A DNA stretch of 64,000 nt from positions 3,757-67,756 of the forward strand of contig JAHFNC010000004.1 in the NCBI GenBank assembly GCA_023267535.1, read 5' to 3'. Below are positions 1-64,000 of the stretch, piece by piece. Each line of letters begins with the position of its first letter. The stretch's first letter is position 1. The notes under the pieces are model-generated. The model did no database searches and had not been told where the DNA came from. It saw nothing but the letters and a program-made list of their open reading frames with translations. The position numbers and the translations under genes were made by a program. Source of the stretch: a bacterium (GTDB lineage: Bacteria > Patescibacteriota > Minisyncoccia > Phycocordibacterales > UBA5272).

Positions 1-1
1 A

Positions 2-172
2 ATTGCAACAAAGTATGAGAATAGTAAAAAAATAGATCACACAGAAGTACAAAAACTAACACAAGACTTAAAAAAACATTGGAAGATAATCAAAGGCGAA
101 GCTAAAGTTGCAAAAAAAGAAACTTTCAAAAGTGTAAAAAAGATAATAAAAAAGAAAAGTAAAAAAGATTAG
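2..172 (+). CDS. 3' end of an unidentified lysine-rich ORF cut by the window edge
   Basis: Frame 2 is open from the window start to TAG at 170-172. No recognisable motif. Confidence 0.3.
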   Translation: MATKYENSKKIDHTEVQKLTQDLKKHWKIIKGEAKVAKKETFKSVKKIIKKKSKKD

Positions 173-188
173 AATTTTAATATTTATC

Positions 189-563
189 TTACTTACTCGC
201 TCTTTTGGCTTCATTTGCTTTTGCTTTGGCTTTTAAAATTTCTTTTATAATTGTGGTCGGTATTTTTTGGTCGAACTTTATTTGTATGGTTTTACTTCCA
301 GTTCCGTAACCTTTCTTTTCTAGTGCTTCGCGGTCTTTACTTTGTAATGCGAAGGCGAGACCGAAAGTAACGTGATTCTTAAATACAGCAAATCCAGCGA
401 GAACACCATGATATTTGTAAAATGGCACACCCCAACTTATTCCTTCTTCTGCTTTTGGAATAGTCGCCTTTATTATTTTTCGAAGTTCTTTCATTGTCGG
501 GCGAGATTTTTCATCTGAACTGGCAATGTAGGAATCAACGTCTTTTGCTTTATAATTTCTCAT
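189..563 (-). CDS. DUF1801 / YdhG-like domain protein
   Basis: 124 aa. 'DVDSYIAS...RPTMKELRKIIKATIPKAEEGISWGVPFYKYHG' matches the YdhG/DUF1801 pattern. Confidence 0.7.
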   Translation of the reverse strand: MRNYKAKDVDSYIASSDEKSRPTMKELRKIIKATIPKAEEGISWGVPFYKYHGVLAGFAVFKNHVTFGLAFALQSKDREALEKKGYGTGSKTIQIKFDQKIPTTIIKEILKAKAKANEAKRASK

Positions 564-601
564 TTTCTTTATGAGATAATTTTATCATATTGTTGGTAAC
601 C

Positions 602-895
602 TTAACTTAAAGAAAAATAGAAAGTAGTGACTATTATTATTTGAATAAAAATCATCGTAAAAAGTCTCTTAAGACCCGCAAGCGATGAAAAAGAAAGACA
701 TTGGAATATGCTTTTTACTTTAGGGTTAAATAAATATATTGCCAAAGATAAAAAATAAATTATTGCTGCCATCACCGTGACCACCAGAAGATTCGGACCC
801 TCAGGGTCATTGAAAAAGAAGAACATTACTCTAGAGCAGACGAGAGCTGTTATACCTAAAATAATTAATGAAATCTTTTTTGATTTGTAATACAT
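602..895 (-). CDS. small integral membrane protein
   Basis: 97 aa with three long hydrophobic segments. No other motif. Confidence 0.45.
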   Translation of the reverse strand: MYYKSKKISLIILGITALVCSRVMFFFFNDPEGPNLLVVTVMAAIIYFLSLAIYLFNPKVKSIFQCLSFSSLAGLKRLFTMIFIQIIIVTTFYFSLS

Positions 896-936
896 ATTGT
901 AATTATACTAGAAAATTTACCAACATTGTTTTCTAA

Positions 937-1176
937 ATACCACACTTTTTAAAGAAAAACGGTGCCTGTCCCCAATTCCAAATAGGTGTTTTAGGGATTA
1001 AGGATAGCACTAGTGTTGGAGATGTAGATATACGAAATTACGCGAAGTATATTTTGAGAGATGGGAAAGATATAGAAAAAAGAGAGTTGCTAGGATGTCT
1101 AAAAAGTAAAATTTTGCTATCAGATAAAAAGATCTACATAAGCGAAATTGAGTTAGTCCCAGTTAATCAAAAGTGA
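937..1176 (+). pseudogene. start-less open frame, possible 3' remnant of a disrupted gene at the island border
   Basis: 79 codons are open from the TAA at 934-936 to the TGA at 1174-1176, with no in-frame ATG. It translates to a protein-like tail '...GVLGIKDSTSVGDVDIRNYAKYILRDGKDIEKRELLGCLKSKILLSDKKIYISEIELVPVNQK*'. Confidence 0.3.
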
Positions 1177-1183
1177 TATAATT

Positions 1184-2650
1184 ATGAGTAAATTTATGTT
1201 TGAACAAACTTTTAAGAATATAGACGACATCTTACATAAAGATGCAGGATGCGGAAGTGAGCTTGATTATGTTGAACAAACCTCATGGGTACTATTTTTG
1301 AAGTACCTCGATGATTTAGAGAAAGACAAGAAAACAGCGGCTGAACTTGCAGGAAAAAAGTACACCAACATCATATCTACTGAATACAGTTGGACTACGT
1401 GGGCTACACCAAAAGGTAAAGACGGAAAACTTGATCATCATAAAGCCTTAACTGGAGATGATTTAAAAGACTTTGTTGATCTTAAACTTTTTCCTTATCT
1501 TAAGAAATTTAAAACCACAGCTTTAAGTCCAGATACTATTGAATACAAGATTGGTGAGATTTTTTCTGAATTAAAAAATAGAATTCATAGTGGATATAAC
1601 TTACGTGAAGTTATTAATCGTATAGACGAGCTTCGTTTTCGTACTCATGCAGAAAAGCATGAAATGAGCCACTTGTATGAATCTAAAATACAGAACATGG
1701 GGAATGCTGGTCGTAATGGTGGTGAGTACTATACTCCAAGACCACTTATTACTACTATTGTTAAAGTGGTAGCTCCAAAAATTGGAGACACTATTTATGA
1801 TGGTGCAGTAGGTAGTGCAGGATTCTTATGTGAAGCTTTTGATTACCTAAAGAAGAGTAAAAACCTTACAACGAAAGATGTAGAAATTTTACAAAAGAAA
1901 ACTTTTTATGGAAAGGAAAAGAAATCATTAGCATATATTATCGGTACAATGAATATGATTTTACACGGTGTAGAAGCTCCTAATATTATCCATACCAACA
2001 CTCTTGCTGAAAATCTTGCAGATATACAAGAAAAAGATCGTTATAATGTTGTGTTGGCAAACCCACCATTTGGAGGAAAAGAACGAGTAGAGGTACAGCA
2101 GAACTTTCCAATTAAAACAGGAGAAACTGCTTCTCTTTTCTTACAACACTTTATTAAGATATTAAAAGCAGGAGGTAAAGGCGGTGTGGTTATAAAAAAT
2201 ACATTTCTTAGTAATACAGATAACGCTACGGTTAGTTTAAGAAAGTTACTTCTTGAGAATTGTAACCTACATACAGTATTAGACTTACCTGCTGGAACTT
2301 TTACAGGTGCCGGTGTCAAAACAGTCGTACTCTTTTTTGAAAAAGGGTCCTCTACGAAAAAAGTATGGTTCTATCAACTTAACTTAGACAGAAATCTCGG
2401 TAAAACAAATTCACTTAGCGAGAAAGATTTAGAAGATTTTATTAAACTTCAAAAGAATAAAGCAGAAAGTGAAAACTCTTGGAGTATAGATATAAAAAAC
2501 ATAGACCAAAAGACTTTTGATTTAAGTGCAAAGAACCCTAACAAAAAAGAAGAGGTTGCTTTGCGTTCCCCAGAAGAGATTTTGAAAGAGATGAAAGCTT
2601 TAGATAAGGAGAGTGAAAAGATATTAAGCGGTATTATTAAATTGATATGA
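1184..2650 (+). CDS. hsdM: Type I restriction-modification system, N6-adenine DNA methyltransferase subunit M
   Basis: 488 aa. HsdM N-terminal region, SAM-binding 'YDGAVGSAGFL', catalytic 'NPPFGG'. First gene of an M-X-S-R array. Confidence 0.95.
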   Translation: MSKFMFEQTFKNIDDILHKDAGCGSELDYVEQTSWVLFLKYLDDLEKDKKTAAELAGKKYTNIISTEYSWTTWATPKGKDGKLDHHKALTGDDLKDFVDLKLFPYLKKFKTTALSPDTIEYKIGEIFSELKNRIHSGYNLREVINRIDELRFRTHAEKHEMSHLYESKIQNMGNAGRNGGEYYTPRPLITTIVKVVAPKIGDTIYDGAVGSAGFLCEAFDYLKKSKNLTTKDVEILQKKTFYGKEKKSLAYIIGTMNMILHGVEAPNIIHTNTLAENLADIQEKDRYNVVLANPPFGGKERVEVQQNFPIKTGETASLFLQHFIKILKAGGKGGVVIKNTFLSNTDNATVSLRKLLLENCNLHTVLDLPAGTFTGAGVKTVVLFFEKGSSTKKVWFYQLNLDRNLGKTNSLSEKDLEDFIKLQKNKAESENSWSIDIKNIDQKTFDLSAKNPNKKEEVALRSPEEILKEMKALDKESEKILSGIIKLI

Positions 2651-3714
2651 ATGAAAAAAAAGAAGTAAAACATATTTTTATAGATTCGAATATTTTTTTA
2701 GATTTTTATAGATTAGGGAAAGAAGATTTAGAGAAACTTAATCAGTTGATTGACTTTGTTAAAAATGGTGATATTAAAATATATTTAACAAAACAGGTCT
2801 ACGATGAATTTTACAGACACAGAGAAGACACCTTTCAAAAAACATACAAAGGTTTTTTAGACTCAAAAACTGATATTCAGATGAATTCTATTTTTAAGAA
2901 TTATCCAGAATATAAAAAGATTACTCTTTTGAAAAAAGCTTTAGAGAAACTTAAGTCTGACTTAGGTCAAAAAGTAGAAAGTGACATGAGTTCAAAAAGT
3001 TTAATTGCGGATGAGGTTGTGAGAAAAATATTTGAAGCCTCTTTTTATATTGATTCGGATAAGTTTTTAGAAATGGCGATTATAAGACACAGACTTGGAA
3101 ATCCACCAGGTAAAAAAAATACTAGTTATGGAGATGAAATCAACTGGGAAACATTACTAAGTGTGGTTCCTGACGGAGAAAAACTAATAATAGTTAGTAA
3201 CGATGGAGATTACGAAAGTCCAATGTCAGAAAGAAAAATCAACGGCTATTTGGAAGCTGAATGGGATAAAAAAAAGAAATCAAAAATCTATTTATACAAG
3301 TCCCTAAGTTCATTTTTTAGAGAACACAACATTGCTATTGAGTTTGAAATTGAACAAGATAAAAGTTTACTTGTAGAAAATTTGATAAACAGTGGTAGTT
3401 TTATGGTAACTCACGAAGTTATAAGAAGGCTTTCAAAGTATAATTCATTTTCAGACGACCAAATAAAAGGTCTTGCTACAGCTTTACTAGGTAACTCGCA
3501 AGTACGGTCAATTATAGAAGATGATGATGTTAGAACTTTTTATAAAATAAACTTACTGTCTAGGTCTGATATTTTTGACGATGAAATGTGGAGTGAGATA
3601 GAGTCTCTTATTATAGTTAACCCAGTTCAGGTTAATAAAGATATTGAGGATATTATTAAAAGTCTTGATGATAAAATTGATGAAGATATCAATGTGGACG
3701 ACATTCCATTTTAA
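2647..3714 (+). CDS. PIN-like (DUF4935-type) putative nuclease embedded in the type I R-M operon
   Basis: 355 aa. ATG 2647-2649 overlaps the hsdM TGA 2648-2650. 'IFIDSNIFLDF', 'VYDEF', 'GNPPGKKNTSYGDEINWETLL' and 'IIVSNDGDY' give the acidic-residue pattern of PIN-like domains. The C-terminal ~150 aa are unassigned. Only 3 nt separate it from hsdS. Confidence 0.65.
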   Translation: MNEKKEVKHIFIDSNIFLDFYRLGKEDLEKLNQLIDFVKNGDIKIYLTKQVYDEFYRHREDTFQKTYKGFLDSKTDIQMNSIFKNYPEYKKITLLKKALEKLKSDLGQKVESDMSSKSLIADEVVRKIFEASFYIDSDKFLEMAIIRHRLGNPPGKKNTSYGDEINWETLLSVVPDGEKLIIVSNDGDYESPMSERKINGYLEAEWDKKKKSKIYLYKSLSSFFREHNIAIEFEIEQDKSLLVENLINSGSFMVTHEVIRRLSKYNSFSDDQIKGLATALLGNSQVRSIIEDDDVRTFYKINLLSRSDIFDDEMWSEIESLIIVNPVQVNKDIEDIIKSLDDKIDEDINVDDIPF

Positions 3715-3717
3715 TTT

Positions 3718-4839
3718 ATGAAAAAAGAAAACTGGGAAATAAAAAGTTTTGAAGAATGTCTTGAAAAAGTTGTTTATACAAACAAAATTCAAAGAAAAGA
3801 TTTTCTTGATAATGGAAAGCATCCAGTAATTTCACAAGAGAAAGATTTTGTTAATGGGTACTGGGATAATTCTAAAGATTTATTTAAGGTTAGAAAACCA
3901 GTTATAATTTTTGGTGATCATACACAAGTCTTAAAATATGTAGATTTTGATTTTGTTCTTGGTGCTGATGGTGTAAAAATACTTCAGCCTACAAGTGAGC
4001 TAGAACCAAGATTTTTTTACTATTATTTACAAAACATAAATATTGGTAGTTTAGGATACGCAAGACATTACAGATTATTAAAAGAGAGTGAAGTAGAATT
4101 TCCAAAGTCTCTTTTAGAACAGCAACGCATAGTGTCAGTTTTAGATAAAGCATTCGTTGATATATCTAAAGCAAAAGATATTGCTGAACAGAATCTTAAA
4201 AATGCAAAAGAACTTTTTGAAAGTTATTTACAGAGTATGTTTACAAATAAAGGAGATGATTGGGAAGAGAAAACATTAGGCGGTATTGCTTTTGTAAAAA
4301 GTGGAGGAACTCCTTCAAGGTCTAAAAAAGAATACTGGACAGGTAAAATAGCTTGGTATTCGTCGGGTGAATTAAATAATTTGTACACCACAACGCCAGA
4401 AAGATATATTAACGATTTAGCAATTAGTAACTCAAATGCAAAAATCTTTCCAAAAGGTTCTCTTTTAATAGGTATGTATGATACTGCGGCTCTAAAAATG
4501 TCTATATTAGACAGAGACGGTTCTTTTAATCAAGCTATTGCAGGTGTAAAACCTAATGACAAAATTGACTTAACTTTTATTTTACACTCTATCAACTCTA
4601 TCAAACCAGAATTACTTAATTTAAGACGTGGTGTTCGTCAGAAAAATCTAAGTCTTGAAAAGATAAAAAGTATCCCTACCTATGTTCCTCCACTTCAAGT
4701 ACAGAAGAATGTTGTTTCTAAATTAGGAGAACTTTCCACTGAAACAAAAAAACTTGAAGCAATCTATGAACAAAAATTAAATGACTTAGAAGAACTTAAG
4801 AAAAGTATTCTTCAAAAGGTATTTAACGGCGAACTATAA
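3718..4839 (+). CDS. hsdS: Type I restriction-modification system, specificity subunit S
   Basis: 373 aa. Two target-recognition halves, each followed by a conserved helical spacer ('LLEQQRIVSVLDKAF...' and 'LQVQKNVVSKLGEL...'). Confidence 0.9.
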   Translation: MKKENWEIKSFEECLEKVVYTNKIQRKDFLDNGKHPVISQEKDFVNGYWDNSKDLFKVRKPVIIFGDHTQVLKYVDFDFVLGADGVKILQPTSELEPRFFYYYLQNINIGSLGYARHYRLLKESEVEFPKSLLEQQRIVSVLDKAFVDISKAKDIAEQNLKNAKELFESYLQSMFTNKGDDWEEKTLGGIAFVKSGGTPSRSKKEYWTGKIAWYSSGELNNLYTTTPERYINDLAISNSNAKIFPKGSLLIGMYDTAALKMSILDRDGSFNQAIAGVKPNDKIDLTFILHSINSIKPELLNLRRGVRQKNLSLEKIKSIPTYVPPLQVQKNVVSKLGELSTETKKLEAIYEQKLNDLEELKKSILQKVFNGEL

Positions 4840-4860
4840 AAGTGCTATAATGTCAAGATT

Positions 4861-7182
4861 ATGAACGAATCTGAAACAAGGGCAGAGCTAATTGATCCAA
4901 AGCTAAAAGCTTGTGGTTGGGGTGTTGTTGAAGGATCTAAAATACTCCGTGAATACAATATTACTGCTGGTAAAATCCAAACTGGAGGTATAAGAGGAAA
5001 GCTACTTACTGCTGATTATGTATTGGTCTACAAAGGCATAAAATTGGCTGTGGTTGAGGCAAAGAGTGCAAATATAGGAGTTGGTGAGGGTGTTGCACAA
5101 GCCAAGCAATATGCAGAGAAACTAAAAATAGAAACAACCTATTCTACAAACGGAAAAGAGATATACAGTATCTGTATGAAAACTGGTGTTGAGGGTTTGG
5201 TTTCTGGTTATCTCTCACCTGATGAACTTTGGAACAAAACTTTTTCGGTTCAAAATGAATGGAGAGAGAAATTTAGTTCTATTCCTTTTGAAGATAAGAG
5301 TGGCTCTTGGCAATTACGTTATTATCAAGAAATAGCAGTAAAGAATGTTCTTGAATATGTTGCAAATGATAGGGACCGCATTTTGCTCACCTTAGCTACT
5401 GGTACAGGTAAAACAGCTATCGCTTTTCAGATAGTATGGAAACTATTTCAGACAAGATGGAATTTAAAACGTGACGGTTCTCGTCGTCCTCGTATTTTAT
5501 TTTTAGCAGATAGAAACATATTAGCCGACCAAGCATACAACTCTTTTTCTTCATTTCCAGAAGATGCTTTGGTGCGTATTAATCCTAAAGAAATAAGTAA
5601 GAAAGGAAGTGTGCCTACTAATGGGTCTATTTTCTTTACTATCTTTCAAACCTTTATGAGTGGTAAAGATGCCGAGGGAAACCCTGCACCATACTTCGGA
5701 GAATATCCATCTGATTACTTTGATTTTATTATTATAGACGAATGTCATCGTGGCGGTGCAAACGATGAAGGAAACTGGAGAGGTATCTTGGAATATTTTT
5801 CTCCTGCTGTGCAATTAGGTTTAACAGCTACCCCAAAGCGTAAAGATAATGTCGATACATATAAATATTTTGGTGAGCCAGTATATATTTATTCTCTTAA
5901 AGAGGGTATTAATGATGGATTTCTTACACCTTTTAAGGTTAAGCGTATTAAGACAACATTAGACGATTATATTTATACAAGTGATGACCAAATCATCGAA
6001 GGGGAAATCGAGGAAGGAAAACTTTATACCGAACCTGATTTTAATAAGATAATTGAAATTAAAGCGAGAGAAGAAAAGCGTGTGAAGGTATTTATGGACG
6101 AAGCAAATCAAAATGAAAAAGCTATTGTCTTTTGTGCTACTCAAGATCATGCGGCTGCGGTTCGTGATTTAATTAATCAATACAAGAAAAGTGCTGATCC
6201 AAATTATTGTGTCCGTGTTACAGCAAATGATGGAGAGATAGGCGAACAATTTTTAAGAGAATTCCAAGATAACGAAAAAACTATACCAACTATTTTAACG
6301 ACATCACAGAAACTTTCAACTGGAGTAGATGCTAGAAATATACGTAACATTGTACTCATGCGACCAGTGAACTCTATGATTGAATTTAAGCAAATTGTAG
6401 GGCGTGGTACACGTTTATTTGATGGTAAGGAATTCTTTACTATTTATGACTTTGTGGATGCTTATCACCATTTTGCGGATCCTGAATGGGATGGAGAACC
6501 GATCAGTCCAGTAGATGATGAACCTACGGAACCTAAACCACCAAAAGGGGTAGAGGGTGAACCACCTTTTCCTCCAGAACCACCAACAGAACCAAATAAG
6601 AAACTTAAGATTAAATTACGAGATGGAAAAGAACGTGAAATACAACACATGATAGCAACTTCTTTTTGGGGTGCAGACGGTAAACCTATTTCTGTGGAAG
6701 AGTTTTTACAAAACCTGTTTGGGACACTGCCTAGTCTTTTTAAGGGTGAAGAAGAGTTGCGAGAGATATGGAGTAATCCAATAACAAGAAAAAGTTTGTT
6801 AGAAAAACTAGACGAGGCTGGGTATGGAAAAGACGAACTAACTACATTACAGAAATTAATTGACGCTGAAAATAGTGATCTTTTTGATGTGTTGGAATAT
6901 GTATTTAATAGTGACGTTAAACCGATACCAAGAGAGATAAGAGTAGAAACATCACAGGAAACTATTTTTGAATCCCTTAATGATAAACAAAAAGAATTTA
7001 TTGAATTTGTGTTGAGTAAATATATTGAAACAGGTGTAGAAGAATTAGACCAAGAGAAACTACCAATACTTCTTACTAATAAATATCAGTCGCTAGAAGA
7101 TGCAAAAGATACACTAGGTGATATTGATTTGATTCGTTCGATTTTCTTCAAATTCCAAGAGAAACTATACGCAAAAGTATAA
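4861..7182 (+). CDS. hsdR: Type I restriction enzyme, R (helicase/endonuclease) subunit, EcoEI-R-like
   Basis: 773 aa. N-terminal 'SETRAELIDPKL..GW' region. SF2 motifs 'LATGTGKT', 'IIIDECHRG', 'LGLTATP', 'QIVGRGTR'. Pro-rich linker, then a C-terminal domain resembling the EcoEI R C-terminus ('DLFDVLEYVF...'). Confidence 0.93.
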   Translation: MNESETRAELIDPKLKACGWGVVEGSKILREYNITAGKIQTGGIRGKLLTADYVLVYKGIKLAVVEAKSANIGVGEGVAQAKQYAEKLKIETTYSTNGKEIYSICMKTGVEGLVSGYLSPDELWNKTFSVQNEWREKFSSIPFEDKSGSWQLRYYQEIAVKNVLEYVANDRDRILLTLATGTGKTAIAFQIVWKLFQTRWNLKRDGSRRPRILFLADRNILADQAYNSFSSFPEDALVRINPKEISKKGSVPTNGSIFFTIFQTFMSGKDAEGNPAPYFGEYPSDYFDFIIIDECHRGGANDEGNWRGILEYFSPAVQLGLTATPKRKDNVDTYKYFGEPVYIYSLKEGINDGFLTPFKVKRIKTTLDDYIYTSDDQIIEGEIEEGKLYTEPDFNKIIEIKAREEKRVKVFMDEANQNEKAIVFCATQDHAAAVRDLINQYKKSADPNYCVRVTANDGEIGEQFLREFQDNEKTIPTILTTSQKLSTGVDARNIRNIVLMRPVNSMIEFKQIVGRGTRLFDGKEFFTIYDFVDAYHHFADPEWDGEPISPVDDEPTEPKPPKGVEGEPPFPPEPPTEPNKKLKIKLRDGKEREIQHMIATSFWGADGKPISVEEFLQNLFGTLPSLFKGEEELREIWSNPITRKSLLEKLDEAGYGKDELTTLQKLIDAENSDLFDVLEYVFNSDVKPIPREIRVETSQETIFESLNDKQKEFIEFVLSKYIETGVEELDQEKLPILLTNKYQSLEDAKDTLGDIDLIRSIFFKFQEKLYAKV

Positions 7183-7200
7183 TTTTTCTTACTCAAAAAG

Positions 7201-9744
7201 TTAGATCATTCTTTTCTTTATGTTTCGTACAAGATCAGTGATTTCTTTCTTTGCAATATCAGGGATTTTAAATATAGAAACATCAGTTTTTAATAACCAT
7301 TCGGCACATTCCTTTCTATCATAATCCATACTTTCAATGTGGTTAGAAATTTCAATGGCTGTATGTCTACTTAGTCCGAGATTGATAAGAGAAACTTGGG
7401 TCCTTTCAAATACCCCAAACTCGAGCCACATATTTAAATCAGGGACGGAATCAAGAAACTCAGGGTGATTCATACTAAGATAATACTTTAAAATATCAAT
7501 ATAACATGAAGAATACTTTGCAAATTTAAACCTAACATATTCTTCTATATCCCCCATTGTGTTTCTGATAATTAGTGAAAGCTTTTTCTTGGGATCTCTA
7601 TTCTCCCAGTACCTAATATTAGACTTTATTATTCTAGCAAGTGGATATCCTCTCATCCAATTAGTTACTAGAATGGTGTAGTAAGGTGCGAGCGCTTCGT
7701 GGTCCCCAGAAAGAATTCTACTTATTCTTTTTATAATTGCTATGTAGCAATTAGACGCATCTAAATCGTCAGGTAAAACAGGAATTAGGTTTTTTATGTC
7801 ATCATCATAATTTACAAAATAATCAAAGAGTTTTTGTTGAGATATGGGGTTTATACCGGGATTTCTAAAAATTATATCATCTGGTATTTGAAGTGACTCT
7901 TTTACTTTTGAACACTCTACCTCAAGTTCATTAATGAAATCTTCGTCAAGAGGTTCATTTTTTAAGGAAGAGTTTTTAAGGAATTTTGTGAAATAATAAC
8001 TAAAAGCATATTCATGGTTAGAGCTAGAAGTTTCTTTAAAGTTACCTCTTATGTATTCAAGAAGATCAGTTTTATTTTCTGAAGCTTCAGTGATTGCTCT
8101 CTTAATAAAGTGCTTTGTTTTTTCTCTGATAGGTATATTATCCCAATCTTCAGGATCAATACATATAATATTTCCTTGAAATTCCTTTTTTAGGCGACCA
8201 GCTCGACCAGCGAGATTCCAAAAATCAGCTCCTGACATCGGTACTTTATTTCCTCTTTTTGGTTTTCTTATAAAAATTGATTTTGCTGGAAGGTTAACTC
8301 CTTCGAGAAGGGTTGAAGTACATACTAAGTATTTAATATGACCCTCAGAATATAATCTTTCAATTTCTTTTCTAATAACAAGTGGCATGTTGCCGTAATG
8401 AAAAGCAATCTTTCTTTCTAGAACTTTAGCTAAAGCATATTCTGGATGAATTAATTTCTTTATTAAATCAATCAATTCATTTATTTGATCATCTTCTGTT
8501 TCCTCTTTAGTTCCGACAAGATCAAAAAGTTTTTCTGAAGCATCTTCAGCATCTGCTTGTCCATTTACATATATCATGTTGCCACCTTCATTTGAACCAA
8601 GTAAGTAGCAAAAAGTAGACAGTTTTTCTTTTTCGTTTAAAGTTTGATTTAAGTTAATTTGCCCCAGTGGAGTAGATATATTTTTTAGACATAGGTTTAC
8701 GCTCCACTGCTTAGGGTGCCCCACTAATTGTGATACCCAAATTAAATTTTGATTTACGGCAATATATTCAGTAACTATAGTAGACCTATCTTCCTGGTTA
8801 CCTAAGCCATCCAGTAGAACCCCAGGGTTTTGAGAGAATGGACTACAGAATAGTATTTTTATGGCTGGTAGTCGAGTTGTAAGCTCTTCAATTTTTTGTT
8901 GTAAAAGAATACCTCTACCACCATCTCCAATTTTTTGAGCTTCGTCAATGACAAGAAAATCAATCTTAAAAGTGGGATTGTCACTTAGAAACCAATGTAA
9001 TCTTTCTTGCGTAAATATAAATAGAGATGGTTTGTTTAAGTCCATTTCATCAGGTGACTGAGGTACAGAACTTAGGTAAACAGAATAGTCTTCCTTATTA
9101 AACAATTGATCAGAAAAATCTTGCTCTACTTGATTGATAAGTGCTCTGGTAGGGACTATGTAGACAATATTTTTTGGATTCTTTTTGTCGTTTAGTTGCT
9201 CTAAAACAAAAGTATTTAGAATAAATGATTTTCCAGAAGAGGTTGGAGCAGAAGCACTTAAATAGTTTGAACTGTATGCTTTATCGTAAAAGTCTTTTTG
9301 AAATTTATTAAGATATATTGGCTCTTCATTTGTTTTTGTAAAAATGATATGTTCCACATCTCTTCTTGCATTTTCAATTTTAAAAGGTAACGGTATATCA
9401 TTATCGTAATCTGAAGGTAGATATTTCTTATGGATAGCAAGATTAATAGCTGGTTTGTTTGTTAACTTATGCAAAATGATAGATGCTCCAATTCTTTGGT
9501 TCTTCTTTGTTTCTGCATCTGTTAAACAACACTGGGCAATCCTTAATGCTGCATCTTGACAATCTGGGTTATCTGAATGTGATATTATACTTGCACACAT
9601 TAATAAATGATCCCAGTTTGGTATGTAAAATAAGTCAGATTGTTGATTTAAAATTGGGAAAAGTTTTATTACCGAATTTCTAATAATAGATAATAGGTCT
9701 TGTTGAAAGCTTTTTAAGTTATAAACTTTTTCAGGAAGGGTCAT
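7201..9744 (-). CDS. hamB: HamB-like SF2 (DEAQ-box) helicase, Hachiman-type defence
   Basis: 847 aa. Walker A 'SAPTSSGKSF', 'LVIDEAQK', 'CTSTLLEGVNLPA', 'LAGRAGR'. Its start overlaps the upstream DUF1837-like gene by 14 nt. Confidence 0.8.
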   Translation of the reverse strand: MTLPEKVYNLKSFQQDLLSIIRNSVIKLFPILNQQSDLFYIPNWDHLLMCASIISHSDNPDCQDAALRIAQCCLTDAETKKNQRIGASIILHKLTNKPAINLAIHKKYLPSDYDNDIPLPFKIENARRDVEHIIFTKTNEEPIYLNKFQKDFYDKAYSSNYLSASAPTSSGKSFILNTFVLEQLNDKKNPKNIVYIVPTRALINQVEQDFSDQLFNKEDYSVYLSSVPQSPDEMDLNKPSLFIFTQERLHWFLSDNPTFKIDFLVIDEAQKIGDGGRGILLQQKIEELTTRLPAIKILFCSPFSQNPGVLLDGLGNQEDRSTIVTEYIAVNQNLIWVSQLVGHPKQWSVNLCLKNISTPLGQINLNQTLNEKEKLSTFCYLLGSNEGGNMIYVNGQADAEDASEKLFDLVGTKEETEDDQINELIDLIKKLIHPEYALAKVLERKIAFHYGNMPLVIRKEIERLYSEGHIKYLVCTSTLLEGVNLPAKSIFIRKPKRGNKVPMSGADFWNLAGRAGRLKKEFQGNIICIDPEDWDNIPIREKTKHFIKRAITEASENKTDLLEYIRGNFKETSSSNHEYAFSYYFTKFLKNSSLKNEPLDEDFINELEVECSKVKESLQIPDDIIFRNPGINPISQQKLFDYFVNYDDDIKNLIPVLPDDLDASNCYIAIIKRISRILSGDHEALAPYYTILVTNWMRGYPLARIIKSNIRYWENRDPKKKLSLIIRNTMGDIEEYVRFKFAKYSSCYIDILKYYLSMNHPEFLDSVPDLNMWLEFGVFERTQVSLINLGLSRHTAIEISNHIESMDYDRKECAEWLLKTDVSIFKIPDIAKKEITDLVRNIKKRMI

Positions 9745-10714
9745 AGGTTATCCCAAGTGCCTCCAAGAAGTGCTTTCTAAACTCTTCCACAGAAGGAAAT
9801 GGAAGCAGAAAAACATGTATATCAAAAGTTTCAAGATTTGTATGTTTTGAAATATGTTTGACAACATTTTTTGACCAACCTTCTATTTCTTTGTTAATCT
9901 TTTCTTTTATTTGTTCAGTGGTTTCTGTGTTTGCAACGCTTGGGTATTTATCATAATCAAATCCAATGAGGCACACACCTTTATACCTTACCTGATTATG
10001 GAGAGGGTCGTCTTTGTCCAAATATTTTAATAGAGCAACTTCCAATCTCTCATCTATTACACTCAAGTTGTCCCTCATTAATTGTAAGTCTCTTTCTGCT
10101 GGAGCAGATATTCCTCCATCTGATAAAAGAAACTCTTTAAGACTTATGAAACATTTAGAGATGCCATCGTTTAAATCTTTGTACAGTTTTGATTCACCCC
10201 AATATAAAGATAGAATATCCCTTCCTTCTTCATTTAACTCCACAGAAACATGAATACCATCAGCTCCGTTCACATGGAGTTCTGGGTTTGTTTTTAATGG
10301 CATCTTACATAGTAGTTGGGGAATTTTTAGATACTCCTGAATAAGAATATAGAGAAGCATTTCACCACCTTCACCTGTCTTCTTTAGTGAAGTAAAAAGA
10401 CTTTTTGCTTTTTCAATAAGCTCGTAAGTTTTTGTGGTTGTGTTATGTTTTGTATCATATTCTTTTGCCACCTCATATTCTTTTCTTGGAATTGCATAAT
10501 CAGCTACATGCTTTGCCACAAAACGTGCAAAGTCCTTAGTGCGAGGTCTACCATTTCCGTCTAAAGTTAAAAAGTAACAATGTGAGGTTGCTTTAGTATC
10601 TTTTAAATTAACATTTGATATAACTTCAGTTATATAAGTATTTATTTCTTGTTTGCTTGTTCTCAGAAGATCAGCAATAAGTTCTGCAATATTATCTTGG
10701 TTAGCAGTAGTCAT
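9731..10714 (-). CDS. hamA: DUF1837 / HamA-like PD-(D/E)xK nuclease, Hachiman-type defence
   Basis: 327 aa. 'GEGGEMLLYIL' and 'NGADGIHV...(21 aa)...YWGESKLY' (D152...E174-x-K176), as I recall for DUF1837. Coupled to the helicase gene. Confidence 0.72.
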   Translation of the reverse strand: MTTANQDNIAELIADLLRTSKQEINTYITEVISNVNLKDTKATSHCYFLTLDGNGRPRTKDFARFVAKHVADYAIPRKEYEVAKEYDTKHNTTTKTYELIEKAKSLFTSLKKTGEGGEMLLYILIQEYLKIPQLLCKMPLKTNPELHVNGADGIHVSVELNEEGRDILSLYWGESKLYKDLNDGISKCFISLKEFLLSDGGISAPAERDLQLMRDNLSVIDERLEVALLKYLDKDDPLHNQVRYKGVCLIGFDYDKYPSVANTETTEQIKEKINKEIEGWSKNVVKHISKHTNLETFDIHVFLLPFPSVEEFRKHFLEALGITYDPS

Positions 10715-10720
10715 ATTTTA

Positions 10721-11200
10721 TTAATTTAAGAATCTACTTATTGGTTCGTTGAGCAGCGATTCAGCAATTTCTATCAGAATATTATCTCTAAAGCTTTGAA
10801 AATCTTTAGCTCCATGGAAGGTGTTGCATCGTATTTGATATATACACTTCATAATATTCGTTACATCCTTTATATCAATAAGTAAAATACCCTCTAAGTT
10901 ATTTTTTGTGGGTCTCATATCCCTAATAGGTGTCTCCTTTTTTAAATCTTCTAATCTTTCTAAATATTTGGGAGAAGACCAGGTTTCTATAAAAATATTT
11001 TTTAGAATATTATCATTATTATAAAACCAGTTTAATTTATGACTGTCTGTGATATTTGCTGCATTACTTCGGAAAGACTCGTCTGTAATGTACGCGTCAA
11101 AAATCATCCAATAAATAATGAATCGAATCCATGCATCAGCTGTATTTTCATCGGCTTTCCTTTTCCATGTTCTAAGTCTTTCTATAAATTCAGGGTCCAT
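10721..11200 (-). CDS. HEPN-like small protein (putative RNase), first gene of the Hachiman-like operon
   Basis: 159 aa. 'IRCNTFHG' fits the HEPN Rx4-6H motif (R124..H129). N-terminal 'AWIRFIIYWMIFDAY' helix. Its stop codon lies 6 nt upstream of the hamA-like start. Confidence 0.5.
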   Translation of the reverse strand: MDPEFIERLRTWKRKADENTADAWIRFIIYWMIFDAYITDESFRSNAANITDSHKLNWFYNNDNILKNIFIETWSSPKYLERLEDLKKETPIRDMRPTKNNLEGILLIDIKDVTNIMKCIYQIRCNTFHGAKDFQSFRDNILIEIAESLLNEPISRFLN

Positions 11201-11263
11201 ATACTCATTTTAGCATAAAACAATAAATCTTTCATTTACGCAAGAGTGATGACTTAAAAATCT

Positions 11264-11289
11264 AAAAAGCACCCGAAAGGGTGCTTTTT
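11264..11289 (-). terminator. Rho-independent terminator (bidirectional shape) ending the tRNA-Gln transcript
   Basis: A5-GCACCC-gaaa-GGGTGC-T5. Confidence 0.7.
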
Positions 11290-11382
11290 AGATTTGGCTG
11301 GCTACACTCAGTAGCTATGCAGTAACTGTATAGAGCTCTCATACGTTTCGACGCTCTCCGAGCGCCAGAACTGCGCTCGCAT
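11290..11382 (-). other. GC-rich structured spacer between tRNA-Gln and its terminator (possible small RNA)
   Basis: Minus-strand hairpins CGAGCGC-agttctg-GCGCTCG and GCTAC-tgagt-GTAGC, plus an AGAGCTCT palindrome. Visibly more GC-rich than its surroundings. Not a cloverleaf. Confidence 0.3.
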
Positions 11383-11456
11383 TGGCTGGGGTACATGGAC
11401 TCGAACCACGATACTCAGGACCAAAACCTGATGTCCTACCATTAGACGATACCCCA
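11383..11456 (-). tRNA. tRNA-Gln (anticodon UUG), CCA encoded
   Basis: 74-nt cloverleaf folded by hand. Acceptor TGGGGTA/TACCCCA (U1-A72), D arm GTCT/GGAC, anticodon stem TCAGG/CCTGA with loop TTTTGGT, T arm CGTGG-TTCGAGT-CCATG, discriminator G73, CCA. Confidence 0.93.
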
Positions 11457-11610
11457 AAATTATTTAATTAAATAAGGAATAATATATCATATTTTCACAA
11501 TTTATTCTACTCCTTGTGACTAAATAATATATAAAATTGACGAATATCATTTTATATTGTAGTTTTAAATTATTATCGCACTCAAACATCACAGTAAAGG
11601 GAACCATAAA

Positions 11611-11841
11611 ATGTCTAAAGTGATACCGATAGAAGTTAGCGATGAAGTGTATGCATCGATACAAAAACTCACTAGCAGTGACCCCGAGGGTATGAGATTG
11701 TTGTTTATCCGCGCTTTAGCTCGCGACGAACTCATTCAAAGGATTCTACCAAAACAGTTCTTTTATTTTTACGACAACGACTATCATCCTGTGGATTTTT
11801 CTTTTAATGCTGATAAATATAGAAAAGTCCCCAAGAGATAA
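11611..11841 (+). CDS. hypothetical protein (76 aa)
   Basis: ORF followed by its own terminator. No motif recognised. Confidence 0.45.
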   Translation: MSKVIPIEVSDEVYASIQKLTSSDPEGMRLLFIRALARDELIQRILPKQFFYFYDNDYHPVDFSFNADKYRKVPKR

Positions 11842-11847
11842 CAAAAT

Positions 11848-11882
11848 AAATCCACCCTAATTATTCAATGGGTGGATTTTTT
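11848..11882 (+). terminator. Rho-independent terminator
   Basis: ATCCACCC-12 nt loop-GGGTGGAT followed by a T-run. Confidence 0.7.
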
Positions 11883-12011
11883 ATTTCAAACATTTTTTAA
11901 GAAAATATCAATATTTACACTTATTAAAAATAAATATAAAATGGCAATCAGTTTGTGTTAACGGGGGATGTTCTTTTATTTTTTTTGAATCAGGAGTGGA
12001 GGGAGATAATA

Positions 12012-13034
12012 ATGAACAAGCAAGCTGTGCTCTCTATTGTTCCAAATATTCCAAACGCTGAAGACGAAGATCCTGGCGTCGCCCTATTAATATCGGCCGA
12101 CCAGCTTCTTTTTGATCCAAATCAACCAAGAAAGAGATACACGAAAAAAGGTCTTGAGAAATTGGCTAAAAGCATTCAAGACCAAGGTTTGCAACAGCCG
12201 GTGGTCGTTACCTTTGCTTATCGTAAGAAAGGCATAGATTACTATTACATCAAGTTCGGCGAAAGGCGTTATCGCGCTCATATTTTGCTTGGCTACAAAA
12301 ACGTTCCTTGTCTTGTGAAGAAGGGGACCTACGACGGCAAGCTTGATGTGGAACGAGTGCTTGCGCAGACTTCGGAAAATAATTTGCGCGAACCACATTC
12401 GCACAGCGAGATGATTAACGTCCTTCGTTTGGTCGTTGAAGACGAACGAGAAAAGTCTGATGGCGTGATTGGCTACATCGGCAAAGCTCAAGAAAGATTT
12501 GCCACAGCTCTTGGCTATACCGCTGAGGCCACCAGAAGGTATCACGTTTTGGCTAATCTTCATTCGGAGTTAGTTGAGATGTTGGATATTGAAGACGAAG
12601 AAGAAGGGGACGAACGAGAAAAGCTTAACTTCAGCGTTGCTCTTTCTTTGGCTAGAGCACCAAAAGATGCTCAGCTTGGGATTCTTGAAAGGTCAAAGCC
12701 TCACTTTGAAAAGTCTCACAATCACGGCATTGCTTTTGTTTCTGAACAAGCAAGGTCTGTTCGCGAGAGTCGTGGTGAAAAGATAGTCGGCAGGAAGCCG
12801 AGCGAATCAATTGACCTTGTCAGGAAATTTCTAACCTTCACCAACAATCGCCACGATTTGGTCTTTGGGCAAATGAAGCCAGCTGAGATAAAAGCCATTT
12901 TGGCTTCGGCGAGCGTGACCACCGTTGATGTTTTGCTTAACGCAGTCATTATGGCCGCAACAAACCTGAAATCACTTCAGGCACTGATTCAAGAAAGGAG
13001 AGATTACAATTATAGAGAATTCAGAAAGAAATAA
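12012..13034 (+). CDS. ParB/Srx N-terminal-domain protein (ParB-like nuclease domain), orphan
   Basis: 'LLFDPNQPRK', 'IQDQGLQQPVVV' and 'KFGERRYRAH' (GERRxRA arginine patch). RBS GGAGGGAG lies upstream of ATG 12012, so the track start at 11955 is probably too early. No parA nearby. Confidence 0.75.
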   Translation: MNKQAVLSIVPNIPNAEDEDPGVALLISADQLLFDPNQPRKRYTKKGLEKLAKSIQDQGLQQPVVVTFAYRKKGIDYYYIKFGERRYRAHILLGYKNVPCLVKKGTYDGKLDVERVLAQTSENNLREPHSHSEMINVLRLVVEDEREKSDGVIGYIGKAQERFATALGYTAEATRRYHVLANLHSELVEMLDIEDEEEGDEREKLNFSVALSLARAPKDAQLGILERSKPHFEKSHNHGIAFVSEQARSVRESRGEKIVGRKPSESIDLVRKFLTFTNNRHDLVFGQMKPAEIKAILASASVTTVDVLLNAVIMAATNLKSLQALIQERRDYNYREFRKK

Positions 13035-13039
13035 TTTGT

Positions 13040-13073
13040 AAAAAGCAATCGTGAACACACCGATTGCTTTTTT
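13040..13073 (+). terminator. Rho-independent terminator
   Basis: GCAATCG-9 nt-CGATTGC followed by T6. Confidence 0.7.
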
Positions 13074-13276
13074 GTTTGTAATTTTGTTTTCAAATCTATA
13101 AGTAAAATTATTTGCAACACTAAAATATAAAAAGTCAAAATATTTTGTTTGGAAAACGAAGCTTATATTTCCTTGATTTTGGGTATCAACAATTAACACA
13201 CTTTTTTCACTTGCTCCATACTTGTATCGTGGTTTATACTTTAGTCATTATTATTTTTTAAATCTAAATTATTTTT

Positions 13277-13498
13277 ATGGAGACTCCAACTTTTCAACAC
13301 AACAAAGAAAGACCAGACGGTGATAACGAAAATTTTGAATTACATCTGTCCAAAGATCTTCCTGAATCGTTGAAGGAGTTGAAAAGAATTTCAGATAGAG
13401 TTCTCGAAGGATTATCGTGCAAGGATGCACAAGGAGCTGTCAGACTTTCATCACTAGCAGTATTCAGAAGCCAAATGGGGCTTGGAGAAAAGAGTTAA
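13277..13498 (+). CDS. hypothetical protein (73 aa)
   Basis: ORF only. Confidence 0.35.
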   Translation: METPTFQHNKERPDGDNENFELHLSKDLPESLKELKRISDRVLEGLSCKDAQGAVRLSSLAVFRSQMGLGEKS

Positions 13499-13571
13499 TA
13501 AGTGAATTGACATTTAACATTTTTTATGAGATAGTGACATCATAAATCCCTTTATTTTTAAGGGCAAAAAG

Positions 13572-13874
13572 ATGGCATTAATCAACGAAATCAAAGAAAT
13601 ATTAGACAAATCAGACCTTACTTTTGACGAAGCAAGGGCTTTTGAGACCGGACTTTCTATGCTTACAGACAAAGAGCAAAAAGAATTTGCTAAATATATT
13701 TCTAAAGATAAGGAATTAATCTATCCTCTCTATATAAATTTCAAAGCTAAACTTCATGCAGTGAACGGAACAAAGGAAGAATGGGAAGACGCTGTCAAAA
13801 CAGAAATTCATCAACTTGAAGAATATCTAACAAAAAAAAGAGTGGGCGACGAAGTGTCAAAGTCAAATCAATAA
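13572..13874 (+). CDS. hypothetical acidic helical protein (100 aa)
   Basis: ORF only. Confidence 0.45.
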   Translation: MALINEIKEILDKSDLTFDEARAFETGLSMLTDKEQKEFAKYISKDKELIYPLYINFKAKLHAVNGTKEEWEDAVKTEIHQLEEYLTKKRVGDEVSKSNQ

Positions 13875-13930
13875 TTAATTTTGGCTTCTCCTCTAGAACA
13901 ACAGTCATTTAATATTGTATACTATTGTAA

Positions 13931-14470
13931 ATGAGGAATTTTACAAAAGCTGTAAAACAAATTTTCAATACTACAGACAGGTTTACTGTTTTTATTTTAT
14001 CTTTCTTTGTGGTGATGCTAGGGTATTTGTTTCTAGAAAACGGGAAAGATGCGCTGTCGGTATTTTCTTTTGAGTCATTTTCTTTTTTAACGAAGATAAA
14101 ACTATTTTCTTCAACTTTATTTGACCTTAATTCCTTCTTTCAACCAGCGATGTATGTCTTGGTGTCACTTTCATCACTGTTTACCGCTTTTGTGGCTTCA
14201 TTTTTATACATTTATTTCAAAACAAGAGGACAAGTCCTCATTAAAAGGAAAGTTTATAGCGGATTCGGACTATTCTTCGCAGTTATTGGTGTTGGGTGTG
14301 CCGCTTGTGGAGCAGTTTTTCTACAAGTAATATTAAGTGTCTTTGGATTCGGTGGAATATTAAAGTATTTCCCATATGACGGCGTGGAGGTTGGGTATTT
14401 GGGATTACTAATTTTAATAATTAACGCTTTTTCTTTGGCAAAAAAAGTAAACGAACCTTTGGTTTGTTAA
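13931..14470 (+). CDS. polytopic membrane protein with intramembrane CxxC
   Basis: 179 aa with several hydrophobic helices and 'GVGCAACGAVF'. First gene of a tightly spaced three-gene set. Confidence 0.55.
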   Translation: MRNFTKAVKQIFNTTDRFTVFILSFFVVMLGYLFLENGKDALSVFSFESFSFLTKIKLFSSTLFDLNSFFQPAMYVLVSLSSLFTAFVASFLYIYFKTRGQVLIKRKVYSGFGLFFAVIGVGCAACGAVFLQVILSVFGFGGILKYFPYDGVEVGYLGLLILIINAFSLAKKVNEPLVC

Positions 14471-14474
14471 ATTT

Positions 14475-15056
14475 ATGAAAATAAAAGGAGAAATATCATT
14501 GAAAGGAATTATACAAGGAACAGCTATTGGTCTTACTTTGGTCTTGGCCGTGCTCTACGCAGCTCAAGACGAAGGATTGGTAAATTTTAACTTACCAGAG
14601 AAAACAGCAAACACGATTGGCACTTATTATAAAGTTACCAGAGTGATTGATGGTGACACCATTGAAGTAAAAATGAACAGTGGTTTAGAAAAAGTGAGAT
14701 TGATTGGAATAAACACGCCGGAAATTGTTGACCCACGCAAACCAGTGGAATGTTTTGCAAAGGAAGCTAGTAACAGAATGCATTCTTTGGCTAGCGGACA
14801 AAATGTGAAGCTTGAATTTGATGATTCGCAAAGTTATCGTGATATTTACAATCGACTTTTGGCTTATGTTTATTTGCAAGATGGGGAAATGTTGAATAGA
14901 AAAATGATTGCCGAAGGTTATGCTTATGAATATACCTATATGGCTCCTTACAAATATCAAAAAGAATTTCGCGACCTGCAAACTTTTGTACAAGGAAGCG
15001 AGAGGGGACTTTGGGCCAAAGATACTTGTAACGGCAGTAAAGAGTTTCCAAAATAA
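14475..15056 (+). CDS. membrane-anchored thermonuclease (staphylococcal nuclease, SNase family)
   Basis: N-terminal TM helix, then 'VIDGDTIEV', 'VRLIGINTPE', 'YNRLLAYVYL' and 'AEGYAYEY'. Confidence 0.9.
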   Translation: MKIKGEISLKGIIQGTAIGLTLVLAVLYAAQDEGLVNFNLPEKTANTIGTYYKVTRVIDGDTIEVKMNSGLEKVRLIGINTPEIVDPRKPVECFAKEASNRMHSLASGQNVKLEFDDSQSYRDIYNRLLAYVYLQDGEMLNRKMIAEGYAYEYTYMAPYKYQKEFRDLQTFVQGSERGLWAKDTCNGSKEFPK

Positions 15057-15058
15057 TT

Positions 15059-15763
15059 ATGGACACAATACAAGATTTACTTAAGAAAATATTAGTCGCT
15101 ATTCCAATCTTGTTTTTATTTGGACTTATATATTTCGTAGCGAAAGAATTAATTTTATTAATCCCTTCTTCGCCTTCTGATTCGGCGACAACTACACAGC
15201 GTTCTTTGGGCTGGTATTTTTTCGGAGATTATTTACCATCACCAAACAACAAAGGACTTCTTGGAAAAGCCAAGACTCCAAGTGCTACAGATAATGTCTT
15301 CGTAGCAAGTAATATTTACGATAGCGGAGGAGGTGATAATAACACTACTTATGTCAGTTATGATGCTAATGGCAAAGCGATTTATACCAAAGGAATACAA
15401 GCTCGTCCGAACCCGGGAGCGAATAAAACTTTCCAAAAAGAATTATATCTTAGAAATTTATCAATTTATACAGGAGGACATATTTATACTGGGCTTTCTT
15501 TTACTGGCGAAGCAAAGAACACAATGTTTGATAACACAGGGAAATTTCAGATGCTTGTGACCGATATGTACGGAAGAGTTATTACCATGGCTTATGCGCA
15601 AGCGAGCACGGCATGGTCAATTCCAGGGTGGACTAGATTTAATATAGTGATAACCTCAGCTCTTCCAAACAAAGTGCAATGTCAGCTAGTTTTTCTCGCT
15701 GCACAAGGTTCTAGAGATGGAGCAGACGGAGTTCATATAGAAATACCAGAATTTTGTAATTAA
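15059..15763 (+). CDS. membrane-anchored exported protein with C-terminal Gmad2-like Ig domain
   Basis: N-terminal TM helix. The C-terminal 'FTGEAKNTMFDNTGKFQMLVTDMYGRVI...WTRFNIVI...VHIEIPE' resembles the Gmad2 Ig-like domain pattern. Confidence 0.5.
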   Translation: MDTIQDLLKKILVAIPILFLFGLIYFVAKELILLIPSSPSDSATTTQRSLGWYFFGDYLPSPNNKGLLGKAKTPSATDNVFVASNIYDSGGGDNNTTYVSYDANGKAIYTKGIQARPNPGANKTFQKELYLRNLSIYTGGHIYTGLSFTGEAKNTMFDNTGKFQMLVTDMYGRVITMAYAQASTAWSIPGWTRFNIVITSALPNKVQCQLVFLAAQGSRDGADGVHIEIPEFCN

Positions 15764-15787
15764 ATAAATAATCAAGATTAAGAAAAG

Positions 15788-15812
15788 AAAAAGCACCTAT
15801 TCGGTGCTTTTT
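15788..15812. terminator. bidirectional Rho-independent terminator
   Basis: A-run-GCACC-tattc-GGTGC-T5 between convergent genes. It overlaps the stop codon of the minus-strand gene. Confidence 0.65.
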
Positions 15813-16201
15813 GAAAGCTGTTCAATCAGTCTTTCGTCGTCTTCTGGATGAAGGGCAGCGTGAGCAAATTCTGGATTGGTTTTGATTTGATTATTCCAGT
15901 CATCAATCAATTCTTGAGTGTGTCCAGCTTTCGCTTCTCTTTCCGCCTCTTTTTTTCTTTTGTTTGCTTCTCCTGCAATGTGAGAAATGTAACTTCTCAC
16001 ACCCGAAGGCATAGAGTAGTAACCGTCTTTAAAACCAATGGCGTTTGCTACATTGTTTTTCTTTTGGTTGAAACTACCGGCAAAAGTATCATAGGCTTCA
16101 AAGAACTGTTTCCCTACGGCAACATCTTTATCTGTCCAAGGCATCTCTTTCTCCAATAATTTGTCAGAAGGGGTTTTATTTGGAAAAGATTCTATGCTCA
16201 T
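15797..16201 (-). CDS. hypothetical protein (134 aa)
   Basis: ORF only. Confidence 0.5.
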   Translation of the reverse strand: MSIESFPNKTPSDKLLEKEMPWTDKDVAVGKQFFEAYDTFAGSFNQKKNNVANAIGFKDGYYSMPSGVRSYISHIAGEANKRKKEAEREAKAGHTQELIDDWNNQIKTNPEFAHAALHPEDDERLIEQLSKSTE

Positions 16202-16216
16202 AATACAATATTTTGT

Positions 16217-16663
16217 CTAAATGACAAGTCTGTCGATAACTGATTTTACTAGAGCACCGTCAGCATTACTTCCAAGCTCTCTCATCATTGTTCCAACAAA
16301 TTGTCCTTTCTTGGTTGCGTCGATTGGTGATTCGGCTAATTTTGCTTTAACTTTCTCTTCAATTTCCGCTTCAGACATTTGTGCTGGAAGCAAAGCTTCG
16401 ATTATGACAAGTTCTGCTTGTTCACTTTCTGCTAAGTCAGGACGACCACCGGAAGTAAATTGTTCGATAGAATCTTTACGTTGCTTAGCTAATCTTTTTA
16501 TCACTTTCATACAATCATCATCAGAAAGTGGCTCCTGTGGAGGTCTGCCTTGAGCAACTAATTCATTTGTAAATGCAGCCGAGATTCCGCGCAAAACTTG
16601 TAATTTATCCATTTCTTTTGCCATCATGGCTGCTTTAATTTGAGCTTTTATATTTTCTTGCAT
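16217..16663 (-). CDS. yqeY: GatB/YqeY domain protein
   Basis: 148 aa. 'IKAQIKAAMMAKEMDKLQVLRGISAAF' and the overall YqeY pattern. Confidence 0.85.
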   Translation of the reverse strand: MQENIKAQIKAAMMAKEMDKLQVLRGISAAFTNELVAQGRPPQEPLSDDDCMKVIKRLAKQRKDSIEQFTSGGRPDLAESEQAELVIIEALLPAQMSEAEIEEKVKAKLAESPIDATKKGQFVGTMMRELGSNADGALVKSVIDRLVI

Positions 16664-16712
16664 AGTTTTAAAAGTATATCATAAGTTGAAATTCGCGTGA
16701 TATACTTTCCCT

Positions 16713-17765
16713 ATGTTAATGACTTTTTTAATTATTTTGGGAATTATTATCTGTGCGCTTTTGGGAATGATTCTAATGCGTCAGAACGATGCTAAAGACG
16801 TAAAAGAAGATGACCAAACATTTTTAATTCTCCAAGATCAGTTAGAAAAATTACGAAATGCTGTAGAAAACAAATTAGAGCGTTCACAATCAGAGCTGCA
16901 TCAAGTTCTTCATCGTCAGGATTCAGAATCAAAACGTCTCATCACCGAAATCACCAAAGAATTAACCGAAGTGAAAGAAGGGAACAAGCAAGTTTTTTCA
17001 ATGACTGAGCAATTACAAAATCTTGAGAAAATTTTAACCCATCAAAAGCAACGTGGGAATTTAGGCGAAGCATCACTTGAACTTATTCTTTCAAATATGA
17101 TGTCTCCTGGGCAATACGAAATGCAATACAGATTTAAGACCGGTGAAGTTGTAGACGCTGTCATTCATACTAAAGACGGCATCATACCAGTGGATGCTAA
17201 GTATTCACTTGATAATTATCAGAGATTAATGAACGCTACCGACGAAGAAGAGACTGCTTATTATCAAAATGAATTCAAAAAAGATATTCAAAAGCGAATT
17301 GACGAGACTTCAAAATACATAAAGCCAGATGAAGGCACACTACCTTTTGCTTTTATGTTTATTCCAGCTGAGGGAATCTATTATGACCTACTTGTGAATC
17401 AAGTTTCCAAAGGTGCAATCAACACGCAAAATTTAATTGAGTATGCTTATAATAAAAGAAAAGTGATTATTGTTTCGCCGACAACTTTCTACGCATATTT
17501 GCAATCAGTGCTTTTTGGGTTCAAAGCTTTTCAGATTGAAGAGAGCGCCAAAGGTATACAAAAGAAAGTGGAGGACCTAGGAAAGCATTTAGCTGTTTAC
17601 GAAGATTACATGAAGAAGTTAGGTAATACATTAGGAACGACAGTTAATCATTACAATACCGCATACAAAGAATTAAAAAAAGTTGATAAAGATGTACTAA
17701 AAATAACTGGCGAAGAAATCGGATTGGAAGTTTTAACATTGGATAAACCAGACATTGAAGAATAG
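16713..17765 (+). CDS. rmuC: DNA recombination protein RmuC
   Basis: N-terminal TM helix plus coiled coil. C-terminal 'VDAVIHTKDGIIPVDAKYSLDNY...FMFIPAEGIY'. Confidence 0.9.
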   Translation: MLMTFLIILGIIICALLGMILMRQNDAKDVKEDDQTFLILQDQLEKLRNAVENKLERSQSELHQVLHRQDSESKRLITEITKELTEVKEGNKQVFSMTEQLQNLEKILTHQKQRGNLGEASLELILSNMMSPGQYEMQYRFKTGEVVDAVIHTKDGIIPVDAKYSLDNYQRLMNATDEEETAYYQNEFKKDIQKRIDETSKYIKPDEGTLPFAFMFIPAEGIYYDLLVNQVSKGAINTQNLIEYAYNKRKVIIVSPTTFYAYLQSVLFGFKAFQIEESAKGIQKKVEDLGKHLAVYEDYMKKLGNTLGTTVNHYNTAYKELKKVDKDVLKITGEEIGLEVLTLDKPDIEE

Positions 17766-18096
17766 ACAAAATGGTGATAGTATGGCATTAGTTTGCTCTT
17801 CAGCACTCTTACATGAGGGAAAAGTAATGGAAACAGTCACTGTTCTCAGGTTCACAACCTTGTGCAAACTTCCAGACTCTCCGGATCATTGTTTAGGTGC
17901 AATTTATTTCTATGCACCAAAAGGAATTGCCATTCTAGAAATCGGAGAAACACCCGAAAAAATCATTCATAAGTTCTATTTGGTTCCTGATGTCCGAGTG
18001 AGATTGCCACACTGCGAGCCGGCGGCACTTGAAGGAACCGTGGAGATTCCCAAGTCTCTTTTGGATGAAGCCAAAGAAGCTCTGGGTTTGGTGTAA
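17755..18096 (+). CDS. hypothetical protein, start uncertain
   Basis: ORF overlapping the rmuC end. Internal ATGs at 17782 and 17827 are alternative starts. Confidence 0.35.
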   Translation: MKNRQNGDSMALVCSSALLHEGKVMETVTVLRFTTLCKLPDSPDHCLGAIYFYAPKGIAILEIGETPEKIIHKFYLVPDVRVRLPHCEPAALEGTVEIPKSLLDEAKEALGLV

Positions 18097-18117
18097 TAAT
18101 ATGAACACGAAAAGTTA

Positions 18118-18146
18118 AATCCTATGGTTGCGACTATGGGATTTTT
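18118..18146 (+). terminator. Rho-independent terminator
   Basis: AATCCTAT-10 nt-ATGGGATT (one G-U pair) followed by T5. Confidence 0.5.
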
Positions 18147-18185
18147 GTTTGCTTAATTTAGATTTTAATGTATAATAGTCAAATT

Positions 18186-18503
18186 ATGTCATTTGCTGTA
18201 ATACAAACAGGCGGAAAGCAATACCAAGTCGCAGTGGGCGATGAGATTGTTGTTGAGAAAATAAAGGGAGATTATAAAGTTGGAGACAAAGTTCAAATCG
18301 AATCTGTTGTTTTAAAAGATGACGGAACAACTACCGAACTAGGAGCTCCTTTTATTAAGGGCGCATCAGTTGAGGCAACAATCGCTGACTCAGGAAAACT
18401 AAAGAAAGTTATGGTTGTTCGTTACCGTCAGAAATCAAGATATCACAAGAGAAATGGTCATCGCCAACCATTTATGTCTCTAAAGATAGAAAGCATTAAA
18501 TAA
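18186..18503 (+). CDS. rplU: 50S ribosomal protein L21
   Basis: 'MSFAVIQTGGKQYQVAVGDEIVVEKI'. The ATG at 18186 is preferred over the track start at 18168. Confidence 0.95.
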   Translation: MSFAVIQTGGKQYQVAVGDEIVVEKIKGDYKVGDKVQIESVVLKDDGTTTELGAPFIKGASVEATIADSGKLKKVMVVRYRQKSRYHKRNGHRQPFMSLKIESIK

Positions 18504-18525
18504 TTAATTTTAAAATACAGAAAAG

Positions 18526-18555
18526 AAAAAAGCCACTTCCTTAGAAGTGGCTTTT
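18526..18555. terminator. bidirectional Rho-independent terminator
   Basis: A-run-AGCCACTTC-ctta-GAAGTGGCT-T-run. Confidence 0.7.
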
Positions 18556-18804
18556 ACCATTGGCGTGTAGCTCGGGTGTGTTTTTAATTTTATTTATTTC
18601 GTTTTGGATTAGCAATGAACTCAAAAGAAAATAGGCAACGAAAATAGATATAATCACAAACACCATTAACTCAAACATATATTTAGTATCAAAGGCTTCT
18701 GATCCAACTTCAGATACATAGAGCAAAAGTATCAGAAAAGACATGGTTAGACCAAGAAGTGCATGAGTACGTTTTTCTTCCAAATAGTCAAAGTTCATAT
18801 TCAT
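18541..18804 (-). CDS. small membrane protein (87 aa)
   Basis: Two hydrophobic helices. Confidence 0.45.
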   Translation of the reverse strand: MNMNFDYLEEKRTHALLGLTMSFLILLLYVSEVGSEAFDTKYMFELMVFVIISIFVAYFLLSSLLIQNEINKIKNTPELHANGKSHF

Positions 18805-18859
18805 AATTAGAATCCCCCCGGTTCTTTTAATGAAATCTGCTAATTATGTTATATCACAA

Positions 18860-19486
18860 TTAATCTCTTCTTTCAAAAGCACTTTTGAAAGTGTCACGGT
18901 CAACATACTCAAGTTCCAGCCCAGAAGAAAGTCCTCGCGCAAGAGAAGACATCTTCACATCTTTAATTCCAACAATTTGCGCGAGAGTATTTTCTACATA
19001 TTCTTTGGTGTTATCTCCGTAGTCAGTAACTGGTAAAGCGAAAATTATTTCAGATATTTTTTTGCTTTCAATATCAGAATGAACTCGTGACACTAATTCT
19101 CTTATTCGTATAATTTCCGAAGGCTTGTCAGTTAGTGGTGGAAGAAGTCCTCCTAAAATAAAATACATTCCATTATATGAGCCAGTTTTTTCTATGGCGT
19201 CTAGGTCTAATTCTTTTTCTACAATCATCAAAACATTTTTATCTCTGGACTCAGTGTCACAAATCACACATTTAGTTTTGTCATTTCTTAAATTATTGTC
19301 TCCAAAAAATCTGAAACAAGAGTCGCATTGTTTGCCGGTGAATTTCAATTCTTCCAAGGCTTTGATTAATTGTTCTTTGAAATGAAAATGTTCACGAAGC
19401 AAAAAGTAAACAAACCTCTTGGCTTGTTTTGGTCCAATCCCCGGAAACCTCATAAATAATTCCACCAACTTATCCGAAGCGTTCAT
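18860..19486 (-). CDS. recR: recombination protein RecR
   Basis: 'FPGIGPKQAKRFVYFLL' HhH, a CxxC...CxxC zinc finger and a Toprim region. Confidence 0.95.
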   Translation of the reverse strand: MNASDKLVELFMRFPGIGPKQAKRFVYFLLREHFHFKEQLIKALEELKFTGKQCDSCFRFFGDNNLRNDKTKCVICDTESRDKNVLMIVEKELDLDAIEKTGSYNGMYFILGGLLPPLTDKPSEIIRIRELVSRVHSDIESKKISEIIFALPVTDYGDNTKEYVENTLAQIVGIKDVKMSSLARGLSSGLELEYVDRDTFKSAFERRD

Positions 19487-19564
19487 ATTTGAGAATTATA
19501 ACATTTATTAGAATATACATATTATGATGAAAAGCTGCTATAATCCAAACAATAAATTATTGTA

Positions 19565-20269
19565 ATGAAGAAAATTCAAGACGACATAATTAGCTACAGA
19601 GAGATGTGTGATATAGAAAATGTTCAAACACTTCAGCGTGGAATGAATTTTCGTATGAACCAAAAATACTCCGTCATATTAATGTCCCAAAGATCAAACG
19701 CTCCATATATTGATAAGGTTCATGCGGATGGTTTAACTATTGAATATGAGGGACACGACGTCTCCAGAATTACAAATGAGCCCGCCTATAATCCAAAGCA
19801 ATATGATCAATCAGAGAAATTACCGAGCGGGAAATTAACACAAAATGGATTTTTTATAAAAGCTGTAAAAGAATTTAAAAAAAGTATGGCTAATCCAGAG
19901 CTTGTTAAAATTTATGAAAAAGTTTTTCCTGGTGTTTGGTCTTTGAAAGGCTATTTTGATCTCATTGATTACAGAAATGTTAGAGATGAAAAAAGAAATG
20001 TGTTTCGCTTTATTCTGAAATTATCAAATCGTCAAGAAAATTATGATTCAAAGGTTGCGAAAATTGAACACACAAGATTGATTCCGTCAGAAGTAAAAAG
20101 AGAGGTTTGGAAACGAGATGATGGAAAGTGTGTTATTTGTGGAGATACAAAAAATTTACACTTTGACCACGATCTTCCTTTTTCAAAAGGGGGCACAAGT
20201 TTATCAACAAAAAATGTGCGCTTACTTTGTATGAGACATAATCTTCAAAAATCAGATAAGATAATTTAG
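19565..20269 (+). CDS. HNH endonuclease with N-terminal SRA/YDG-like domain (candidate type IV modification-dependent restriction enzyme)
   Basis: The C-terminal HNH is clear: 'CVICGDTKNLHFDHDLPFSKGG...NVRLLCMRHNLQKSD'. The N-terminal 'LQRGMNF...SVILMS...APYIDKVHADGLTIEYEGHD...VKIYEKV..GVWSLKGYFDLIDY' resembles SRA-type base-flipping domains. Confidence 0.6.
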   Translation: MKKIQDDIISYREMCDIENVQTLQRGMNFRMNQKYSVILMSQRSNAPYIDKVHADGLTIEYEGHDVSRITNEPAYNPKQYDQSEKLPSGKLTQNGFFIKAVKEFKKSMANPELVKIYEKVFPGVWSLKGYFDLIDYRNVRDEKRNVFRFILKLSNRQENYDSKVAKIEHTRLIPSEVKREVWKRDDGKCVICGDTKNLHFDHDLPFSKGGTSLSTKNVRLLCMRHNLQKSDKII

Positions 20270-20278
20270 TATTTCTAC

Positions 20279-20325
20279 TTATCCACAGTTGTTCTATTGC
20301 AGTAGAACAATCGTTCTAATATACT
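20279..20325 (+). promoter_or_regulatory. lexA promoter with SOS box and upstream DnaA-box-like element
   Basis: TTGCAG (20297-20302), 17 nt, TATACT (20320-20325). The spacer holds TAGAAC-AATC-GTTCTA (20303-20318), a GAAC-N4-GTTC box. Second palindrome TTGTTCTA-N6-TAGAACAA at 20289-20310. TTATCCACA at 20279-20287. Confidence 0.6.
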
Positions 20326-20331
20326 GAATTG

Positions 20332-20895
20332 ATGAATGAGGAAGAAATTTTAATATCATTTTTTACGGAAAATAAAAGAATGCCAACATACGAAGAGATG
20401 AAAGGTCTCTTCGGTGTGGCTTCAAAAAACACTGTGGCTTTCAGAGTAAATAAATTATTAGAAAATGGTTTCTTGATTAAGAAAGGAAGTAAAATTGCTC
20501 TTGCTCAATCTGGCTCAGTTGTGAGATTGGGAACTGTTCAAGCTGGATTTCCAACTACTGCAGACGAAGATGTCGTATCCGAGTTATTATCACTTGATGA
20601 TTTTTTAATAGAAAGAAAGAGTTCAACATATATGTTGGAAGTGGTTGGTGAATCAATGAAAGATGCCGGAATAATTGAAGGCGACTTGGTTTTAGTAGAA
20701 AGAGGAAAGACTCCACGTCGTGGAGATATAGTTCTAGCACTTGTTGATAATGAATACACGCTGAAATATTTAGAAACAGAAAAAGGAAAACCAGTGCTTG
20801 TGCCAGCCAATAAATTATTTAAGAAAATCTATCCAAACCCAAACAAATTAAAAATCGAAGCAGTTTTAAAAGCAGTAATTAGAAAATATAGATAA
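20332..20895 (+). CDS. lexA: LexA repressor (S24 peptidase)
   Basis: wHTH N-terminus, cleavage-site region 'VQAGFP', catalytic Ser context 'VVGESMKDAG' and Lys context 'EYTLKYL'. Confidence 0.9.
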   Translation: MNEEEILISFFTENKRMPTYEEMKGLFGVASKNTVAFRVNKLLENGFLIKKGSKIALAQSGSVVRLGTVQAGFPTTADEDVVSELLSLDDFLIERKSSTYMLEVVGESMKDAGIIEGDLVLVERGKTPRRGDIVLALVDNEYTLKYLETEKGKPVLVPANKLFKKIYPNPNKLKIEAVLKAVIRKYR

Positions 20896-20899
20896 ACAT

Positions 20900-21477
20900 A
20901 TGAAATTATTTAACATCACAATTACAATACAGAGCTCCATAAAAAACGACGAGCCAGTTTACAAAAATGAACTAATAAGTAGACACATTAATTTCGCTTC
21001 AAAACTTACTCAACTTTCTAGATTATAAATAACTATTTCAAATATATGTCACCATCACCACGCGCCATAATACAAATAAGCACAACAGGAAAGAATTTTT
21101 CTCGTATAAATTATAGTCGTCGCATGTATGCCGTCATTAGACGTTATACACCGGACGTGGCTGAGGGTAATATAAATGAATGCTTTGCTGATATAACCGG
21201 ACTTCGCACTTTCTTTAAAATGTCATACAAAGAATTGGCAGAAAAAATTCTTAAAGATTTAAATAAAGAAATTGGTGTGCAATTTACAATCAGAATTACT
21301 TCAATGAAAGCCTTTCAAAATGCAAAAACTAACAGTAGAAACTCCAAGAGTATTTCTACTTACAAAGAATTAAACAAACTTTTTGCCGGACTATCATTTG
21401 TTGAAGCCAAAAATCGTAAAAGCTTAATTAGTAGAAGAAGAAAATTTGCCGTACCATTTATTGGTAAGGTTGCATAA
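20900..21477 (+). pseudogene. decayed Y-family DNA polymerase (DinB/UmuC-like) relic
   Basis: Two frames. 20900-21028: 'LFNITITIQSSIKNDEPVYKNE', compare '..IDMD.FFASVE....P.L.gk'. 21046-21477: 'YSRRMYAVIRRYTPDVAEGNINECFADITGL', compare 'Y...S..i..i...yt..vE..SiDEafLDvTg'. Has a frameshift, internal deletions, a missing thumb/little finger, and substituted catalytic acids. Confidence 0.65.
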
Positions 21478-21483
21478 TTATTT

Positions 21484-22026
21484 TTGGTCGTGAAAGAGAT
21501 AAGCTATAAATTAAAAATTAGTAAAAAATCCAAAAGATTAAAACTTGCTGTCTATCATGACGGTACTGTTTTGGTTACTGTTCCCAGAGGTGTAACTAAA
21601 GAAATTGTTAAGAGTTTTGTGTTAAGTAAATATAAATGGATTACTAAAAAAGTAGAATTTTTTAAAAAGTATCCAGCTAGAGCACTGCCTAAAAATAATA
21701 AGAAAGCTTTTGAAGAAAATAAAGAGGTGGCTTACAAGATTGCTATTGAAAGACTAGAGCATTTTAATAAGTTCTATAAATTGAAATGGAATAACATAAC
21801 CATAAAGAATACAAAAACCCGCTGGGGAAGTTGTTCAAGAAAAGGAAATTTAAATTTTAATTACAAAATAGCACTACTTTCTCCAAAGCTTAGAGATTAC
21901 ATAATCGTTCATGAGCTTTGCCATTTAGGAGAATTCAACCACTCGCAAAAGTTTTGGACATTAGTTTCAAAAACTATTCCAAATTATTTAGAGTTAAAAA
22001 AGGAACTAAAAATAAATATTTTTTAA
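21484..22026 (+). CDS. YgjP-like (DUF45/M48-related) zinc metalloprotease
   Basis: 'RWGSCSRKGNLNFNYKI' and 'HELCHLGEFNHSQKFW' (HExxH). Confidence 0.85.
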   Translation: MVVKEISYKLKISKKSKRLKLAVYHDGTVLVTVPRGVTKEIVKSFVLSKYKWITKKVEFFKKYPARALPKNNKKAFEENKEVAYKIAIERLEHFNKFYKLKWNNITIKNTKTRWGSCSRKGNLNFNYKIALLSPKLRDYIIVHELCHLGEFNHSQKFWTLVSKTIPNYLELKKELKINIF

Positions 22027-22079
22027 TGTTTTATTAAATCGTCTGTATTAAATTGAAGAAATTTGTTAATATAGCTCAC

Positions 22080-23198
22080 ATGTCACTTTCAATAGGAATT
22101 GTTGGACTACCAAATGTTGGCAAGTCAACACTATTTAACGCCATTACAAAAAAATCTGTTCCAGCGGAAAATTATCCGTTCTGCACCATTGACCCATCGG
22201 TGGGTGTGGTTGCTGTGCCGGATGCACGACTTGAAGTTTTGTCTAAAATTTCTGGCTCTAAAAAATTAATTCCAGCTATTGTTGAGTTTGTAGATATTGC
22301 GGGTCTCGTAAAAGGAGCCTCATCTGGCGAAGGACTTGGAAACGCCTTCTTGTCACATATTCGTGAGACCGACGCTATCGCGGAAGTGGTGCGTATTTAT
22401 GAAAACGGCGAGTTAATCCACGTGGAAGGAACAATCGACCCACTTCGTGATATTGAAATCATTAATATGGAATTGATTTTGGCTGATATGCAAACAGTTG
22501 AGAAAAGAAGTCAGACCATTGGTCGCGACGTTAAACGCGGAGACAAAGACGCAATTAAATTACAAGGACTGCTGGATGTCTTCAAGAAAAATTTTGATGA
22601 AGGAAAACTAGCTAACACACTTTCGTTTGATGAAGAAGAAACAAGATTAATTAAGGATTTGCATTTAATTACTATGAAGCCGTTTCTTTACGTGTTGAAT
22701 AAACAATCTGGCGGAAAAAATTTAGACGAAATGAACCTGTCTGCCGGACAGGCAGGTGATGAACGATTCCAAAAGTTAATTGAGTATTTTAAAAAGAATA
22801 ATTTTAAATATGTAATAGTAGACGCCAAGATTGAAGATGAATTGAAAGATTTTGAAGGAGAAGAAAAAGAAATAATGCGTAAGGAAATGAATGCCAATGA
22901 CAATGGAGTGGATAATTTAATCAAAGCAGGATATGACTTACTTGGTCTTGAAACATATTTAACAACAGGAGAGGTTGAAACTCGCGCCTGGACGATTAAA
23001 AAGGGCTCTACTGCACCAGTTGCAGGCCAAGCGATACATACTGACTTTAAAGATAAATTCATCCGTGCTGAGGTTGTAGCTTATGATGATTTAGTTAAAG
23101 CTGGAAATTATGTTGAAGCAAAGACAAGGGGATTGCTACGCACGGAAGGAAAAGATTATATAGTCAAAGATGGCGATGTAATAGAGTTTAAGATTTAA
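22080..23198 (+). CDS. ychF: ribosome-binding ATPase YchF
   Basis: '[17 protein letters not shown]', TGS and C-terminal domain. The ATG at 22080 is preferred over the TTG at 22053. Confidence 0.95.
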
Positions 23199-23413
23199 AA
23201 TTAATTCATCTACTTTGTCACAATTTCATTTTTGTCAGTCGTCGTAGGATATCTACGCCTTCTTCCAAAAATTCTTTGTTTCGTGTATCTAAAGCAATTT
23301 TAAAGCTTAAACAAATTCAAAATATAAAATTATTTTACCTTAGTTTAAGTTTGCATGTTTATTCGTTTTAGTTTAATCTGTGTTTCTAGTTCTTTTATAA
23401 ACAGAGGTTAGTA

Positions 23414-23719
23414 ATGTCAGATATTCTTTTGGTAAAAACTGGGCAAACTCACAAAGTTACCCAACCGCAGCTTGATTGTCTTAAAATTCTTACAGAAAAG
23501 AAAGGGAGATTTGTACTTGTTTTTTATGTTTGGGAACAATATCAATCATTAACAAAAAAAGAAGGTCGTCCTGACGAAGGGCACACTTCTTCAAGAATGA
23601 TCGCTAATGATCTAGATGATTTATTCAACAAAAAAATCATTGAAAGAGGTGCTCACAGTGAAAGCGCCCCGCATTCCTGTAAAGGTTATAGAATCATTGA
23701 AGATTTTGAAATCGTTTAA
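23414..23719 (+). CDS. hypothetical protein (101 aa)
   Basis: ORF preceded by GAGG. No motif. Confidence 0.4.
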   Translation: MSDILLVKTGQTHKVTQPQLDCLKILTEKKGRFVLVFYVWEQYQSLTKKEGRPDEGHTSSRMIANDLDDLFNKKIIERGAHSESAPHSCKGYRIIEDFEIV

Positions 23720-23742
23720 CTTTAAATGGAGGATATACACGA

Positions 23743-23997
23743 ATGTATTCTCATAATGAAATAAAGGAGCAAAATAATCCCGACTGCAAAGAATGTTTTG
23801 GTGCTGGCAATATCCTCGTTTATTTTGTTGACCACAGAAAGAAAAGGGTCATAGAGGAATGGGTTTACTGCACCACCTGTTACCCAACTAGTTCTTGCTT
23901 TGGATTTGATAAATCCTGCAATTTTGCGGAAGAAATTTCCAAAGAAGATGCAGACAACCTCGTAAAAGAAAAAGGTTACGACTTGCACGTTCCTTAA
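23743..23997 (+). CDS. hypothetical Cys-rich protein (CxxC...CxxC zinc-ribbon-like)
   Basis: 'CKECFG...CTTCYP'. Terminator immediately downstream. Confidence 0.4.
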   Translation: MYSHNEIKEQNNPDCKECFGAGNILVYFVDHRKKRVIEEWVYCTTCYPTSSCFGFDKSCNFAEEISKEDADNLVKEKGYDLHVP

Positions 23998-24022
23998 ATC
24001 AGCGCCACTTGCGCTGATTTTT
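23996..24022 (+). terminator. Rho-independent terminator
   Basis: ATCAGCGC-cactt-GCGCTGAT followed by T5. Confidence 0.75.
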
Positions 24023-24140
24023 ATTTTTATAAATCGGCCTTGTTTTCCTGATTACAGAAACACTCCTTGTGGTATTTAAATAATTATTGTACAGTTTAAT
24101 TTGTAACGTCTGTTCTTTAATTGTTACGAGAGGGGACATC

Positions 24141-24446
24141 ATGAGTGATATGGACGACTGCTCTTCAGGACAAGAACTTGCTATAAATGCTGCCAGAAAA
24201 TTGAACAAAATAAATCCTAATCACGAACTTCTCAATCTTTTCAATTTTGGTGGAAAAGGATGTGACGAAAAAAAGTTTGAGGAGAACTGGGAAAATTTTC
24301 AAGTTCGTTTCGGAAAGCCTGGTGCCAGTAAAGAAGAAAGAGGGACTTCGCCCGGCCAAGCATACTTTTGGGCACAATATTACTTAGCGCTAGAAAAAGC
24401 ACTAGACGAAAAAGCCAAATACGAACCAATGTATGTTCCTGTGTAA
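24141..24446 (+). CDS. hypothetical protein (101 aa from ATG 24141)
   Basis: RBS GAGAGGGGA upstream of ATG 24141. The track start at 24087 is a TTG. Confidence 0.4.
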   Translation: MSDMDDCSSGQELAINAARKLNKINPNHELLNLFNFGGKGCDEKKFEENWENFQVRFGKPGASKEERGTSPGQAYFWAQYYLALEKALDEKAKYEPMYVPV

Positions 24447-24455
24447 TTTTTAATG

Positions 24456-24478
24456 AAGGAGACCGCGAGTCTCCTTTT
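24456..24478 (+). terminator. Rho-independent terminator
   Basis: GGAGAC-cgcga-GTCTCC followed by T4. Confidence 0.7.
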
Positions 24479-24514
24479 GTTTTTATCTCTTTATTTTGTA
24501 TAATCAATTGACCT

Positions 24515-26401
24515 ATGACTGTAAGTGAAATTAGAGCAAAATTTTTATCATATATGGAAATGAAGGGGCACAAAGTTGTCTTTTCTTCGTCATTAAAACC
24601 AGAGAATGACCCAACCACACTCTTTACTGGCTCCGGAATGCAACCAATGCTTCCATATTTGCTTGGTCAGCCTCACGAATTGGGAAAAAGGATCGCTGAT
24701 TCGCAAAAATGTTTTCGTTCACAAGATATAGATGATGTTGGAGATAACCGCCACACCACTTTCTTTGAAATGCTTGGAAATTGGTCATTTGGTGATTATT
24801 TTAAGGGAGAAGAAATCGTCTGGATGTTTAATTTTTTAATTGGTGAACTTCACCTTGACCCAAAAAACTTCTACGTAACTTGTTTCAAAGGAAATTCTAA
24901 TTTAAATATTCCAAGAGATGATGTATCGGCTGACTTGTGGAAAAAAACTTTCAAACAAAAAGGATTAGATGTAAAAGTTGGAGAGAATCCAGAAGTTGAT
25001 GGAATAAAAGAAGGAGAACATATTTTCTATTATGACGAGAGAAAAAATTGGTGGTCTCGTTCTGGAATTCCAAAGAATATGCCAGAAGGTGAGCCTGGGG
25101 GGCCAGATTCTGAAATGTTTTATGACTTTGATTCTGATTTATCAAAAAAGATTCACGCTAATTCAAAATTTAAAGATAGTGTTTGTCATGTGAACTGTGA
25201 TTGTGGAAGATTTTTGGAAATTGGAAACAATGTTTTTATGGAATACAAGAAAGTTGGAAATGGCTTTGAAGAATTGCCACAGAAAAATGTTGACCACGGC
25301 TCTGGACTAGAAAGACATGCTTGTGCTGTAAATAATGACGAAGATATTTTTAATATCGATGTATTTAATGAAGCAAAAAATACTATAGAAAGATTATCTG
25401 GTAAAAAATATCGCGATGATGAAAAAGTAACTTATGCTTATCGTGTAATTCTTGATCATCTTCGTGCCGGAACATTTTTAATTGGAGATGATGTTTTACC
25501 AGGGAATAAAGATCAGTCATATTTCGTGCGCCGACTTATTCGTCGTTCAGTGAGATTCGCCAGAAATTTAGGAATTGATAAAAATTTTACAAAATCAATC
25601 GCGCTTTCATTTATTGAAGTTTATAAAGACGAATATAAAAATCTAAACGAAAAGAAAGAAATCATTTTATTTGAAATGGAAAAAGAAGAGACTAAATTTA
25701 GAGCCACTCTTGAAAAAGGAATAAAAGAATTCGAGAAAATCGGTAGTAGAGACATTTCAGGACACAATGCATTTGATTTACTTCAATCTTACGGATTTCC
25801 AATTGAACTTACAATTGAACTAGCAAAAGAAAGAGGTTTAAATGTTGATTTAGTTGGATTTGAAGAAGAAAAGAAAAAGCATTCTGAAAGTTCTCGCACT
25901 GCTTCCGCTGGAAAGTTTAAAGGAGGACTAGGAGGAGACGGAGAAATAGAAACAAAATATCATACAGCTACACACTTATTACACGAAGCATTACGCCAAG
26001 TACTTGGAGAACACGTGGAACAAAAAGGTTCAAACATCACATCCGAAAGATTACGTTTTGATTTTTCTCATAATGAAAAAATGACAGACGAAGAAAAGAA
26101 AAAAGTTGAAGATTTGGTAAACGAAAAAATAAATGAAGCATTGCCAGTGAAAAGAGAAGAGATTAAGAAAGATGAGGCCATAAGTAGAGGCGCAATTGGA
26201 CTTTTCGGTGATAAATATGGCGACGTGGTTACGGTTTATAGAATCGGAACTGGCGAAAAAAGAGGGGATACAAATTTGTTTTCAATGGAATTATGTGGTG
26301 GTCCTCATGTTGCCAACACCAAAGAACTTGGTCACTTTAAAATAGTAAAAGAAGAAGCAGTCTCTGCCGGTGTTCGTCGAATAAAAGCGATTTTGTCTTA
26401 A
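24515..26401 (+). CDS. alaS: alanine--tRNA ligase, short form without a C-Ala domain
   Basis: 'FTGSGMQPM', 'FFEMLGNWSFGDYFK', and editing-domain 'HTATHLLH' and 'CGGPHV'. 628 aa. Confidence 0.93.
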   Translation: MTVSEIRAKFLSYMEMKGHKVVFSSSLKPENDPTTLFTGSGMQPMLPYLLGQPHELGKRIADSQKCFRSQDIDDVGDNRHTTFFEMLGNWSFGDYFKGEEIVWMFNFLIGELHLDPKNFYVTCFKGNSNLNIPRDDVSADLWKKTFKQKGLDVKVGENPEVDGIKEGEHIFYYDERKNWWSRSGIPKNMPEGEPGGPDSEMFYDFDSDLSKKIHANSKFKDSVCHVNCDCGRFLEIGNNVFMEYKKVGNGFEELPQKNVDHGSGLERHACAVNNDEDIFNIDVFNEAKNTIERLSGKKYRDDEKVTYAYRVILDHLRAGTFLIGDDVLPGNKDQSYFVRRLIRRSVRFARNLGIDKNFTKSIALSFIEVYKDEYKNLNEKKEIILFEMEKEETKFRATLEKGIKEFEKIGSRDISGHNAFDLLQSYGFPIELTIELAKERGLNVDLVGFEEEKKKHSESSRTASAGKFKGGLGGDGEIETKYHTATHLLHEALRQVLGEHVEQKGSNITSERLRFDFSHNEKMTDEEKKKVEDLVNEKINEALPVKREEIKKDEAISRGAIGLFGDKYGDVVTVYRIGTGEKRGDTNLFSMELCGGPHVANTKELGHFKIVKEEAVSAGVRRIKAILS

Positions 26402-26442
26402 AATTACTTCTAACTTTTTCTTTTTAAGTTTATACTTAACTC

Positions 26443-26826
26443 ATGCCACATTACTTACTCATTGAAGTTGATGACTCTAAGACAAATCTAAAATATGTCG
26501 TTGATGAGAATGTTTTAGCTACTCATTCTCACGATTTTGGTTTGAAACATTTGGAGTCACACGCCATGAGTAAGATCGCTTCTTCGAAATTCTTAGACGG
26601 AGTGTTTTATATTCTAGAATACATTTCTCTTTACGAAAGAATTCCTACGGAATTTGTTTTATGTTCACCGCGCTATTCATCTTGGATAAAAAATTTAATC
26701 GAGGAAGCCTCTTATACACAGTTTTACACAAACAAAATTCCAGTGTGTGTTAAAATAGACGGCAATAGGGAGGCTTCTTCTAACTATGCAAGACATAAAA
26801 AAACCACATTCTCGTTCAAAGTCTGA
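26443..26826 (+). CDS. hypothetical protein (127 aa)
   Basis: ORF only. Its 3' end overlaps the next ORF by 41 nt. Confidence 0.35.
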   Translation: MPHYLLIEVDDSKTNLKYVVDENVLATHSHDFGLKHLESHAMSKIASSKFLDGVFYILEYISLYERIPTEFVLCSPRYSSWIKNLIEEASYTQFYTNKIPVCVKIDGNREASSNYARHKKTTFSFKV

Positions 26827-28123
26827 CAACGATATAAATTCGCGTGTTGAGCAATTTGAAAAAAGATCTTATCTTCTTAAAAAAGAAAGAGAAGAAGAAA
26901 GAAGCGATGAGAAATACAATAAAATTCCTATAAAAATCAACAAAAAAAACAGAAGTGACTCAATTCACATTCGTCGAAAGTCAGGTACAAGTTTCGGAAC
27001 ATGGGTATTTATTGGTTTTGTTTTACTTTTGGTTACAATTGTTTGTTTACTTTCTTTTGTCTTTAATTCAGCAACAATTACCTACAAACCAAAATATTCA
27101 GATATAGATTTAAATAATCAAAATAAGAATTTCACTTTTAATTTACAAGGAACAACAGGCGCTGTTCACTTTGTAATTGCCACTACGACAATAACCAAAA
27201 CTCAAGTTCTTCCACTGTCTGAATCAAAAGCAGTACAAAGCAAAGCTTCTGGAAAAATAATTGTTTACAATAAATTTGACTCTTCTCCACAAAAATTAAT
27301 TAAAAATACTCGTTTCGAATCGTCCGCCGGAAAAATCTACAGAATAAATCAGTCAATCACTATCCCAGGTAAAAATGGAGATACTCCAGGAAGTGTGGAA
27401 GTTACTGTTTATGCAGATAGTTATGGCTCTGATTATAATTCTGACCCAACTGATTTCACTATTCCCGGATTCAAGGGCTCGCCACGATACACCGGATTCT
27501 TTGCAAGGTCAGACGGAGCATTAACAGGAGGTGCTTCTGGTAACGCTTCTATTGCTTCACAGACAGATATAAATTCTGCGAAGGATGAATTAGCTTTAGA
27601 ATTGACCCAAGAGTTAAAAACTGCACTTAAGAAGACAACAATGAATGGATATTTAGGTTTGTATGACAACATTCAAGTAAAGTTTGCTGACAATGAAGCC
27701 GATTTGAAAGTTGGTAACGCTTCAACTTATCAAGTGACGGCGACTGGTATTCTTATGTTTGTAGACAAAAAGGAATTAGCCACCGAAATTGCCAAAACAT
27801 TACCAACAGAAAGATACACCAATGAAGATGTAAGATTGGATAATTCTGACAAGTTGAAGTTTTCATTAAAGGATTCGGCTGATATTGAGAGCACAAATAG
27901 TATCGACGTTTTGGTTGAAGGTAATCCGCGAATTGTTTGGACAACCAATGTTGAAATATTAAAGCAGAAATTAATTGGTCATAATAAAGCTGATTTTACA
28001 AAGGTTATGCATGATACTTCATCTATTGATAGCGCTGAAATAAACTTCTCTCCATTGTGGCTTAGTACGTTCCCTGGTGCAGAAAATAAAATAAAGTTCG
28101 TTGAACAAATCGGAAAGAACTAA
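26786..28123 (+). CDS. hypothetical membrane-anchored exported protein
   Basis: Basic N-terminus, one TM helix ('WVFIGFVLLLVTIVCLLSFVF'), then a long beta-rich ectodomain. Confidence 0.55.
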   Translation: MQDIKKPHSRSKSDNDINSRVEQFEKRSYLLKKEREEERSDEKYNKIPIKINKKNRSDSIHIRRKSGTSFGTWVFIGFVLLLVTIVCLLSFVFNSATITYKPKYSDIDLNNQNKNFTFNLQGTTGAVHFVIATTTITKTQVLPLSESKAVQSKASGKIIVYNKFDSSPQKLIKNTRFESSAGKIYRINQSITIPGKNGDTPGSVEVTVYADSYGSDYNSDPTDFTIPGFKGSPRYTGFFARSDGALTGGASGNASIASQTDINSAKDELALELTQELKTALKKTTMNGYLGLYDNIQVKFADNEADLKVGNASTYQVTATGILMFVDKKELATEIAKTLPTERYTNEDVRLDNSDKLKFSLKDSADIESTNSIDVLVEGNPRIVWTTNVEILKQKLIGHNKADFTKVMHDTSSIDSAEINFSPLWLSTFPGAENKIKFVEQIGKN

Positions 28124-28174
28124 TTTGTGTTGATTTATTATGCTTTCACTGATAAAATCAAATCTCAACTAACT

Positions 28175-28387
28175 ATGAACAACGAAGAAATTGAATTAGT
28201 GGAAGGAAGAGTAACCGAGGCGTTACCAAGCACCCTCTTTCGTGTTCAAACAAAAGACGGAAAAGAAATACTGTCATATTTGGGAGGAAGAATGAGAGTA
28301 AACAAAATAAAAATCTTAGTAGGAGACAGAGTAACAGTTCAAGTTGATCCATATGGGGGAAAAGGGAGAATAATCAAAAGACTGTAA
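28175..28387 (+). CDS. infA: translation initiation factor IF-1
   Basis: 'VEGRVTEALPSTLFRVQTKDGKEILSYLGGRMRVNKIKILVGDRV'. Confidence 0.95.
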   Translation: MNNEEIELVEGRVTEALPSTLFRVQTKDGKEILSYLGGRMRVNKIKILVGDRVTVQVDPYGGKGRIIKRL

Positions 28388-28482
28388 AGTTTTGAATTAT
28401 AGATTTCATTATTAACTAAAAATAGCCAATTATATTGCATTTAATTTAAATATATAGTAGAATAGCTACCATATTTTCTTTT

Positions 28483-28596
28483 ATGAAAGTTAGATCATCA
28501 CTTAAAAAAATTTGTTCGAAATGTAAGATGCTTAAGAGAGGTGGAGTACTTCGCGTAATTTGCGTTACTCCAAAACATAAACAATGCCAAGGCTAA
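28483..28596 (+). CDS. rpmJ: 50S ribosomal protein L36
   Basis: Not in the ORF track. Hand translation gives [37 protein letters not shown]. Confidence 0.9.
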
Positions 28597-28603
28597 ACTA
28601 TAT

Positions 28604-28984
28604 ATGCGTATTTCAGGTATAACACTTCCAGAAAATAAGAGATTAGAGATTGCCCTTACGGCTGTTTATGGTGTCGGACGTCCTCGCGCTAAGAAAATAT
28701 TAGACAAGCTAAAGCTTGATTGGGGAATGAAGACTGCCGATCTTACACCAGAGCAAGAAAATGCTATTCGTAAAGAGATTGAATTATTCAAAACCGAAGG
28801 GGATTTGAAAAGAGACAATCAACAAAACATTAAAAGACTAAAAGACATCAAGGCCTACAGAGGTACACGTCATACCAAGCACCTTCCAGCCAGAGGACAA
28901 AGAACAAAAACAAATAGCAGAACTGTTCGTGGAAATGTTCGTCGTACTATGGGTAGCGGTCGCAGAAAGGTTGAGAAGACCTAA
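28604..28984 (+). CDS. rpsM: 30S ribosomal protein S13
   Basis: 'MRISGITLPENKRLEIALTAVYGVG'. Confidence 0.97.
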   Translation: MRISGITLPENKRLEIALTAVYGVGRPRAKKILDKLKLDWGMKTADLTPEQENAIRKEIELFKTEGDLKRDNQQNIKRLKDIKAYRGTRHTKHLPARGQRTKTNSRTVRGNVRRTMGSGRRKVEKT

Positions 28985-28994
28985 AAAATAATAT

Positions 28995-29429
28995 ATGGGT
29001 AAAAAAAGAATTGTAAAAAAGAATAGTTCCGGAGTAGATAATGCCCTAAAAGCAAGATCTTTAGCTAGAGCAACAAAGAAGAAAATTGTTGAAGGTATTT
29101 TGTATGTGCAATCAACCTACAACAACACCGCCTTGTCATTAACAGATAAAGCAGGGAACGTTTTGGTTTGGTCATCGTCTGGTGCGCTTGGCTTCAAGGG
29201 AGCTAAAAAGGGTACACCCTTTGCAGCATCTAAGATTGCTGAGCTTATTGGTGAGAAGGCACAACAGATTGGTCTTAAGGAAGTTTCTGTAATCGTAAAA
29301 GGAGTTGGTTCAGGTAGAGAATCCGCAATTAGAACTTTTTCGGCTTTCGGAATTGAAATTACTAAAATAGTGGATAAGACACCAGTTCCACATAACGGTC
29401 CGAAGCCTCGTAAGCCTCGCCACGTATAA
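28995..29429 (+). CDS. rpsK: 30S ribosomal protein S11
   Basis: 'YVQSTYNNT...GFKGAKKGTPFAA'. Confidence 0.97.
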   Translation: MGKKRIVKKNSSGVDNALKARSLARATKKKIVEGILYVQSTYNNTALSLTDKAGNVLVWSSSGALGFKGAKKGTPFAASKIAELIGEKAQQIGLKEVSVIVKGVGSGRESAIRTFSAFGIEITKIVDKTPVPHNGPKPRKPRHV

Positions 29430-29440
29430 TTTTAAATATT

Positions 29441-30079
29441 ATGAGTAGAATCACATGTAAAACTTGTCGTCGTTTGGGAGAATCGGTCTGTGGCCGTGAG
29501 AAGTGTGCTTATAAGAAGCGCCCTTATACTCCAGGAAAGCTAGATAGCGAAAAGAAAAGAAGATCAGCACTATCAGAATACGGTGAGCAACTTCGTGCTA
29601 AGCAAAAGATGCGTATCACTTACGGCCTAATAGAAAGACAATTCGCTACTTATGTTAAAGGCGCGACTCTTGTTCAAAAAGCTGTTAAAGGAAAAGATGC
29701 AGTCAAGGAAACAATTTCTCCTTCACTTAAACTTTATAGATTACTAGAAGGAAGATTGGATAACATTGTTTATCGTTCAGGAATTGCAAACACAAGAGCT
29801 CTTGCTCGTCAGCTTGTAAACCACGGACACGTAACTGTTAACGGTCGCAAATTAAGTATTCCTTCACACCAAACAAAAGTCGGTGATGTAATCTCTATCC
29901 GTGAGGGTAGTAAGGTTGCGAAAGTTTTTGTTGGTTTGGAAGAAAAATTAACAGCTTTAGCACCAAGTAGTGTCGTCTCTGTTAATCCAAGTAAGTTGGA
30001 AGCAAAAATAACTGGACTTCCACGTGAAGTGGAGCCAGCATTTGATACTCAGAAGGTTCTTGAGTATTACAGTAGATAA
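29441..30079 (+). CDS. rpsD: 30S ribosomal protein S4
   Basis: N-terminal Cys cluster and S4 RNA-binding domain 'RLDNIVYRSG...ARQLVNHGHV.VNG'. Confidence 0.97.
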   Translation: MSRITCKTCRRLGESVCGREKCAYKKRPYTPGKLDSEKKRRSALSEYGEQLRAKQKMRITYGLIERQFATYVKGATLVQKAVKGKDAVKETISPSLKLYRLLEGRLDNIVYRSGIANTRALARQLVNHGHVTVNGRKLSIPSHQTKVGDVISIREGSKVAKVFVGLEEKLTALAPSSVVSVNPSKLEAKITGLPREVEPAFDTQKVLEYYSR

Positions 30080-30083
30080 CCCG

Positions 30084-30119
30084 AAAATGCAAGTGGATAA
30101 GAAAAACTTGCATTTTTTT
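30084..30119 (+). terminator. Rho-independent terminator or attenuator between rpsD and rpoA
   Basis: ATGCAAGT-11 nt-ACTTGCAT followed by T7. Confidence 0.65.
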
Positions 30120-30185
30120 GGTTTTTCTAGTATTATTAGATAACTTTTATAAAGCGCGCTAATTTAAAGACTTTTTTATTTTTTT

Positions 30186-31148
30186 ATGTCTTCACACTCT
30201 ATTATTTTGCCATCAAAACCAAGAATCGTTAAAGAAGACGCCCTACACGGCGTCTATGAAATTGACGGTCTATATCCAGGATATGGACACACTTTAGGTA
30301 ATTCCTTAAGAAGGATTATTCTTTCTTCTATACCAGGAGCTGCTATTACTTCTCTTTCAATAGACGGAGTAAAGCATGAATTCTCTTCAATTGACGGCAT
30401 TAAAGAAGACGTTATAACAATAATTCTAAACTTAAAGAAGCTAAACTTTAAACTACACACAGACGAAGGACAGAAGGCGACACTAAAGATAAAGGGTGCG
30501 AAGATAGTTACCGCTAATGACATTTCAATTCCATCACAGCTAGAAATACTTAACAAAGATGAGTACATTTGTGAATCAACTGCAAAGGACGTAGATGTTG
30601 TTGTTGAATTAACAATTGAAAAAGGCCTTGGTTATGTTCCTCGTGAAGAAATCCAAAAAGAAAAAGCTGATATCGGCTCTATTATTTTAGATGCTGCTTT
30701 CACTCCAATTCGTCGTGCAAGTTACGAAGTTGAGAATATGCGTGTTGGTGACAAAACTGACCACAATCGTTTAAGAGTTTCTATTGAAACAGACGGAACA
30801 ATTACTCCACACGAAGCACTAGAGCATTCAATCCACACAATGATTAGTCAATTACAAGCTGTTGTTGGTTTTAGAGAAGCAACTCCTGTAGCTCAAAAAG
30901 AAGAAGCTCCTGTCGCAAAAATATCAGAAGCTGATCTTGATGAGAGCGATGTTACAAAAATCAAAGTAGAGGATTTAAATCTTTCTACAAGAACTTTAAA
31001 CGCAATTATCTCAGCCTCAATCAGAACAGCCGGTGGTCTTTCTCGTAAAACAGAAGATGACCTTCTAAATACTGACGGTCTAGGAATAAAGGGAATTGAT
31101 GAAATAAAGAAGGCACTAGAAAATCTAGGACTTACACTTAAACAATAA
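30186..31148 (+). CDS. rpoA: DNA-directed RNA polymerase subunit alpha
   Basis: '[25 protein letters not shown]' and a C-terminal HhH domain. Confidence 0.97.
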   Translation: [320 protein letters not shown]

Positions 31149-31165
31149 TTAGAAATTAAAAAGGT

Positions 31166-31519
31166 ATGAAGCATCACAAGTCATTCAGAAAATTCGGTAG
31201 AGAAAAAAATGGTCGCAAGGCGTTCGTCAGAGGTCTGATTATAAACCTTGTTCGTCATGGAAGAATTGAAACAACTCTTGCTCGCGCAAAAGAGATTCGT
31301 CCTTTCGTTGAAAAATTAGTTACTCTAGCTAAAAGCGATACTGTTGCCAGAAGAAGATTAGTTACTTCTCGTATTATTAATCAAGAGGATGAGACAATTA
31401 AGCTCTTCAAAGAACTTGCTCCAAAGTATAAAGAAGTAGCTGGAGGATACACTCGTATTATAAAATTGCCAAACCGTCTTTCTGATGGAGCTGAAAAGGC
31501 AATTATAGAATTTGTATAA
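31166..31519 (+). CDS. rplQ: 50S ribosomal protein L17
   Basis: 'LVRHGRIETTLARAKEIRPFVEKLVTLAK'. Confidence 0.96.
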   Translation: MKHHKSFRKFGREKNGRKAFVRGLIINLVRHGRIETTLARAKEIRPFVEKLVTLAKSDTVARRRLVTSRIINQEDETIKLFKELAPKYKEVAGGYTRIIKLPNRLSDGAEKAIIEFV

Positions 31520-31528
31520 AATAAATTT

Positions 31529-31873
31529 ATGAACTACACAATTGACGCCACAAATAAACCCCTAGGAAGACTTGCTTCAGAAGTAGCATCTATTTTGAAT
31601 TCCAAAAATGATGTTAACTTCGTTAAGAACAGAGTAGAAGAAATGACTGTCACTGTAACTAATGCTTCTAAAGTAAAAGTAACTGGCAATAAAATGAAAG
31701 ACAGTGTCCATAAGTCATTTTCTGGATATCCAAGTGGATTAAAAGAAAGAACACTTAACTATGTTGTTGCTAATAAAGGTTTTAGTGAAATTATAAGACA
31801 CGCTATAAAAGGAATGCTTCCAAAGAATAAATTACAAGATATTCGTATGAAGAATTTAACAATTGAAGAATAA
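31529..31873 (+). CDS. rplM: 50S ribosomal protein L13
   Basis: 'IDATNKPLGRLASEVA...GMLPKN'. Confidence 0.93.
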   Translation: MNYTIDATNKPLGRLASEVASILNSKNDVNFVKNRVEEMTVTVTNASKVKVTGNKMKDSVHKSFSGYPSGLKERTLNYVVANKGFSEIIRHAIKGMLPKNKLQDIRMKNLTIEE

Positions 31874-31878
31874 AGATT

Positions 31879-32286
31879 ATGACTACTGATACAAAAAATC
31901 GCTATATTGAAGGAATTGGTCGCAGAAAGACTGCTATTGCTCGTGTTCGTATAACTCCTGCTACTAAAGGGTCTTTCACTATAAATGATAAAGACATAAA
32001 AGTATATTTTGATACTAATGATTTACAAGCAATCGCTCAAAGTGCCATTACCAAAACTGAAATCAAAGATAAATTTTTAATAACAGTAAAAGTTTCTGGT
32101 GGTGGAATACACGCACAGGCTGAAGCAATTCGTCACGGACTTTCTCGTGCTTTAGTTATAAGAGACGAAGATATAAAAAACACCCTAAAGAAATTAGGTT
32201 TCCTAAAGAGAGATCCAAGACAAGTTGAAAGAAAGAAATTCGGACTTAAGAAGGCTCGTAAAGCTCCAACATGGAGTAAGAGATAG
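31879..32286 (+). CDS. rpsI: 30S ribosomal protein S9
   Basis: 'GIGRRKTAIARVRI...GGG..AQAEAIRHGLSRAL'. Confidence 0.96.
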   Translation: MTTDTKNRYIEGIGRRKTAIARVRITPATKGSFTINDKDIKVYFDTNDLQAIAQSAITKTEIKDKFLITVKVSGGGIHAQAEAIRHGLSRALVIRDEDIKNTLKKLGFLKRDPRQVERKKFGLKKARKAPTWSKR

Positions 32287-32298
32287 GTTAGGTAATTT

Positions 32299-32319
32299 AA
32301 ACCCCCGCGAAGGGGTTTT
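32299..32319 (+). terminator. Rho-independent terminator after rpsI
   Basis: AAACCCC-cgcgaa-GGGGTTT. Confidence 0.55.
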
Positions 32320-32323
32320 AAAT

Positions 32324-32352
32324 TTGACAGAATAGACGATTTCGTTTATATA
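32324..32352 (+). promoter_or_regulatory. sigma70-type promoter for grpE-dnaK
   Basis: TTGACA (32324-32329), 17 nt, TATATA (32347-32352), about 32 nt upstream of the grpE ATG. Confidence 0.5.
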
Positions 32353-32384
32353 TAATAGGTGCCTAAGGAGCACTTTTTTAAATT

Positions 32385-32963
32385 ATGAAAAAAGAAGAAA
32401 ATAAAAATGCCACAGAAATGGAGGAAATGACAGATGATGTAGAATTTGAAGAAGTGAATGAAGAAGGAGAAGTAGATACAAAAACTACGATTAAAAAATT
32501 AAGAATAAAAGTAAAAGAATTAGAAGCCGAAAAAAGAGAATACTTACTAGGTTGGCAAAGAGCTCAAGCTGATTATGCTAATCTAAAAAAAGAACATATT
32601 GGAGATATGGCAAATAGAACTAGACTAGCCAACAAAAATCTCGTTGAAGATTTAATTCCAGTTCTTGATTCTTATTACATGGCTAGAAATAATGCGGAAG
32701 CTTGGAATAAAGTAGACTCGGGATGGAGAAGCGGTATTGAATATATTTTTAATCATTTCTTATCAGTGTTAGAAAAAATAGGACTCTCATCTTTCGGAGA
32801 AGTTGGAGAAAAATTTAATCCGATTATCCACGAAAATATTGAAATTGTATCTACCGAAGATTCTTCAAAAAATGATATAATAGAGAGTATATTAGCAAAA
32901 GGATACAAAATGGGAGATACAATAATACGTCCGGCGAGAGTAAAAGTATTTCATTCTGCTTAA
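32385..32963 (+). CDS. grpE: nucleotide exchange factor GrpE
   Basis: Coiled-coil N-terminus, 'RAQADYANLKK', C-terminal beta domain. Confidence 0.95.
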   Translation: MKKEENKNATEMEEMTDDVEFEEVNEEGEVDTKTTIKKLRIKVKELEAEKREYLLGWQRAQADYANLKKEHIGDMANRTRLANKNLVEDLIPVLDSYYMARNNAEAWNKVDSGWRSGIEYIFNHFLSVLEKIGLSSFGEVGEKFNPIIHENIEIVSTEDSSKNDIIESILAKGYKMGDTIIRPARVKVFHSA

Positions 32964-33003
32964 GATAAAAGTTAGTAAATTATAAATTTAATTATTTAAA
33001 ACT

Positions 33004-34872
33004 ATGTCAAAGATTATTGGTATTGATTTGGGAACAACAAACTGTGCTGTGGCCATCATAGAAGGAGGACAGCCGAAAATAATAGAAAATGTTGAGGGTA
33101 ATAGAACTACCCCTTCTGTTGTTTCTGTAAATAAAAATGGTGAAAGATCTGTGGGTCTTATCGCTAAGCGTCAAGCCGTAACCAACGCCAAAGATACTAT
33201 TTACGGAGTAAAGCGCTTCATGGGACATTCTTTTAAAGATAAGGAGGTTCAAAATGACATTCCTAATGTAGCGTATGGTATTAAGGAAGGAGATAACGGC
33301 GGAACATTAATCACACTTTCCGGGAAAGATTATCGTCCAGAAGAAATTTCAGCAATGATTTTACAAAAAATAAAAGCTGATGTAGAGGCTAAACTTGGAG
33401 AAAAAATCACTGAAGCGGTGATAACTGTTCCTGCATATTTTAATGATACACAACGTCAAGCAACAGTAGACGCCGGAAAAATTGCCGGCCTTGATGTTAA
33501 AAGAATTATTCCTGAACCGACAGCAGCCGCTCTTGCATATGGTTTTAACTCACAAAAAAATGAAAAGCTGGCTGTCTTTGATTTTGGTGGAGGCACATTT
33601 GATATTTCTATTTTAGAAGTAGGGGATGGGGTGGTTGAAGTAAAATCAGTTGATGGTGACTCTCACCTTGGAGGACGTGACATTGACCAAAAGTTTGTTC
33701 AATTTATCGCATCTGAATTTAAAAAAGAATCAGGTATTGATATTACAGCTGACCCATTAGCACTTCAGAGATTAGATGAGGCCGCAGAAAAAGCAAAACA
33801 CGAACTTTCAACTCAATTAGAAACCGAAATAAATCTTCCGTTTATTACATCAGACGCTAATGGTCCAAAGCACTTGGTTATTAAGGTAACAAGAGCGTCA
33901 CTTGAAAATATTGCAAAAGAATTTATAGATAGAGCTTTAGTTATTACACAAAGAGCGTTGGACAATTCTCCATTTAAAAAAGAAGAAATACATGAAATTA
34001 TTATGGTTGGCGGACAAACCAGAATGCCAATGATTGTTGAAGCTGTTAAAAATCTTTTTGGAAAAGAACCAAACCGAACAATTAACCCAGATGAAGTGGT
34101 AGCGCTCGGCGCCGCTGTTCAAGCTGGAGTTCTTCAAGGTGATGTAAAGGATGTTTTACTTTTGGATGTCATTCCGCTTTCACTTGGGATTGAAACCATG
34201 GGTGGAGTTTCTACAAAACTTGTTGAGAAAAACATGACTATACCAACATCAAAGTCACAAATATTTTCAACCGCTGCTGATAATCAGACTTCAGTTGAAA
34301 TTCATATCGTTCAAGGAGAGCGTCCGATGGCTACAGATAACAAATCACTAGGTAGATTTATTCTAGACGGTATTCCACCTGCGCCTCGTGGTATGCCTCA
34401 AGTGGAAGTAACTTTTGATGTTGACGCTAATGGCATACTACAAGTAAAAGCAAAAGATAAAACCAGTGGAAAAGAACAATCAATTCGCATAGAAGCCTCA
34501 TCTGGTTTAACTGATGAGGATATCAAGAAGATGCAACAAGATGCTGAAGCTCATGCCGAAGAAGATAAAAAGAAAAGGGAGTTGGCTGAAGAGAAAAATA
34601 TGTCAGATGCTTTAGTTCATACCGCCGAGAAAGCACTTAAAGAGGCTGAGGGTAAAATAGGAGATGATGTAAAGAAAGAAATTGAAGATAAAATAAATGC
34701 TTTAAGAACTGCTCGTAATGGTGAAGATGTATCTTTGATTAAATCTTCGGCCGAGGAATTATCTGCTTCTATGATGAAAATAGGTGAAGCTATGCAAAAA
34801 GCACAATCGGAATCAAATACTACTGAAACAAACACAGAAAATACAAACCCTACTGACGAAAATAAAGGATAA
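33004..34872 (+). CDS. dnaK: chaperone DnaK (Hsp70)
   Basis: '[13 protein letters not shown]', 'DLGGGTFD' and 'VGGQTRMP'. Confidence 0.98.
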
Positions 34873-34910
34873 AATACTTAGGAACTTGTTGCGAAGTATT
34901 TTATCCTTTT
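34867..34910 (+). terminator. Rho-independent terminator of dnaK
   Basis: 13-bp stem GGATAAAATACTT / AAGTATTTTATCC (34867-34879 and 34894-34906) followed by T4. It overlaps the dnaK stop codon. Confidence 0.7.
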
Positions 34911-35000
34911 CAACTCCTCGGCTCGGAAATGTGAAAGATTACTTTTCCACTTCTCTCGCTCTACGTCGTTAATAAAACAACTGAATAATCTAAAAACAAA

Positions 35001-35031
35001 AACAGCCGTCGCAATTCCTGCGACGGCTGTT
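35001..35031 (-). terminator. Rho-independent terminator of the minus-strand RNB-like gene
   Basis: 12-bp stem AACAGCCGTCGC / GCGACGGCTGTT. The T-run is on the minus strand only. Confidence 0.7.
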
Positions 35032-35035
35032 AAAT

Positions 35036-35818
35036 TTAAGAGCATTGATAAACTTCGTTCACAGCCTTTTTCATTTCTTCTTCTGTAACGATTGGTCTTT
35101 CTTCATTTAGAAAGTTTTGTAAATTACTGACGTTTATGAGAGACAAAACATCCCTCAACGGCCTGTTGAACCTTCCGTATTCAATAGGAGAAATCAGTAG
35201 CGTATTTTTTCTCTTAAGGAAATCAAAAAACGGAATTCCGTTTACCCTACAAAAGTTACGACAAGCATCATTAAACAAATCACACAGCGAATGGACCAGT
35301 TGTTGATCATACATAAAATCTGATCCATCATGATAACGGAAACACCAGTGAAAGGACCTCCTAGCCAGAGTATGTTTATGTTTTTTGTAAATCAAATCAA
35401 TCAAATTTTTTGCTTTGTTGCAGATTTCTTCCTCTTGATGATCGCCGTGCTGTATCCAACTGACAGTGGCAGAAGAAGGAAAAACATTTTCTGAAAAAAC
35501 TTCGCCAGTATAACTGACAGAGAATTTAACTGCGATAACAGGAGTGGAAACCCCTTCTCGTAAACCAAAATACCTTTTGATATCTCTGTTAAAAAGATTT
35601 ATGCTTTGTGGCATTTTTGAGTAAGGAAGATTTTTTAAACACATGTCTACAACTTCGGTGTTTAAAAAACGAAGTGGAGGAATAATACCCACCACAACTA
35701 AAACCCATCCAGTCTCATTTTCTTCAACAAAAAATCCGTCTTCCCTGACCATAGCACCAACCGGGTCAAGGGCTAAGCAATGAAAAACTTCACTACTCTC
35801 ACTTATCAAGGAGCTCAT
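35036..35818 (-). CDS. degenerate RNB (RNase II/R catalytic domain)-like protein
   Basis: 260 aa. 'LALDPVGAMVREDGFFVEENETGWVLVVVGI' compares with RNB 'IDp..a.D.DDA..ve...gw.l.V.IADV'. 'ISPIEYGRFNRPLRD' compares with 'TSPIRRY.DL'. Catalytic Asp and Arg positions are replaced. Confidence 0.4.
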   Translation of the reverse strand: MSSLISESSEVFHCLALDPVGAMVREDGFFVEENETGWVLVVVGIIPPLRFLNTEVVDMCLKNLPYSKMPQSINLFNRDIKRYFGLREGVSTPVIAVKFSVSYTGEVFSENVFPSSATVSWIQHGDHQEEEICNKAKNLIDLIYKKHKHTLARRSFHWCFRYHDGSDFMYDQQLVHSLCDLFNDACRNFCRVNGIPFFDFLKRKNTLLISPIEYGRFNRPLRDVLSLINVSNLQNFLNEERPIVTEEEMKKAVNEVYQCS

Positions 35819-35908
35819 TTTTCCTCCACTTTTTAATTATGGAAAACTGTTAAGTATACTATCACGATTCTTTATAAAATCAATTATTATTGTTATAATA
35901 GAGACCAT

Positions 35909-36202
35909 ATGAATTTAACCGCCTTAGCTAATAGTTTTACAACAAATGTAATCAGTGCCATCGCTTTTTTATTAATGACTGGTTCAATAACGGCATTTTT
36001 TTACGGAACTTTTGTATTTCTTGTAAATCAACAAAAGGGAGATAGCGCAAAAAGTAATGATGGAAAACAATTTATGTTATGGGGATTAATTTCACTTTTT
36101 GTTATGTTTTCTGTTTGGGGGATAATAACAGCTCTACAAGTCAATCTTGGGTTTGGCACAAGCACCAACATACAAATTCCTGCCATGAACGTTGGTCAAT
36201 AA
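35909..36202 (+). CDS. small two-TM protein, TrbC/VirB2-type T4SS-pilin-like
   Basis: 97 aa. Two hydrophobic helices separated by a short polar loop. Assigned by pattern only. Confidence 0.4.
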   Translation: MNLTALANSFTTNVISAIAFLLMTGSITAFFYGTFVFLVNQQKGDSAKSNDGKQFMLWGLISLFVMFSVWGIITALQVNLGFGTSTNIQIPAMNVGQ

Positions 36203-36266
36203 TTTTTGTTTTTAGTGTAAATAATTTAGACTTTATATATTTGTTTTTTTATGTTATAAATCTTCT

Positions 36267-37352
36267 ATGACAAAGAACTATTACGATGTTTTAGGAATCG
36301 AAAAATCAGCTTCAAAAGATGAAATTAAGAAGGCTTTTTATAAGCTAGCTTCAAAATATCACCCTGATAAAAAAGGAGGAGACGAGGCTAAATTCAAAGA
36401 AGTAAACGAAGCCTATCAAATTTTATCCGATGAAAAGAAGAGGAAAGAATACGATACCTATGGACAAACATTTTCTGGCTCTGGAGCAAGAGCGGGGGGA
36501 TTTGGTTTTGAGGGATTTGACGCTTCTGACTTTTCAAATATGCAATTTGATTTTGGAGACTTAGGAGATATCTTTGGTGATATGTTCGGAATGGGTGGAT
36601 CACCATTTGGTGGGCCTCGTCAAAAAAGAGGGCGCGATATTTCTCTTGAGGTAGACATTTCTTTTTCCGAATCAATTTTTGGAACACAAAGAGATGTGCT
36701 GATAAGCAAAGTTGGACAATGTAAAACCTGCAAAGGAACAGGGGCAAAACACGGAACCGAAACAACAACTTGTGAGATTTGTAACGGTAAAGGAAAAGTT
36801 CACGACACTAAGAAAACTTTTATGGGAACATTCCAAACTGTAAAGACTTGCAGTAACTGTAATGGTAAAGGAAAAGTTGCCAAAGAGAAATGTCACGATT
36901 GTCGTGGAGCTGGAGTTCATACTATGAAAGAAGATATTCACATAGAAGTGCCGGCTGGAATATCAAACGGAGAAATGATTAGATTGTCACAAATGGGAGA
37001 AGCTATCTCAGGAGGACTGTCTGGTGATTTATATGTCAGAGTGAATGTCGCGTCTCATAAAGAATGGAAAAGGGAGGGAGCTGATTTAATTATTAAGCAT
37101 AGTATTAAATTAACTGATGCTTTACTTGGAGCAAAGCACACGATACACGGATTAGATGGCGACATAAATATAGAAATTGCACCTGGCGCTTCCGCTGGAG
37201 AAATTTTACGAGTAAGGGGACGAGGCGTTCCTTCTGTTCACGATAAAATAAAAAGAGGAGACGCTCTTGTAAAACTAGACATCATTATGCCAAAGAAGTT
37301 AACCAAAAAAGCGATGAAGTTAGTGGAGGAAATGAAAGAGGAGGGGCTATAA
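36267..37352 (+). CDS. dnaJ: chaperone DnaJ
   Basis: J domain 'KYHPDKK', G/F region and four CxxCxGxG repeats. Confidence 0.97.
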   Translation: MTKNYYDVLGIEKSASKDEIKKAFYKLASKYHPDKKGGDEAKFKEVNEAYQILSDEKKRKEYDTYGQTFSGSGARAGGFGFEGFDASDFSNMQFDFGDLGDIFGDMFGMGGSPFGGPRQKRGRDISLEVDISFSESIFGTQRDVLISKVGQCKTCKGTGAKHGTETTTCEICNGKGKVHDTKKTFMGTFQTVKTCSNCNGKGKVAKEKCHDCRGAGVHTMKEDIHIEVPAGISNGEMIRLSQMGEAISGGLSGDLYVRVNVASHKEWKREGADLIIKHSIKLTDALLGAKHTIHGLDGDINIEIAPGASAGEILRVRGRGVPSVHDKIKRGDALVKLDIIMPKKLTKKAMKLVEEMKEEGL

Positions 37353-37418
37353 AACAAAAAAGTACACGACCTTTATGTGCTTTAGTTTTTCTGTTTATTA
37401 AGTTACAATATTCATATT

Positions 37419-38420
37419 ATGTCTAATTCATCTAATAAAAAAGTTCTAGTTTCTGGTATAAAACCAACTGGCCGACTTCACTTCGGAAATTATTTTGGAG
37501 CAATGAAGCAGAATATAGAACTTGGAAATAGTGGTGAATACGAAAGCTATGTATTCATTGCTGACTATCATGCTTTAACAACAGTTAAAAATGGTGATGA
37601 ATTGAGAAAACAAACTATTGAGGCGGTGGCCTCATATCTTGCTTGTGGTCTTGATACAACTAAAGTTATTTTATTTAAGCAATCAGATGTCAGAGAAGTG
37701 ACCGAACTTACTTGGATATTTAATAACTTGGTAACGGTTCCTTACATGATGAGAGCTCACGCTTTCAAAGACCAAGAAGCTAGAAGTAAAGATGTTAATG
37801 TTGGATTATTTGATTATCCAGTTCTAATGGCATCAGATATTTTAATTTATGATGCTGATATTGTGCCGGTTGGAGCGGACCAAAAGCAACATATTGAATA
37901 CGCTCGTGACATCGCTGGGTATTATAACCGTGCCTATAACATTGAAGAATTTAAATTACCAAAAGAATTAATAATGGCCGGAGTAGAAAATGTTCCTGGT
38001 ATTGATGGACAAAAAATGAGTAAGAGTTATAACAATCATATTGAACTTTTTTGCTCTGATGATGAATTAAAAAAGAGAGTTATGAGTATTGTTACAGATA
38101 GCGCCACACCTGAAGACAAAAAGAATCCCGATGAAAATAATATTTACAAAATTCATAAACTTTTTTTGAATAAAGAAGCAGATGAGGTGTTGCGTTCTAA
38201 ATTTTCAAATGGCGGATACAGTTACAAGGAAGCTAAAGAAGAATTACTAGCAACAATAATGAAATGGAGAGAAGGGAAGCTAGAAAAATATAATCACCTT
38301 GTGGATAACTTTTCAGAATTAAATTCACTACTTGAGAAGAATGGAGGGGTTGCTTGCGAAAAAGCAAAAATTAAAATGGAGAAAATTAGAAAAACAGTAG
38401 GATTAACAAATACTTTTTAG
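37419..38420 (+). CDS. trpS: tryptophan--tRNA ligase
   Basis: HIGH-type 'TGRLHFGNYFG', 'GADQKQH' and 'KMSKS'. Confidence 0.93.
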   Translation: MSNSSNKKVLVSGIKPTGRLHFGNYFGAMKQNIELGNSGEYESYVFIADYHALTTVKNGDELRKQTIEAVASYLACGLDTTKVILFKQSDVREVTELTWIFNNLVTVPYMMRAHAFKDQEARSKDVNVGLFDYPVLMASDILIYDADIVPVGADQKQHIEYARDIAGYYNRAYNIEEFKLPKELIMAGVENVPGIDGQKMSKSYNNHIELFCSDDELKKRVMSIVTDSATPEDKKNPDENNIYKIHKLFLNKEADEVLRSKFSNGGYSYKEAKEELLATIMKWREGKLEKYNHLVDNFSELNSLLEKNGGVACEKAKIKMEKIRKTVGLTNTF

Positions 38421-38447
38421 TAAAATAAATTAAAACGAATTTGAAAT

Positions 38448-38476
38448 AAAACAAGACAAGAGATGTCTTGTTTTTT
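38448..38476 (+). terminator. Rho-independent terminator
   Basis: AACAAGAC-7 nt-GTCTTGTT followed by a T-run. Confidence 0.7.
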
Positions 38477-38552
38477 CTTTTTGTCAAAATTGTGATTATA
38501 ATTTTTTTGTAATAGACTTTTAACAGCAGTTGATCTTTTGTGGAGATGTTAA

Positions 38553-38810
38553 ATGAATGAACTTCAAAAAAATGGAAATCGTTTACCTTCTTGTGCCGGA
38601 GTCTTTCTAGCCAAGGACCAAAACGGAAATACTTTCGAATTGGAAGTTGTCTGGAGACCAAACGGTATCCCGAAACAAAAAGGTCTCTTCGTTCTCTTTC
38701 CAGGGAAAACCAGTAACGACGACCAATTTGTTCCAGTCACTGGTACTGAGTATGACTTCCTGGCAAAAATAGGAGACATAAGAACGGATTACTTTGAAGC
38801 TTACGGTTGA
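38553..38810 (+). CDS. hypothetical protein (85 aa)
   Basis: ORF with its own terminator. Confidence 0.4.
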   Translation: MNELQKNGNRLPSCAGVFLAKDQNGNTFELEVVWRPNGIPKQKGLFVLFPGKTSNDDQFVPVTGTEYDFLAKIGDIRTDYFEAYG

Positions 38811-38811
38811 G

Positions 38812-38848
38812 GCGCGAAAGCAGGTTACAAACTTGCTTTCGCGCTTTT
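38812..38848 (+). terminator. Rho-independent terminator
   Basis: GCGCGAAAGCA-11 nt-TGCTTTCGCGC followed by T4. Confidence 0.75.
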
Positions 38849-38884
38849 CTTTTTAATTAAATCAAAATTTGGTAGTATATATAA

Positions 38885-40291
38885 ATGCGAATTTATATAA
38901 AAGATTTAAATAAATATATTGGACAAGAGGTCAAGATATCGGCTTGGGTTGATGTTAGACGAGATCAAGGAAAAATGATTTTCGTCGATTTAAGAGACTC
39001 AACTGGTAAAGTTCAAGGTGTGATTCTTCCGTCACACGAAAAAGCCCTTCTGGTTGGCGAAAAAATACGTACAGAGTGGGTTTTAAACGTAACTGGTCAA
39101 GTAAACCAAAGACCAGAAAAAAACAGGAAATCAGAGGTTTTAAACGGAGATATCGAACTTGAAATTTTAGACATTGAAATTCTAAACGAGGCCGATACTC
39201 CAGCTTTTGATATTTCCACCGATGGTTATGAAGTAAATGAAGATGCTCGTTTTAGAAAGAAGTATCTTGATAATCGCCGTGCTCGTATACAAAGAAATAT
39301 TACAATGCGTCACAAGGTAAATTTATTTATTCGTGAATATTTAGACAAGGAAAACTTTTTAGAAATAGAAACACCGCTTTTAACTAATCCAACACCCGAA
39401 GGATCAAGAAGCTATATTGTTCCATCAAGAATTTATCCTGGCGAATTTTATGCACTTCCACAGTCGCCACAACAATACAAACAACTTTTAATGTCTTCTG
39501 GTTTTGATAGATATTTCCAAATTGCCAGATGTATGCGCGACGAAGACACGAGAGGTGATAGACAACCAGAATTTACTCAAATGGACATGGAGATGAGTTT
39601 TGTGACTCGTGAAGATGTTATGAAAGTAAACGAAGACCTTCTTATAAAATTAGTTACCGAATTATTCCCAGAGAAAAAAATTCAAACTGTGCCATTTCCA
39701 GTTTTCTCATACAAAGAGGTAATGGAAAAATACGGTACTGATAAGCCAGACTTGAGAGAAGATAAAGAAGATAAAAATTTATTAGCTTTCTGTTGGGTTA
39801 TTGATTTCCCAGCATTTGAAAGAACGGGGGAAGATAATGTTGACGGAACAGGAGAGTGGACATTCACTCATAATCCATTCACTGGTGTAAAAGATGATTT
39901 TATTTCTGATTTGAGAGAAAAGAAAAATATTGAAAATATTATTTCTACACAATACGACATTGCAATGAATGGTTATGAAATTGGTGGTGGAGGAATCAGG
40001 TTACACAAAGCGGAAGATTTAAAAAAAGTTTTTGAAATAATGGGGTATAGCGACGAAAGAATAGAGACAAATTTCGGACAAATGCTTATGGCCTTCAATG
40101 AAGGAACTCCACCGCACGGAGGTATTGCTTGGGGATTAGACAGATTACTGATGATATTACTTAATGAACCAAACATCCGTGAAGTTATGGCCTTTCCAAA
40201 AACAGGAGAGGGTAAAGACTTATTAATGCAAGCACCGTCAAAACCAGCAGATAAGGTGTTAAAGGAATTGAAGATTAGTATTAATAAATAA
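38885..40291 (+). CDS. aspS: aspartate--tRNA ligase, short bacterial-type form lacking the GAD insertion
   Basis: OB-fold N-terminus and class II motifs 'FQIARCMRDEDTRGDRQPEFTQMDMEMSF' and 'GGGGIRLH'. 468 aa. Confidence 0.93.
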   Translation: MRIYIKDLNKYIGQEVKISAWVDVRRDQGKMIFVDLRDSTGKVQGVILPSHEKALLVGEKIRTEWVLNVTGQVNQRPEKNRKSEVLNGDIELEILDIEILNEADTPAFDISTDGYEVNEDARFRKKYLDNRRARIQRNITMRHKVNLFIREYLDKENFLEIETPLLTNPTPEGSRSYIVPSRIYPGEFYALPQSPQQYKQLLMSSGFDRYFQIARCMRDEDTRGDRQPEFTQMDMEMSFVTREDVMKVNEDLLIKLVTELFPEKKIQTVPFPVFSYKEVMEKYGTDKPDLREDKEDKNLLAFCWVIDFPAFERTGEDNVDGTGEWTFTHNPFTGVKDDFISDLREKKNIENIISTQYDIAMNGYEIGGGGIRLHKAEDLKKVFEIMGYSDERIETNFGQMLMAFNEGTPPHGGIAWGLDRLLMILLNEPNIREVMAFPKTGEGKDLLMQAPSKPADKVLKELKISINK

Positions 40292-40304
40292 AAGTTAACA
40301 AACA

Positions 40305-40341
40305 AAAATAGCGTGACGCAATGCGTAACGCTATTATTTTT
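40305..40341. terminator. bidirectional terminator hairpin
   Basis: AATAGCGT...ACGCTATT with inner ACGC-aat-GCGT, flanked by an A-run and a T-run. Confidence 0.6.
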
Positions 40342-40352
40342 GTGAGCGATGA

Positions 40353-40565
40353 CTAAGAATCAAAATCTATTTCATCGCCACAATCCAATACTGGAATTCC
40401 GAAGTTGCAATCGCCACAAAGGGGCTCATTGCTTTCTGACCTGTAATTCATTTCTCTGTCGATGATGTCTAGCGGTTTACCACATCTTGAACATTTTACC
40501 GCTTTTGATAGGGAAAAGATTGGTTGTTGTGTTGTCTTTTTGAATGAAGATGCGCCAAGACCCAT
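40353..40565 (-). CDS. small zinc-ribbon protein (70 aa)
   Basis: 'CSRCGKPLD...CGDCNFG'. Confidence 0.4.
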   Translation of the reverse strand: MGLGASSFKKTTQQPIFSLSKAVKCSRCGKPLDIIDREMNYRSESNEPLCGDCNFGIPVLDCGDEIDFDS

Positions 40566-40673
40566 GATTACCCCCTATGTGACTTATTTGACTACTAAGA
40601 ACAATTTCTGTCAATATTATATACCTTTCCATTTAATTTGTCATCATTAAATTTATGTTAAAATATATATATT

Positions 40674-41801
40674 ATGTTTCGTAAAAATTTATTACTTCTA
40701 ACATTTTTAATATCAATGTTTAGTTTCGCTTCCGCGGCAACTTTTGATAAAGCAATATGGATTCCTTATTGGGGAAAAACAGGTGGGGCGTCATCTACTC
40801 TTCCTAATTTATCTTCAATTACTCAAATCAGTCCTTTTTCTTTCGAATTACAAACTGATGGAACATTAAAAAATGCTTTAAAAATAGAGGAGGCTCCTTG
40901 GCCTGATTTAATCGCTCAAGCAAAAAAGAAAGGAATAAAAATTTATCCAAGTATTTTATCTTATCCACATAACGATAAAGAAAAACAAATTCAATATTTA
41001 CTACTTGCTCAAAAAGCAAAACGTATCGCTCACGAAAAAGCAATTGTTGCTTTAGTTAAAAAATATAAGTTCGATGGAATAGACATAGACTACGAAGCAA
41101 AGATTGCTGAAACTAAACCATATTTCTCGGCCTTCTTAACAGAACTAGGAAAATTACTTCACGCCAGTAATAAAAAATTAATTTGCACCGTGGAAGCTAG
41201 AACTCCGCCGGAAAGTAGATATGCCACAACTTCCACTCAAGTATTATCAAAAGTGGAATACGCAAATGACTACAAAGTGATTGGAAAGGTTTGTGACCAA
41301 GTTCGCATTATGACTTATGACCAATTAAATGATGACGCTTCACTTGTGCAAGATAACTCTGCTTATCTTTATAGACCAGTATCTGATATAACTTGGGTTA
41401 AAAAAGTTTTAACTTTAGCATTAGAAGATATACCTGCTAAGAAAATACTAGTCGGTGTTGCAACTTATGGTTATAAGTATGAAATAATTTCTGGAACAGC
41501 CACTAGCACTAGATATATTCGTATTGGTTCTATGAATTTTATTTATGCTGATCAATTAGCAAAATCAATCGGAATAACTCCAACCAGAAATACAGCCGGG
41601 GAATTATCTTTTAATTATGCCACGACAACTGATTACTCTGGACAATCTTTGGGTGGTTGGAAACAGTACATGGTTTGGTATTCAGACGCTCAAGCCATTG
41701 CTGATAAAATAAAAATCGCAAAATTATATAAATTGGGAGGGGTGGCTATATTTAAAATAGACGGCTCGCAAGATGAAAATATTTGGAAAGTAATAAAATA
41801 G
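40674..41801 (+). CDS. secreted glycoside hydrolase family 18 (chitinase-like) protein
   Basis: Signal peptide and the catalytic 'FDGIDIDYE' (DxxDxDxE). Confidence 0.85.
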   Translation: MFRKNLLLLTFLISMFSFASAATFDKAIWIPYWGKTGGASSTLPNLSSITQISPFSFELQTDGTLKNALKIEEAPWPDLIAQAKKKGIKIYPSILSYPHNDKEKQIQYLLLAQKAKRIAHEKAIVALVKKYKFDGIDIDYEAKIAETKPYFSAFLTELGKLLHASNKKLICTVEARTPPESRYATTSTQVLSKVEYANDYKVIGKVCDQVRIMTYDQLNDDASLVQDNSAYLYRPVSDITWVKKVLTLALEDIPAKKILVGVATYGYKYEIISGTATSTRYIRIGSMNFIYADQLAKSIGITPTRNTAGELSFNYATTTDYSGQSLGGWKQYMVWYSDAQAIADKIKIAKLYKLGGVAIFKIDGSQDENIWKVIK

Positions 41802-41855
41802 CCTTCTTATAACTGTGAATAATAATATCTTTTAAAGGTGTTAAAATAAGAATAC

Positions 41856-42701
41856 ATGGAATTTACTGTAAAATTGGATCGCTTTGAAGGTCCATATACA
41901 AAACTGCTTGAGCTAATAGAAGCAAAAAAATTATCTATAACTGAAATCAGTTTGGTTTCTGTGGCTGATGATTATATTAACTATATAAAAGCAATCGAAA
42001 ATGAGAGCTTAAATGTTTTTGATGTCTCTCAGTTTATTGTGGTGGCTTCGACTTTGATTTTAATGAAAGCAAAATCACTTTTACCGAATATAAGCTACAC
42101 CGAAGATGAAGAAAAAGAAATTCATACCTTAGAAGAAAAATTAGAACTTTTCTCAATATTAAAAAGAGCTTCAAAAAATGTTGCCGGCATTTTTATGAAA
42201 ACTCCAATGTACGGAAGAGAAAGAATAAAATATAAAGGAAAGCCAGTTTTTGTTCCTGATAATCACATTACAGTAAATAATTTAAAATCTATCGCTATTC
42301 TCACTATTGCTTCCTTTAAGCCAAGAGAACAACTGAAAGAAATAGTAGTTAAACAAAAAGTCCGTATAGAAGAAGTTATAGAAAACCTTATGAAGAGAAT
42401 AGAGGAAGCCAAGGACTCTTCTTTCTTAAAAATAATTCACGGTGTCACACATTCCTTTGAAGATAAAAAGAAAATGCTAATAGTTAATTTTTTGGCATTA
42501 CTTGAACTTATTAGGACTGGTCAGGTTGATGCTAATCAAGATGAAAAAACTAATGACATAACATTAGACATAAATAATAAAAGTCTAGAAGCAAAAACAA
42601 TTGATGATTCTTTAGAAGAATTACTGAAACCTACCGAAACGCCAACAGTTACTCCGGTGATTCCAGTGATTAATGACGACCCTAATAATATGATAAAATA
42701 A
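41856..42701 (+). CDS. scpA: segregation and condensation protein A
   Basis: 'FEGPYTKLLELIEAKKLSITEISLVSVADDY'. Confidence 0.9.
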   Translation: MEFTVKLDRFEGPYTKLLELIEAKKLSITEISLVSVADDYINYIKAIENESLNVFDVSQFIVVASTLILMKAKSLLPNISYTEDEEKEIHTLEEKLELFSILKRASKNVAGIFMKTPMYGRERIKYKGKPVFVPDNHITVNNLKSIAILTIASFKPREQLKEIVVKQKVRIEEVIENLMKRIEEAKDSSFLKIIHGVTHSFEDKKKMLIVNFLALLELIRTGQVDANQDEKTNDITLDINNKSLEAKTIDDSLEELLKPTETPTVTPVIPVINDDPNNMIK

Positions 42702-42705
42702 AAAT

Positions 42706-43218
42706 ATGTTACAAAAATTAATGACAATCTTGTTTCTATCTGGAGACGAAATATCGATTGATAATCTTGCTAAGCTTTGCGAAGTATCTGTTGTAGATAT
42801 GGAATCAGCTTTTTCTGAGTTGAAAATGTATTTAAATGAAGGAGGTCTTGATTTATTGATTAACAAAGGAATGGTTTCAATCGCCACCAAAGCAGAACAG
42901 GCAAAAATTGTTCAAAATTTCTGGGTAGGGGAATTAAGTGGCGAATTAAGTCCTGCCACACTTCAAGTTTTAACATTAGTTGCTTACTTAGGATCACCAA
43001 CTCAAAAAGATATATCTTTTATTCGCGGGGTCCAATCATCTCAATCTATCAGAACACTTTCTGTACGTGGAATGGTTACAAAGCAAGGAGAAATATGTAC
43101 AATAACAACTGACGCTTTAAAATATCTTGGCGTTACTAGAATAGAAGACTTGCCAGATTTTGCAAACATAAACAAGGATTTAAAGCAGAAACTAGAATTA
43201 CTTTATAAGGAACAGTAA
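42706..43218 (+). CDS. scpB: segregation and condensation protein B
   Basis: 'ILFLSGDEISIDNLAKL' and tandem wHTH. Confidence 0.88.
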   Translation: MLQKLMTILFLSGDEISIDNLAKLCEVSVVDMESAFSELKMYLNEGGLDLLINKGMVSIATKAEQAKIVQNFWVGELSGELSPATLQVLTLVAYLGSPTQKDISFIRGVQSSQSIRTLSVRGMVTKQGEICTITTDALKYLGVTRIEDLPDFANINKDLKQKLELLYKEQ

Positions 43219-44153
43219 TGATTAAGCATTTCAAAAAAGATTTTGTATCAAATGTTTTGGTTTATATTTTAGCGACTATTTTTATATTAAGTCTTTCTTC
43301 TTTATCAAATAATTTTCAGAATGAGAAAGATTGGCTTAAGAAAAATAAACAAAAACTAAATCAAGATACTTTAAATTATAATACTACTCCATTTCAAAAT
43401 TTAGAAATAAAGGCGAAGGCCTTTGTTGTTTATGATTTAGTAGAAAATAAAGTTATTTTTGGTAAAAATGAAAAAAGAACTTTACCTTTGGCAAGTATTA
43501 CAAAAATAATGACCGCCTTAACGGCCTTAGCTAATGAAGATAAAGAAAAGCTCATAACCATAGGAAAAATAAATCCTGACGGAAGTTACGATTTGGGTCT
43601 TAAAAAAAATCAGATTTGGAAATTAGATGAACTCATTAAATACACACTTCTATTTTCTTCAAATGACGGAGCTCAGGTAATTGCAAATAATGATATTGGA
43701 GGATCTGATGAGTTTATAAAAAAAATGAACACCAAAGCAAAAGCTTTAGATTTAAACATGTACTTCACTCATCCGGCTGGTCTTGATTTAAATAATCAAA
43801 TTGGCGGACTTGGAAACGCCGTAGATGTTGCAAAATTAATGGGTTACGCGGTAAATGATTTTCCAGATATTTTAGAAACAACAACAAAGGCAAGAAATTC
43901 AGTAATTGCAAATAAAGAAATAATAAGAGGTATCCCCAACACAAATCAATCAGTAGACCAATTTGCTGGCATAGAAGCATCAAAAACTGGCTACACAGAC
44001 AGTGCTGGAGGAAACTTAGCCCTAGTCGTAGACGTCAGTTTGGGACGCCCTGTGGCTATTGTTGTTTTAGGTTCAACAAAAAACGAAAGATTTACTGATG
44101 CTGTAAAACTTTATAATGCTTTGAAAGAAAGCTTGATAGGGTCAGTAAAATAG
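43218..44153 (+). CDS. D-alanyl-D-alanine carboxypeptidase (S11, PBP5-like)
   Basis: SxxK 'ASITKIM', SxN 'SSND' and KTG 'KTGYT'. Confidence 0.88.
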   Translation: MIKHFKKDFVSNVLVYILATIFILSLSSLSNNFQNEKDWLKKNKQKLNQDTLNYNTTPFQNLEIKAKAFVVYDLVENKVIFGKNEKRTLPLASITKIMTALTALANEDKEKLITIGKINPDGSYDLGLKKNQIWKLDELIKYTLLFSSNDGAQVIANNDIGGSDEFIKKMNTKAKALDLNMYFTHPAGLDLNNQIGGLGNAVDVAKLMGYAVNDFPDILETTTKARNSVIANKEIIRGIPNTNQSVDQFAGIEASKTGYTDSAGGNLALVVDVSLGRPVAIVVLGSTKNERFTDAVKLYNALKESLIGSVK

Positions 44154-44191
44154 CTGACATTTAGGAAATTTTCGTGTTATAATAAACACGT

Positions 44192-45262
44192 ATGTTTCTG
44201 TCTATTGACCCCCTAAAAGTCCTTCTTCCTGCTGTTGTTTCTTTCATCATTGGTGTATTGATTGCTCCAACAATTGCTAAATTTTTGGTTAAAAACAAAC
44301 TTTGGAAAAAGAAAAATGTATCAAAAACTATTGATGGAAAAGAGGCTACTATAACGGCCTCTCTTCATAATGATGTTGGAAATCCGATACCAAGAATGGG
44401 TGGAATCGTTGTTTGGGCTTCTGTTTTTATAACTACCCTCATCTTTTGGATTTTTGCGCACATTCATCCAACAGATTTATCTGAGAAACTTTACTTCATT
44501 TCTAGAAATCAAACATGGCTTCCTCTTGCTGCAATGTTAGTTGGTGCTATCGTTGGAGCAATAGATGATTTACTGGTAGTGGAGTGTTTTAATAAATCTG
44601 GTACATATATTGGTGGTGGATTATCTTTTCCAGTAAGATTTTTATCTGTATCACTACTTGGATTATTTGCTGGTTGGTGGTTTTATGCAAAACTAGAAGT
44701 AGACACTGTTCACATTCCATTTAATGGCGATATTCATTTGGGTGGAATTTTATTTATTTTATTTTTCATCTTGGTAACATTGGCCACATTTTCAACTGGA
44801 GTTATAGATGGAGTAGACGGACTCTCTGGTGGCGTCTTGTCATCAGTTTTTGCAGCTTATGGAATGATTGCGTTTGCTCATGGTCAAATTAACATTGCTG
44901 CTTTTTGTTTCGTAGTGGTTGGAGCAATACTTGCTTTTTTGTGGTTTAATATACCGCCAGCTTTATTTTATCTCTCAGAAACGGGAATGCTGGCCTTATC
45001 TTTAACGCTTTCTGTCATAGCTTTCTTAACTAATGCTGTTTTATATCTTTTAATAATTGCTTTACCACTTGTAGTAACAACCGTCTCTGTCATACTTCAG
45101 TTATTCTGGAAAAAGGTCTTTAAAAGAAAATTATTTTTAGTAGCACCACTTCATAATCATTTCCAAGCTAAAGGTTGGCCAGCATACAAAGTATCTATGC
45201 GTTACTGGCTTGTTTCTTATATATGTGCAATTTTTGGAGTCATAATTACTCTAATAAGTTAG
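44192..45262 (+). CDS. mraY: phospho-N-acetylmuramoyl-pentapeptide transferase
   Basis: 10-TM profile, 'PRMGG', 'GAIDDLL' and 'APLHNHF'. Confidence 0.92.
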   Translation: MFLSIDPLKVLLPAVVSFIIGVLIAPTIAKFLVKNKLWKKKNVSKTIDGKEATITASLHNDVGNPIPRMGGIVVWASVFITTLIFWIFAHIHPTDLSEKLYFISRNQTWLPLAAMLVGAIVGAIDDLLVVECFNKSGTYIGGGLSFPVRFLSVSLLGLFAGWWFYAKLEVDTVHIPFNGDIHLGGILFILFFILVTLATFSTGVIDGVDGLSGGVLSSVFAAYGMIAFAHGQINIAAFCFVVVGAILAFLWFNIPPALFYLSETGMLALSLTLSVIAFLTNAVLYLLIIALPLVVTTVSVILQLFWKKVFKRKLFLVAPLHNHFQAKGWPAYKVSMRYWLVSYICAIFGVIITLIS

Positions 45263-45263
45263 T

Positions 45264-46358
45264 ATGTTTTCTAAAATAGATAAAATATTACTTGTAACCA
45301 CAATCGTCACGCTATTTTTTGGATTAATTATTTTCGGCTCAGCTGCCTTAGGGGTGCTTGCAATAAATGAAGCGAAATTTTATTCGGTTATAAAGAGTCA
45401 ATTAATCTTTGCTTTAGTGATTGGAATAATTGCACTTTTTATTGGTGCCAGTATCCCTTATTCTTTTTACAAAAAATACGCCTACTATATTTTTATAGGA
45501 GCACTTATTTTTACTGCGCTTGTTTTTATTCCAAAGCTATCACAGTATCACGGTGGAGCTAGACGTTGGATAGATTTAGGAAGTATATCTATCCAACCGA
45601 GTGAATCACTGAAATTAGCTTTTACCATTTTCATGGCTTTTTGGTGTGTTAGATACAGAAATAAATTTAGAGATTGGAAATTTGGGTTACTTCCATATTT
45701 TGTTGGATTGGGACTTGTTTCCGTTGTTATGGTACTTCAAAAAGATTTTGGAACATTAGCTGTGATATTAATGTCATCATTTGCTGTCTTTTTTACAGGA
45801 GGAGCACGGCTGAAACACATTTTGATTATGATTGTTATCAGTGTCTTAGGTTTTTCCGCATTACTTTATGTAAGACCTTATATGATGGAAAGAATTAAAA
45901 CTTTTATAAACCCAAGCTATGATGACAGGGGAGCTTCGTGGCAATCAAATCAATCATTAATTGCTATTGGAGCCGGAGGACTGTTTGGTAGGGGACTTGG
46001 TCAGAGCATACAAAAGTTTACATATTTACCAGAACCAATAGGGGACTCAGTTTTTGCTGTCTTGGGAGAGGAATTAGGCTTGGCAGGTATAATAATAATT
46101 TTTATTCTTTATGGTATATTAGGATTTAGGGGGTATTTTATATCATTTAATTCAGAAGACTTTTTTGGTCTGCTTTTAGGTGTAGGAATAACAACTATAA
46201 TTTTATCTCAGGCATTGGTCAATATTTCGGCAATGCTTGGAGTTATACCTCTAACAGGAATTCCGCTTCCTTTTGTGTCTCACGGTGGAACAGCATTGGT
46301 CGCGTCACTTTTTGAAATTGGTATACTTTTAAATATTTCTAAAAAACAAAATATATGA
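45264..46358 (+). CDS. ftsW: SEDS peptidoglycan glycosyltransferase FtsW/RodA
   Basis: 'SIQPSE..K', 'QKDFGT' and 'IPLPFVSHGG'. Confidence 0.9.
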   Translation: MFSKIDKILLVTTIVTLFFGLIIFGSAALGVLAINEAKFYSVIKSQLIFALVIGIIALFIGASIPYSFYKKYAYYIFIGALIFTALVFIPKLSQYHGGARRWIDLGSISIQPSESLKLAFTIFMAFWCVRYRNKFRDWKFGLLPYFVGLGLVSVVMVLQKDFGTLAVILMSSFAVFFTGGARLKHILIMIVISVLGFSALLYVRPYMMERIKTFINPSYDDRGASWQSNQSLIAIGAGGLFGRGLGQSIQKFTYLPEPIGDSVFAVLGEELGLAGIIIIFILYGILGFRGYFISFNSEDFFGLLLGVGITTIILSQALVNISAMLGVIPLTGIPLPFVSHGGTALVASLFEIGILLNISKKQNI

Positions 46359-47467
46359 AAATAGTTTTAACAGGTGCAGGAGGAGGACATTTTTACCCAT
46401 TGGTTGCAGTGGCTGATAGAATTCGTAAAGAAGTTTTCCTTCAAAAAATTGTTAGTCCAGAAATATATTTTTTGTCTGACGCTCCTTATGACGAAAGAGA
46501 ATTGTTTAATTCTCAAATAAAATTTATTCAAATACCAGCTGGGAAATTAAGACTTTACCCATCGCTAAAAACTTTTACAGATATATTTAAAACAGCTTAT
46601 GGATTATTTGTCGCTTTCAGAGAAATGTACAAGCTTTACCCAGACGTTGTTTTTGCTAAAGGTGGATATTCAAGTTTTCCTGTAGTTTTTGCTGCTAGAT
46701 TATTATCAATTCCAGTTTTCATACACGAAAGCGATACTGTAGCTGGCAGAACAACCAAGTGGGCCGGAAAATTTGCTGCCAGAGTTGCCGTTTCGTATGG
46801 AGAAGCCGCTAAATTTTTCCCGATGAAAAACTTAGCTCTTACTGGTCAACCAATAAGAACAAGATTGTTACCTCCGATTGATTTTGAAAGAAAATATCCA
46901 GAAGGAAAAGAAAGAAAAGTTATCTTAGTGTTAGGAGGGTCACAAGGAAGCCAAAGACTAAACGATGCTGTTTTTACGGCTCTTCCTGAAATTCTAGAAA
47001 AATATGACGTTGTTCATCAAGTGGGAACAAATAATTTTGAAGATGTAAAAAAACTTTCTGAGTCATTACTTAGAAACAATCCAAATAAAGATAGATATTT
47101 TGCTGATGGTTTTATAGATGTCGCTTTGTTTTATCCAAAAGCTGATTTAGTTATTACTCGTGCTGGTTCTGTTTTGTTTGAGCTGGCAATATGGCAATTA
47201 CCATCAATTGTGGTTCCAATACCAGAAACAATTAGTCGAGATCAAAGAAGTAATGCCTATGCATACACAGAAAAAGGAACTGGCGTAGTGTTAGAAGAAA
47301 ATAATATATCCAAAAGTGTTTTGATGTCCCAAATTAAACATTTTCTAGAAGACAAAAAAGTTTACGAAGAAACTATTAAAGCCTGTCATAAATTTGATGA
47401 TTCAAAATCAGCAGCTACAACAATTGCTAGAGAAATAATAAGTGTCGCTCTAAGCCATAACGATTAA
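46355..47467 (+). CDS. murG: UDP-N-acetylglucosamine--LPS/undecaprenyl-PP-MurNAc-pentapeptide GlcNAc transferase
   Basis: 'LTGAGGGHFYP', 'LGGSQG' and a GT28 C-terminus. Confidence 0.9.
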   Translation: MKIVLTGAGGGHFYPLVAVADRIRKEVFLQKIVSPEIYFLSDAPYDERELFNSQIKFIQIPAGKLRLYPSLKTFTDIFKTAYGLFVAFREMYKLYPDVVFAKGGYSSFPVVFAARLLSIPVFIHESDTVAGRTTKWAGKFAARVAVSYGEAAKFFPMKNLALTGQPIRTRLLPPIDFERKYPEGKERKVILVLGGSQGSQRLNDAVFTALPEILEKYDVVHQVGTNNFEDVKKLSESLLRNNPNKDRYFADGFIDVALFYPKADLVITRAGSVLFELAIWQLPSIVVPIPETISRDQRSNAYAYTEKGTGVVLEENNISKSVLMSQIKHFLEDKKVYEETIKACHKFDDSKSAATTIAREIISVALSHND

Positions 47468-47468
47468 T

Positions 47469-48821
47469 ATGCTCAATAAATTAAAAAATATTTTTAATGA
47501 TAAAAAAATAGTTGTCAGATTCGCTCCGTCACCAACAGGTCTTCTTCACCTCGGTAATTATAGAACAGCTGTTTTTGCTTATCTATATGCTAGAAAAAAT
47601 GGTGGTAAATTTATTTTGAGAATAGAAGATACAGACAGAGAAAGAAGCAAAAAAGAATACGAAGAAAACATAATAGAAAGTTTAAAATGGCTTAACATTG
47701 ATTACGATAATTTTTATCGTCAAAGTGAAAATTTAACTTCACACACCAAACATTTAAAAAAATTAATTGAAGAAGGTAAAGCTTTTATTTCAAAAGAAGA
47801 AGCAAAAGACGGTAGCGGTATTATGCGCGAATTGGTCCGATTTAAAAATCCAAACAAGGATGTAATCTTTAATGATATTATTCGTGGAGAAATAAAAACA
47901 AATACGACTGATCTTGGAGATTTTGTTATTGCTAAGTCAATAACTGAACCATTATTTCATTTAGCGGTTGTGGTTGATGATTACGAAGAAGGCGTGACCC
48001 ATATTTTAAGAGGAGAAGACCATATACCAAATACTCCTCGCCAAATTTTAATTCAGGAGGCACTTGGTTTTCCACATCCAACGTATGCACATTTACCACT
48101 TGTTTTATCGGAAGACAGAACAAAGCTATCAAAAAGAAAAGGAGCATTGCCTGTAACAGCTTATAGAGATATTGGATATTTACCCGAAGCTCTTATAAAC
48201 TTTATGGCTTTTATTGGATGGAATCCAGGAGGAGAAAAAGAAATTTTTTCAAAAGAAGAATTGGTTAAAATTTTTGATTTATCTGACATACAAAAAGGTG
48301 GAGCAATCTTCAATGAAGAAAAATTAAAATGGATGAATAAAGAACATTTAAAAAAAGAATCTAAAGATAAACAGTTTTCAAATATAAAAAAGTTTTTAAG
48401 TGAATATGATGACGGAATTATTAAAAGAGCACAAGACACAATAATAGAAAGAATTTCTTATTACGGTGAAATTGATTTGATAAAAGAAAATGAATTTGAG
48501 TTCTTAATAAAAAGACCAAAAATAACAGGGGACAAACTTGTTTGGAAAACATCAAACAAAGAAAAAACTATAGCTAACTTAATAGGGGTATTGGACGTAC
48601 TATCTAAAACATCTCTTGAATCAATTGATTCAATCAAAAATAATCTTATGCCATATGCCGAAAAGAACGGTAAAGGAGATGTTCTTTGGCCACTTCGTTT
48701 TGCATTGTCAGGACAAGATAAATCTATGGATCCATTTACCATTTGTTATATTCTTCAGTCTGTTGAAGCAAAAGAAAGAATAGAGAACGCAATAAAACTT
48801 CTTAATCAAACAACAATGTAA
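47469..48821 (+). CDS. gltX: glutamate--tRNA ligase
   Basis: 'RFAPSPTGLLHLGN', 'RIEDTD' and 'KLSKRK'. Confidence 0.94.
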   Translation: MLNKLKNIFNDKKIVVRFAPSPTGLLHLGNYRTAVFAYLYARKNGGKFILRIEDTDRERSKKEYEENIIESLKWLNIDYDNFYRQSENLTSHTKHLKKLIEEGKAFISKEEAKDGSGIMRELVRFKNPNKDVIFNDIIRGEIKTNTTDLGDFVIAKSITEPLFHLAVVVDDYEEGVTHILRGEDHIPNTPRQILIQEALGFPHPTYAHLPLVLSEDRTKLSKRKGALPVTAYRDIGYLPEALINFMAFIGWNPGGEKEIFSKEELVKIFDLSDIQKGGAIFNEEKLKWMNKEHLKKESKDKQFSNIKKFLSEYDDGIIKRAQDTIIERISYYGEIDLIKENEFEFLIKRPKITGDKLVWKTSNKEKTIANLIGVLDVLSKTSLESIDSIKNNLMPYAEKNGKGDVLWPLRFALSGQDKSMDPFTICYILQSVEAKERIENAIKLLNQTTM

Positions 48822-48824
48822 TAC

Positions 48825-50120
48825 ATGAAGATGAGCTCTTTTCAAAAATCAATATTTTTATTTGTGACATCATTTTTTTTGATGGCTAATGTCTATGGAG
48901 CAACAGTAGATGAAATGAAAGCAAGCATCGATGATATAACTCAAAAAATACAAACTCTTGATAAAGAAATAGCTCAGTACAATAAACAAATAAGCCAAAC
49001 TCAAGGACAAGCTAAGACGTTGAAACAAGCGATTACTAATCTAGAAGTTAGGCGTGCTGCTTTACTTAAGGAAATAGATAAGACTAAATTAAATATTACT
49101 AAAACTGAAGATGATATATCTAAAACACAATCAAAAATTTCTGTAACTCAACAAAAAATAAATAATAACAATCTTTCGTTGGCTGAAATTATAAGGGGAA
49201 TTAATCAACAGGAAAATTCAGCCCCACCTATGCTGGGAATACTAGAAAAGAACAGTAGTATTTCTTCTGCTTTAGATGTTGTTAAAAGAAGCACTGATGT
49301 AAGTAATGCCGTAAATGAAAAAATTAGAAATCTACAGGATGCTAAAGTTGATTTAAGCAACACTAAACAAGAATTTGAGGTGCATAAGAAACAGCTTATT
49401 GACCTTAATAAAAATCTTTCTGACCAAAAACAATTAGTTGAACAAACTAAAGCTGATAAGAATCAATTGCTTTCTGAAACTAAAAATAAAGAAAGCGAAT
49501 ACCAAAAACTTTTAGCCGACAGAAAACAAAAGAAGGATCAAATGGAATCTGAATTAGGAGACATCGAATCGAAATTAACAGCTGCTGTTGATTTAAGTAA
49601 ACTTCCATCCTATGGAAGTGGAGCTCTTCATTATCCTGTTGATGTTGTAAAAATTACCCAGTACTTCGGTAACACTCCATTTGCTACCAAGAACCCACAA
49701 GTATATAACGGTATGGGACATAACGGTGTAGATTTTGGAACACATGTCGGAACCGTTGTGTATTCCGCAGCCGATGGCATTGTAGCTGGTACAGGAAACA
49801 CAGACGCTGGTTGTGTTGGCGTATCTTATGGAAAATGGGTTCTAATCCGTCACAACAACGGATTGTCTACTTTATACGCTCACTTATCAGTTATAGATGT
49901 AACAGCAGGTCAATCGGTTACAACGCATCAAAGAATTGCGCTATCTGGCAATACTGGTTACAGTACTGGTCCTCATGTTCACTTTACGGTATACGCTTCT
50001 TCAGCTGTTCATATAACAAGTCCAACAGAATATAAAAGTAAAGTTTGTGGAACTTATATGATAATGCCTATTGCTCCACGAGATGCTTACCTTAATCCTT
50101 TAACTTATTTGCCTCAATAG
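48825..50120 (+). CDS. coiled-coil M23 family metallopeptidase (EnvC-like murein endopeptidase)
   Basis: Signal peptide, long coiled coil, 'HNGVDF', 'LYAHLS' and 'GNTGYSTGPHVHF'. Confidence 0.9.
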   Translation: MKMSSFQKSIFLFVTSFFLMANVYGATVDEMKASIDDITQKIQTLDKEIAQYNKQISQTQGQAKTLKQAITNLEVRRAALLKEIDKTKLNITKTEDDISKTQSKISVTQQKINNNNLSLAEIIRGINQQENSAPPMLGILEKNSSISSALDVVKRSTDVSNAVNEKIRNLQDAKVDLSNTKQEFEVHKKQLIDLNKNLSDQKQLVEQTKADKNQLLSETKNKESEYQKLLADRKQKKDQMESELGDIESKLTAAVDLSKLPSYGSGALHYPVDVVKITQYFGNTPFATKNPQVYNGMGHNGVDFGTHVGTVVYSAADGIVAGTGNTDAGCVGVSYGKWVLIRHNNGLSTLYAHLSVIDVTAGQSVTTHQRIALSGNTGYSTGPHVHFTVYASSAVHITSPTEYKSKVCGTYMIMPIAPRDAYLNPLTYLPQ

Positions 50121-50145
50121 TAAGGGGATACATACTACCGAGATT

Positions 50146-50241
50146 ATGATAACTTTTACTATTCCGGCCTTCATATTGATAATTCTTACAGTTCTCATTA
50201 TAGGAACAATAACTGGCGCTTTGTTTATCTTGAAAAAATAA
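50146..50241 (+). CDS. possible 31-aa single-TM micropeptide
   Basis: Hand translation gives MITFTIPAFILIILTVLIIGTITGALFILKK*. No further support. Confidence 0.25.
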   Translation: MITFTIPAFILIILTVLIIGTITGALFILKK

Positions 50242-50270
50242 AATCATAACTAGTAAGATAACCTAAAATG

Positions 50271-50408
50271 ATACATAATAACGCTTTTTATTATATAGAG
50301 TCGTAAAGTACCGTTGTAAGACATTTTAGGGATCTTAATGTCTTACAACGGCTACAATCTTTTACGACAATACATAATAAGAGTTTTTGTTATGTATTGT
50401 CGTAAAAG
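50271..50408. repeat. composite repeat: two ~38-nt direct repeats flanking a perfect 15-bp hairpin
   Basis: DR1 at 50271-50308 and DR2 at 50370-50408 match at 31/39 positions by hand alignment, with a 99-nt period. Hairpin 1: CCGTTGTAAGACATT (50311-50325) / AATGTCTTACAACGG (50337-50351). Hairpin 2: ACGACAATACATAA (50364-50377) / TTATGTATTGTCGT (50390-50403). Confidence 0.8.
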
Positions 50409-50543
50409 ATATATTGTGCGACATTGCCTATATAAATCCCCCGATACGAAAACCTTGAAAACTAGACAACTTTACTTAGCGTCATAAATAACATTTTAAA
50501 ATAATTTACAAACAAGCTTTCTCTTACCCTTTCAATCGTCAGA

Positions 50544-51305
50544 CTAATTACTAGAATTCTGATTCCTCCATTCATATAACACCACCGCCGTTGCTACTGA
50601 CGCATTCAAAGACTCACACAATGGATTTGTTTTGATTGATATCTTAAAATCACACATTTCAAGTGTTTTAAGTCTTATACCAGACCCCTCTTTACCTATA
50701 ACCAAAACTGTAGGACTATCAAATTTTGTTTTATTTAATTCTGTGTCACCGTCGCCAGCTAAACCATAAATCCAAAATTGTTTTTCCTTTAACTTTTCAA
50801 GTGTATTGTTTATATTTCCAATTCTGACAATTGGTATAGCAAAGTTCATGCCAGAAGCTGTCTTGATTACCGTTGTAGTTACTTGTGTTTGATCATGCTC
50901 AGGCATAAGAATTGCATCGGCTCCGAAAGCGACAGCACTACGAATTATAGCTCCGACATTATGAGGATCTTCTAATTCATCAAGCAACACGAAAAGTGGA
51001 TTACCCTCTTTGGTTTTTATTTTTTCTAAAATAAAATCTAAATCTGAATACAAAGATTTATTGTTAAGTAATGCACACACACCTTGGTGTAAAACTTCTT
51101 TCCCTGACATACTTTCTATCTCACTTCCTGTAACTACTTCATAAGAAATTTTATTACTCTGAACAAGGCTAATTATTTCTGGATTACTCTCTGATTGTTT
51201 GGTTAGATATAATTTTTCTATTATATGACTATTATCTCGCTTTTGAGCAAAAATAGCCTCTTTTAAAGGGTTTTTGCCACATAAATAGACTTTATTGGTG
51301 TTCAT
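50544..51305 (-). CDS. rlmB: SpoU/TrmH-family RNA 2'-O-methyltransferase (RlmB-like)
   Basis: N-terminal substrate-binding domain, 'DPHNVGAIIRSA', and the C-terminal knot 'SLNASVATAVVLYE'. Confidence 0.88.
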   Translation of the reverse strand: MNTNKVYLCGKNPLKEAIFAQKRDNSHIIEKLYLTKQSESNPEIISLVQSNKISYEVVTGSEIESMSGKEVLHQGVCALLNNKSLYSDLDFILEKIKTKEGNPLFVLLDELEDPHNVGAIIRSAVAFGADAILMPEHDQTQVTTTVIKTASGMNFAIPIVRIGNINNTLEKLKEKQFWIYGLAGDGDTELNKTKFDSPTVLVIGKEGSGIRLKTLEMCDFKISIKTNPLCESLNASVATAVVLYEWRNQNSSN

Positions 51306-51322
51306 AGTGTGGATATTATAAC

Positions 51323-51349
51323 AAAAAATCCCCTATTTTGGGGATTTTT
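51323..51349 (-). terminator. Rho-independent terminator
   Basis: AATCCCC-tatttt-GGGGATT flanked by A/T runs, downstream of the minus-strand gene 51366-51782. Confidence 0.7.
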
Positions 51350-51365
51350 ATATTGTTTTGAAAAT

Positions 51366-51782
51366 TTATCTGAATTGAGGTGTGGTGGTTGCTGTATTTG
51401 TTTTTGGTTTTGTCTGCTTTACAGTTTTACTTTTTACGCTTACCTCTGCTTTTTTTGATTCTACTTTTTTAGCGATTACAGATTTTTTAACCTCTCCGTT
51501 CCCACGAATAGCTGTTGACGATGCTTTCATTTCAACATTCTTTTTAGTCTCTGCTATTTTTTCTGTTGAAGTAGCACTTCCTTTCCATTTTATGGTGCTT
51601 GTAGCAACTGGATGAAAAGCTTTCACTACTGGTTTTTTAATTTCTTTTTTTACTTCCTTCTTATTCTTAACTATCGTACTGCCTGTATTTTGTCCGAGAG
51701 TCTGTGCGAAAGAAGATAAAGGGAACAAAGCTAGCGTTCCAACTATAATTGATGTTTGAATTATTTTTTTCTTACTAATCAT
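51366..51782 (-). CDS. secreted lysine-rich low-complexity protein
   Basis: Signal peptide 'IIVGTLALFPLSSFA', then K/T/S-rich sequence. Confidence 0.55.
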   Translation of the reverse strand: MISKKKIIQTSIIVGTLALFPLSSFAQTLGQNTGSTIVKNKKEVKKEIKKPVVKAFHPVATSTIKWKGSATSTEKIAETKKNVEMKASSTAIRGNGEVKKSVIAKKVESKKAEVSVKSKTVKQTKPKTNTATTTPQFR

Positions 51783-51910
51783 AAATTTACAAATTTGCGT
51801 TTGTTATTAACTATTAAATACATTAGCAGGGACTACAAAAATTGTGGCCTAAGACCCGCTTATTTAATAATATATGAAAAATGGCTTTTTTATTGCAGTT
51901 ATCCCCAAAT

Positions 51911-52759
51911 TTAAACAATATATAGATCTTGATTAAAAGCACCAAGCCCAACGTTTTTACCGCCACCGTTTAAGATGGTTTCAAACGGGCGACAAAAGAT
52001 ACAACCCTCTTCTCCTCTTGGACAATTAAATCCTCCTCCTGTAACCCCCTTTTCTCTTGCTTCTTTTACCTTAATGGCAACTTCCATAACATCTCTACGC
52101 GCTTCATCTTTATCTGGTAATTCTTTTTCAACAATCTTATCGCTATCTAAATACCAATATGAAGCCTTAGACACTTTTCTTTTTTGTAAAGCATTACACA
52201 ATAAAAGGTATATAGGTAACTGTAATGATTTTTCATTTTCTTCATTCTTTCCAGTTTTAAAATCAATTATATGAAGAGAGTCTGTTTTTGGTAAATATTC
52301 TATCCAGTCTATAAGACCATTTAATATTAAATTATCATCTTCGCTTAAATAAAAATTAGGATTCATTTTTTCTTGCGGAAGTTTTATTATTTTATTTCCT
52401 AAAAATCTTGGATTATTAATTACTGTTTTTATCATTTCAATACCTCTCTTTTTATAATCTTCCTCTTCTTCTTTTGATTTGAATCCACCTTTCTCGCCAG
52501 TTACTTTTTCCCATTCTTTTTCGAAATCATCTAACAAATTACGATTCAAACGAACATCTGACGGGAATTTTGCTAACCCTTCAAGCACTTCGTGCACTGC
52601 CACACCTAAAGATAAGGCAGGGGTAACTATATTCATCTTTCTTCCAGTTTTAGGATCTTTGTAAATATTTCGTAAATAATAAAGACGAGGACATTTAAGA
52701 AAATCCCCCATCGATGAGTGTGACACCCAAACTGCTTTATATTTATCAGGTAAAGCCAT
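51911..52759 (-). CDS. PD-(D/E)XK nuclease, Cas4/RecB-like with four-Cys cluster
   Basis: 'KCPRLYYLR' N-terminal Cys, 'LIDWIEY...HIIDFKTGK', 'QLPIYLLL' (QxxxY), and C-terminal 'CPRGEEGCIFC'. Confidence 0.8.
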   Translation of the reverse strand: MALPDKYKAVWVSHSSMGDFLKCPRLYYLRNIYKDPKTGRKMNIVTPALSLGVAVHEVLEGLAKFPSDVRLNRNLLDDFEKEWEKVTGEKGGFKSKEEEEDYKKRGIEMIKTVINNPRFLGNKIIKLPQEKMNPNFYLSEDDNLILNGLIDWIEYLPKTDSLHIIDFKTGKNEENEKSLQLPIYLLLCNALQKRKVSKASYWYLDSDKIVEKELPDKDEARRDVMEVAIKVKEAREKGVTGGGFNCPRGEEGCIFCRPFETILNGGGKNVGLGAFNQDLYIV

Positions 52760-52782
52760 TATAATTTGTATTTTAACATGAA

Positions 52783-53484
52783 CTAGAAAAAGGCTTCTGT
52801 ATAAATGTTTTCTTCAGAAATACCACCGTCCCTTAATCCCTTCCACATTTCACGAACAAAAGAAATTGACCCACAAATAAAAAATTCTTTATTTCTAATT
52901 TCGTTATTAATATGATTAATAATTTCTTTAGCATCTATCCTTCCCTTTATAAAAAAATTATCTAAATCACTCTCTTGTGTAATAAAATATTTAACCATAA
53001 AGTTATTATGTGAAGATGAAAAATAATCAAATTCATTTTTAAAAACAATATCTGAAATATTTTTATTACTATAAAATAAATACATATTTCTTTTAGAATT
53101 ATTATTTAAATGATGTGTAATCTGGCTTTTAAAAGGAGTGATTCCCATGCCTCCTGCTACAAATACTAAATCTGTTTCTTTATTTTCTGTATAAAAAAAT
53201 CCATACGGATTGGAAGAAACAACTTCGTCTCCAATTTTTAAATCATTCAATTTAGAAGAAAATTCTCCTACTTTTTTTATTGTTATGCTAAATGTATTAT
53301 CATCAATTTTATCTGACACACTATATGCTTTCCCCTCTTTGATTTCTGTGTCTGGAAAAAAAATAGTAATAAACTGCCCGGGAATAAAAGAGGTTTTTTC
53401 TTGACTATATAATTTAAGAGTAAAAATATTATTACCCCTATCTTCTTTATCTATTACTTTTAACTTTGTTTTATTTCCTTCCAT
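52783..53484 (-). CDS. ferredoxin-NADP reductase-like FAD/NAD(P)-binding oxidoreductase
   Basis: 'GKAYSVS' (RxYS-like FAD motif) and 'FVAGGMGITPF' (NAD(P) motif). No Fe-S domain. Confidence 0.75.
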   Translation of the reverse strand: MEGNKTKLKVIDKEDRGNNIFTLKLYSQEKTSFIPGQFITIFFPDTEIKEGKAYSVSDKIDDNTFSITIKKVGEFSSKLNDLKIGDEVVSSNPYGFFYTENKETDLVFVAGGMGITPFKSQITHHLNNNSKRNMYLFYSNKNISDIVFKNEFDYFSSSHNNFMVKYFITQESDLDNFFIKGRIDAKEIINHINNEIRNKEFFICGSISFVREMWKGLRDGGISEENIYTEAFF

Positions 53485-53905
53485 AATTTTCTTCGTAATC
53501 TTTTATTGCTTCACGTAATGCCAAATGACCAAGTACCGAGCAATGATATTTTCTATCGGGTAACCCTCCTAATCTATCAATAATAGCTTCTGGCGTAATG
53601 TGTTTAGCTTTAGAAATTTCCATACCGTCATTTTCTAATACCATTGTAGACATCATAGAAGTAGAAGCAATCGCCGAAGCACAACCAAATGTTCTCCATT
53701 TACATTCATAAATATTTTTCTTATCTTTGTCTATCTTTATCCAAACCACCATCATGTCTCCACAAGCTGGGCTTCCAACAATTCCAATACCATCGGCTTC
53801 GTAATTACTTTCATCTAAAAGAATGTTTCGCGGACTCAAAAAATGATCTTTAACAACGTCGCTGTATAACCAATTATTTACATCACAAATTTGTTTATCG
53901 TTCAT
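53471..53905 (-). CDS. nifU: NifU/IscU-type Fe-S cluster scaffold
   Basis: 'GSPACGDMM', 'FGCASAIASTS' and 'YHCSVLG'. Confidence 0.9.
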   Translation of the reverse strand: MNDKQICDVNNWLYSDVVKDHFLSPRNILLDESNYEADGIGIVGSPACGDMMVVWIKIDKDKKNIYECKWRTFGCASAIASTSMMSTMVLENDGMEISKAKHITPEAIIDRLGGLPDRKYHCSVLGHLALREAIKDYEENYGRK

Positions 53906-55214
53906 ATATTTTTAAAGTAAGAGCTGACATTTGTGTTAAATCTTCAACGATTTTAGGAAAAATATTGAGGACTCTATCTATATCTTCTTTAGTTGTATGT
54001 CGGCCAAAAGAAAATCTCAAACTTCCGTGAATAAGTTTTACATCTTGTCCGATAGCTAAAAGTACATATGATGGTTTCAAATCGTTTGAGGAACAAGCCG
54101 AACCAGTAGAAACTTCTATTCCTAAATTATCTAATTTAAGAAGCATTGACTCCCCTTCTATGTAGGGAACGGTGACATGCGTAATTGATGGAGATCTAAA
54201 TTCTAGAGGAACATTAATTAAAATATTTGGAATTAATTCCTCCAATTCCTCTACAAAATATTTTTGTAGACTTTTTAATCTTTCATATTCTTCTTTTCTA
54301 TTTTCTTGTGCTTTAGTGAGCGCTAAAGAAAATCCAAAAATATTGGCAATGCTTTCTGTCCCACTTCTTAGTCCCCTCTCCTGTCCACCACCGAAAACTA
54401 TTGGGTGTAATTTAATGTCATTTCTTTTATAAAGAAGACCAATACCAGCAGGCCCATAAATTTTAGAACTATTGATAGTCATCAAATCTACACCTAAATC
54501 TTTTACATCTAAAGAAAAAAGATTCGCCGCCTGACAAGCGTCTGTATGTATTAAAGGTTTAAATGGAGTTTCATTTTTTATTCTTTCAGATAATTCTTTT
54601 ATGGGCTGTATGGTTCCAATTTCATTGTTTACGTACATTACGGAAATTAATATTGTCTTTGTGGTAATTAGAGTTAAACATTCTTCTATTTTTATTCTGC
54701 CAAAATTATCAACTGGCATAAAGCTTATTTCAAACCCTTCTTTTTCTAATTGATTAACTGCTTCTATAATTGATTTGTGTTCAATAGAAGAAATAATTAT
54801 ATGATTCCCATTTTGACGATTAGCGCGAGCAAAACCTAAAATAGCTAAATTATTTGCTTCTGTCCCTCCGCTCGTGAAGATAATTTCATTATCGTTTGAA
54901 TTAATTATTTTTGAAATATCAATTCTTGCATTTTCAATTATTCTTTTTGCTTTTCTGCCACTAGTGTGAACAGAAGAAGGGTTGCTATAATCTAATCCAA
55001 AATACGGAAGCATTGTACGAAACACCTCTTTATCAATAGGAGTGCTTGCTGCATAATCTAAATATATTCTTCTATCAGCGACGCCAGACGAGAGAAGTGA
55101 GAAAGTATTCTTTTTCACTTCCGAGTCAAGGAGCTGAAAAGGTAAACGCTCCTTAGTAGCATCCTTGTGATTCTTATCTTGTTTAACTTTACCTGATTCC
55201 GCAATATTTAACAT
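53895..55214 (-). CDS. nifS: cysteine desulfurase (NifS/IscS class)
   Basis: 'FTSGGTEANN', PLP-Lys region 'NSSKIYGPAGIG', and active-site 'SGSACSS'. Confidence 0.92.
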   Translation of the reverse strand: MLNIAESGKVKQDKNHKDATKERLPFQLLDSEVKKNTFSLLSSGVADRRIYLDYAASTPIDKEVFRTMLPYFGLDYSNPSSVHTSGRKAKRIIENARIDISKIINSNDNEIIFTSGGTEANNLAILGFARANRQNGNHIIISSIEHKSIIEAVNQLEKEGFEISFMPVDNFGRIKIEECLTLITTKTILISVMYVNNEIGTIQPIKELSERIKNETPFKPLIHTDACQAANLFSLDVKDLGVDLMTINSSKIYGPAGIGLLYKRNDIKLHPIVFGGGQERGLRSGTESIANIFGFSLALTKAQENRKEEYERLKSLQKYFVEELEELIPNILINVPLEFRSPSITHVTVPYIEGESMLLKLDNLGIEVSTGSACSSNDLKPSYVLLAIGQDVKLIHGSLRFSFGRHTTKEDIDRVLNIFPKIVEDLTQMSALTLKIYER

Positions 55215-55875
55215 AATTTTGTAATCCCTTTTGAAAGGATGTTAATTCTTCTTCTGAGTAAGTAATCTTATTTTTAAATTGTGGGTTTAGAATTTTAGTT
55301 GAAACAAATTTTTGTAAATAATATTTTTTTGCACCCCTTATTTCTTCCCCTATTTCTAAAACATCAGATTCCGATACTAAAGATTTAATAAGAGTTGTTC
55401 TAAATTCATAATCTATAGGCGATGACAAAAGTAAATCAATACTTTGTCGTATTTTCTCGATATCGACCGGACGAGAAACAGTTTGGCTATATTTTGAAAG
55501 TGGAGATTTTATATCCATAGCAATATAATCAACAACACCTTCACTTATAGCTTTTTTAAGAACACTCGGATTTGTACCGTTTGAATCAAGCTTTACCAAA
55601 AATCCTAATTCTTTTATTTTTTTAATAAATGAAATTAAATCATTGTGCATTGTCGGTTCACCGCCGGTTATAACCACACCATCTAACAACCCAACTCTCG
55701 TTTTTAAAAAATCCATTACTTCTTCTTCGTTTATTCTAGTTTCCACTGTCTCATCGACCAATTCTGGATTATGACAATAAGGACAACGGAAGTTACATCC
55801 AATGGTGTATAAAATACAAGCTGTTTTTCCTGGATAATCAATTAGAGTAAATTTTTCTAATCCTCCGAATATCAT
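55189..55875 (-). CDS. nrdG: anaerobic ribonucleotide reductase activating enzyme (radical SAM)
   Basis: 'CNFRCPYCHN' and 'VVITGGEP'. ATGA overlap with nrdD. Confidence 0.92.
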   Translation of the reverse strand: MIFGGLEKFTLIDYPGKTACILYTIGCNFRCPYCHNPELVDETVETRINEEEVMDFLKTRVGLLDGVVITGGEPTMHNDLISFIKKIKELGFLVKLDSNGTNPSVLKKAISEGVVDYIAMDIKSPLSKYSQTVSRPVDIEKIRQSIDLLLSSPIDYEFRTTLIKSLVSESDVLEIGEEIRGAKKYYLQKFVSTKILNPQFKNKITYSEEELTSFQKGLQNYVKYCGIR

Positions 55876-58037
55876 TTTTGAATTACTAATGGAGACTCTA
55901 TTAATTTTGACTCAATAATATTGTGCTCATACATTTCTCGGCAATCAAATTCAGCTCGTTTACCTTCATTCCATTGACTCACTGGACGAATATAACCCAC
56001 TATTCTTGAATAAACTTCGCATTCATTATTGCAAGTTGGACATAAATGTTTTTCACCATTTATATACCCATGAGAAGGACAGACGCTGAAAGTTGGGGTT
56101 AGCGTAAAGTATGGCAATTTAAAATTCTCACAAATCTTTTTGACAAGCACAGGAACAGATGATGGGTCAGCAACTCTTTCTCCTAAGAAAAGATGCATAA
56201 CTGTTCCACCGGTGTATTTTGTTTGCAAACCATCTTGAATTTCTAAAGTTTCAAAAATATCTTTTGAAAAATTAACTGGTAAATGAGAAGAATTAGTGTA
56301 ATAAGGATTGGCTTTTTTATTATTATAATCGTCTTCATTAGCAACAAGTATGTCAGGGAAAGCTTTTTTGTCATTTAATGCAAAACGATAGGCAGTCCCC
56401 TCTCCTGGTGTTGCTTCTAGATTAAATAAATTATCTGTCTCTTTTTGATATTGCACTAATCTTTCACGCATAAAATCCAATACGTCTGAAGCAAAAGCTC
56501 TCCCTTTTACAGTACCAATATTTTCTCCAAGTAAATTAAGAGAAGCTTCGTTGGTTCCAATCAAGCCAATGGTAGAGAAATGATTTTTCCAATATTCACC
56601 ATAGGACTCTTTTATTTTTCTTAAATAGAATTTTGTATATGGATATAGATTGGCGTTAGTTAATCTTTCTAACATTTTTCTTTTAATCTCCAAGCTTTCT
56701 TTGGCAATATCCATTTGCAAAGCCAGCGAGTCGTAAAATTCTTTTTTAGCTTTTCTTATGTCTTTCGGAAATTTCTTGCTAGCTTTGTAAGCAAGACGTG
56801 GAAGATTTATGGTTACCACACCAACTGAGCCAGTTAAAGCGTTTGCACCAAACAATCCTCCTCCACGCCTATCTAATTCAGCGACGTCTAATCTCAAACG
56901 ACAACACATTGATCTTGTGTCTTCCGGCTTCATATCTGAACTAACAAAATTACTAAAATACGGAATACCATATTTAGCAGTTATTTCCCAAAGACCTTTT
57001 AGGTTAGGATTATTCCATTCAAAATCTTTGGTGACATTCACTGTTGGAATTGGAAAAGTAAAGACTCTACCTGAGGCGTCCCCTTCATACATAACTTCAA
57101 AGAGAGCTTTGTTAAACATGTTCATCTCTCTTTGAAATTCTTTGTATGTTTCAACTTGAGGTTTACCGCCGATAATTACCTTTGTGTCTTTAAAATTTGC
57201 CGAGGGTGTTAAATCAAGAGTGATGTTTGAAAATGGAGTTTGAAATCCAACTCTGGTTGGTACATTCATATTAAAGATGAATTCTTGAAGCCCTTGCTTA
57301 ACCTCATCAAAGGTAAGTCCATCATAACGAATAAACGGTGCAAGAAGTGTATCAAAATTAGAAAAAGCAATGGCGCCAGCTGCCTCACCTTGAAGCGTGT
57401 ACATAAAGTTGACTGCTTGCCCCAAAGCGGTGCGAAAATGCTTAGGAGGGGCAGATTCTACCTTACCAACTACCCCCTTGAACCCTTCAGTAAGTAAATC
57501 CATTAAATCCCAACCAACACAGTAAACAGAAATAAGACCTAAATCGTGAATATGTATATCTGTTTTCTCATAGGCATCTCTTATTTCCTTGGGATATATC
57601 TTATTTAACCAGTAAGTCTTACTAATTTCACCAAAAACATAGTTATTTAACCCTTGCAAGGAATATTCCATGTTACTGTTTTCTTTCACTTGCCAATCAC
57701 TTCTATCCAAATAATTATCAACCATGCCAAGTGACATAGAAGTAGCAAAAGCGCGAAGTTCAGCATGTTGCTTTCTGTATAGAATATAGGCTTTAGCTGT
57801 TTCTTTGTATTGAGAACGCATCAAAACTAACTCCACCACATCTTGAATATCTTCAACAGTTGGCTCGTTTCCGACTATATTTTTGTCCACTATAGAAATA
57901 ACCTTTTTTGATAGTATTTCTGCCTCCTTCGCATCAAATTCTCCAGTAGCTTTACCTGCTTTGACTATTGCTATGGTAATTTTTTTATAGTCAAAGGCTA
58001 CTTTGGCACCATTTCTTTTGATAATGAATTTTGGCAT
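55872..58037 (-). CDS. nrdD: anaerobic ribonucleoside-triphosphate reductase (class III)
   Basis: N-terminal ATP-cone, C-terminal Zn site 'CPSHG...CPTC' and glycyl-radical motif 'RIVGYIRP'. Confidence 0.96.
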   Translation of the reverse strand: MPKFIIKRNGAKVAFDYKKITIAIVKAGKATGEFDAKEAEILSKKVISIVDKNIVGNEPTVEDIQDVVELVLMRSQYKETAKAYILYRKQHAELRAFATSMSLGMVDNYLDRSDWQVKENSNMEYSLQGLNNYVFGEISKTYWLNKIYPKEIRDAYEKTDIHIHDLGLISVYCVGWDLMDLLTEGFKGVVGKVESAPPKHFRTALGQAVNFMYTLQGEAAGAIAFSNFDTLLAPFIRYDGLTFDEVKQGLQEFIFNMNVPTRVGFQTPFSNITLDLTPSANFKDTKVIIGGKPQVETYKEFQREMNMFNKALFEVMYEGDASGRVFTFPIPTVNVTKDFEWNNPNLKGLWEITAKYGIPYFSNFVSSDMKPEDTRSMCCRLRLDVAELDRRGGGLFGANALTGSVGVVTINLPRLAYKASKKFPKDIRKAKKEFYDSLALQMDIAKESLEIKRKMLERLTNANLYPYTKFYLRKIKESYGEYWKNHFSTIGLIGTNEASLNLLGENIGTVKGRAFASDVLDFMRERLVQYQKETDNLFNLEATPGEGTAYRFALNDKKAFPDILVANEDDYNNKKANPYYTNSSHLPVNFSKDIFETLEIQDGLQTKYTGGTVMHLFLGERVADPSSVPVLVKKICENFKLPYFTLTPTFSVCPSHGYINGEKHLCPTCNNECEVYSRIVGYIRPVSQWNEGKRAEFDCREMYEHNIIESKLIESPLVIQK

Positions 58038-58078
58038 ATTTTTGTGGTTTTTTGTTAATTTTGGTGGTTAATATTTTC

Positions 58079-58185
58079 ATCTTAAGCCCTGTTGATAAGA
58101 TGCGCAATAGAACAACTGTGGATATAAAAAGTCCTTATTTTACAAGGTTTTTTTGGAAAATAAAATATTTTAGTTATCCACAGTT
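58079..58185 (-). promoter_or_regulatory. nrdD promoter region with three DnaA-box-like elements and the 20-mer shared with lexA
   Basis: On the minus strand: TTGCGC (58107-58102), 17 nt, TAAGAT (58084-58079). TTATCAACA (58098-58090) sits in the spacer. ATATCCACA at 58125-58117. TTATCCACA on the plus strand at 58174-58182. 58104-58123 is the exact reverse complement of 20281-20300. Confidence 0.55.
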
Positions 58186-58385
58186 CCGTTTTTAAAATGA
58201 TTGTGTTTTAGCAAAAATTGTAAATCTCTTTTTCCATATTTTTGATTGAATTTTTATAAAAAAATAATTTAATTTTTAAAATTATAAATTTATATATGCA
58301 AATGATTCGCATTTGTATCGACACTAGACTTTATTTCAAAAAAAAGTTAGATTAATTAAAGTTTAGTTCTTATGAGGTCATTCCA

Positions 58386-58880
58386 ATGACACAACTGATT
58401 ACAAAAATAAACATTGCTCATCTAGCGTCGCTTGCAAAAATTCCCAAAAAAGAATTACCAATTTCTTCACTCAAGAATAAATCAGCTCCCCTTCCATTTG
58501 ACGCAGAAAAAAGAGAGTCTGTCATCCGTGCACTTTTTCGTGTAAGAAATTTTTGCACTGAAGAGTTAGGAAGAGGAACTTTAATCTTTAATGAAAAAAT
58601 GTTGAACATCGGACTGCAATTCGCAAATTTATCACTTCATCATCTCAAACAAAACCAAAATGAGGATGATATTCTTCTTGAAAATTTTTTGGATGAATAT
58701 AAATACATACTTAAGAACTTGCGAATGATTGATGTGGAAAAAGTAAGTGACGCTATCCCCTTCTGGAAAACAGGTGCGAGCCGCGCAGAATTTAGGCGCA
58801 GCGCAAATGTTTCTGTTGGCGGTAAAGCACATCCGACTTTTCTTCTTTTTCTTTTACCACGCACATTACAAGAGCTGTAA
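58386..58880 (+). CDS. hypothetical protein (164 aa)
   Basis: ORF with a downstream terminator. No motif. Confidence 0.4.
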   Translation: MTQLITKINIAHLASLAKIPKKELPISSLKNKSAPLPFDAEKRESVIRALFRVRNFCTEELGRGTLIFNEKMLNIGLQFANLSLHHLKQNQNEDDILLENFLDEYKYILKNLRMIDVEKVSDAIPFWKTGASRAEFRRSANVSVGGKAHPTFLLFLLPRTLQEL

Positions 58881-58884
58881 AACT

Positions 58885-58908
58885 AAACGCGACAACAAGT
58901 CGCGTTTT
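58885..58908. terminator. bidirectional Rho-independent terminator
   Basis: AAACGCGAC-aacaa-GTCGCGTTT followed by a T-run. Confidence 0.7.
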
Positions 58909-58913
58909 ATTTT

Positions 58914-61900
58914 TTATATAATCTCATTAATCAAATCATCTTCAAAAGCAATTATCCCCTTATAACTCTTATCATAATTAGAAACATCTGGAAAATCTAA
59001 GTTTACTATTTTTTTGTATACGGCTTCTATTAATTTCTTTACTCTCTCTATTTCTGCTTCATTTATATCTAATGGTAATTCAATTATTTTTCCTTCATCA
59101 TTTTCTTCTACAAATTGTAGACTTAAATTTTTTACTGAAAACTTGTTGTAAGAAGAGCTGTTTTCTAAAAGAAGTTTATATATAATTAATTGTTGTCGAT
59201 ATTTATGTAATTTTATTTTTGTGTCATCATCTTTTCCTTCCCAAGAGGAAAAAGATTTTCCTGTTTTAAAATCTATAACTTCATAGAAATTATTAACTAC
59301 TCGTAAAAAATCTATCTTACCCGTCAAATGAGCACTGTTAATAATTACTCCTTCACTCTTCATATCAACTTCTATTTTGTCATCGTCTTTAAAAGATTTA
59401 ATTTTTTCATCATAATATTTTTTAAGAACAATTTCTCCCCTATCTTTCATAAACTTATAATCAGAAATATTTAATCTGGAACGCGATAATATAAAATCAA
59501 ATTTAGATAAAATGTGTGAGAGTTTTGGTTTCTCACCAGCGTTGTATTTTGGGTACACAATCATTTCTTCTATCGCTTTGTGTATTGCTGAGCCATAAGC
59601 ACCTGAGGCGTTCATCGGCTGTGGAAAATGAAGTAAATTTTGTTCAACAAAAAATATTGGTCCACCATTTTTAATATCTAAAAAATTATTCAAATGCGTT
59701 ACTGGCATTTTATAGTTCTCTACAAGTTTGGATAACATTGCCCATTCGTCTTCTTTTATTTTATTTACTCCTATTCCTAAAATACTTTCGTGGTCTTCTT
59801 CGCTTATTTCTAAAGACTTAGCATCAACCTCTTTAATTAAATCTTGCGGTAAGTAACGCAACATCTCTTCATGACCACTTATGTGTAGTGTATGTTTAGC
59901 ACGAGTAATAGCCACGAAAAACAATCTAATAAAATCATCTTCTTCGTCTCCAGCTGGATTTATTAATTGAGAAAGAGCTGATGGAATCGGTGCTTTGTTG
60001 ACCATGTTTCCCCTTGTCCAAGGTTTATCATGAGCATTTATAATAAACACTTCTTCAAACTCAAGACCCTTAGCAGCATGAGCGGTCATTAATTGTATTG
60101 AAAATTTATTTCTAGTAAATAATGATTCACTGATAAGAGGAATGTTATTATCTTTATGCATCTTAACAAATTGCGTCACATCGGAAGCTGTAATTGTCTC
60201 TCCTTTCTTCCACTCACGCAGAGCGTCAATAAAAGTCTTAAGTGAAGCCAAAAAATAAACATAAGTAGCTGGAGTGTTTTTTAATTTTTCTTTTGAGAAA
60301 TAAAATTCCTTGAAATTACTTTTCTCTATAAACTTTTCAATCAAATTTTCAAGTGGCAAACTTTTAGCCTCCACAGATAAATCAGTAAGAAGTTCATAAA
60401 TTTTGTGTAATTTTTCATCCTCTGATATTTTGAGAGCTTCTATCCAAGATATATTTTTTGTCTTAGCGTTTACAGCAACATTAAAAATTTCTTTATGACT
60501 TAAATTTAAAAATTTATAAGATAAAATCTCTGGTAACAGATAATCTTTATTATTTTCGTAATTTAAAACCGAAGACACATATTCACAAACAATAATGAGT
60601 TGTCTTATATGTTCTTCATCAAAAACATTCGCCTTCTTAATGTATTCATAAGGAATAGACAATTTATCAAGATACGGAAGTATAGCTTGTAAATCTTTAT
60701 GATTACGAGAAAGAATGGCTATTTCTTTTGGATCTACTCCATCATCCAATACTTTTTTTATTTTTCTAGAAACATCAGAATATTCTTCTACCTTAGAATT
60801 ATATTTAATGATTTCTATTTTCCCGTTTGGTAGATTTTTATTTTCTGATTTTAGTTCTTTAACAATATCCTCAAATCTATTTTCCAATCTAATTTTCCCT
60901 TTGGTGATTATTTGTCTGGCAAAAGAAACAACATCTTTAGTAGAGCGATAATTTTTATCAAGCACTATTGTCTGAACATCTTTATAAGTCTTTTCTCTAA
61001 ATTCCATAATATGAGACACTTCGGCTCCTTGGAATTTATAAATTGCTTGATCGTCATCTCCCACAACACAAACATTGGGATGCCCCTCATGAATCGGGCT
61101 TGAAGTGATGGCTTTAACTAAACTCATCTGAGCAAGATTAGTATCTTGAAATTCATCAATCATAATATATTGGTATTGTTCTTCAAGTTCGTTTCTTAAA
61201 ACATTTTTATTACGCAATATATGAGCCACTTCAATAATGGTGTCATCGTAATCATAAAGACCCAGCTCATGCATTTTGTTTTCATACAATTCGTAAATTT
61301 CAGCTACTGCTAAAATTTTATCGTAATTGTAACTCTCTTTTAAAATTGGAGTACTTTCATCAACCGCTAAATATTTCTTCTTGAAATCCGCTATCGGCTC
61401 AGTCTTTCCAATTACAAAAGATTCTTCGACGGCATTTTTTAAGGCTAGAGAAATAAATTTACTGGTTGTGGTCTTTAATTTATCTAGTGAAGAAATAATG
61501 TTATTAAAAACTTCTAACTTCTTTACATTTAATCTTTCTACTGGCCATAAAGCAAAAACTTCATTTATATCTTTATAATCTTCTTTGATAGAAGTGACTA
61601 TCGTTTTATATTCTTCCGGAGTGTATCCACCGGATTTTATGTGTTTTATTCTGTCTGTCACATCTTTTAAATAAGCAAACCCAAGTTCTGGATGTTTAGC
61701 ACTTAGCGGATGTTTATGTAGAAGGGACTTAAAAATTTCTGTAATTATTTCGGCACGAGTAATATCATTTGCTTGAGAAAAATTTGTAGCGTTGTAAAAA
61801 TATTCTGGGTATCGTCCAATAACGTAATTACAAAAAGCGTGGAAGGTAAAAATATTAACCCTAAAGGCATCTTCCTTTATCAAAGAAGATAATCTTTCTC

Positions 61901-62168
61901 GCATATTAATAGCTCCGTTTTCTGTAAAGGTTAAGCACAAAATGTTTGATGGTGTAGCCAAGCCTAATTTCAAGATGTTAGCGACACGAAGTGATAAAAG
62001 CTCTGTCTTTCCACTCCCCGGCCCAGCGATTACCATTACAGGACCATCAGTTGTATCTACAGCAAGCTTCTGCTCTTTATTTAATTTCTGATAACGAGAT
62101 TCAAATTCTGCATTCTTTGATTTTGATTCATTATTTATTCTCATACTTAGAAAGTGCCTCCTTAGCAT
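58914..62168 (-). CDS. UvrD/PcrA-type helicase fused to a C-terminal RecB-family nuclease (AddA-like)
   Basis: 'IAGPGSGKTE', 'MIDEFQDTN', 'VGDDDQAIYKFQGA' and 'NYRS'. C-terminal 'GKIDF...VIDFKTGK...YRQQLIIYKLL'. The start may be ATG 62144. Confidence 0.88.
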   Translation of the reverse strand: MLRRHFLSMRINNESKSKNAEFESRYQKLNKEQKLAVDTTDGPVMVIAGPGSGKTELLSLRVANILKLGLATPSNILCLTFTENGAINMRERLSSLIKEDAFRVNIFTFHAFCNYVIGRYPEYFYNATNFSQANDITRAEIITEIFKSLLHKHPLSAKHPELGFAYLKDVTDRIKHIKSGGYTPEEYKTIVTSIKEDYKDINEVFALWPVERLNVKKLEVFNNIISSLDKLKTTTSKFISLALKNAVEESFVIGKTEPIADFKKKYLAVDESTPILKESYNYDKILAVAEIYELYENKMHELGLYDYDDTIIEVAHILRNKNVLRNELEEQYQYIMIDEFQDTNLAQMSLVKAITSSPIHEGHPNVCVVGDDDQAIYKFQGAEVSHIMEFREKTYKDVQTIVLDKNYRSTKDVVSFARQIITKGKIRLENRFEDIVKELKSENKNLPNGKIEIIKYNSKVEEYSDVSRKIKKVLDDGVDPKEIAILSRNHKDLQAILPYLDKLSIPYEYIKKANVFDEEHIRQLIIVCEYVSSVLNYENNKDYLLPEILSYKFLNLSHKEIFNVAVNAKTKNISWIEALKISEDEKLHKIYELLTDLSVEAKSLPLENLIEKFIEKSNFKEFYFSKEKLKNTPATYVYFLASLKTFIDALREWKKGETITASDVTQFVKMHKDNNIPLISESLFTRNKFSIQLMTAHAAKGLEFEEVFIINAHDKPWTRGNMVNKAPIPSALSQLINPAGDEEDDFIRLFFVAITRAKHTLHISGHEEMLRYLPQDLIKEVDAKSLEISEEDHESILGIGVNKIKEDEWAMLSKLVENYKMPVTHLNNFLDIKNGGPIFFVEQNLLHFPQPMNASGAYGSAIHKAIEEMIVYPKYNAGEKPKLSHILSKFDFILSRSRLNISDYKFMKDRGEIVLKKYYDEKIKSFKDDDKIEVDMKSEGVIINSAHLTGKIDFLRVVNNFYEVIDFKTGKSFSSWEGKDDDTKIKLHKYRQQLIIYKLLLENSSSYNKFSVKNLSLQFVEENDEGKIIELPLDINEAEIERVKKLIEAVYKKIVNLDFPDVSNYDKSYKGIIAFEDDLINEII

Positions 62169-62739
62169 CCGTCAAAGCTTTTGAATATTTCAAAACAAGA
62201 GAGTGGTCGTTACCTAATCTTTCCTTAAACAAAGATAAAAGTTCTTCATAAAACCAAGAAACCTTATCTAAATTGCCAACCGCTCTTTTAAAAACATTGT
62301 GATTATTTTCTTCTAAATCATAAATTAAACTACCGAGGTTATGAGTTTTATCAGCTACACTTATAAGAATACTTTTATCATTAGCGTTACGAAGAGTTTC
62401 TAGATATGCTTTCTTTCTATCCATCCAAGGCATTTGCATATCATCTGGTAAATTGGCATCTAGTGGCTCAGTCACTCCTTTTACAAGTAGGGCTACAGTT
62501 TCTCCGCAATCTTTTTTTAAATCTTCATAAGAATAATCTGGCACATCTTCCAATGCGTCATGCATAATCCCAGCGATTAAAATATCTTCATCATCTGTTA
62601 TTTCACTCAATAAAATCATGGTCGAAACTAAGTGGGAGATATACGGTGTTCTGACAAAGTCTTTACGTATTTGGTTTTGATGTAGTCTGGATGATAAATT
62701 TATTGCGTATTGTAAGCGAGTTGTAAGATTCATATTCAA
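62131..62739 (-). CDS. HD-domain (p)ppGpp hydrolase-like protein (SpoT/RelA HD family)
   Basis: 'LHQNQIRKDFVRTPYISHL' and 'AGIMHDALEDV'. Confidence 0.8.
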   Translation of the reverse strand: MNMNLTTRLQYAINLSSRLHQNQIRKDFVRTPYISHLVSTMILLSEITDDEDILIAGIMHDALEDVPDYSYEDLKKDCGETVALLVKGVTEPLDANLPDDMQMPWMDRKKAYLETLRNANDKSILISVADKTHNLGSLIYDLEENNHNVFKRAVGNLDKVSWFYEELLSLFKERLGNDHSLVLKYSKALTDAKEALSKYENK

Positions 62740-62756
62740 TGATTATAGCAAGAAAT

Positions 62757-62783
62757 CAAAAGCGCGCCTAAGGCGCGCTTTTA
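62757..62783 (-). terminator. Rho-independent terminator
   Basis: AAAAGCGCGCC-taa-GGCGCGCTTTT. Confidence 0.75.
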
Positions 62784-62784
62784 G

Positions 62785-62850
62785 CTATTTTTCTACAACC
62801 TTCTTTGGTTTCTTTTTTTCTTTTCTTTCTCTGTGATTTCCTTTTGCCAT
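62785..62850 (-). CDS. possible 21-aa lysine-rich micro-ORF
   Basis: Hand translation gives MAKGNHRERKEKKKPKKVVEK*. Its stop abuts the strong terminator. No clear RBS. Confidence 0.25.
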   Translation of the reverse strand: MAKGNHRERKEKKKPKKVVEK

Positions 62851-62918
62851 ATTTTTTATTTGGTTATATTTTAAGTATAGCTAAATTAAAAAAGTAAAGA
62901 AGTGGACAACGTATAAAG

Positions 62919-63278
62919 TTAATTTTTGCCACATAATTTAGATAATCTTCTTCCGGACGTAATGGCTTCTTCTTCATTGTTAAAATAAATTCTATTTTCC
63001 TCTTTTATTCTGTCAGCAGCACTACACCAAGAAAATGTGTAGGTAGCTCCATTTTTGCTGGCAAAAATCTTTTGGTTTTCACTTAGGTTAGCGCTAATTT
63101 CTCCTATATTTTCTAGGTATTTTAAATCTTTTTTATGAATATTGTTTTCATAGTAAATAAATATAGAAAAACCAAAAAAAGTTATGGTAACTACGCTGAT
63201 TATTACCAAATCAAATAAATGTAGTCTACTGTTGATTTTTTTAAGATATTCTTGTATAATACTACTCATTAATTTCAT
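62919..63278 (-). CDS. membrane-anchored protein with C-terminal Ada-like metal-binding ('sunset') domain
   Basis: TM helix, then 'YTFSWCSAADRIKEENRIYFNNEEEAITSGRRLSKLC', which fits 'YH..C....I...N...F.s..eA...G.....C'. Confidence 0.5.
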   Translation of the reverse strand: MKLMSSIIQEYLKKINSRLHLFDLVIISVVTITFFGFSIFIYYENNIHKKDLKYLENIGEISANLSENQKIFASKNGATYTFSWCSAADRIKEENRIYFNNEEEAITSGRRLSKLCGKN

Positions 63279-63294
63279 TTAATTATTATAAACT

Positions 63295-63570
63295 ATGGCA
63301 ACAAGAAAAGCCGCTGGTTCGGCAAAAAACCTAAAAGATAGTAAGCCAAAATACCTAGGTACAAAGCTCTACGCTGGAGAAACTGCAATGGCTGGTAATA
63401 TTATCGTTCGTCAAAGAGGAACAAAAATAATGGCCGGCAAAAATGTTGGTGTTGGAAAAGATCACACTCTTTACGCACTAAAGACAGGTAAAATTAAATT
63501 CACTGAAAAAAGAAAAGTTGGATTTGATGGATCTTGGAAGAAAAAGAAAGTAGCAAACATTGAGCTATAA
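63295..63570 (+). CDS. rpmA: 50S ribosomal protein L27
   Basis: '[22 protein letters not shown]....[26 protein letters not shown]'. Confidence 0.95.
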
Positions 63571-63606
63571 AATTAAAACTCACCATTATAATGGTGAGTT
63601 TTAATT
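63571..63606. terminator. bidirectional terminator, 16-bp perfect stem
   Basis: AATTAAAACTCACCAT-tata-ATGGTGAGTTTTAATT between the convergent rpmA and rhodanese genes. Confidence 0.75.
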
Positions 63607-63849
63607 TATGTCTTTTAATCCTCCTAAATTTTTTGCATTCACGTACCCTAAGCCCTTTAAAATTTTTGTAGCTACCCCTGCTCTTCCACCCGCCATACAA
63701 TAACAGCCAATATCTTCGTCTTTTTTAATTTTGGAAATTTCTCCCAAGTCTCCTTTTATAATTTGCTCTATTGGAATATTTATTGCTCCTTCTGCATGTT
63801 TACTTTTATATTCCTCTTTTGTTCTGACGTCAATTAAAATTTGGCTCAT
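63601..63849 (-). CDS. single-domain rhodanese-like sulfurtransferase
   Basis: 'LIDVRTKEEY' and the active-site loop 'CYCMAGGRAG'. Confidence 0.85.
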   Translation of the reverse strand: MSQILIDVRTKEEYKSKHAEGAINIPIEQIIKGDLGEISKIKKDEDIGCYCMAGGRAGVATKILKGLGYVNAKNLGGLKDIN

Positions 63850-63850
63850 A

Positions 63851-64000
63851 TTATTTTATATTTATGAACACTTCTCCGATCTTGTCACCTTGTTTTATTT
63901 TAACTTTATGAAGACCTAGATTCTTTATCTGTCCTCCTATAATTATTTGCTTTGGATCAACAGATAATTTTGTGGAATTAAAAATAGCGTCTACTATATC
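63851..64000 (-). CDS. 3' end of an unidentified ORF running off the window
   Basis: Open frame ending '...IIIGGQIKNLGLHKVKIKQGDKIGEVFINIK*'. The stop lies 1 nt before the rhodanese ATG. Confidence 0.35.
   Translation of the reverse strand, partial: DIVDAIFNSTKLSVDPKQIIIGGQIKNLGLHKVKIKQGDKIGEVFINIK

What the first reader, a model, noticed from the sequence alone, without database searches (positions are those of the whole stretch)
2647..3714. PIN-like nuclease gene translationally coupled inside a type I R-M operon (hsdM-PIN-hsdS-hsdR)
The 355-aa ORF starts with an ATG that overlaps the hsdM stop (ATGA) and ends 3 nt before hsdS. It is therefore expressed as part of the R-M operon. Its N-terminal ~200 aa carry the acidic-residue series of PIN-like (DUF4935-type) domains: IFIDSNIF, VYDEF, GDEINWETLL, IVSNDGDY. 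The C-terminal ~150 aa match nothing I recognise.

The position mirrors the anticodon nuclease PrrC, which is embedded in the EcoprrI type I locus and kept latent by the R-M proteins, and RloC-type genes. A PIN-type RNase guarded by a type I enzyme would be an analogous back-up suicide module with a different effector fold.
Basis: partly seen in the sequence, partly recalled or inferred. Interest (0 to 1): 0.7.

Follow-up and report, generated by a model that had tools for sequence, protein, structure and literature searches.

The report
Solo PIN nuclease riding in R-M operon
A real 355-residue PIN-type nuclease gene sits, translationally coupled, between hsdM and hsdS of a type I restriction operon, but its relatives mostly work alone, so it looks like a self-contained candidate anti-phage gene using the operon as a carrier rather than a PrrC-like partner of it.

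Summary
ORF 2647-3714 overlaps the hsdM stop (ATGA) and ends 3 nt before hsdS. It matches Pfam PIN_12 (ex-DUF4935, E 1e-19), and a confident AlphaFold model (pLDDT 93) has a VapC-like PIN fold. All family-conserved acidic residues are present.

The C-terminal third is a conserved all-helical repeat domain. About half of the relatives, including this one, end in an acidic tail, ...DDIPF, identical to the tip of bacterial SSB.

The PrrC-like reading is only partly supported:
- In the clade at least 40% identical, about 20 of 27 loci lie inside type I R-M operons, in at least four arrangements.
- PIN and R-M phylogenies disagree: 69%-identical PINs sit in 36%-identical systems, and the reverse also occurs.
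- An 80%-identical orthologue stands alone among housekeeping genes.
- Across the wider family, only 17 of 80 loci have R-M genes nearby, and no neighbour family is conserved.
- A 36%-identical homologue fills the P1-like phage slot that otherwise holds the EcoP1I res/mod genes or CapRel(SJ46).

Best reading: an autonomous single-protein nuclease, a defence candidate carried as cargo inside R-M operons. No function was tested. This is a new member of a known kind; the SSB-like tail is the one unexpected feature.

The parts
1184..2650 (+). hsdM (488 aa), type I methyltransferase subunit. Its TGA overlaps the PIN start codon.
   Evidence: Pfam N6_Mtase 2.1e-61, HsdM_N 6e-8; ORF list.
2647..2650 (+). 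ATGA overlap of the hsdM stop and the PIN gene start (translational coupling junction).
   Evidence: Sequence read directly. The same -4 overlap is seen at 9 of the 80 genome loci. At seven of those (L001, L006, L008, L009, L010, L064, plus L007 beside hsdR) the locus is R-M-linked.
2647..3714 (+). PIN_12-family gene, 355 aa: PIN nuclease, helical domain and acidic tail.
   Evidence: There are 206 homologues at E<=1e-3, the best 94% identical. AlphaFold2 pLDDT 93.4, pTM 0.83.
2674..3213 (+). PIN (VapC-like) nuclease domain, aa 10-189, with a long helical insert (aa ~81-131). Conserved residues: D13, E54, D122, D163, D186, D188.
3097..3117 (+). GNPPGKK loop (aa 151-157), the most conserved stretch of the family. 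G151, P153, P154 and G155 are invariant in 121 sequences. Role unknown.
   Evidence: Alignments A1 and A4.
3343..3681 (+). C-terminal all-alpha helical-repeat domain (helices from aa 234 to 344). Conserved residues: T255, H256, N283, Q285, D292, D294. Predicted sensor or regulatory domain (inference).
3643..3711 (+). [quoted passage not shown]
   Evidence: Sequence. 72 of 121 homologues end in xPF and 55 of 121 in acidic-[ILV]PF. The motif occurs in 17 of 80 PIN ORFs against 1 of 2916 other ORFs in the same loci. It is the only such ORF end in the window. SSB-Ct sequence from PMC7913777. pLDDT is 69-84 here.
3718..4839 (+). hsdS (373 aa), specificity subunit. Starts 3 nt after the PIN stop.
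   Evidence: Pfam Methylase_S 2.2e-28, two stretches.
4861..7182 (+). hsdR (773 aa), restriction subunit of the EcoEI-like family.
   Evidence: Pfam ResIII 3e-39, EcoEI_R_C 1.6e-23, SWI2_SNF2, HSDR_N.

Best explanation
The gene encodes a self-contained, single-protein PIN_12-family nuclease. It is most likely an anti-phage or anti-mobile-element effector that carries its own regulation. It is cargo in the type I R-M operon, not a subunit or ward of it.

**Shown by computation:**
- PIN fold with a complete set of conserved acidic residues.
- A conserved C-terminal helical-repeat domain that occurs almost only fused to this PIN domain.
- An SSB-tip-like acidic tail.
- Operon embedding with overlapping or abutting stop and start codons.
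- Repeated, independent insertion of this gene family into unrelated type I operons.
- Occupancy of a prophage defence slot by a homologue.

**Inferred:**
- The N-terminal PIN domain, most likely an RNase as in the VapC group, is held inactive in cis by the helical domain and/or the acidic tail. This would resemble fused toxin-antitoxin defence proteins such as CapRel.
- An infection cue releases the nuclease. The cue could be a phage protein or a nucleoprotein complex bound by the helical domain, or a protein that grabs SSB tails.
- The released nuclease cuts RNA or invading nucleic acid and stops phage growth.
- Sitting between hsdM and hsdS gives constitutive co-expression and co-transfer with a first-line defence. 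It would provide a second layer against phages that escape restriction, without requiring contact with HsdMSR.
For: **The protein.**
- PIN_12 hit and fold.
- Conserved catalytic residues.

**No partner gene.**
- The -1 and +1 neighbours of 80 loci fall in 67 and 92 different Pfam families. None is present in more than 4 loci. This agrees with Matelska 2017, who described the family as 'usually mono-cistrons'.

**The gene moves independently of R-M.**
- Solitary 80%-identical orthologue in a Saccharibacteria MAG.
- The 50%-identical one follows a mur ligase gene.
- Window vs L008: HsdM 73%, HsdR 68%, PIN 48%. Window vs L087: PIN 69%, HsdM 36%, HsdR 34%.
- Arrangements seen: M-PIN-S-R, R-M-PIN-X-S, M-X-S-PIN-R and R-PIN.

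**Defence context.**
- Hachiman lies next door.
- A 36%-identical homologue in phage JL22 and about 22 IncY P1-like plasmids sits exactly where P1 has res/mod and SJ46 has its RelA/SpoT (CapRel) gene.
- The C-domain is shared with PDC-S34, a PADLOC candidate. That candidate class was defined by embedding in BREX, DISARM and type I R-M systems (bioRxiv 10.1101/2024.01.29.577857).
- A PIN12-domain single-gene integron cassette, Cosus/Brc24, gives more than 1e5-fold protection against T7, and point mutations chosen in its predicted PIN12 domain (T12A, D14A, D96A) reduce this to about 100-fold (bioRxiv 10.1101/2024.07.02.601719).
Against: - No function was tested. Defence is inferred from context and from a relative (Cosus) whose sequence I could not obtain. 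Its mutated residue numbers do not fit any of my 80 loci, so it may belong to a different PIN_12 sub-family.
- The strong R-M linkage in the close clade (about 20 of 27 loci) is higher than simple defence-island clustering would suggest. It leaves room for a generic functional tie to type I enzymes.
- Many wider-family loci sit among ordinary genes with no recognisable defence neighbours.
- Substrate (RNA or DNA), trigger and autoinhibition are all unverified. I had no model coordinates to see where the tail docks.
Confidence: 0.55

Rival explanations
1. PrrC-like guard. The PIN nuclease is bound and silenced by the type I R-M complex. It is unleashed when a phage anti-restriction protein such as Ocr or Stp disables that complex, causing abortive infection.
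For: - Translational coupling on both sides.
- About 20 of 27 loci in the clade at least 40% identical are inside type I operons, always on the same strand and often with 4-nt overlaps.
- PrrC sets the precedent (PMC12707154).
Against: - The 80%-identical orthologue and most of the family lack any R-M neighbour. An unguarded toxin would be lethal if the R-M complex were its antitoxin.
- PIN and Hsd trees are incongruent, and at least two HsdR families are involved: the EcoEI_R_C type, and the HSDR_N/T1R_D3/T1RH_C type.
- In P1-like phages the homologue sits alone in the slot.
- PrrC is 'almost exclusively' embedded in type I R-M; this family is not.
- There is no ABC ATPase or PrrC nuclease domain.
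Confidence: 0.15
2. Housekeeping or repair nuclease. The SSB-like tail places the protein in the SSB interaction network at replication or repair sites, or in RNA processing. The R-M and phage contexts are incidental.
For: - The DDIPF tail is identical to the SSB tip that recruits genome-maintenance enzymes.
- Several loci lie among ordinary genes.
Against: - Distribution is patchy: 347 hits among 185,579 species genomes.
- Phylogeny is incongruent with neighbouring genes.
- The gene occurs in R-M operons, a prophage defence slot and beside Hachiman.
- The tail is missing in roughly half of the members.
Confidence: 0.1
3. Addiction module. A VapC-like toxin with a fused or missing antitoxin stabilises the R-M operon or mobile element by post-segregational killing. 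It has no role in sensing phage.
For: - VapC-like fold.
- Location on mobile or variable DNA.
- Matelska 2017 noted PIN toxins coupled to type I R-M, sometimes without an antitoxin.
Against: - No conserved small upstream antitoxin gene.
- The protein is 355 aa with a conserved extra domain, unlike VapC proteins of about 130-150 aa.
- A single stable polypeptide cannot give the differential decay that addiction needs.
Confidence: 0.1

Closest known systems
Pfam PF16289 PIN_12 (formerly DUF4935), VapC structural group (Matelska et al. 2017, PMC5499597)
   Same: Full-length domain match above threshold. Size is about 350 aa, with an N-terminal PIN domain carrying a long helical insert and an uncharacterised C-terminal region. 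Genes are mostly monocistronic.
   Different: That paper assigned no function and did not report the R-M-embedded sub-clade, the helical-repeat nature of the C-domain or the SSB-like tail.
PrrC / RloC anticodon nucleases embedded in type I R-M loci
   Same: A nuclease gene is inserted within a type I hsd operon and co-expressed with it. A second-line, possibly suicidal, role is plausible.
   Different: The fold differs: PIN rather than an ABC ATPase plus a HEPN-like nuclease. The family is not confined to R-M loci, does not co-evolve with Hsd proteins, and has close orthologues that stand alone.
Genes embedded in defence systems (Payne et al. 2024, 'guilt by embedding'; PADLOC PDC-S34) and TgvAB in the V. 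cholerae type I operon (PMC11411939)
   Same: These are independent defence genes nested inside type I R-M operons. The C-domain here is homologous to part of PDC-S34.
   Different: Only 70-110 residues of the 384-position PDC-S34 profile match, so this is not that family. No experimental test exists.
Cosus (Brc24), a PIN12-domain integron cassette
   Same: A single gene with a PIN_12-type domain. Phage protection drops sharply when residues in the predicted PIN12 domain are mutated.
   Different: It is found in integrons rather than in R-M operons.
CapRel(SJ46)-type fused toxin-antitoxin defence proteins
   Same: One polypeptide with an N-terminal toxic enzyme and a C-terminal regulatory or sensor domain. 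A homologue of this PIN occupies the same P1-like phage slot as CapRel(SJ46).
   Different: The enzyme is unrelated (PIN nuclease rather than a RelA/SpoT pyrophosphokinase). Autoinhibition here is only inferred.
SSB C-terminal acidic tip (MDFDDDIPF)
   Same: Identical terminal DDIPF at the free C-terminus, after an acidic segment modelled with lower confidence.
   Different: It is attached to a nuclease, not to an OB-fold ssDNA-binding protein. Binding partners are unknown.

Membership tests
Pfam PIN_12 (PF16289, ex-DUF4935) | HMM score above the curated gathering threshold over the whole domain | tested here: met
   71.9 bits against a cut-off of 32, profile positions 1-172 of 172, aa 10-189.
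Pfam PIN_12 (PF16289, ex-DUF4935) | PIN (VapC-like) fold with conserved acidic metal-binding residues | tested here: met
Pfam PIN_12 (PF16289, ex-DUF4935) | About 350 aa with a less conserved C-terminal region of unknown structure (Matelska 2017) | tested here: met
   355 aa. The C-domain profile finds the same layout in the top 150 of 1380 representatives.
PrrC/RloC R-M-linked anticodon nucleases | ABC-ATPase N-domain plus a C-terminal anticodon-nuclease domain | tested here: not met
   No PrrC, RloC or ATPase hit in PADLOC, Pfam or NCBIfam.
PrrC/RloC R-M-linked anticodon nucleases | Near-exclusive embedding in type I R-M loci | tested here: not met
   17 of 80 genome loci have Hsd genes within 6 kb. 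In the clade at least 40% identical the figure is about 20 of 27, but an 80%-identical orthologue is solitary.
PrrC/RloC R-M-linked anticodon nucleases | Latency through binding to the R-M complex, with activation by an anti-restriction factor | not testable with these tools
   This needs co-purification and toxicity assays. Incongruent PIN and Hsd identities argue against a co-evolved interface.
VapBC type II toxin-antitoxin | Cognate antitoxin gene immediately upstream | tested here: not met
   The upstream gene here is hsdM. Upstream neighbours of 78 loci share no family.
VapBC type II toxin-antitoxin | Single-domain PIN toxin of about 130-150 aa | tested here: not met
   355 aa with a helical insert and an extra domain.
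PADLOC candidate PDC-S34 | Full-length match to the PDC-S34 profile | tested here: not met
   Only profile positions 297-366 of 384 match (E 1.2e-13). The same partial match is seen in six other family members.
Cosus (Brc24) PIN12 defence | Sequence homology to Brc24 beyond the shared Pfam domain name | tested here: inconclusive
   The Brc24 sequence is not held. Its mutated residues match at most 4 of 11 positions in any of my 80 family ORFs.
SSB C-terminal tip motif | Acidic run ending in [IL]PF at the free C-terminus | tested here: met
   ...DEDINVDDIPF-COOH. Conserved in 55-72 of 121 homologues. Background is 1 of 2916 ORFs.
SSB C-terminal tip motif | Binds the SSB-tip pockets of partner proteins | not testable with these tools
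   Requires binding assays or complex prediction.
Type I R-M system (host operon) | HsdM, HsdS and HsdR genes with their signature domains in one operon | tested here: met
   Intergenic distances are -4, +3 and +21 nt.

The most novel reading that the evidence does not exclude
The conserved ...DDIPF tail is a functional copy of the SSB C-terminal tip and acts as the switch of the nuclease. It could work in two ways. It could be a decoy bound by phage or host proteins that normally dock on SSB tails, such as recombinases, helicases or exonucleases, so that hijacking of SSB becomes the infection signal. Or it could be an SSB-style autoinhibitory tail that occupies the PIN nucleic-acid groove until displaced. 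Either would be a new way for a bacterial immune nuclease to sense replication of foreign DNA.
Probability: 0.2. Interest if true: 0.8.

Novelty: new member of a known kind. Interest (0 to 1): 0.42.

Why it matters
Genes nested in R-M operons are a rich, partly catalogued source of new immune functions. This case adds a widespread, uncharacterised PIN_12 family: about 1,400 clusters at 50% identity, found from CPR bacteria to E. coli P1-like phage-plasmids.

- **Cargo, not partner.** The family keeps inserting into unrelated type I operons yet also works alone. That separates cargo from guarded partner and cautions against reading every embedded nuclease as PrrC-like.
- **A tractable test system.** The E. 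coli phage-plasmid homologue can be tested directly in its native host.
- **The SSB-tip tail.** If functional, it would link a nuclease effector to the SSB interaction hub, which several defence systems are now known to monitor.

Tried and rejected
- **Genetic code 25.** I checked whether the TGA 'stop' of hsdM is really a Gly codon, because the nearest relative is labelled Gracilibacteria. Rejected: no in-frame TGA in any real gene of the window.
- **DARNA (PD-T7-3).** This SSB-linked RNase looked like a possible identity. It is a HEPN protein, not PIN.
- **Cosus/Brc24.** I tried to place it in my alignment through its mutated residue numbers. No fit, and the supplement has no sequence.
- **PDC-S34 description.** Searched for in the Payne et al. 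supplements; not found.
- **Other architectures of the C-domain.** A profile search of 1.84 billion representatives put only the same PIN-plus-C-domain proteins or fragments in the top 150. The odd 428-aa hit is also PIN_12.
- **Sequence search against the PDB.** Nothing found.
- **Other structure libraries.** The AFDB library was unavailable. The viral structure library gave one weak 'PIN like domain' hit.
- **Internal promoter or terminator in the operon.** Nothing above chance.
- **Literature on an SSB-tip mimic in a defence nuclease.** None found in the library searched.
Full report
**1. What is in the sequence**

ORF 2647-3714 (+) encodes 355 aa. Its ATG overlaps the TGA of the upstream gene as ATGA. 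Its TAA is followed after 3 nt by the next start codon, and the fourth gene starts 21 nt after the third.

The flanking genes are a standard type I R-M set:
- HsdM: N6_Mtase 2e-61 plus HsdM_N.
- HsdS: Methylase_S, two target-recognition stretches.
- HsdR: ResIII, EcoEI_R_C, HSDR_N.

Consensus promoter and terminator matches inside the operon are no more frequent than in shuffled sequence. A single transcription unit is therefore the simplest reading.

The nearest relative (94% identity) comes from a MAG labelled Gracilibacteria, a lineage that reads TGA as glycine, so I checked the genetic code. None of the real genes in the 64-kb window has an in-frame TGA. The five TGA-terminated ORFs would gain only 2-18 codons if read through. 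TGA is a stop here, and the coupling junction stands.

**2. What the protein is**

- **Family.** Pfam gives PIN_12 (PF16289, the former DUF4935) at E 1.1e-19 over the full profile, and PIN_8 at 5e-9.
- **Homologues.** There are 206 at E<=1e-3. In a 121-sequence alignment R147, G151, P153, P154, G155, D163, D186, E205, W206 and N283 are invariant. D13, E54, D122 and D188 are more than 90% conserved.
- **Structure.** AlphaFold2 with this alignment gives pLDDT 93.4 and pTM 0.83.
- **Domain pairing.** A profile of the C-terminal 160 aa (residues 196-355), searched against 1.84 billion representatives, finds 1380 proteins. The best 150 are all the same roughly 330-aa PIN-plus-C-domain layout, or fragments of it.
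- **Link to known defence models.** The only hit in PADLOC is a partial one, PDC-S34 at profile positions 297-366 of 384, E 1e-13. Six other family members show the same partial hit. PDC candidates were defined by Payne et al. as genes embedded in BREX, DISARM and type I R-M systems.

**3. An unexpected feature: the tail**

The protein ends ...DEDINVDDIPF. [quoted passage not shown]

- Of the 121 aligned sequences (the window protein plus 120 homologues), 72 end in xPF and 55 in acidic-[ILV]PF. Others end in acidic-aromatic variants such as DDEWDF and EDTWMF.
- In the 80 genome loci the motif closes 17 PIN ORFs but only 1 of 2916 other ORFs.
- No other ORF end in the window has it in any of the six frames.
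- The tail occurs both in R-M-embedded and in solitary members.
- I found no paper in the library describing such a tail on a defence nuclease.
- I could not see where the tail docks, because model coordinates are not exposed.

**4. Is the R-M embedding meaningful?**

A scan of one genome per species (185,579 species) found 347 relatives. I examined the best 80 loci.

*Wider family.* Iterated HMMs built from the window's Hsd proteins found R-M genes within 6 kb in 17 of 80 loci. Pfam scans of the immediate upstream and downstream genes gave 67 and 92 different families. None was present in more than four loci. So there is no conserved partner, in line with 'usually mono-cistrons' (Matelska 2017).

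From general knowledge, a random gene should have a type I gene within 6 kb well under 1-2% of the time, so 21% is a clear enrichment. I ran no matched control.

*Close clade.* In the clade at least 40% identical to the window protein (genome, metagenome and contig look-ups), about 20 of 27 loci are inside type I operons. At least four layouts occur:
- M-PIN-S-R: window, L001, L008, L090, L091.
- R-M-PIN-X-S: L087.
- M-X-S-PIN-R: L006, L009, L010, L012, L097, L098.
- R-PIN: L002, L089, L067, L072.

These layouts involve at least two HsdR families: the EcoEI_R_C type, and the HSDR_N/T1R_D3/T1RH_C type.

**5. Cargo or partner?**

Pairwise identities are incongruent:

| Comparison | HsdM | HsdR | PIN |
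|---|---|---|---|
| Window vs L008 | 73% | 68% | 48% |
| Window vs L087 | 36% | 34% | 69% |

L008's PIN is also closer (57%) to the PINs of L006 and L009. Those sit after hsdS in systems whose HsdM is only about 27% identical to L008's HsdM.

Other observations point the same way:
- An 80%-identical orthologue (P0005, Saccharibacteria) stands alone between ordinary genes.
- A 50%-identical one follows a mur ligase gene and precedes an SMC_N/AAA gene.
- A 36%-identical full-length homologue is carried by phage JL22 and about 22 IncY P1-like plasmids of E. coli. It lies between lxc/ulx/darB and mat. That is the slot where P1 has its type III res/mod genes and where phage SJ46 has its RelA/SpoT gene. 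From my own knowledge, that gene is the CapRel(SJ46) defence protein.

A toxin that needed a particular R-M complex as antidote could not behave like this. The gene behaves as a mobile, self-sufficient cassette that prefers defence loci, and in one clade type I operons in particular.

**6. Mechanism**

Shown by computation: a PIN nuclease with an intact site, a dedicated helical domain, an SSB-like tail, co-expression with R-M, and independent mobility.

Inferred:
- It is a single-chain effector with a built-in regulator, analogous in logic to fused toxin-antitoxin defence proteins.
- The nuclease is probably an RNase, because Matelska et al. place the family in the VapC group.
- The nuclease is released when the helical domain or tail engages an infection-specific ligand.

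The one experimental anchor is indirect. Cosus/Brc24 is a single-gene integron cassette reported to have a PIN12 domain. It protects more than 1e5-fold against T7, and the T12A, D14A and D96A mutants (residues chosen in the predicted PIN12 domain) retain only about 100-fold protection. I could not confirm that Cosus belongs to this exact family.

**7. Comparison and verdict**

It is a member of Pfam PIN_12. It is not a PrrC/RloC homologue, not a canonical VapBC pair and not PDC-S34.

Each piece of the concept has been described before:
- PIN nucleases coupled to type I R-M (Matelska 2017).
- Defence genes embedded in type I operons (PrrC; TgvAB; Payne et al.).
- A PIN12-domain single-gene defence (Cosus).

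The finding is therefore a new member of a known kind: real and reasonably interesting, but not a new principle. Two points go beyond the literature I could search. The first is the evidence for repeated independent capture by unrelated type I operons. The second is the SSB-tip tail, which is the lead most worth testing.

Noticed in passing
window 7201-10714 (-), plus ORF 10721-11200 (-): A complete Hachiman system lies tail-to-tail with hsdR, 19 nt apart: HamB 847 aa (PADLOC E 5e-285) and HamA 327 aa (E 4e-121). A 159-aa ORF directly upstream of hamA has no Pfam hit and only a weak DzbB match (1e-4). The R-M/PIN operon is therefore part of a small defence island.
   Followed up: partly
window 12012-13034 (+), and 14475-17765: A ParB_N-domain protein sits in a patch of about 45% GC against a background of about 33%, which suggests foreign DNA. 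It is followed by a staphylococcal-nuclease homologue (14475-15056) and RmuC (16713-17765).
   Followed up: no
whole window: TGA ends only 5 of 56 long ORFs, three of them in 4-nt ATGA-type overlaps with the next gene. No real gene has an in-frame TGA. Yet the closest public relative (L001) is labelled Gracilibacteria, a lineage known for reading TGA as Gly. Either the label or the code assumption does not apply to this organism.
   Followed up: partly
L102/L103 (E. coli and Klebsiella IncY plasmids), phage JL22, L104 (P1), L105 (SJ46): The slot between lxc/ulx/darB and mat in P1-like phage-plasmids is an exchangeable defence site. It holds res/mod in P1, a RelA/SpoT (CapRel) gene in SJ46, and the PIN_12 homologue in JL22 and about 22 plasmids. 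That E. coli homologue lacks the DDIPF tail.
   Followed up: partly
L087 7059-7940; L006, L009 and L035 between hsdM and hsdS: Several of the related type I operons carry a second embedded gene of unknown function next to the PIN gene, for example a 293-aa protein with no Pfam hit in L087. These may be further defence candidates.
   Followed up: no
L081/L083 7228-9543; L084 7780-8754: Solitary PIN homologues have neighbours that may themselves be defence genes. One is a 771-aa SMC_N/AAA_23/AAA_21 protein downstream in a Moranbacteria MAG. The other is a bPH_2 + SLFN_AlbA_2 protein on the opposite strand in the Saccharibacteria MAG.
   Followed up: no
window 3097-3117 (aa 151-157): The GNPPGKK loop is the most conserved element of the family, more so than some catalytic acids. 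It is not a feature of the classical PIN/VapC active site as I know it. Its role (phosphate or nucleotide binding, or a pocket for the tail) is unexplained.
   Followed up: no

What the first reader, a model, noticed from the sequence alone, without database searches (positions are those of the whole stretch)
7201..11200. Three-gene Hachiman-like operon with an extra promoter-proximal HEPN-like gene
Three co-directional minus-strand genes are packed with a 6-nt gap and a 14-nt overlap:
- A 159-aa helical protein carrying an Rx4H motif (IRCNTFHG, R124..H129), typical of HEPN RNases.
- A 327-aa DUF1837/HamA-like protein with D152...E174-x-K176.
- An 847-aa SF2 helicase with Walker A APTSSGKS and a DEAQ box.

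The second and third genes form the canonical two-gene Hachiman pair (HamA nuclease plus HamB helicase). The HEPN-like gene in first position is not part of that description. It would add a putative RNA-targeting effector or regulator to a DNA-sensing helicase-nuclease complex. Three-gene Hachiman variants have been catalogued, but I cannot verify from memory whether their third gene is a HEPN, so novelty is uncertain.
Basis: partly seen in the sequence, partly recalled or inferred. Interest (0 to 1): 0.8.

Follow-up and report, generated by a model that had tools for sequence, protein, structure and literature searches.

The report
Hachiman operon with portable HEPN gene
A standard two-gene Hachiman anti-phage system is co-transcribed with a small predicted RNase from a large unnamed HEPN family, but that gene looks like a portable defence-island add-on found beside many different nucleases, not a regular third Hachiman component.

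Summary
Three minus-strand ORFs sit at 7201-9744, 9731-10714 and 10721-11200, with the stated 14-nt overlap, 6-nt gap and motifs. The last two are a clear Hachiman HamA/HamB pair.

The 159-aa protein is very probably a minimal HEPN-fold protein:
- The AlphaFold model has pLDDT 94.
- R124 and H129 are the only invariant columns across 113 relatives, and they lie where HEPN catalytic residues are expected.

It is not the known HamC (DUF3223), and it is not a conserved Hachiman partner:
- Of 78 distinct family members, only the window's own locus has HamAB.
- The others sit against NERD, SIR2, SMEK, Mrr, HNH, type I/IIG/III R-M, nucleotidyltransferase-like or other HEPN genes.
- The closest HamAB relatives (63-77% identity) carry a small HTH_17 gene or nothing in that slot. 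One of them is an orthologous tRNA-Gln locus.

Most likely this is a portable RNase that landed in front of HamAB inside a tRNA-flanking defence island and acts as a separate or back-up abortive-infection effector. It is a new, mostly Patescibacteria (CPR) family of a known kind, and of moderate interest.

The parts
10721..11200 (-). 159-aa minimal HEPN-fold protein and the promoter-proximal gene. Predicted helices: H1 3-18, H2 23-43 (conserved D35), a family-specific insert at 44-112 (three short helices plus the conserved SPIxDMRP loop), H3 113-128 and H4 137-158.
10811..10834 (-). Codons for I123-G130 (IRCNTFHG), the Rx4H motif (R124, H129). [quoted passage not shown]
   Evidence: Position. 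R124 and H129 are the only invariant columns in 113 sequences of 20-44% identity. N126, G130, Y121 and K132 are over 90% conserved. The placement matches the HEPN definition in PMC3710099.
9731..10714 (-). hamA: DUF1837 nuclease effector of Hachiman, with D152 and E174-x-K176.
   Evidence: Pfam PF08878 4.1e-63 and PADLOC HamA1 4.4e-121. Motifs.
7201..9744 (-). hamB: SF2 helicase sensor of Hachiman (Walker A 166-173, DEAQ 267-270). It overlaps hamA by 14 nt.
   Evidence: PADLOC HamB1 5.3e-285, Pfam DEAD and Helicase_C. Motifs.
11207..11235 (-). Promoter-like site. An extended -10 (TGcTAAAAT, 11215-11207) ends 6 nt before the ATG, with a weak -35 (ATGAAA). This implies a leaderless or near-leaderless mRNA. 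It is a consensus match only.
   Evidence: 9/12 match with TG. Sequence read. The number of such sites in the region is no higher than chance, so this is inference.
11258..11295 (-). Perfect 17-bp intrinsic-terminator hairpin after tRNA-Gln. It insulates the HEPN-hamA-hamB unit from upstream transcription.
   Evidence: RNA fold. An orthologous hairpin with compensatory stem changes is present in L103/L104.
11383..11456 (-). tRNA-Gln(UUG), with its 3' end facing the operon. It is the landmark of a tRNA-flanking variable island.
   Evidence: ARAGORN and Rfam. The same tRNA lies upstream of HTH_17-hamAB in L103/L104 and upstream of family HEPN genes without HamAB in L026 and L110/L111.
1184..7182 (+). 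Context: a type I R-M system (hsdM, embedded PIN-domain gene, hsdS, EcoAI-family hsdR) convergent on hamB. It is the rest of the defence island.
   Evidence: NCBIfam restrict_EcoAI 8e-239. Gene calls with Pfam in the identical locus L020.

Best explanation
The locus is an ordinary type I Hachiman system. HamB is a helicase that senses damaged or aberrant DNA, and HamA is a DUF1837 nuclease that it licenses. A third, unrelated gene has come to sit as the first cistron of the same transcription unit. That gene encodes a stand-alone HEPN domain, predicted to be a metal-independent RNase. By analogy with other HEPN enzymes, it would form a homodimer whose composite active site is built from R124 and H129, with D35 from helix 2 nearby. 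It belongs to a large family without a Pfam model of its own (the window protein matches none), found mostly in Patescibacteria (CPR). The family behaves as a portable defence-island module. It is found tightly packed, often with overlapping stop and start codons, against many different DNA-targeting or NAD-targeting defence genes, and frequently next to tRNA genes. In the window lineage it occupies the slot between the tRNA-Gln terminator and hamA, which closely related HamAB loci fill with a small HTH_17 gene. The most likely function is a second, RNA-directed abortive-infection arm co-expressed with HamAB. It could act independently or in the PrrC manner, held latent by its neighbour and released when that neighbour is inhibited. 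What is shown: gene structure, family membership of HamAB, HEPN fold and motif, lack of conserved linkage, and the cassette swap. What is inferred: RNase activity, dimerisation, co-transcription, a defence role, and any cross-talk with HamAB.
Against: The HEPN assignment rests on one structure-comparison method at moderate Z. Foldseek against PDB and BFVD gave nothing below E = 1. Profile searches of PDB sequences found nothing. No Pfam HEPN model is hit by the window protein. No RNase activity, dimer or toxicity has been shown. A constitutively active minimal HEPN would be toxic, and no antitoxin is evident in the window. Translational coupling distances (6 nt) and the replacement of a presumed regulator gene could equally mean a dedicated role with HamAB. 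About a third of the neighbours examined have no recognisable function, and a few are housekeeping (PrmC-like methyltransferase, TspO, DnaG), so the defence enrichment is a census of 40 neighbours and not a statistical test.
Confidence: 0.58

Rival explanations
1. This is a true three-component Hachiman variant. The HEPN protein would be a physical subunit or dedicated effector of this HamAB complex, adding RNA cleavage to DNA sensing.
For: The gene is on the same strand, 6 nt from hamA, with no terminator between them, and a terminator plus promoter-like site lies just upstream. The identical three-gene arrangement was recovered in three independent metagenome assemblies (L020-L022). Other family members are likewise stop/start-coupled to their neighbours.
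Against: There was no second occurrence among 77 other distinct family members. HamAB relatives at 63-77% identity lack it. HamAB alone is sufficient in characterised systems (PMC13064477; PMC8565338). L020-L022 are 100% identical copies of the same organism's locus and are not independent evolutionary events.
Confidence: 0.12
2. The HEPN protein is a regulator that functionally replaces the HTH_17 gene. It would control expression or toxicity of HamAB post-transcriptionally, for example by cleaving the operon mRNA, rather than acting as an antiviral effector.
For: It sits exactly in the slot held by a 62-66 aa HTH_17/MerR-type gene in three related HamAB lineages, including the orthologous tRNA-Gln locus. 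There is precedent for upstream modules tuning Hachiman expression (PezAT, PMC13064477).
Against: The family pairs with many unrelated neighbours and is sometimes alone, which is hard to reconcile with a system-specific regulator. HTH_17 in the relatives may be an excisionase for the adjacent serine recombinase and not a HamAB regulator. L106 has HamAB with no upstream gene at all.
Confidence: 0.1
3. The HEPN gene is a selfish or stand-alone toxin-type or addiction gene, or a non-defence CPR protein, and is merely adjacent. Its co-transcription with HamAB would be an accident of insertion at a tRNA-flanking hotspot, with no functional relation.
For: Some members have no obvious partner (L007, L008, L110, L112). 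The gene lies near tRNA genes in seven lineages (six with the tRNA upstream in the same orientation, one downstream). Some neighbours are housekeeping. The family is very abundant in reduced CPR genomes.
Against: There is a strong excess of nuclease, R-M and other defence-type genes among tightly coupled neighbours. Overlapping stop/start codons with those neighbours suggest co-expression and not random adjacency.
Confidence: 0.13
4. The protein has the HEPN or four-helix fold but is not a nuclease. It would be a ligand- or nucleotide-binding adaptor, as in the substrate-binding domains of nucleotidyltransferases.
Against: The absolute invariance of exactly R and H, with N126 and G130 nearly invariant, is the catalytic signature of the RNase branch (PMC3710099). 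No nucleotidyltransferase is encoded next to it in the window.
Confidence: 0.07

Closest known systems
Hachiman type I (HamA DUF1837 nuclease + HamB SF2 helicase)
   Same: Genes 2 and 3 match full-length HamA and HamB models. They have the D...ExK nuclease motif, Walker A and DEAQ, and overlapping reading frames.
   Different: Here a third gene is co-transcribed upstream. Close relatives have an HTH_17 gene or nothing there.
Hachiman type II of PADLOC (HamA, HamB and HamC = DUF3223, NTF2-like)
   Same: A three-gene layout with an extra small gene next to hamAB (PMC8565338).
   Different: The extra gene is all-helical HEPN-like. It matches neither DUF3223 nor any PADLOC HamC model.
R-M-linked HEPN RNases of the PrrC/RloC type, and the 16 or more HEPN clades linked to R-M systems (Anantharaman et al. 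2013, PMC3710099)
   Same: A predicted HEPN RNase is encoded beside DNA-targeting defence enzymes. The family repeatedly neighbours restriction nucleases and helicases, and the published model of a latent back-up RNase fits.
   Different: It is only 159 aa, with no ABC-ATPase or other regulatory domain. It is a distinct sequence family with no Pfam match for the window member. No partner-dependent latency has been shown.
HEPN-MNT (HepT/MntA) toxin-antitoxin toxins
   Different: There is no adjacent MNT nucleotidyltransferase in the window. Only 2 of about 40 examined neighbours in the family are nucleotidyltransferase-like. The large conserved insert between H2 and H3 is also different.
Extended Hachiman clusters in Streptococcus (PezAT-HamAB, abiJ-HamAB; Tian et al. 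2025, PMC13064477)
   Same: An unrelated toxin-type module sits directly upstream of hamAB, possibly in one operon. abiJ is an abortive-infection gene, and from my own knowledge (not tested here) AbiJ carries a HEPN domain.
   Different: It is a different protein family, HamAB type and phylum. There the upstream module tunes expression and is not needed for defence, and that has not been tested here.
DzbB of the Dazbog system / Pfam MauJ (PF17419)
   Same: This is the only sequence-level relationship detected. 72 of 84 members match the C-terminal 45 positions of the PADLOC DzbB model (best 4e-7), and 18 of 113 distant members match MauJ (best 6e-9).
   Different: The matches are local or confined to distant members. 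The window protein itself scores 1e-4 on DzbB and nothing on MauJ. No DzbA partner is present, and neither family has an established mechanism.

Membership tests
Hachiman (type I) | HamA with a DUF1837 domain | tested here: met
   PF08878 at 4.1e-63 over the full profile, and PADLOC HamA1 at 4.4e-121.
Hachiman (type I) | HamA nuclease residues (D...ExK) | tested here: met
   D152, E174 and K176 are present. The equivalent residues are essential in S. thermophilus HamA (PMC13064477).
Hachiman (type I) | An adjacent HamB SF2 helicase with intact ATPase motifs | tested here: met
   PADLOC HamB1 at 5.3e-285, Walker A at 166-173, DEAQ at 267-270, and a 14-nt overlap with hamA.
Hachiman (type I) | Anti-phage activity | not testable with these tools
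   This needs a phage challenge in a heterologous host.
Hachiman type II (PADLOC) | The third gene is HamC (DUF3223, NTF2-like) | tested here: not met
   The 159-aa protein has no Pfam hit at E <= 1 and no PADLOC HamC hit. The model is all-alpha. Definition from PMC8565338.
HEPN superfamily | [quoted passage not shown] | tested here: met
HEPN superfamily | [quoted passage not shown] | tested here: met
   R124 lies inside H3 (113-128) and H129 is the first loop residue. Both are invariant in 113 sequences. Definition in PMC3710099.
HEPN superfamily | A conserved acidic or polar residue in helix 2 near the motif | tested here: met
   Position 35 is N, D or E in 112 of 113 sequences and lies in H2. 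Its spatial proximity to the motif was not measured.
HEPN superfamily | RNase activity and a dimeric composite active site | not testable with these tools
   This needs biochemistry or a multimer prediction.
HEPN-MNT toxin-antitoxin | A cognate minimal nucleotidyltransferase antitoxin encoded adjacently | tested here: not met
   The neighbours in the window are tRNA-Gln and hamA. No nucleotidyltransferase domain was found in the scanned flanking ORFs.
PrrC/RloC-type anticodon nucleases | An N-terminal ABC-ATPase regulatory domain fused to the HEPN domain | tested here: not met
   The protein is 159 aa and consists of the HEPN domain only.
Dazbog (DzbA + DzbB) | A full-length DzbB match and an adjacent DzbA | tested here: not met
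   Only profile positions 285-329 of 341 match, at E = 1e-4. No DzbA hit was found among the neighbouring genes scanned.
Pfam MauJ (PF17419) | A match above the gathering score | tested here: inconclusive
   The window protein has no hit. 18 of 113 distant relatives hit MauJ, best 6.4e-9. I could not verify whether MauJ belongs to the HEPN clan.

The most novel reading that the evidence does not exclude
The 159-aa family is a universal plug-in guard module of Patescibacteria. It would be a minimal HEPN RNase that couples translationally and physically to whichever DNA- or NAD-targeting defence enzyme it is encoded beside (HamAB, NERD, SIR2, SMEK, Mrr, type I/IIG/III R-M). The partner would keep it latent until a phage inhibits that partner. 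Its conserved H2-H3 insert (SPIxDMRP loop) would serve as the generic docking or sensing surface. In this locus it would make Hachiman a dual DNA/RNA-targeting system.
Probability: 0.2. Interest if true: 0.65.

Novelty: new member of a known kind. Interest (0 to 1): 0.35.

Why it matters
The finding documents a large family of about 1000 clusters at 50% identity. It is essentially unannotated, consists of minimal HEPN-like proteins concentrated in Patescibacteria (CPR), and repeatedly sits against defence nucleases. That makes it a candidate for a new abortive-infection or guard gene family in organisms whose immunity is poorly known. It also shows that the promoter-proximal slot of one Hachiman subclade is exchangeable (HTH_17, HEPN or empty) at an orthologous tRNA-Gln hotspot. 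This is a clean natural example of modular shuffling in defence islands. It does not change the picture of how Hachiman works, because HamAB relatives lack the gene and HamAB is known to be self-sufficient.

Tried and rejected
- **HamC identity:** rejected, because HamC is DUF3223 and the protein has no Pfam or HamC hit.
- **Sequence-level link to solved structures:** profiles A2 and A3 against PDB sequences gave only chance hits.
- **Foldseek:** nothing below E = 1 against PDB or BFVD. The AFDB libraries were unavailable.
- **Fusion partners as functional clues:** ten longer family members gave only weak or uninformative N-terminal hits (8xMP membrane domain, marginal GNAT).
- **Conserved partner gene:** clustering of adjacent same-strand neighbours gave almost only singletons, so there is no conserved two-gene system.
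- **Divergent HamA/HamB in family loci:** a 120-sequence HamA HMM and permissive HamB phmmer found none.
- **Second family copy in the window:** only a chance-level 11.8-bit hit at 31762-32022.
- **Organism name:** cluster look-ups returned no names. The window's genome was not among the GTDB representatives matched. The CPR assignment is inferred from relatives and from truncated AlaRS and AspRS.
- **DzbB literature:** only that a dzbB deletion could not be transformed, possibly because of toxicity. No domain information was obtained.
- **MauJ as a HEPN family:** no supporting literature found.
Full report
**Observation.** All are on the minus strand, with a 14-nt overlap and a 6-nt gap. Every quoted motif is at the quoted residue: IRCNTFHG at 123-130, HamA D152 and E174-x-K176, HamB Walker A at 166-173 and DEAQ at 267-270.

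**HamA and HamB.** The 327-aa protein covers the whole Pfam HamA/DUF1837 profile (4e-63) and PADLOC HamA1 (4e-121). The 847-aa protein covers PADLOC HamB1 end to end (5e-285), with DEAD and Helicase_C domains. This is a standard type I Hachiman pair.

**The 159-aa protein is not the known third Hachiman gene.** It has no Pfam or NCBIfam match. PADLOC's type II Hachiman adds HamC, a DUF3223/NTF2-like protein (PMC8565338), and this protein is not that.

**Evidence that it is a HEPN-fold protein.**
- A profile search found 294 homologues, and an exhaustive search found about 1000 representative clusters at E <= 1e-3. Named sources are almost all Patescibacteria/CPR: Gracilibacteria, Paceibacterota, Buchananbacteria, Zambryskibacteria, Minisyncoccia, Magasanikbacteria and Daviesbacteria.
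- An AlphaFold2 model built on 84 sequences is very confident (pLDDT 94.2, pTM 0.90) and all-helical.
[quoted passage not shown] It also describes a conserved acidic residue in helix 2 and a variable insert between helices 2 and 3 (PMC3710099).
- The model fits point by point. H2 is 23-43 and carries D35. The insert is 44-112. H3 is 113-128 and ends with R124. H129 is the first loop residue, and H4 is 137-158.
- In an alignment of 113 representatives at 20-44% identity, the only invariant columns are R124 and H129. Position 35 is N, D or E in 112 of 113, and N126, G130, Y121 and K132 are nearly invariant.

**Caveats on the HEPN call.** Foldseek found nothing significant in PDB or BFVD. Sequence profiles find no solved relative. 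The only sequence-level links are local or remote. 72 of 84 members hit the C-terminal part of PADLOC DzbB, and 18 of 113 hit Pfam MauJ. I rate HEPN fold with a catalytic RxxxxH at about 0.8.

**Is it part of Hachiman? Evidence from the small-protein side.**
- I collected 105 loci carrying family members, which represent 78 distinct proteins. Of these, 47 have at least 1 kb downstream and 53 have at least 1 kb upstream.
- A HamA HMM built from 120 homologues and a HamB phmmer search find HamAB only in L020-L022. Those are 100% identical copies of the window's own locus from other assemblies.
- Adjacent same-strand neighbours cluster almost entirely into singletons, yet many are stop/start-coupled to the family gene.
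- Identified neighbours include the following:
  - NERD, twice independently.
  - SIR2_2, SMEK_N and Mrr_cat.
  - HNH, twice.
  - Type IIG R-M, twice.
  - A type III Res-like helicase, in three loci.
  - A type I R-M operon.
  - N6_N4 methylase.
  - PADLOC candidate PDC-S42.
  - Other HEPN families (Hypoth_Ymh, AbiU2).
  - Nucleotidyltransferase-like proteins (DUF6932, GrpB).
- A few neighbours are housekeeping (PrmC-like, TspO, DnaG), and about a third are unknown.

**Is it part of Hachiman? Evidence from the HamA side.**
- The closest HamA homologues (63-78% identity; HamB 64-71%) have a 62-66 aa HTH_17/MerR-type gene overlapping or abutting hamA in three lineages, and nothing in a fourth.
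- The family HMM finds nothing in those loci.
- They ride on elements with serine recombinases, terminases and ParB-methylases.

**The cassette swap.**
- DNA homology between the window and these relatives covers about 7241-10684 (hamB and hamA), stops about 30 nt inside hamA's 5' end, and resumes at the tRNA-Gln gene (89% identity to L103/L104).
- The stretch just downstream of the tRNA is alignable. It includes a perfect terminator hairpin (window 11258-11295) whose stem differs by compensatory changes.
- The exchanged segment is therefore exactly the promoter plus small gene between the terminator and hamA. That segment is HEPN here and HTH_17 in L103/L104.
- Family HEPN genes also lie downstream of tRNA-Gln(UUG) in L026 and L110/L111, without any HamAB. 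L110 shares the Dus-DnaX-tRNA-Gln neighbourhood with L103.
- Three further members lie just downstream of other tRNAs.
- Base composition of the HEPN gene does not stand out from HamAB or the host.

**Context of the window.** The window is chromosomal, with AlaRS, DnaK, AspRS, GluRS, NrdD, PcrA and NifS. Convergent on hamB is an EcoAI-family type I R-M operon with a PIN-domain gene wedged between hsdM and hsdS. The operon therefore lies in a tRNA-flanking defence island. An extended -10 (TGcTAAAAT) ends 6 nt before the ATG of the HEPN gene. That would give a leaderless or near-leaderless transcript, but such consensus sites are no more frequent here than in shuffled sequence.

**Interpretation.** The best reading is a canonical HamAB system that has acquired, as its first cistron, a member of a portable family of minimal HEPN RNases. 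The general principle has been established since 2013: HEPN RNases are encoded beside DNA-targeting defence enzymes as a second, suicidal line, with PrrC as the paradigm (PMC3710099). Unrelated toxin-type modules upstream of hamAB (PezAT, abiJ) have also been described (PMC13064477). What is new is the family itself, which is unnamed, large and CPR-centred, and this particular pairing. The pairing is not conserved, HamAB relatives work without it, and no evidence ties the protein mechanistically to HamAB. I therefore classify it as a new member of a known kind and not as a new Hachiman type, with moderate interest. The most novel reading still open is that the family is a generic plug-in guard that docks onto varied partners through its conserved insert. 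I give that roughly 0.2.

Noticed in passing
window 1184-7182 (+): A type I R-M operon (hsdM 1184-2650, hsdS 3718-4839, EcoAI-family hsdR 4861-7182) has a 355-aa PIN_12/PIN_8 gene (2647-3714) wedged between hsdM and hsdS with overlapping or abutting frames. This is a second putative RNase attached to a DNA-targeting system in the same island. It is convergent on hamB with an 18-nt gap.
   Followed up: partly
window 11258-11456 (-); L103 4521-4800; L104 381-660: tRNA-Gln(UUG) is followed by a perfect 17-bp terminator hairpin. Both are orthologous in the closest HamAB relatives, and the hairpin is preserved through compensatory stem changes.
   Followed up: yes
L026 8886-10041; L110 5327-6471; L111 7-1151; L016, L025, L044: Family HEPN genes sit just downstream of tRNA genes in the same orientation in six lineages. 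Three of these are tRNA-Gln(UUG). Whether this reflects island hotspots or a link to the RNase's substrate is unknown.
   Followed up: partly
L103-L105, L107-L108: The HamAB subclade closest to the window is carried on small elements with a large serine recombinase, and in some cases a terminase and ParB/N6_N4 methylase genes. A 62-66 aa HTH_17/MerR-like gene overlaps the hamA start. It could be an excisionase or a HamAB regulator.
   Followed up: partly
window 11955-13034 (+): A ParB_N-domain gene has GC 0.44 and GC3 0.44, against 0.34 and about 0.23 for the rest of the window. It is probably recently acquired foreign DNA lying beyond the tRNA from the operon.
   Followed up: no
L065 940-2632; L076 4379-5494; L081 6141-7351: Some family members are sandwiched between other conflict-system genes: HNH endonuclease upstream plus a DUF6932/Polbeta nucleotidyltransferase downstream (L065), HEPN_AbiU2 immediately upstream (L076), and a Hypoth_Ymh protein overlapping downstream (L081).
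   Followed up: no
L019 817-1388; L102 4345-4775: In a Bryobacterales bog MAG, the family member most similar to the window protein outside CPR (51% identity) is split into two overlapping ORFs. This suggests a frameshifted pseudogene or an assembly error.
   Followed up: no
window 24515-26401 and 38885-40291 (+): AlaRS is only 628 aa (matching the short PRK01584 form), and AspRS is 468 aa with a gap relative to the bacterial model. This is consistent with a reduced CPR-type genome. No source gave the organism's name.
   Followed up: no

Follow-up and report, generated by a model that had tools for sequence, protein, structure and literature searches.

Restriction endonucleases that join an SRA domain to an HNH nuclease are an established class of type IV (modification-dependent) enzymes; the closest known to the protein described here are TagI (PDB 6GHS) and the ScoA3IV (Sco5333)/TbiR51I (Tbis1) group. 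How an SRA domain holds a modified base is illustrated by SUVH5: Gln392, entering via the minor groove, takes up the vacated space and forms a pair with the orphan guanine; Tyr416 and Tyr428 stack on the flipped 5mC or 5hmC; the D418 carboxylate reads the cytosine Watson-Crick edge; and the thumb-loop backbone at Gly394 contacts the 5hmC hydroxyl (PMC4740795). In TagI, the segment T68-G71, just after the second tyrosine, decides whether glucosyl-5hmC fits. An enzyme of SRA-HNH architecture need not depend strictly on modification, because Sco5333 cuts methylated and unmethylated DNA alike with Mg2+. We rejected HHPV4I as a precedent for an m6A-reading SRA domain: its SRA domain is inactive, an example of how such a domain can be vestigial, and its m6A specificity lies in a winged-helix domain.

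The SRA-HNH gene that we analysed lies in a 64-kb stretch of DNA (the window; Table 1). Independent assemblies of the organism yield the identical protein and the same gene arrangement: rmuC, L21, a small ORF, recR (minus strand), the SRA-HNH gene, the S24 LexA-like gene, an IMS (Y-family polymerase) fragment, the YgjP-like gene, and ychF. A database search recovered full-length homologs, 70 to 84% identical, in ∼8,000 clusters at 90% identity. The motifs that the first-pass annotation had quoted in proposing an SRA-HNH restriction enzyme are all found in the ORF, and every one of their residues falls within the 84 columns that are invariant in an alignment of 30 close homologs. A weak promoter candidate precedes the gene, but sigma-70-like sites are fewer than in shuffled sequences, so this candidate is suggestive only.

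Table 1. Coordinates of the SRA-HNH gene, the parts of its product, and neighbouring features in the window
Feature	Position	Strand	Residues	Details
HsdM (main island, type I R-M)	1184-2650
PIN_12-domain gene	2647-3714			Inserted between hsdM and hsdS
HsdS (main island, type I R-M)	3718-4839
HsdR (main island, type I R-M)	4861-7182
Hachiman system (main island)	7201-10714	minus		DEAD/ResIII helicase 7201-9744; HamA 9731-10714
Sigma-70-like promoter candidate (weak)	19498..19525	+		In the 78-nt recR/SRA-HNH gap; 9/12 consensus matches
SRA-HNH gene, complete	19565..20269	+		234 aa plus stop codon; ATG start; from ORF list
SRA (SET and RING associated, PUA-superfamily) domain	19565..20029	+	1 to ∼155	Helix 11-17, thumb loop, strands 36-41 and 58-62, helix 93-105, long beta-hairpins 112-153
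Thumb (base-flipping promotion) loop, putative	19616..19669	+	18-35	L-Q24-R25-G26-M-N-F
Flipped-base pocket, putative	19706..19759	+	48-65	Y48-I-D50-KVHADGLTIE-Y61-E62-G63-H64-D65
Finger-loop region, putative			66-80	Upstream of the D81-Q82 segment
Conserved segment	19805..19849	+		D81-Q82 ... G89 .. T92-x-N94-G95; runs into helix 93-105
Variable, low-confidence linker	20030..20086	+	156-174	Least conserved stretch in alignments A1 and A3; pLDDT <50 at residues 163-168
HNH (beta-beta-alpha-Me) nuclease	20087..20266	+	175-234
LexA box, Cheo type	20303..20318			Palindrome TAGAAC-AATC-GTTCTA (TAGAACAATCGTTCTA); GAAC-N4-GTTC
LexA-like S24 protein	20329-20895			Peptidase_S24 domain, E=3.6e-24
IMS (Y-family polymerase) ORF	21046-21477			143 aa; matches the profile at positions 74-136 alone
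YgjP-like metallopeptidase	21484-22026

Direct annotation of the window protein reached only its C-terminal part. Pfam HNH (PF01844) scored 20.3 bits against a gathering threshold of 21.4, and HNH_5 (PF14279) scored 21.4 bits against 27.5, both over residues 189-232; NCBIfam and PADLOC matches were confined to the HNH region (residues 164-232 for PADLOC REase_II), and a PDB sequence search with the single protein gave weak HNH matches alone. A Pfam scan at E<=10 returned zero matches to the first 170 residues and none to SAD_SRA (PF02182) anywhere in the protein, and neither the single protein nor a shallow alignment (A1) retrieved an SRA match from the PDB by sequence. Thus, the SRA proposal was beyond the reach of a simple scan. 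Few homologs carry a name, and those that do go only by "HNH endonuclease," "Restriction endonuclease," or hypothetical protein. A type II REase, as implied by PADLOC REase_II and by the NCBI name of a homolog, is not supported, since the window gene has no adjoining methyltransferase and the PADLOC match covers the HNH region alone; the methyltransferases that adjoin SRA-HNH genes in other loci are already partnered with an MvaI/BcnI-family REase.

Judged from profile matches and structure prediction, the N-terminal domain is an SRA domain, as the first-pass annotation had proposed for the first ∼170 residues. Residues 1-170, searched exhaustively with HMMER, matched 718 clusters (50% identity) at E<=1e-3, of which 342 reached E<=1e-10; all of the close family fell into one such cluster. 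Relatives at 37 to 50% identity also keep the layout of N-domain plus HNH. SAD_SRA matches occurred in 16 of 42 diverse relatives (best E=1.5e-7, over nearly the full model), sub-threshold in those inspected and consistently aligned over approximately positions 25-148 of the 148-position profile; two relatives matched PF18491 SRA and one the AspBHI N-terminal domain. The family consensus scored 21.4 bits against SAD_SRA (E=2.3e-4), below the gathering threshold of 30.7. A profile of the 42-member diverse alignment (A3) matched the SRA domain of Arabidopsis SUVH5 (3Q0B; E=1.2e-4, profile positions 21-153), which was reached in the PDB sequence search by this alignment alone. AlphaFold2 run with the diverse alignment gave a model with pLDDT 86.6 and pTM 0.77; a run on the 30 close homologs gave pLDDT 64.8 and was left out of the fold searches. 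All 33 Foldseek matches to the PDB at E<=0.001 were SRA-containing proteins, led by SUVH6, SUVH4, and SUVH5 (target-normalised TM-score 0.65-0.70) and including SUVH9, MspJI, ScoMcrA, UHRF1, and LpnPI, with UHRF2 just past the cutoff. The predicted fold is therefore that of SRA proteins by this search, and the unrelated fold for which the first-pass annotation had allowed did not turn up.

The flipped-base pocket of SUVH5 has counterparts throughout the aligned region; chain positions in the alignment convert directly to residue numbers because the SUVH5 construct comprises residues 362-528. Q24-R25-G26 align with SUVH5 Q392-S393-G394; Y48, D50, and Y61 align with Y416, D418, and Y428; the residues after Y61 align with T429-G430-Q431-G432; and the segment D81-G95 aligns with KDQQLVTGNLALKNS. 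In TagI, the equivalents of Q24, Y48, D50, and Y61 are Gln35, Tyr55, Asp58, and Tyr67, and the thumb residue is Gln also in Sco5333 and Tbis1. Q24 (30/30), G26, Y48, D50, and Y61 are invariant in the close homologs; in the diverse set, their conservation is 81-95% (34, 40, 39, 38, and 39 of 42, respectively); G63 is found in 42 and H64 in 41 of the 42, and Q82 and N94 are invariant there. By sequence alignment, the domain thus has the two aromatic walls, the carboxylate, and the thumb residue of a flipped-base pocket: Y48 and Y61 are assigned as the stacking walls, D50 as the carboxylate for the cytosine Watson-Crick edge, and Q24 would take the place of the flipped base in the helix, where it would pair with the orphan guanine. 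Almost invariant, clade-specific swaps relative to SUVH5 are R/K25 for Ser393, E62 for Thr429, H64 for Gln431, and D65 for Gly432. Because these pocket-lining residues differ, the preferred modification could be other than that of the textbook 5mC readers.

The C-terminal domain has both the catalytic residues and the structural zinc site of an intact nuclease: C189, C192, C222, and H225 (CCCH) and the active-site residues D201-H202, N217, and N226 are all invariant. From the alignment, we assign D201 and N226 as putative metal ligands, H202 as the putative general base, and N217 as a structural Asn. HNH-type Pfam matches were found in 26 of the 42 diverse relatives (best E=1.3e-11), and the consensus scored 33.4 bits. 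The first-pass annotation had called this nuclease "unambiguous"; the assignment itself holds, given the invariant zinc and active-site residues, but the wording was too strong for a lone sequence because its Pfam, NCBIfam, PADLOC, and PDB matches are weak or sub-threshold. In the classification that Han et al. use, this domain is of the "DN" type, that of AnaCas9, Gme, and T4 endonuclease VII, and its CCCH zinc finger is like those of KpnI and Cflav. In TagI, by comparison, Ala precedes the catalytic His, the last metal ligand is His, there is an additional Asp258, and the zinc site is CCCD. Thus, the nuclease is intact but of another HNH subtype than that of TagI.

Since an SRA fold with its key residues is joined to an HNH domain, a defence enzyme that cuts foreign DNA in which cytosines are modified is the most likely role. 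We consider it probable that the protein is a solitary, NTP-independent type IV restriction endonuclease; at the level of architecture (SRA fold, pocket residues, intact HNH), the first-pass reading is supported. In the mechanism that we propose, the SRA domain would scan duplex DNA and flip a C5-modified cytosine (5mC and/or 5hmC) from the helix; thumb-loop Gln24 would occupy the vacated position opposite the orphan guanine, the flipped base would lie between Tyr48 and Tyr61, and Asp50 would read its Watson-Crick edge, thereby selecting cytosine. The tethered HNH domain, with its CCCH zinc site, His202 as general base, and metal held by Asp201/Asn226, would then nick or cut nearby DNA, in a pattern that we infer from the architecture, as we do the restriction of phage or plasmid DNA. 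By analogy with TagI, the enzyme is probably dimeric, and by analogy with TagI and the ScoA3IV group, its preferred metal is probably Mn2+ or Mg2+.

The host would be spared because its own DNA carries methylation of different kinds: type I m6A in the window and, in other carriers, that of N4-cytosine-type methyltransferases. Among DNA methyltransferases, the window shows only HsdM of the type I system (N6-adenine), and the 64 kb hold no C5-methyltransferase signature; an ENVPGI motif at 37986, considered as C5-methyltransferase motif VI, was rejected because its ORF is a class I (Trp/Tyr-type) tRNA synthetase. C5-methyltransferase motifs were likewise absent from all 1,170 ORFs at 83 related loci; we thus found no cognate methyltransferase in either set. 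Thirteen of the same 1,170 ORFs encode methyltransferases with the SPPY/F motif, which marks N4-cytosine methyltransferases. An enzyme directed against C5-modified cytosine that leaves N4mC and m6A alone would be expected to show this pattern, which also agrees with a published finding: as a rule, nucleases of the PUA superfamily do not adjoin methyltransferases.

The gene sits between recR, which is divergently transcribed 78 nt away, and the S24 LexA-like gene, with the Y-family polymerase fragment further downstream. The first-pass annotation placed it directly upstream of the SOS repressor and outside the main island, and both statements are borne out: the LexA-like gene starts 59 nt downstream, and the island (type I R-M and Hachiman) spans 1184-10714. 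The LexA box is the sole GAAC-N4-GTTC in the window and lies after the SRA-HNH stop codon and before lexA, and is therefore lexA's box; no such box occurs upstream of the SRA-HNH gene in the 64 kb. Neither a LexA box in the promoter region nor a conserved SOS linkage was thus found for the gene, and we rejected a functional tie to recR/lexA. Around the other loci, recR is near the SRA-HNH gene in none and lexA in one, ∼5 kb away; with this linkage missing elsewhere, the position in the window is incidental. The LexA box, LexA-like gene, IMS fragment, and YgjP-like gene make up an SOS-type module (20303-22026) downstream of the SRA-HNH gene, in which the IMS ORF is probably a truncated remnant because its profile match is so limited.

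A scan of species-representative genomes found SRA-HNH at 53-78% identity in many Patescibacteria lineages, as well as on chromosomes of Acidobacteriota and Omnitrophota and in Alpha-, Gamma-, and Deltaproteobacteria, Zixibacteria, Chloroflexota, and Elusimicrobia. Two short archaeal-binned contigs (Thermoplasmatota and Woesearchaeota; loci L050 and L058) carry copies of 64-68% identity, which could reflect mis-binning or inter-domain transfer, and one MAG (CAZPYM01) has two copies on different contigs (L051 and L054). Relatives with 76-78% identity follow a GmrSD_N (DUF262) gene in the vicinity of dnaX, or are flanked by gatB and gap. The DNA polymerase III gamma/tau gene dnaX is within three genes of SRA-HNH in several Patescibacteria loci (L001, L086, L009, L025, and L078); recR, the neighbour in the window, is usually part of a dnaX-ybaB-recR cluster, and the dnaX/recR vicinity may be a preferred insertion region, or this may be coincidence.

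Clustering the neighbours of 83 non-redundant loci revealed recurrent same-strand cassettes that end with SRA-HNH, which often overlaps its neighbour by 4 to 8 nt or leaves a 2- to 3-nt gap. The most frequent (∼20 of 83 loci; L004 3595-6699 and, for example, L007, L012, L017, L020, L036, L038, and L046) begins with a MazG-like gene of ∼115 aa, followed by a 620- to 800-aa helicase; the genes overlap. The helicase has a GIY-YIG-like N terminus, an SLFN-g3/DUF2075 core, and a C-terminal LexA-like S24 peptidase, and its matches to the PADLOC models Nhi and PDC-S14 are weak. This three-gene cassette may be an undescribed defence system. In ∼11 loci (L054 6449-8684; also L022, L028, L050, L060, L063, L069, L070, L077, and others), an SPPY-motif N6_N4 methyltransferase gene and an MvaI/BcnI-family REase gene precede SRA-HNH in tight tandem with 2- to 3-nt gaps, putting a type II R-M pair together with a type IV enzyme. 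In four loci (L006, L009, L011, and L016), a DpnI-like (Dam-replacing family, PF06044) gene is directly upstream, overlapping the SRA-HNH start by 4 nt in three of them and lying 9 nt upstream in L006, so that two putative modification-dependent nucleases stand side by side. Other adjoining genes encode Fic, PD-(D/E)XK, and HEPN AbiU2 proteins. Three homologs have further domains: a D12-class N6-adenine DNA methyltransferase followed by an SRA-like domain without HNH (P0201), a PemK/MazF toxin domain followed by N-domain plus HNH (P0194), and a HIT domain followed by SRA plus HNH (P0127); some of these may be gene-calling fusions.

The mean identity of homologs to the window gene is 0.75, 0.82, and 0.46 at codon positions 1, 2, and 3. 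Thus, the protein is 60-78% identical while synonymous sites are near saturation, which argues for ancient divergence under strong purifying selection and against a recent sweep. Between the window and L020, SRA-HNH is 72% identical and the universal GTPase YchF is 60% identical; that SRA-HNH is the more conserved of the two implies sustained pressure from modified-DNA invaders. Gene GC correlates with locus GC (r=0.76), but in hosts of 52-62% GC (L043, L078, L083, L024, and L003) the gene has only 37-45%, for example 0.39 versus 0.57 for its surroundings in L078 and 0.45 versus 0.62 in L043, which suggests that the gene was imported from donors of low GC and has since been partly ameliorated. 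In the window, a base-composition test gave no sign of recent acquisition, because gene and window GC are nearly equal (0.33 versus 0.34).

Several other readings must be weighed against that of a solitary enzyme for 5mC or 5hmC. The nearest would keep the mechanism and change the substrate: the pocket would take a base other than 5mC/5hmC, perhaps an oxidised cytosine, a modified uracil, or a phage hypermodification that is bulkier or carries a charge. In its favour, invariant clade-specific residues stand at the pocket-lining positions of SUVH5, the TagI segment just after the second Tyr (T68-G71) does govern the fit of glucosyl-5hmC, and the clade is divergent enough to score below Pfam thresholds. 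However, the cytosine-edge Asp and both stacking tyrosines are kept, all characterised SRA nucleases read C5-modified cytosines, and the nearness of R25, E62, H64, and D65 to the 5-substituent is estimated by alignment; we think this shift unlikely. Less likely still, and in our view quite improbable, is that the protein serves as nuclease effector of the MazG-like, GIY-YIG/SLFN-g3 helicase-S24, and SRA-HNH system and needs its partners, in which case the window copy would be an orphan of reduced or different activity. The cassette is found in about a quarter of loci, with the gene directly after the helicase and often overlapping it, so dependence on partners missing from the window is conceivable, and the helicase does resemble defence models, if weakly. 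But most loci lack the cassette; the gene also follows type II R-M pairs, DpnI-like genes, or GmrSD, or stands alone among housekeeping genes; solitary copies are under equally strong purifying selection; and characterised SRA-HNH enzymes act alone.

A nuclease of SOS or recombination repair, tied to recR and lexA, is suggested by the position of the gene between them with a Y-family polymerase fragment beyond, by the recurrence of S24 domains beside the family, and by the toxicity of ScoA3IV in RecA-deficient hosts, which shows that SRA-HNH damage interacts with recombination repair. We nevertheless consider this very improbable: neither neighbour travels with the gene, the relatives at 76-78% identity are located elsewhere, the sole LexA box is downstream, and from its pocket residues the SRA domain would be expected to read a modified base and not a lesion. 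Scarcely credible, to our minds, is a selfish, free-standing HNH homing endonuclease, even though it would explain the high conservation together with the spread across phyla at 53-78% identity, the variable insertion sites, and a gene GC below host GC in high-GC genomes. A search of 2.9 million IMG/VR viral contigs yielded no relative, and the 50,697 phage and 72,556 plasmid records gave HNH-domain matches only, with no full-length homolog, which argues against a phage-borne element. In addition, the gene lies outside introns, inteins, and phage genes; near-saturated synonymous sites make its spread ancient, with no ongoing homing sweep; and the N-domain is predicted to be a base-flipping module, not a sequence-specific homing DNA-binding domain. 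We hold out a small but appreciable chance for a composite in which a hitherto unrecognised, very large, and ultra-conserved clade has a remodelled pocket that may read a modification beyond 5mC/5hmC and may act as a plug-in last gene, adding modified-DNA restriction to at least three unrelated upstream modules (the N4mC R-M pair, the DpnI-like enzyme, and the MazG plus helicase-S24 pair). If true, it would offer a new specificity for epigenetic tools and a marker of an undescribed MazG/helicase-S24/SRA-HNH defence system.

The solitary type IV endonuclease that we favour is an ordinary finding at base, because SRA-HNH enzymes are an established class; its interest rests on the size and conservation of the clade, its invisibility to annotation, its remodelled pocket, and its modular attachment to restriction modules. 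The clade is very large, uncharacterised, and highly conserved, with its ∼8,000 clusters spread across phyla, and since standard domain databases do not see it as SRA, architecture screens probably miss thousands of its genes. It is among the few recognisable defence functions that recur in reduced Patescibacteria genomes. Compact at 234 aa, with a remodelled pocket and closest to the plant SUVH SRA domains, the protein is a candidate reagent for mapping cytosine modification, and it also lends a data point to the proposal that eukaryotic SRA domains stem from bacteria.

Compared with known systems, the SRA domains most similar to that of the window protein, those of SUVH5, SUVH4, and SUVH6 (PDB 3Q0B, 4QEN, and 6A5K), belong to eukaryotic chromatin readers fused to SET histone methyltransferases; these proteins lack HNH and are not nucleases, and the pocket-lining S393, T429, Q431, and G432 of SUVH5 are replaced in the window protein. 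The first-pass annotation had likened the layout to ScoMcrA and TagI: the shared SRA-HNH architecture stands, but ScoMcrA (SBD-SRA-HNH, PDB 5ZMM/5ZMN) exceeds 500 aa and has an additional sulfur-binding domain for phosphorothioate DNA, which the window protein lacks. MspJI/AspBHI/LpnPI and PvuRts1I/AbaSI are tetramers that cut at a fixed distance with a PD-(D/E)XK nuclease instead of HNH, and PvuRts1I and AbaSI have the reverse domain order. VcaM4I/TspA15I (EVE-HNH) and EcoKMcrA have other sensors, an EVE domain and the McrA N-terminal domain, respectively. With TagI and ScoA3IV, the window protein shares both the SRA-HNH architecture and the pocket residues; as no sequence similarity to TagI or Sco5333, the characterised members, was detected, its HNH subtype differs, and it falls short of the SAD_SRA threshold of Pfam, we place it in a separate, divergent clade of SRA-HNH enzymes.

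Follow-up and report, generated by a model that had tools for sequence, protein, structure and literature searches.

The lexA Promoter of an Uncultured Paceibacterium: A Predicted Self-Repression Operator and a Candidate DnaA Site in Helical Phase

Introduction

In Firmicutes and Actinobacteria, the autoregulation of LexA runs through what are called Cheo boxes, operators of the form GAAC-N4-GTTC that are found at the promoters of lexA and recA. A comparable motif is reportedly present in Patescibacteria. LexA sites can also stand in tandem, as they do in the two SOS boxes of E. coli lexA and in the colicin operators.

Verrucomicrobia lexA promoters carry TGTTC-N4-GAACA along with a degenerate second site (Erill et al. 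2016, PMC4951493); a strong site accompanied by one that is degenerate in a single arm is common at these promoters, and the tandem sites that were tested were bound cooperatively (PMC4951493). LexA also shares promoters with other proteins: E. coli uvrB, recN and dinJ are co-regulated by DnaA and LexA (PMC6015884). The nrd genes are classic DnaA targets, and in E. coli both nrdAB and dnaA are under DnaA control (review PMC8203912).

In this paper, we consider one promoter: what does the DNA in front of the gene for the SOS repressor say about how that repressor is itself controlled, in a bacterium that cannot be grown? The promoter is that of a LexA-type SOS repressor gene in Paceibacteria (Patescibacteria/CPR), and it occupies positions 20279-20331 of the window, by which we mean the whole stretch of 64,000 nucleotides that we analyzed. 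A sequence-only reading had already pointed to autoregulation there, and it had added a second, overlapping palindrome that might serve a second register of LexA or another regulator altogether. We have used the promoters of related species to ask which of these parts evolution has kept.

Results

Layout of the Promoter

Read along the forward (+) strand, on which all of the following features lie, the promoter opens with TTATCCACA (20279..20287), an exact match to the DnaA-box pattern TTATNCACA at about -53..-45 from the predicted start site. A single G (20288) separates this box from the upstream arm TTGTTCTA (20289-20296), the inverted partner, across the -35, of the operator's TAGAACAA; these two are perfect reverse complements with 6 nt between them. 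The last seven bases of the arm, TGTTCTA (20290..20296, or -42..-36), repeat the right arm of the operator and abut the -35 hexamer, TTGCAG (20297..20302), in which three of the six positions agree with the -35 consensus and TTG alone is conserved among relatives. Next comes the putative LexA operator, or SOS box, TAGAACAATCGTTCTA, which is TAGAAC-AATC-GTTCTA (20303..20318, or -29..-14), with the Cheo-type core GAACAATCGTTC (GAAC-N4-GTTC, 20305-20316) inside it. One A (20319) follows, then the -10 hexamer TATACT (20320..20325; family consensus TAnncT), then GAATTG, and then the ATG at 20332. The 17-nt spacer between the -35 and the -10 consists, in other words, of the 16-nt palindrome and one further base. 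A promoter scan of the window did not call the lexA promoter.

Both the filling of the TTGCAG-TATACT spacer by TAGAAC-AATC-GTTCTA at 20303-20318 and the run of three half-sites, GTTCTA-N6-TAGAAC-N4-GTTCTA, had been described in the sequence-only reading, and direct reading bears out that description and its coordinates to the base.

The comparisons below draw on relatives sampled by a scan of one genome per species, which gave 49 loci encoding LexA relatives. Promoters could be aligned for 41 of these loci (55-83% protein identity), which with the window makes n=42, and sites were counted over 433 kb of related loci plus the window.

The Repressor and Its Neighbors

The gene behind this promoter, lexA (20332..20895, + strand, within an ORF at 20329-20895), encodes 187 aa that we assign, from domain, model and E. 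coli LexA alignments, to a self-cleaving repressor with a winged helix-turn-helix (wHTH) and an S24 domain. Peptidase_S24 covers residues 68-179 (E=3.6e-24), and the Pfam model LexA_DNA_bind found no match on the 187-aa protein. The lexA model TIGR00498 aligns end to end (model positions 16-202 of 203) with 98.8 bits, which is below its cut-off of 110.95, and phmmer aligns residues 13-183 with residues 21-196 of E. coli LexA, helices 2-3 of the wHTH included. The residues A71-G72 (in VQAGFP), S108 (in GESM) and K145 (in TLKY) are invariant in 18 homologues and align with A84-G85, S119 and K156 of E. coli LexA. The gene is accordingly well described, as far as alignment can carry such a statement, as that of a LexA-type repressor with wHTH and S24 domains, a cleavage site and a catalytic dyad, and the name lexA that it had been given stands on the S24 domain and on full-length alignments to both the LexA model and E. 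coli LexA, with the reservation that the TIGR00498 score lies below the cut-off. More than 1,200 database clusters match the protein, the top 120 with at least 78% identity; those database sources that name a family say LexA, and the genomes are those of Paceibacterota/Patescibacteria. Around lexA, the window holds housekeeping genes: rmuC, rplU, recR and ychF.

Downstream of lexA, after a gap of 150 nt and probably in the same operon, lies a 143-aa ORF (21046..21477, + strand) that resembles a truncated Y-family polymerase. It matches only positions 74-136 of Pfam IMS, which is part of the palm domain, and the catalytic Asp of SIDEAF has become Asn (NINECF). In 32 fetched loci, the region downstream of lexA encodes a full-length homologue with 42-67% identity, and in basal relatives a complete Y-family polymerase gene follows, either next to lexA (L033) or with the mini-gene in between (L003). 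Such downstream Y-family genes fit an SOS-type operon of lexA and translesion synthesis.

We did consider whether the 143-aa ORF is a decaying pseudogene, and we rejected the idea on its full-length conservation in about 32 species. In a protein library clustered at 50%, about 15-20 representatives are short and full length; the weaker matches are mostly polymerases of 400-440 aa or fragments, aligned at residues about 22-100 only. A conserved mini-polymerase of 143 aa is an oddity worth a look of its own.

Might the repressor instead be something more local, a UmuD/HumD-like or phage-type S24 protein that governs its own small operon, with the palindrome as a private operator? Its best PDB and NCBIfam matches over the C-terminal domain are of the UmuD type: a UmuD subfamily model scores slightly above LexA, over that domain only, and PDB searches place the domain nearer UmuD than LexA. 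The LexA equivalog score is, as noted, below its cut-off, the genes downstream are relatives of Y-family polymerases, and no second intergenic site was found in the 433 kb of flanks. Against all this, each locus in 42 species has a single such gene, set among housekeeping genes (recR, rplU, ychF), several sources name the protein LexA, the LexA alignment runs the full length with the wHTH included, and the core GAAC-N4-GTTC is common to the lexA genes of other Patescibacteria and of Chloroflexi. The lack of further sites says little, since the sampled flanks hold no classical SOS genes. We find a merely local repressor improbable, and we keep to lexA.

The Operator Among Relatives

A bare GAAC-N4-GTTC is not, in itself, much to build on: it occurs once in the 64-kb window, with 0.89 occurrences expected, a count that is not significant alone. 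The full TAGAAC-N4-GTTCTA has one exact match in the window and none in 100 shuffles. No second GAAC-N4-GTTC was found in the window, matches to it with one mismatch are fewer than chance would give (12, with 20.6 expected), and the matches to the 16-mer with two mismatches are all intragenic.

The comparison with related genomes is what carries the argument. In 42/42 orthologous promoters, the palindrome fills the spacer and none of the 12 arm positions of TAGAAC-N4-GTTCTA varies. TTG is likewise invariant in 42/42, standing 17 nt upstream of the -10 and 3 nt before the palindrome, and TAnncT starts 1 nt past the palindrome; across the orthologues, the two promoter elements are invariant or nearly so. 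Freely varying in these 42 promoters are the N4 spacer, the three bases that follow TTG and all positions upstream of the DnaA box (about -60).

The core tells the same story over the 433 kb and the window together, where 49 of 55 GAAC-N4-GTTC sites lie directly upstream of lexA orthologues. These 49 take in the lexA genes of distant Absconditabacterales/Peribacteria (AAGAACATATGTTCTT) as well as those of Chloroflexi. Five of the other six fall within long ORFs, and the last (L018, at 7604) lies close to the end of its locus; a site at position 40 of L008, which might have been taken for intergenic, is inside a UvrD-like helicase gene that the end of the locus cuts. Apart from the lexA promoters, no second intergenic GAAC-N4-GTTC site was identified in the 433 kb of flanks. 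About 74 kb of the source genome (the window plus the sequence that L062 and L063 add beyond its ends) contains neither recA, uvrA, uvrB, dinB or other classical SOS genes nor further SOS boxes.

We rest the assignment of the operator on its invariance and its fixed place across orthologues, because these are decisive and the count of cores alone is not significant. They amount to the strongest support that sequence can give for the palindrome as a cis-element in the regulation of lexA itself, and we hold it very probable that the element is a LexA operator. An operator within the spacer has the geometry of classical steric repression, which is how we would read binding by LexA here. Self-repression through a Gram-positive-type SOS box, an arrangement of a known kind, is strongly supported by these comparisons. 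The earlier proposal that lexA is autoregulated in the classical Gram-positive (Cheo-type) layout is in this way sustained by a palindrome fixed in sequence and in position within the -35/-10 spacer of 42 species, and the comparison of lexA promoters in related genomes, which had been suggested as a check, found the operator kept in every one (42/42).

The Start of the Message

The distance from the end of the -10 to the ATG is 6 nt in 28 of the promoters and 7 nt in the other 14, and for this reason a Shine-Dalgarno sequence has no room. One could suppose that translation starts at a codon farther downstream, which is unlikely because conservation takes in the first 16 residues of the protein, the counterpart of helix 1 in the LexA fold. 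A database copy that is 100% identical, and most of the listed homologues, are 187 aa long and hence begin at the equivalent of ATG 20332. The lexA mRNA is probably leaderless, with its 5' end at or beside A20332.

The Third Half-Site

Upstream of the operator, the promoters divide. GTTCTA at -41..-36 (usually TGTTCTA) is invariant in 27/42, and on a neighbor-joining tree of the LexA proteins these 27 carriers group in a single derived clade, within which the half-site has been lost two or three times (L027; L030/L031). Basal lineages keep the same operator and lack the half-site, having TTCTC, TTTTC or TTTCC in its place. Wherever the half-site is present, its distance to the operator is invariant, and its 7-mer, TGTTCTA, equals the consensus of an operator arm down to the family-specific TA flank. 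We take the half-site to be a real, selected DNA element, as its conservation throughout one clade of 27 species indicates.

It is a lone element. At the spacing (N4) where a partner left arm would be expected, TAGAAC is matched at only 0-3 of its 6 positions in all 42 promoters, and we rejected a second full operator in tandem upstream, there being a half-site without its left arm throughout. The pairing that made the upstream palindrome look longer fares no better: the two flanking pairs are complementary to the inner bases of the operator in 19/27 and 8/27 promoters, when about 20 and 6 are expected. Because the outer pair (8/27) is complementary no more often than composition predicts, the eighth base pair in the window is fortuitous, and the conserved part of the 8-nt upstream arm is 6-7 nt. 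The palindromic arm that had been proposed across the -35 therefore survives in part, as a half-site that selection maintains in a 27-species clade and that is one or two bases shorter than the perfect match in the window would imply.

For two alternative dimer registers of LexA, the other use to which the three half-sites had been put, we find nothing in favor: the basal lineages keep the operator without the half-site, and nrdD (below) has the half-site without the operator.

A different kind of reading would make the overlapping palindromes alternative hairpins in RNA, such as a terminator or attenuator of the upstream HNH gene. The upstream pair can indeed fold as RNA (-10.3 kcal/mol, z = -2.2). 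Yet no U-tract follows it, the terminator scan did not call it, its flanking pairs show no covariation and it has no Rfam match, grounds on which we rejected hairpin, terminator and RNA-motif alike. The upstream gene, moreover, differs in identity and strand from locus to locus while the elements stay fixed to lexA, and the predicted transcript begins downstream of both palindromes. We give the hairpins almost no credence.

The nrdD Promoter and the Shared Block

The half-site has a second home in the window. The gene for anaerobic ribonucleotide reductase, nrdD (55872-58037, minus strand), has a promoter (58079..58125, minus strand) with an upstream module like that of lexA and with no SOS box. 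The module, ATATCCACAGTTGTTCTATTGCGC, reads ATATCCACA-G-TTGTTCTA-TTGCGC (58125 to 58102, minus strand); the 17-nt spacer that comes next contains TTATCAACA (58098 to 58090), and after it stands TAAGAT (58084 to 58079). The lexA and nrdD promoters are identical over 21 consecutive bases, TATCCACAGTTGTTCTATTGC. A second exact DnaA box, inverted (58174..58182, + strand), lies 48 nt upstream of the box in the nrdD promoter.

How old is this resemblance? The 21-nt block is kept, with no GAAC-N4-GTTC, at the nrdD of a 90%-identical relative (L055) and of a near-identical strain (L062), and both also keep the inverted DnaA box at the same spacing of 48 nt. The block is absent from the nrdD (L056) of the genome that gave L020, a genome whose lexA does have the half-site, and from the other distant nrdD promoters; one of the more distant (L057) has TTATCCACT 11 nt upstream of its -35. 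A metagenome scan for DnaA box + GTTCTA + TTG without an SOS box gave five matches, three of them chance-like (in high-GC or non-promoter context), one a palindrome of DnaA boxes and one a plausible promoter, upstream of a DUF2177 gene on a metagenome contig (L050). With a single plausible promoter among the five, the scan gives no sign that the module is widespread. Perhaps the half-site can work without an operator, and would then not belong to LexA alone; or perhaps the upstream half of the lexA promoter was copied to nrdD in the recent past of this lineage.

These observations bear on what the half-site is for. It may be an auxiliary LexA half-site, or it may be part of a module independent of LexA, the latter being conceivable in view of the nrdD promoter, which begins with the identical 21 nt yet lacks an SOS box. 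Under the second of these readings, (T)GTTCTA would belong to a unit "DnaA box + GTTCTA + TTG" as an extended -35, as an activator-docking sequence or as the site of a factor that works with DnaA, its likeness to the operator arm would be accidental, and the unit could drive genes that lack an SOS box. In favor of this reading is the identity of TATCCACAGTTGTTCTATTGC at lexA and nrdD, the latter without GAAC-N4-GTTC and kept so in L055 and L062, where there is no operator on which a first dimer could sit. The half-site is also absent from all of the basal lineages that keep the operator, it never has a partner arm, the promoter of the DUF2177 gene (L050) is a further plausible instance, and the TTCTC/TTTTC of basal lineages suggest a pyrimidine-rich element next to the -35 that was sharpened later. 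If so, however, an exact 7-mer match to an operator arm specific to the family would be a coincidence; the nrdD copy is confined to very close relatives, is absent from L056 and may be a recent copy of the lexA promoter; and three of the five metagenome matches without an SOS box look like chance. We think such a module rather unlikely, though a contender to be taken seriously. That the half-site is bound by LexA is an attractive possibility, suggested by the match of its 7-mer to the operator arm, on which we would stop a little short of wagering.

The DnaA Box

A second regulator had been offered as the alternative to two registers of LexA, and one is indeed indicated, not by the overlapping palindrome from which it had been argued but by the DnaA box at 20279-20287, next to it. 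That box went unrecognized in the sequence-only reading, although the span described there begins on it. The DnaA-box consensus is nearly universal, and it is by this consensus that TTATCCACA is identified, with the proviso that the box at the lineage's own oriC may differ; tblastn for dnaA found no match in the fetched DNA, which includes no dnaA/oriC region.

Of the 42 orthologous lexA promoters, 41 have the box TTATNCACA with at most one mismatch, in one orientation throughout. Thirty of the 41 are exact and 11 have one mismatch, and the variation falls mostly at the degenerate fifth (N) position, where C becomes A (TTATACACA in six species). Exact TTATCCACA, counted on both strands of the 433 kb, is found at lexA promoters in 27 of 33 cases.

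Its spacing is the more telling feature. The gap between the box and the TTG of the -35 is -1 in two promoters, 8-10 in 24 and 18-20 in 15, and gaps of 0-7 or 11-17 occur in none of the 41 that bear a box; in the window, the box precedes the -35 by 9 nt. Members of the 9-nt and 19-nt classes are mixed across the LexA tree (L001 versus L009, L004 versus L008, L039/L041 versus L040/L042), which means that the box has made at least six independent jumps of 10 bp. Could it belong to the neighboring gene instead? The gene upstream of lexA varies among loci in both identity and strand, and the promoter elements are fixed relative to lexA, which is why we assign the box to lexA. We also considered, by eye, an IHF-like reading of TATCCA-N4-TTR, and rejected it, since promoters of the 19-nt class do not preserve its 3' part.

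Helical phasing of this sort is the signature one would look for in a protein that needs one face of the DNA relative to RNA polymerase, and phasing together with a weak -35 suggests activation, not occlusion. The pattern points to a direct input of DnaA into lexA (and nrdD). That the lexA promoter has a functional DnaA site is, on this comparative evidence, something we consider rather likely.

Discussion

How might these parts work together? We propose that a LexA dimer sits on TAGAAC-N4-GTTCTA, covering the whole spacer between the -35 (TTGnnn) and the -10 (TAnncT), and that it would thereby exclude RNA polymerase and repress its own gene. Upon DNA damage, cleavage stimulated by RecA at Ala71-Gly72, by the Ser108/Lys145 dyad, would relieve the repression, a step that we infer from sequence and conservation. 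Transcription would begin at the A of ATG 20332 or 1 nt before it, as the fixed distance of 6-7 nt implies, and would yield a leaderless message. DnaA, on its single high-affinity box and on one face of the helix, would most likely touch RNA polymerase; it would probably be the activator of a promoter with a weak -35, and it would feed the status of replication into the synthesis of LexA, with the same logic at nrdD. The least certain step, and the one that we nonetheless prefer for TGTTCTA, is that it serves one clade as an auxiliary half-site for a second LexA dimer: bound cooperatively at 22 bp from the first, center to center, or about two helical turns, that dimer would lie on the same face, over the -35, and would tighten repression. 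For the explanation as a whole, with self-repression by LexA, a leaderless start, a phased DnaA box and an auxiliary LexA half-site all included, we have moderate confidence.

A bolder version can be put forward, tentatively. In it, DnaA is hard-wired by a phased box into the promoters of both the SOS master repressor and nrdD, and TGTTCTA is a snapshot of the LexA motif in evolution, perhaps one in which DnaA and LexA dock. Were this true, replication status and DNA-damage signaling would converge upon one leaderless promoter, and the mirror image TGTTC...GAACA would be seen arising beside GAAC...GTTC, just as the tandem-site model predicts.

What is gained by all this? The SOS box is routine annotation, and it confirms that uncultured bacteria with reduced genomes keep a self-repressed LexA and an ancestral motif of the Gram-positive type. 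DnaA is one of the few transcription factors that such genomes retain, and the box suggests that it tunes the SOS repressor directly. The gap variants (-1, 9 and 19 nt) form a natural series in which the contact of DnaA with RNA polymerase could be studied. Models of LexA-motif evolution gain a small but clean observation from the solitary conserved half-site, and the lexA promoter could serve as a handle on cross-talk between the initiation of replication and the response to damage. More generally, in organisms beyond the reach of cultivation, sequence by itself can reveal regulatory wiring.

Set beside what is known elsewhere, the operator and the autoregulation are members of the well-known Cheo-type kind of SOS box. 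Shared with the Cheo-box systems are the core palindrome, its 4-nt spacer and an operator that overlaps the core promoter of lexA itself, as well as a self-cleaving repressor with wHTH and S24 domains, an Ala-Gly site and a Ser/Lys dyad. The arms here, in contrast, are extended to TAGAAC/GTTCTA and wholly invariant, and the promoter is apparently leaderless; the repressor has 187 aa, with a C-terminal domain that resembles UmuD and a score below the TIGR00498 cut-off; and the site is known here only at the promoter of the lexA operon, in sampled flanks that contain no recA or uvr genes.

The lone half-site is best seen, by analogy, as a variant of the documented tandem or degenerate arrangements of LexA sites. 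Like them, it places a one-arm element next to a strong operator at a short, fixed distance, and as in Verrucomicrobia, there is a mirror-image TGTTC...GAACA beside GAAC...GTTC, which here is made by three half-sites. Unlike them, the extra arm lies 6 nt off across the -35, and the mirror pair is spaced by N10, not N4. It is also restricted to one clade, the DnaA box holds the position of the missing arm in the 9-nt class, and the cooperativity is our proposal.

In a limited literature search, we met no description of a lexA promoter with a DnaA box, and the phased box in front of the SOS repressor gene is, so far as that search goes, an unreported wiring of known parts. Those parts have close counterparts in E. 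coli, where a single promoter likewise combines a consensus DnaA box with a nearby LexA operator, and where a ribonucleotide reductase gene is likewise preceded by DnaA boxes. The differences lie in target and in geometry. For uvrB, recN and dinJ, DnaA and LexA meet at a gene of E. coli other than the repressor's own (PMC6015884), whereas here the shared target would be lexA itself; the box is single, lies upstream of the -35 and keeps a strict 10-bp phasing across about 40 species. And whereas uvrBp3 is subject to competitive repression (PMC6015884), the geometry of the present promoter suggests a contact made on one face of the DNA, which is to say activation.

Promoters of lexA and nrdD

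The window contains two promoters, those of lexA (20279-20331) and nrdD (58079-58182, minus strand; gene 55872-58037), that share a stretch of 21 identical bases, TATCCACAGTTGTTCTATTGC. The SOS box—the predicted LexA operator of GAAC-N4-GTTC type—is absent from the nrdD promoter of the window, the spacer of which holds a DnaA box with one mismatch, and a second, exact DnaA box lies inverted 48 nt upstream. A locus whose nrdD is 90% identical keeps all of this: the 21-base block, the inverted exact box and the one-mismatch box in the spacer.

What, then, of nrdD further afield? On a more distant Patescibacteria contig (L057), a near-consensus SOS box, GGAACATATGTTGT, at about 590-610 precedes nrdD (at 840) by about 150 nt, and a TTATCCACT box lies 11 nt upstream of the nrdD -35. 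This arrangement hints that in some lineages LexA may regulate nrd.

In many of the lexA promoters in which the predicted DnaA box lies 18-20 nt from the -35 TTG, after the box come AAGAA(A/T), a further 8-9 nt and then GTTCTA, the upstream half-site that abuts the -35 (e.g., CCACAAGAAAATTTTCTTGTTCTA); the loci with this pattern are L005, L006, L009, L013, L016 and L019 (about 3945-3960). This A/T tract is partly palindromic and could represent either a bend or a weak site. A metagenome contig (L052, 155-179) reads TATCCACA-TATGTTCTAT-TGTGGATA, placing GTTCTA between two inverted DnaA-box-like 8-mers.

Neighbors of lexA

Downstream of lexA (20332-20895) lies an ORF of 143 aa (21046-21477, plus strand) whose product is no more than a palm fragment of a Y-family polymerase (Pfam IMS positions 74-136); it has Asn in place of the catalytic Asp of SIDEAF. 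This protein is conserved at full length 3' of lexA in 32 of the loci fetched (homologues at about 4600-5260 in L001-L031), and its family, with about 15-20 short representatives, is lineage restricted; basal relatives carry a full-length polymerase at the same position. The gap between lexA and this ORF (20896-21045), at 150 nt unusually long for so compact a genome, gave no match to Rfam. It encloses a weakly conserved 42-aa ORF (20900-21028; L010, L018), which might be a leftover of the polymerase N-terminus.

Directly 5' of the lexA promoter, a 234-aa protein (19565-20269, plus strand) has a C-terminal HNH nuclease motif, assigned from weak Pfam HNH matches and a weak IscB-like NCBIfam match, alongside an unassigned N-terminal domain; relatives do not keep the protein at this position. 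Farther away, 1184-10714 forms a defence-type island: type I restriction-modification genes (HsdM 1184-2650, HsdS 3718-4839, HsdR 4861-7182), among which a PIN-domain gene (2647-3714) is inserted, and after them a Hachiman-like pair (HamA 9731-10714 and a DEAD-box helicase, 7201-9744).

Likeness to UmuD

In PDB searches, UmuD (8gmt, 1umu) is nearer than any LexA to the C-terminal domain of the LexA encoded here, and the cleavage region of the latter, VQAGFPTTADEDV, is similar to UmuD's CGFPSPAADYVE.
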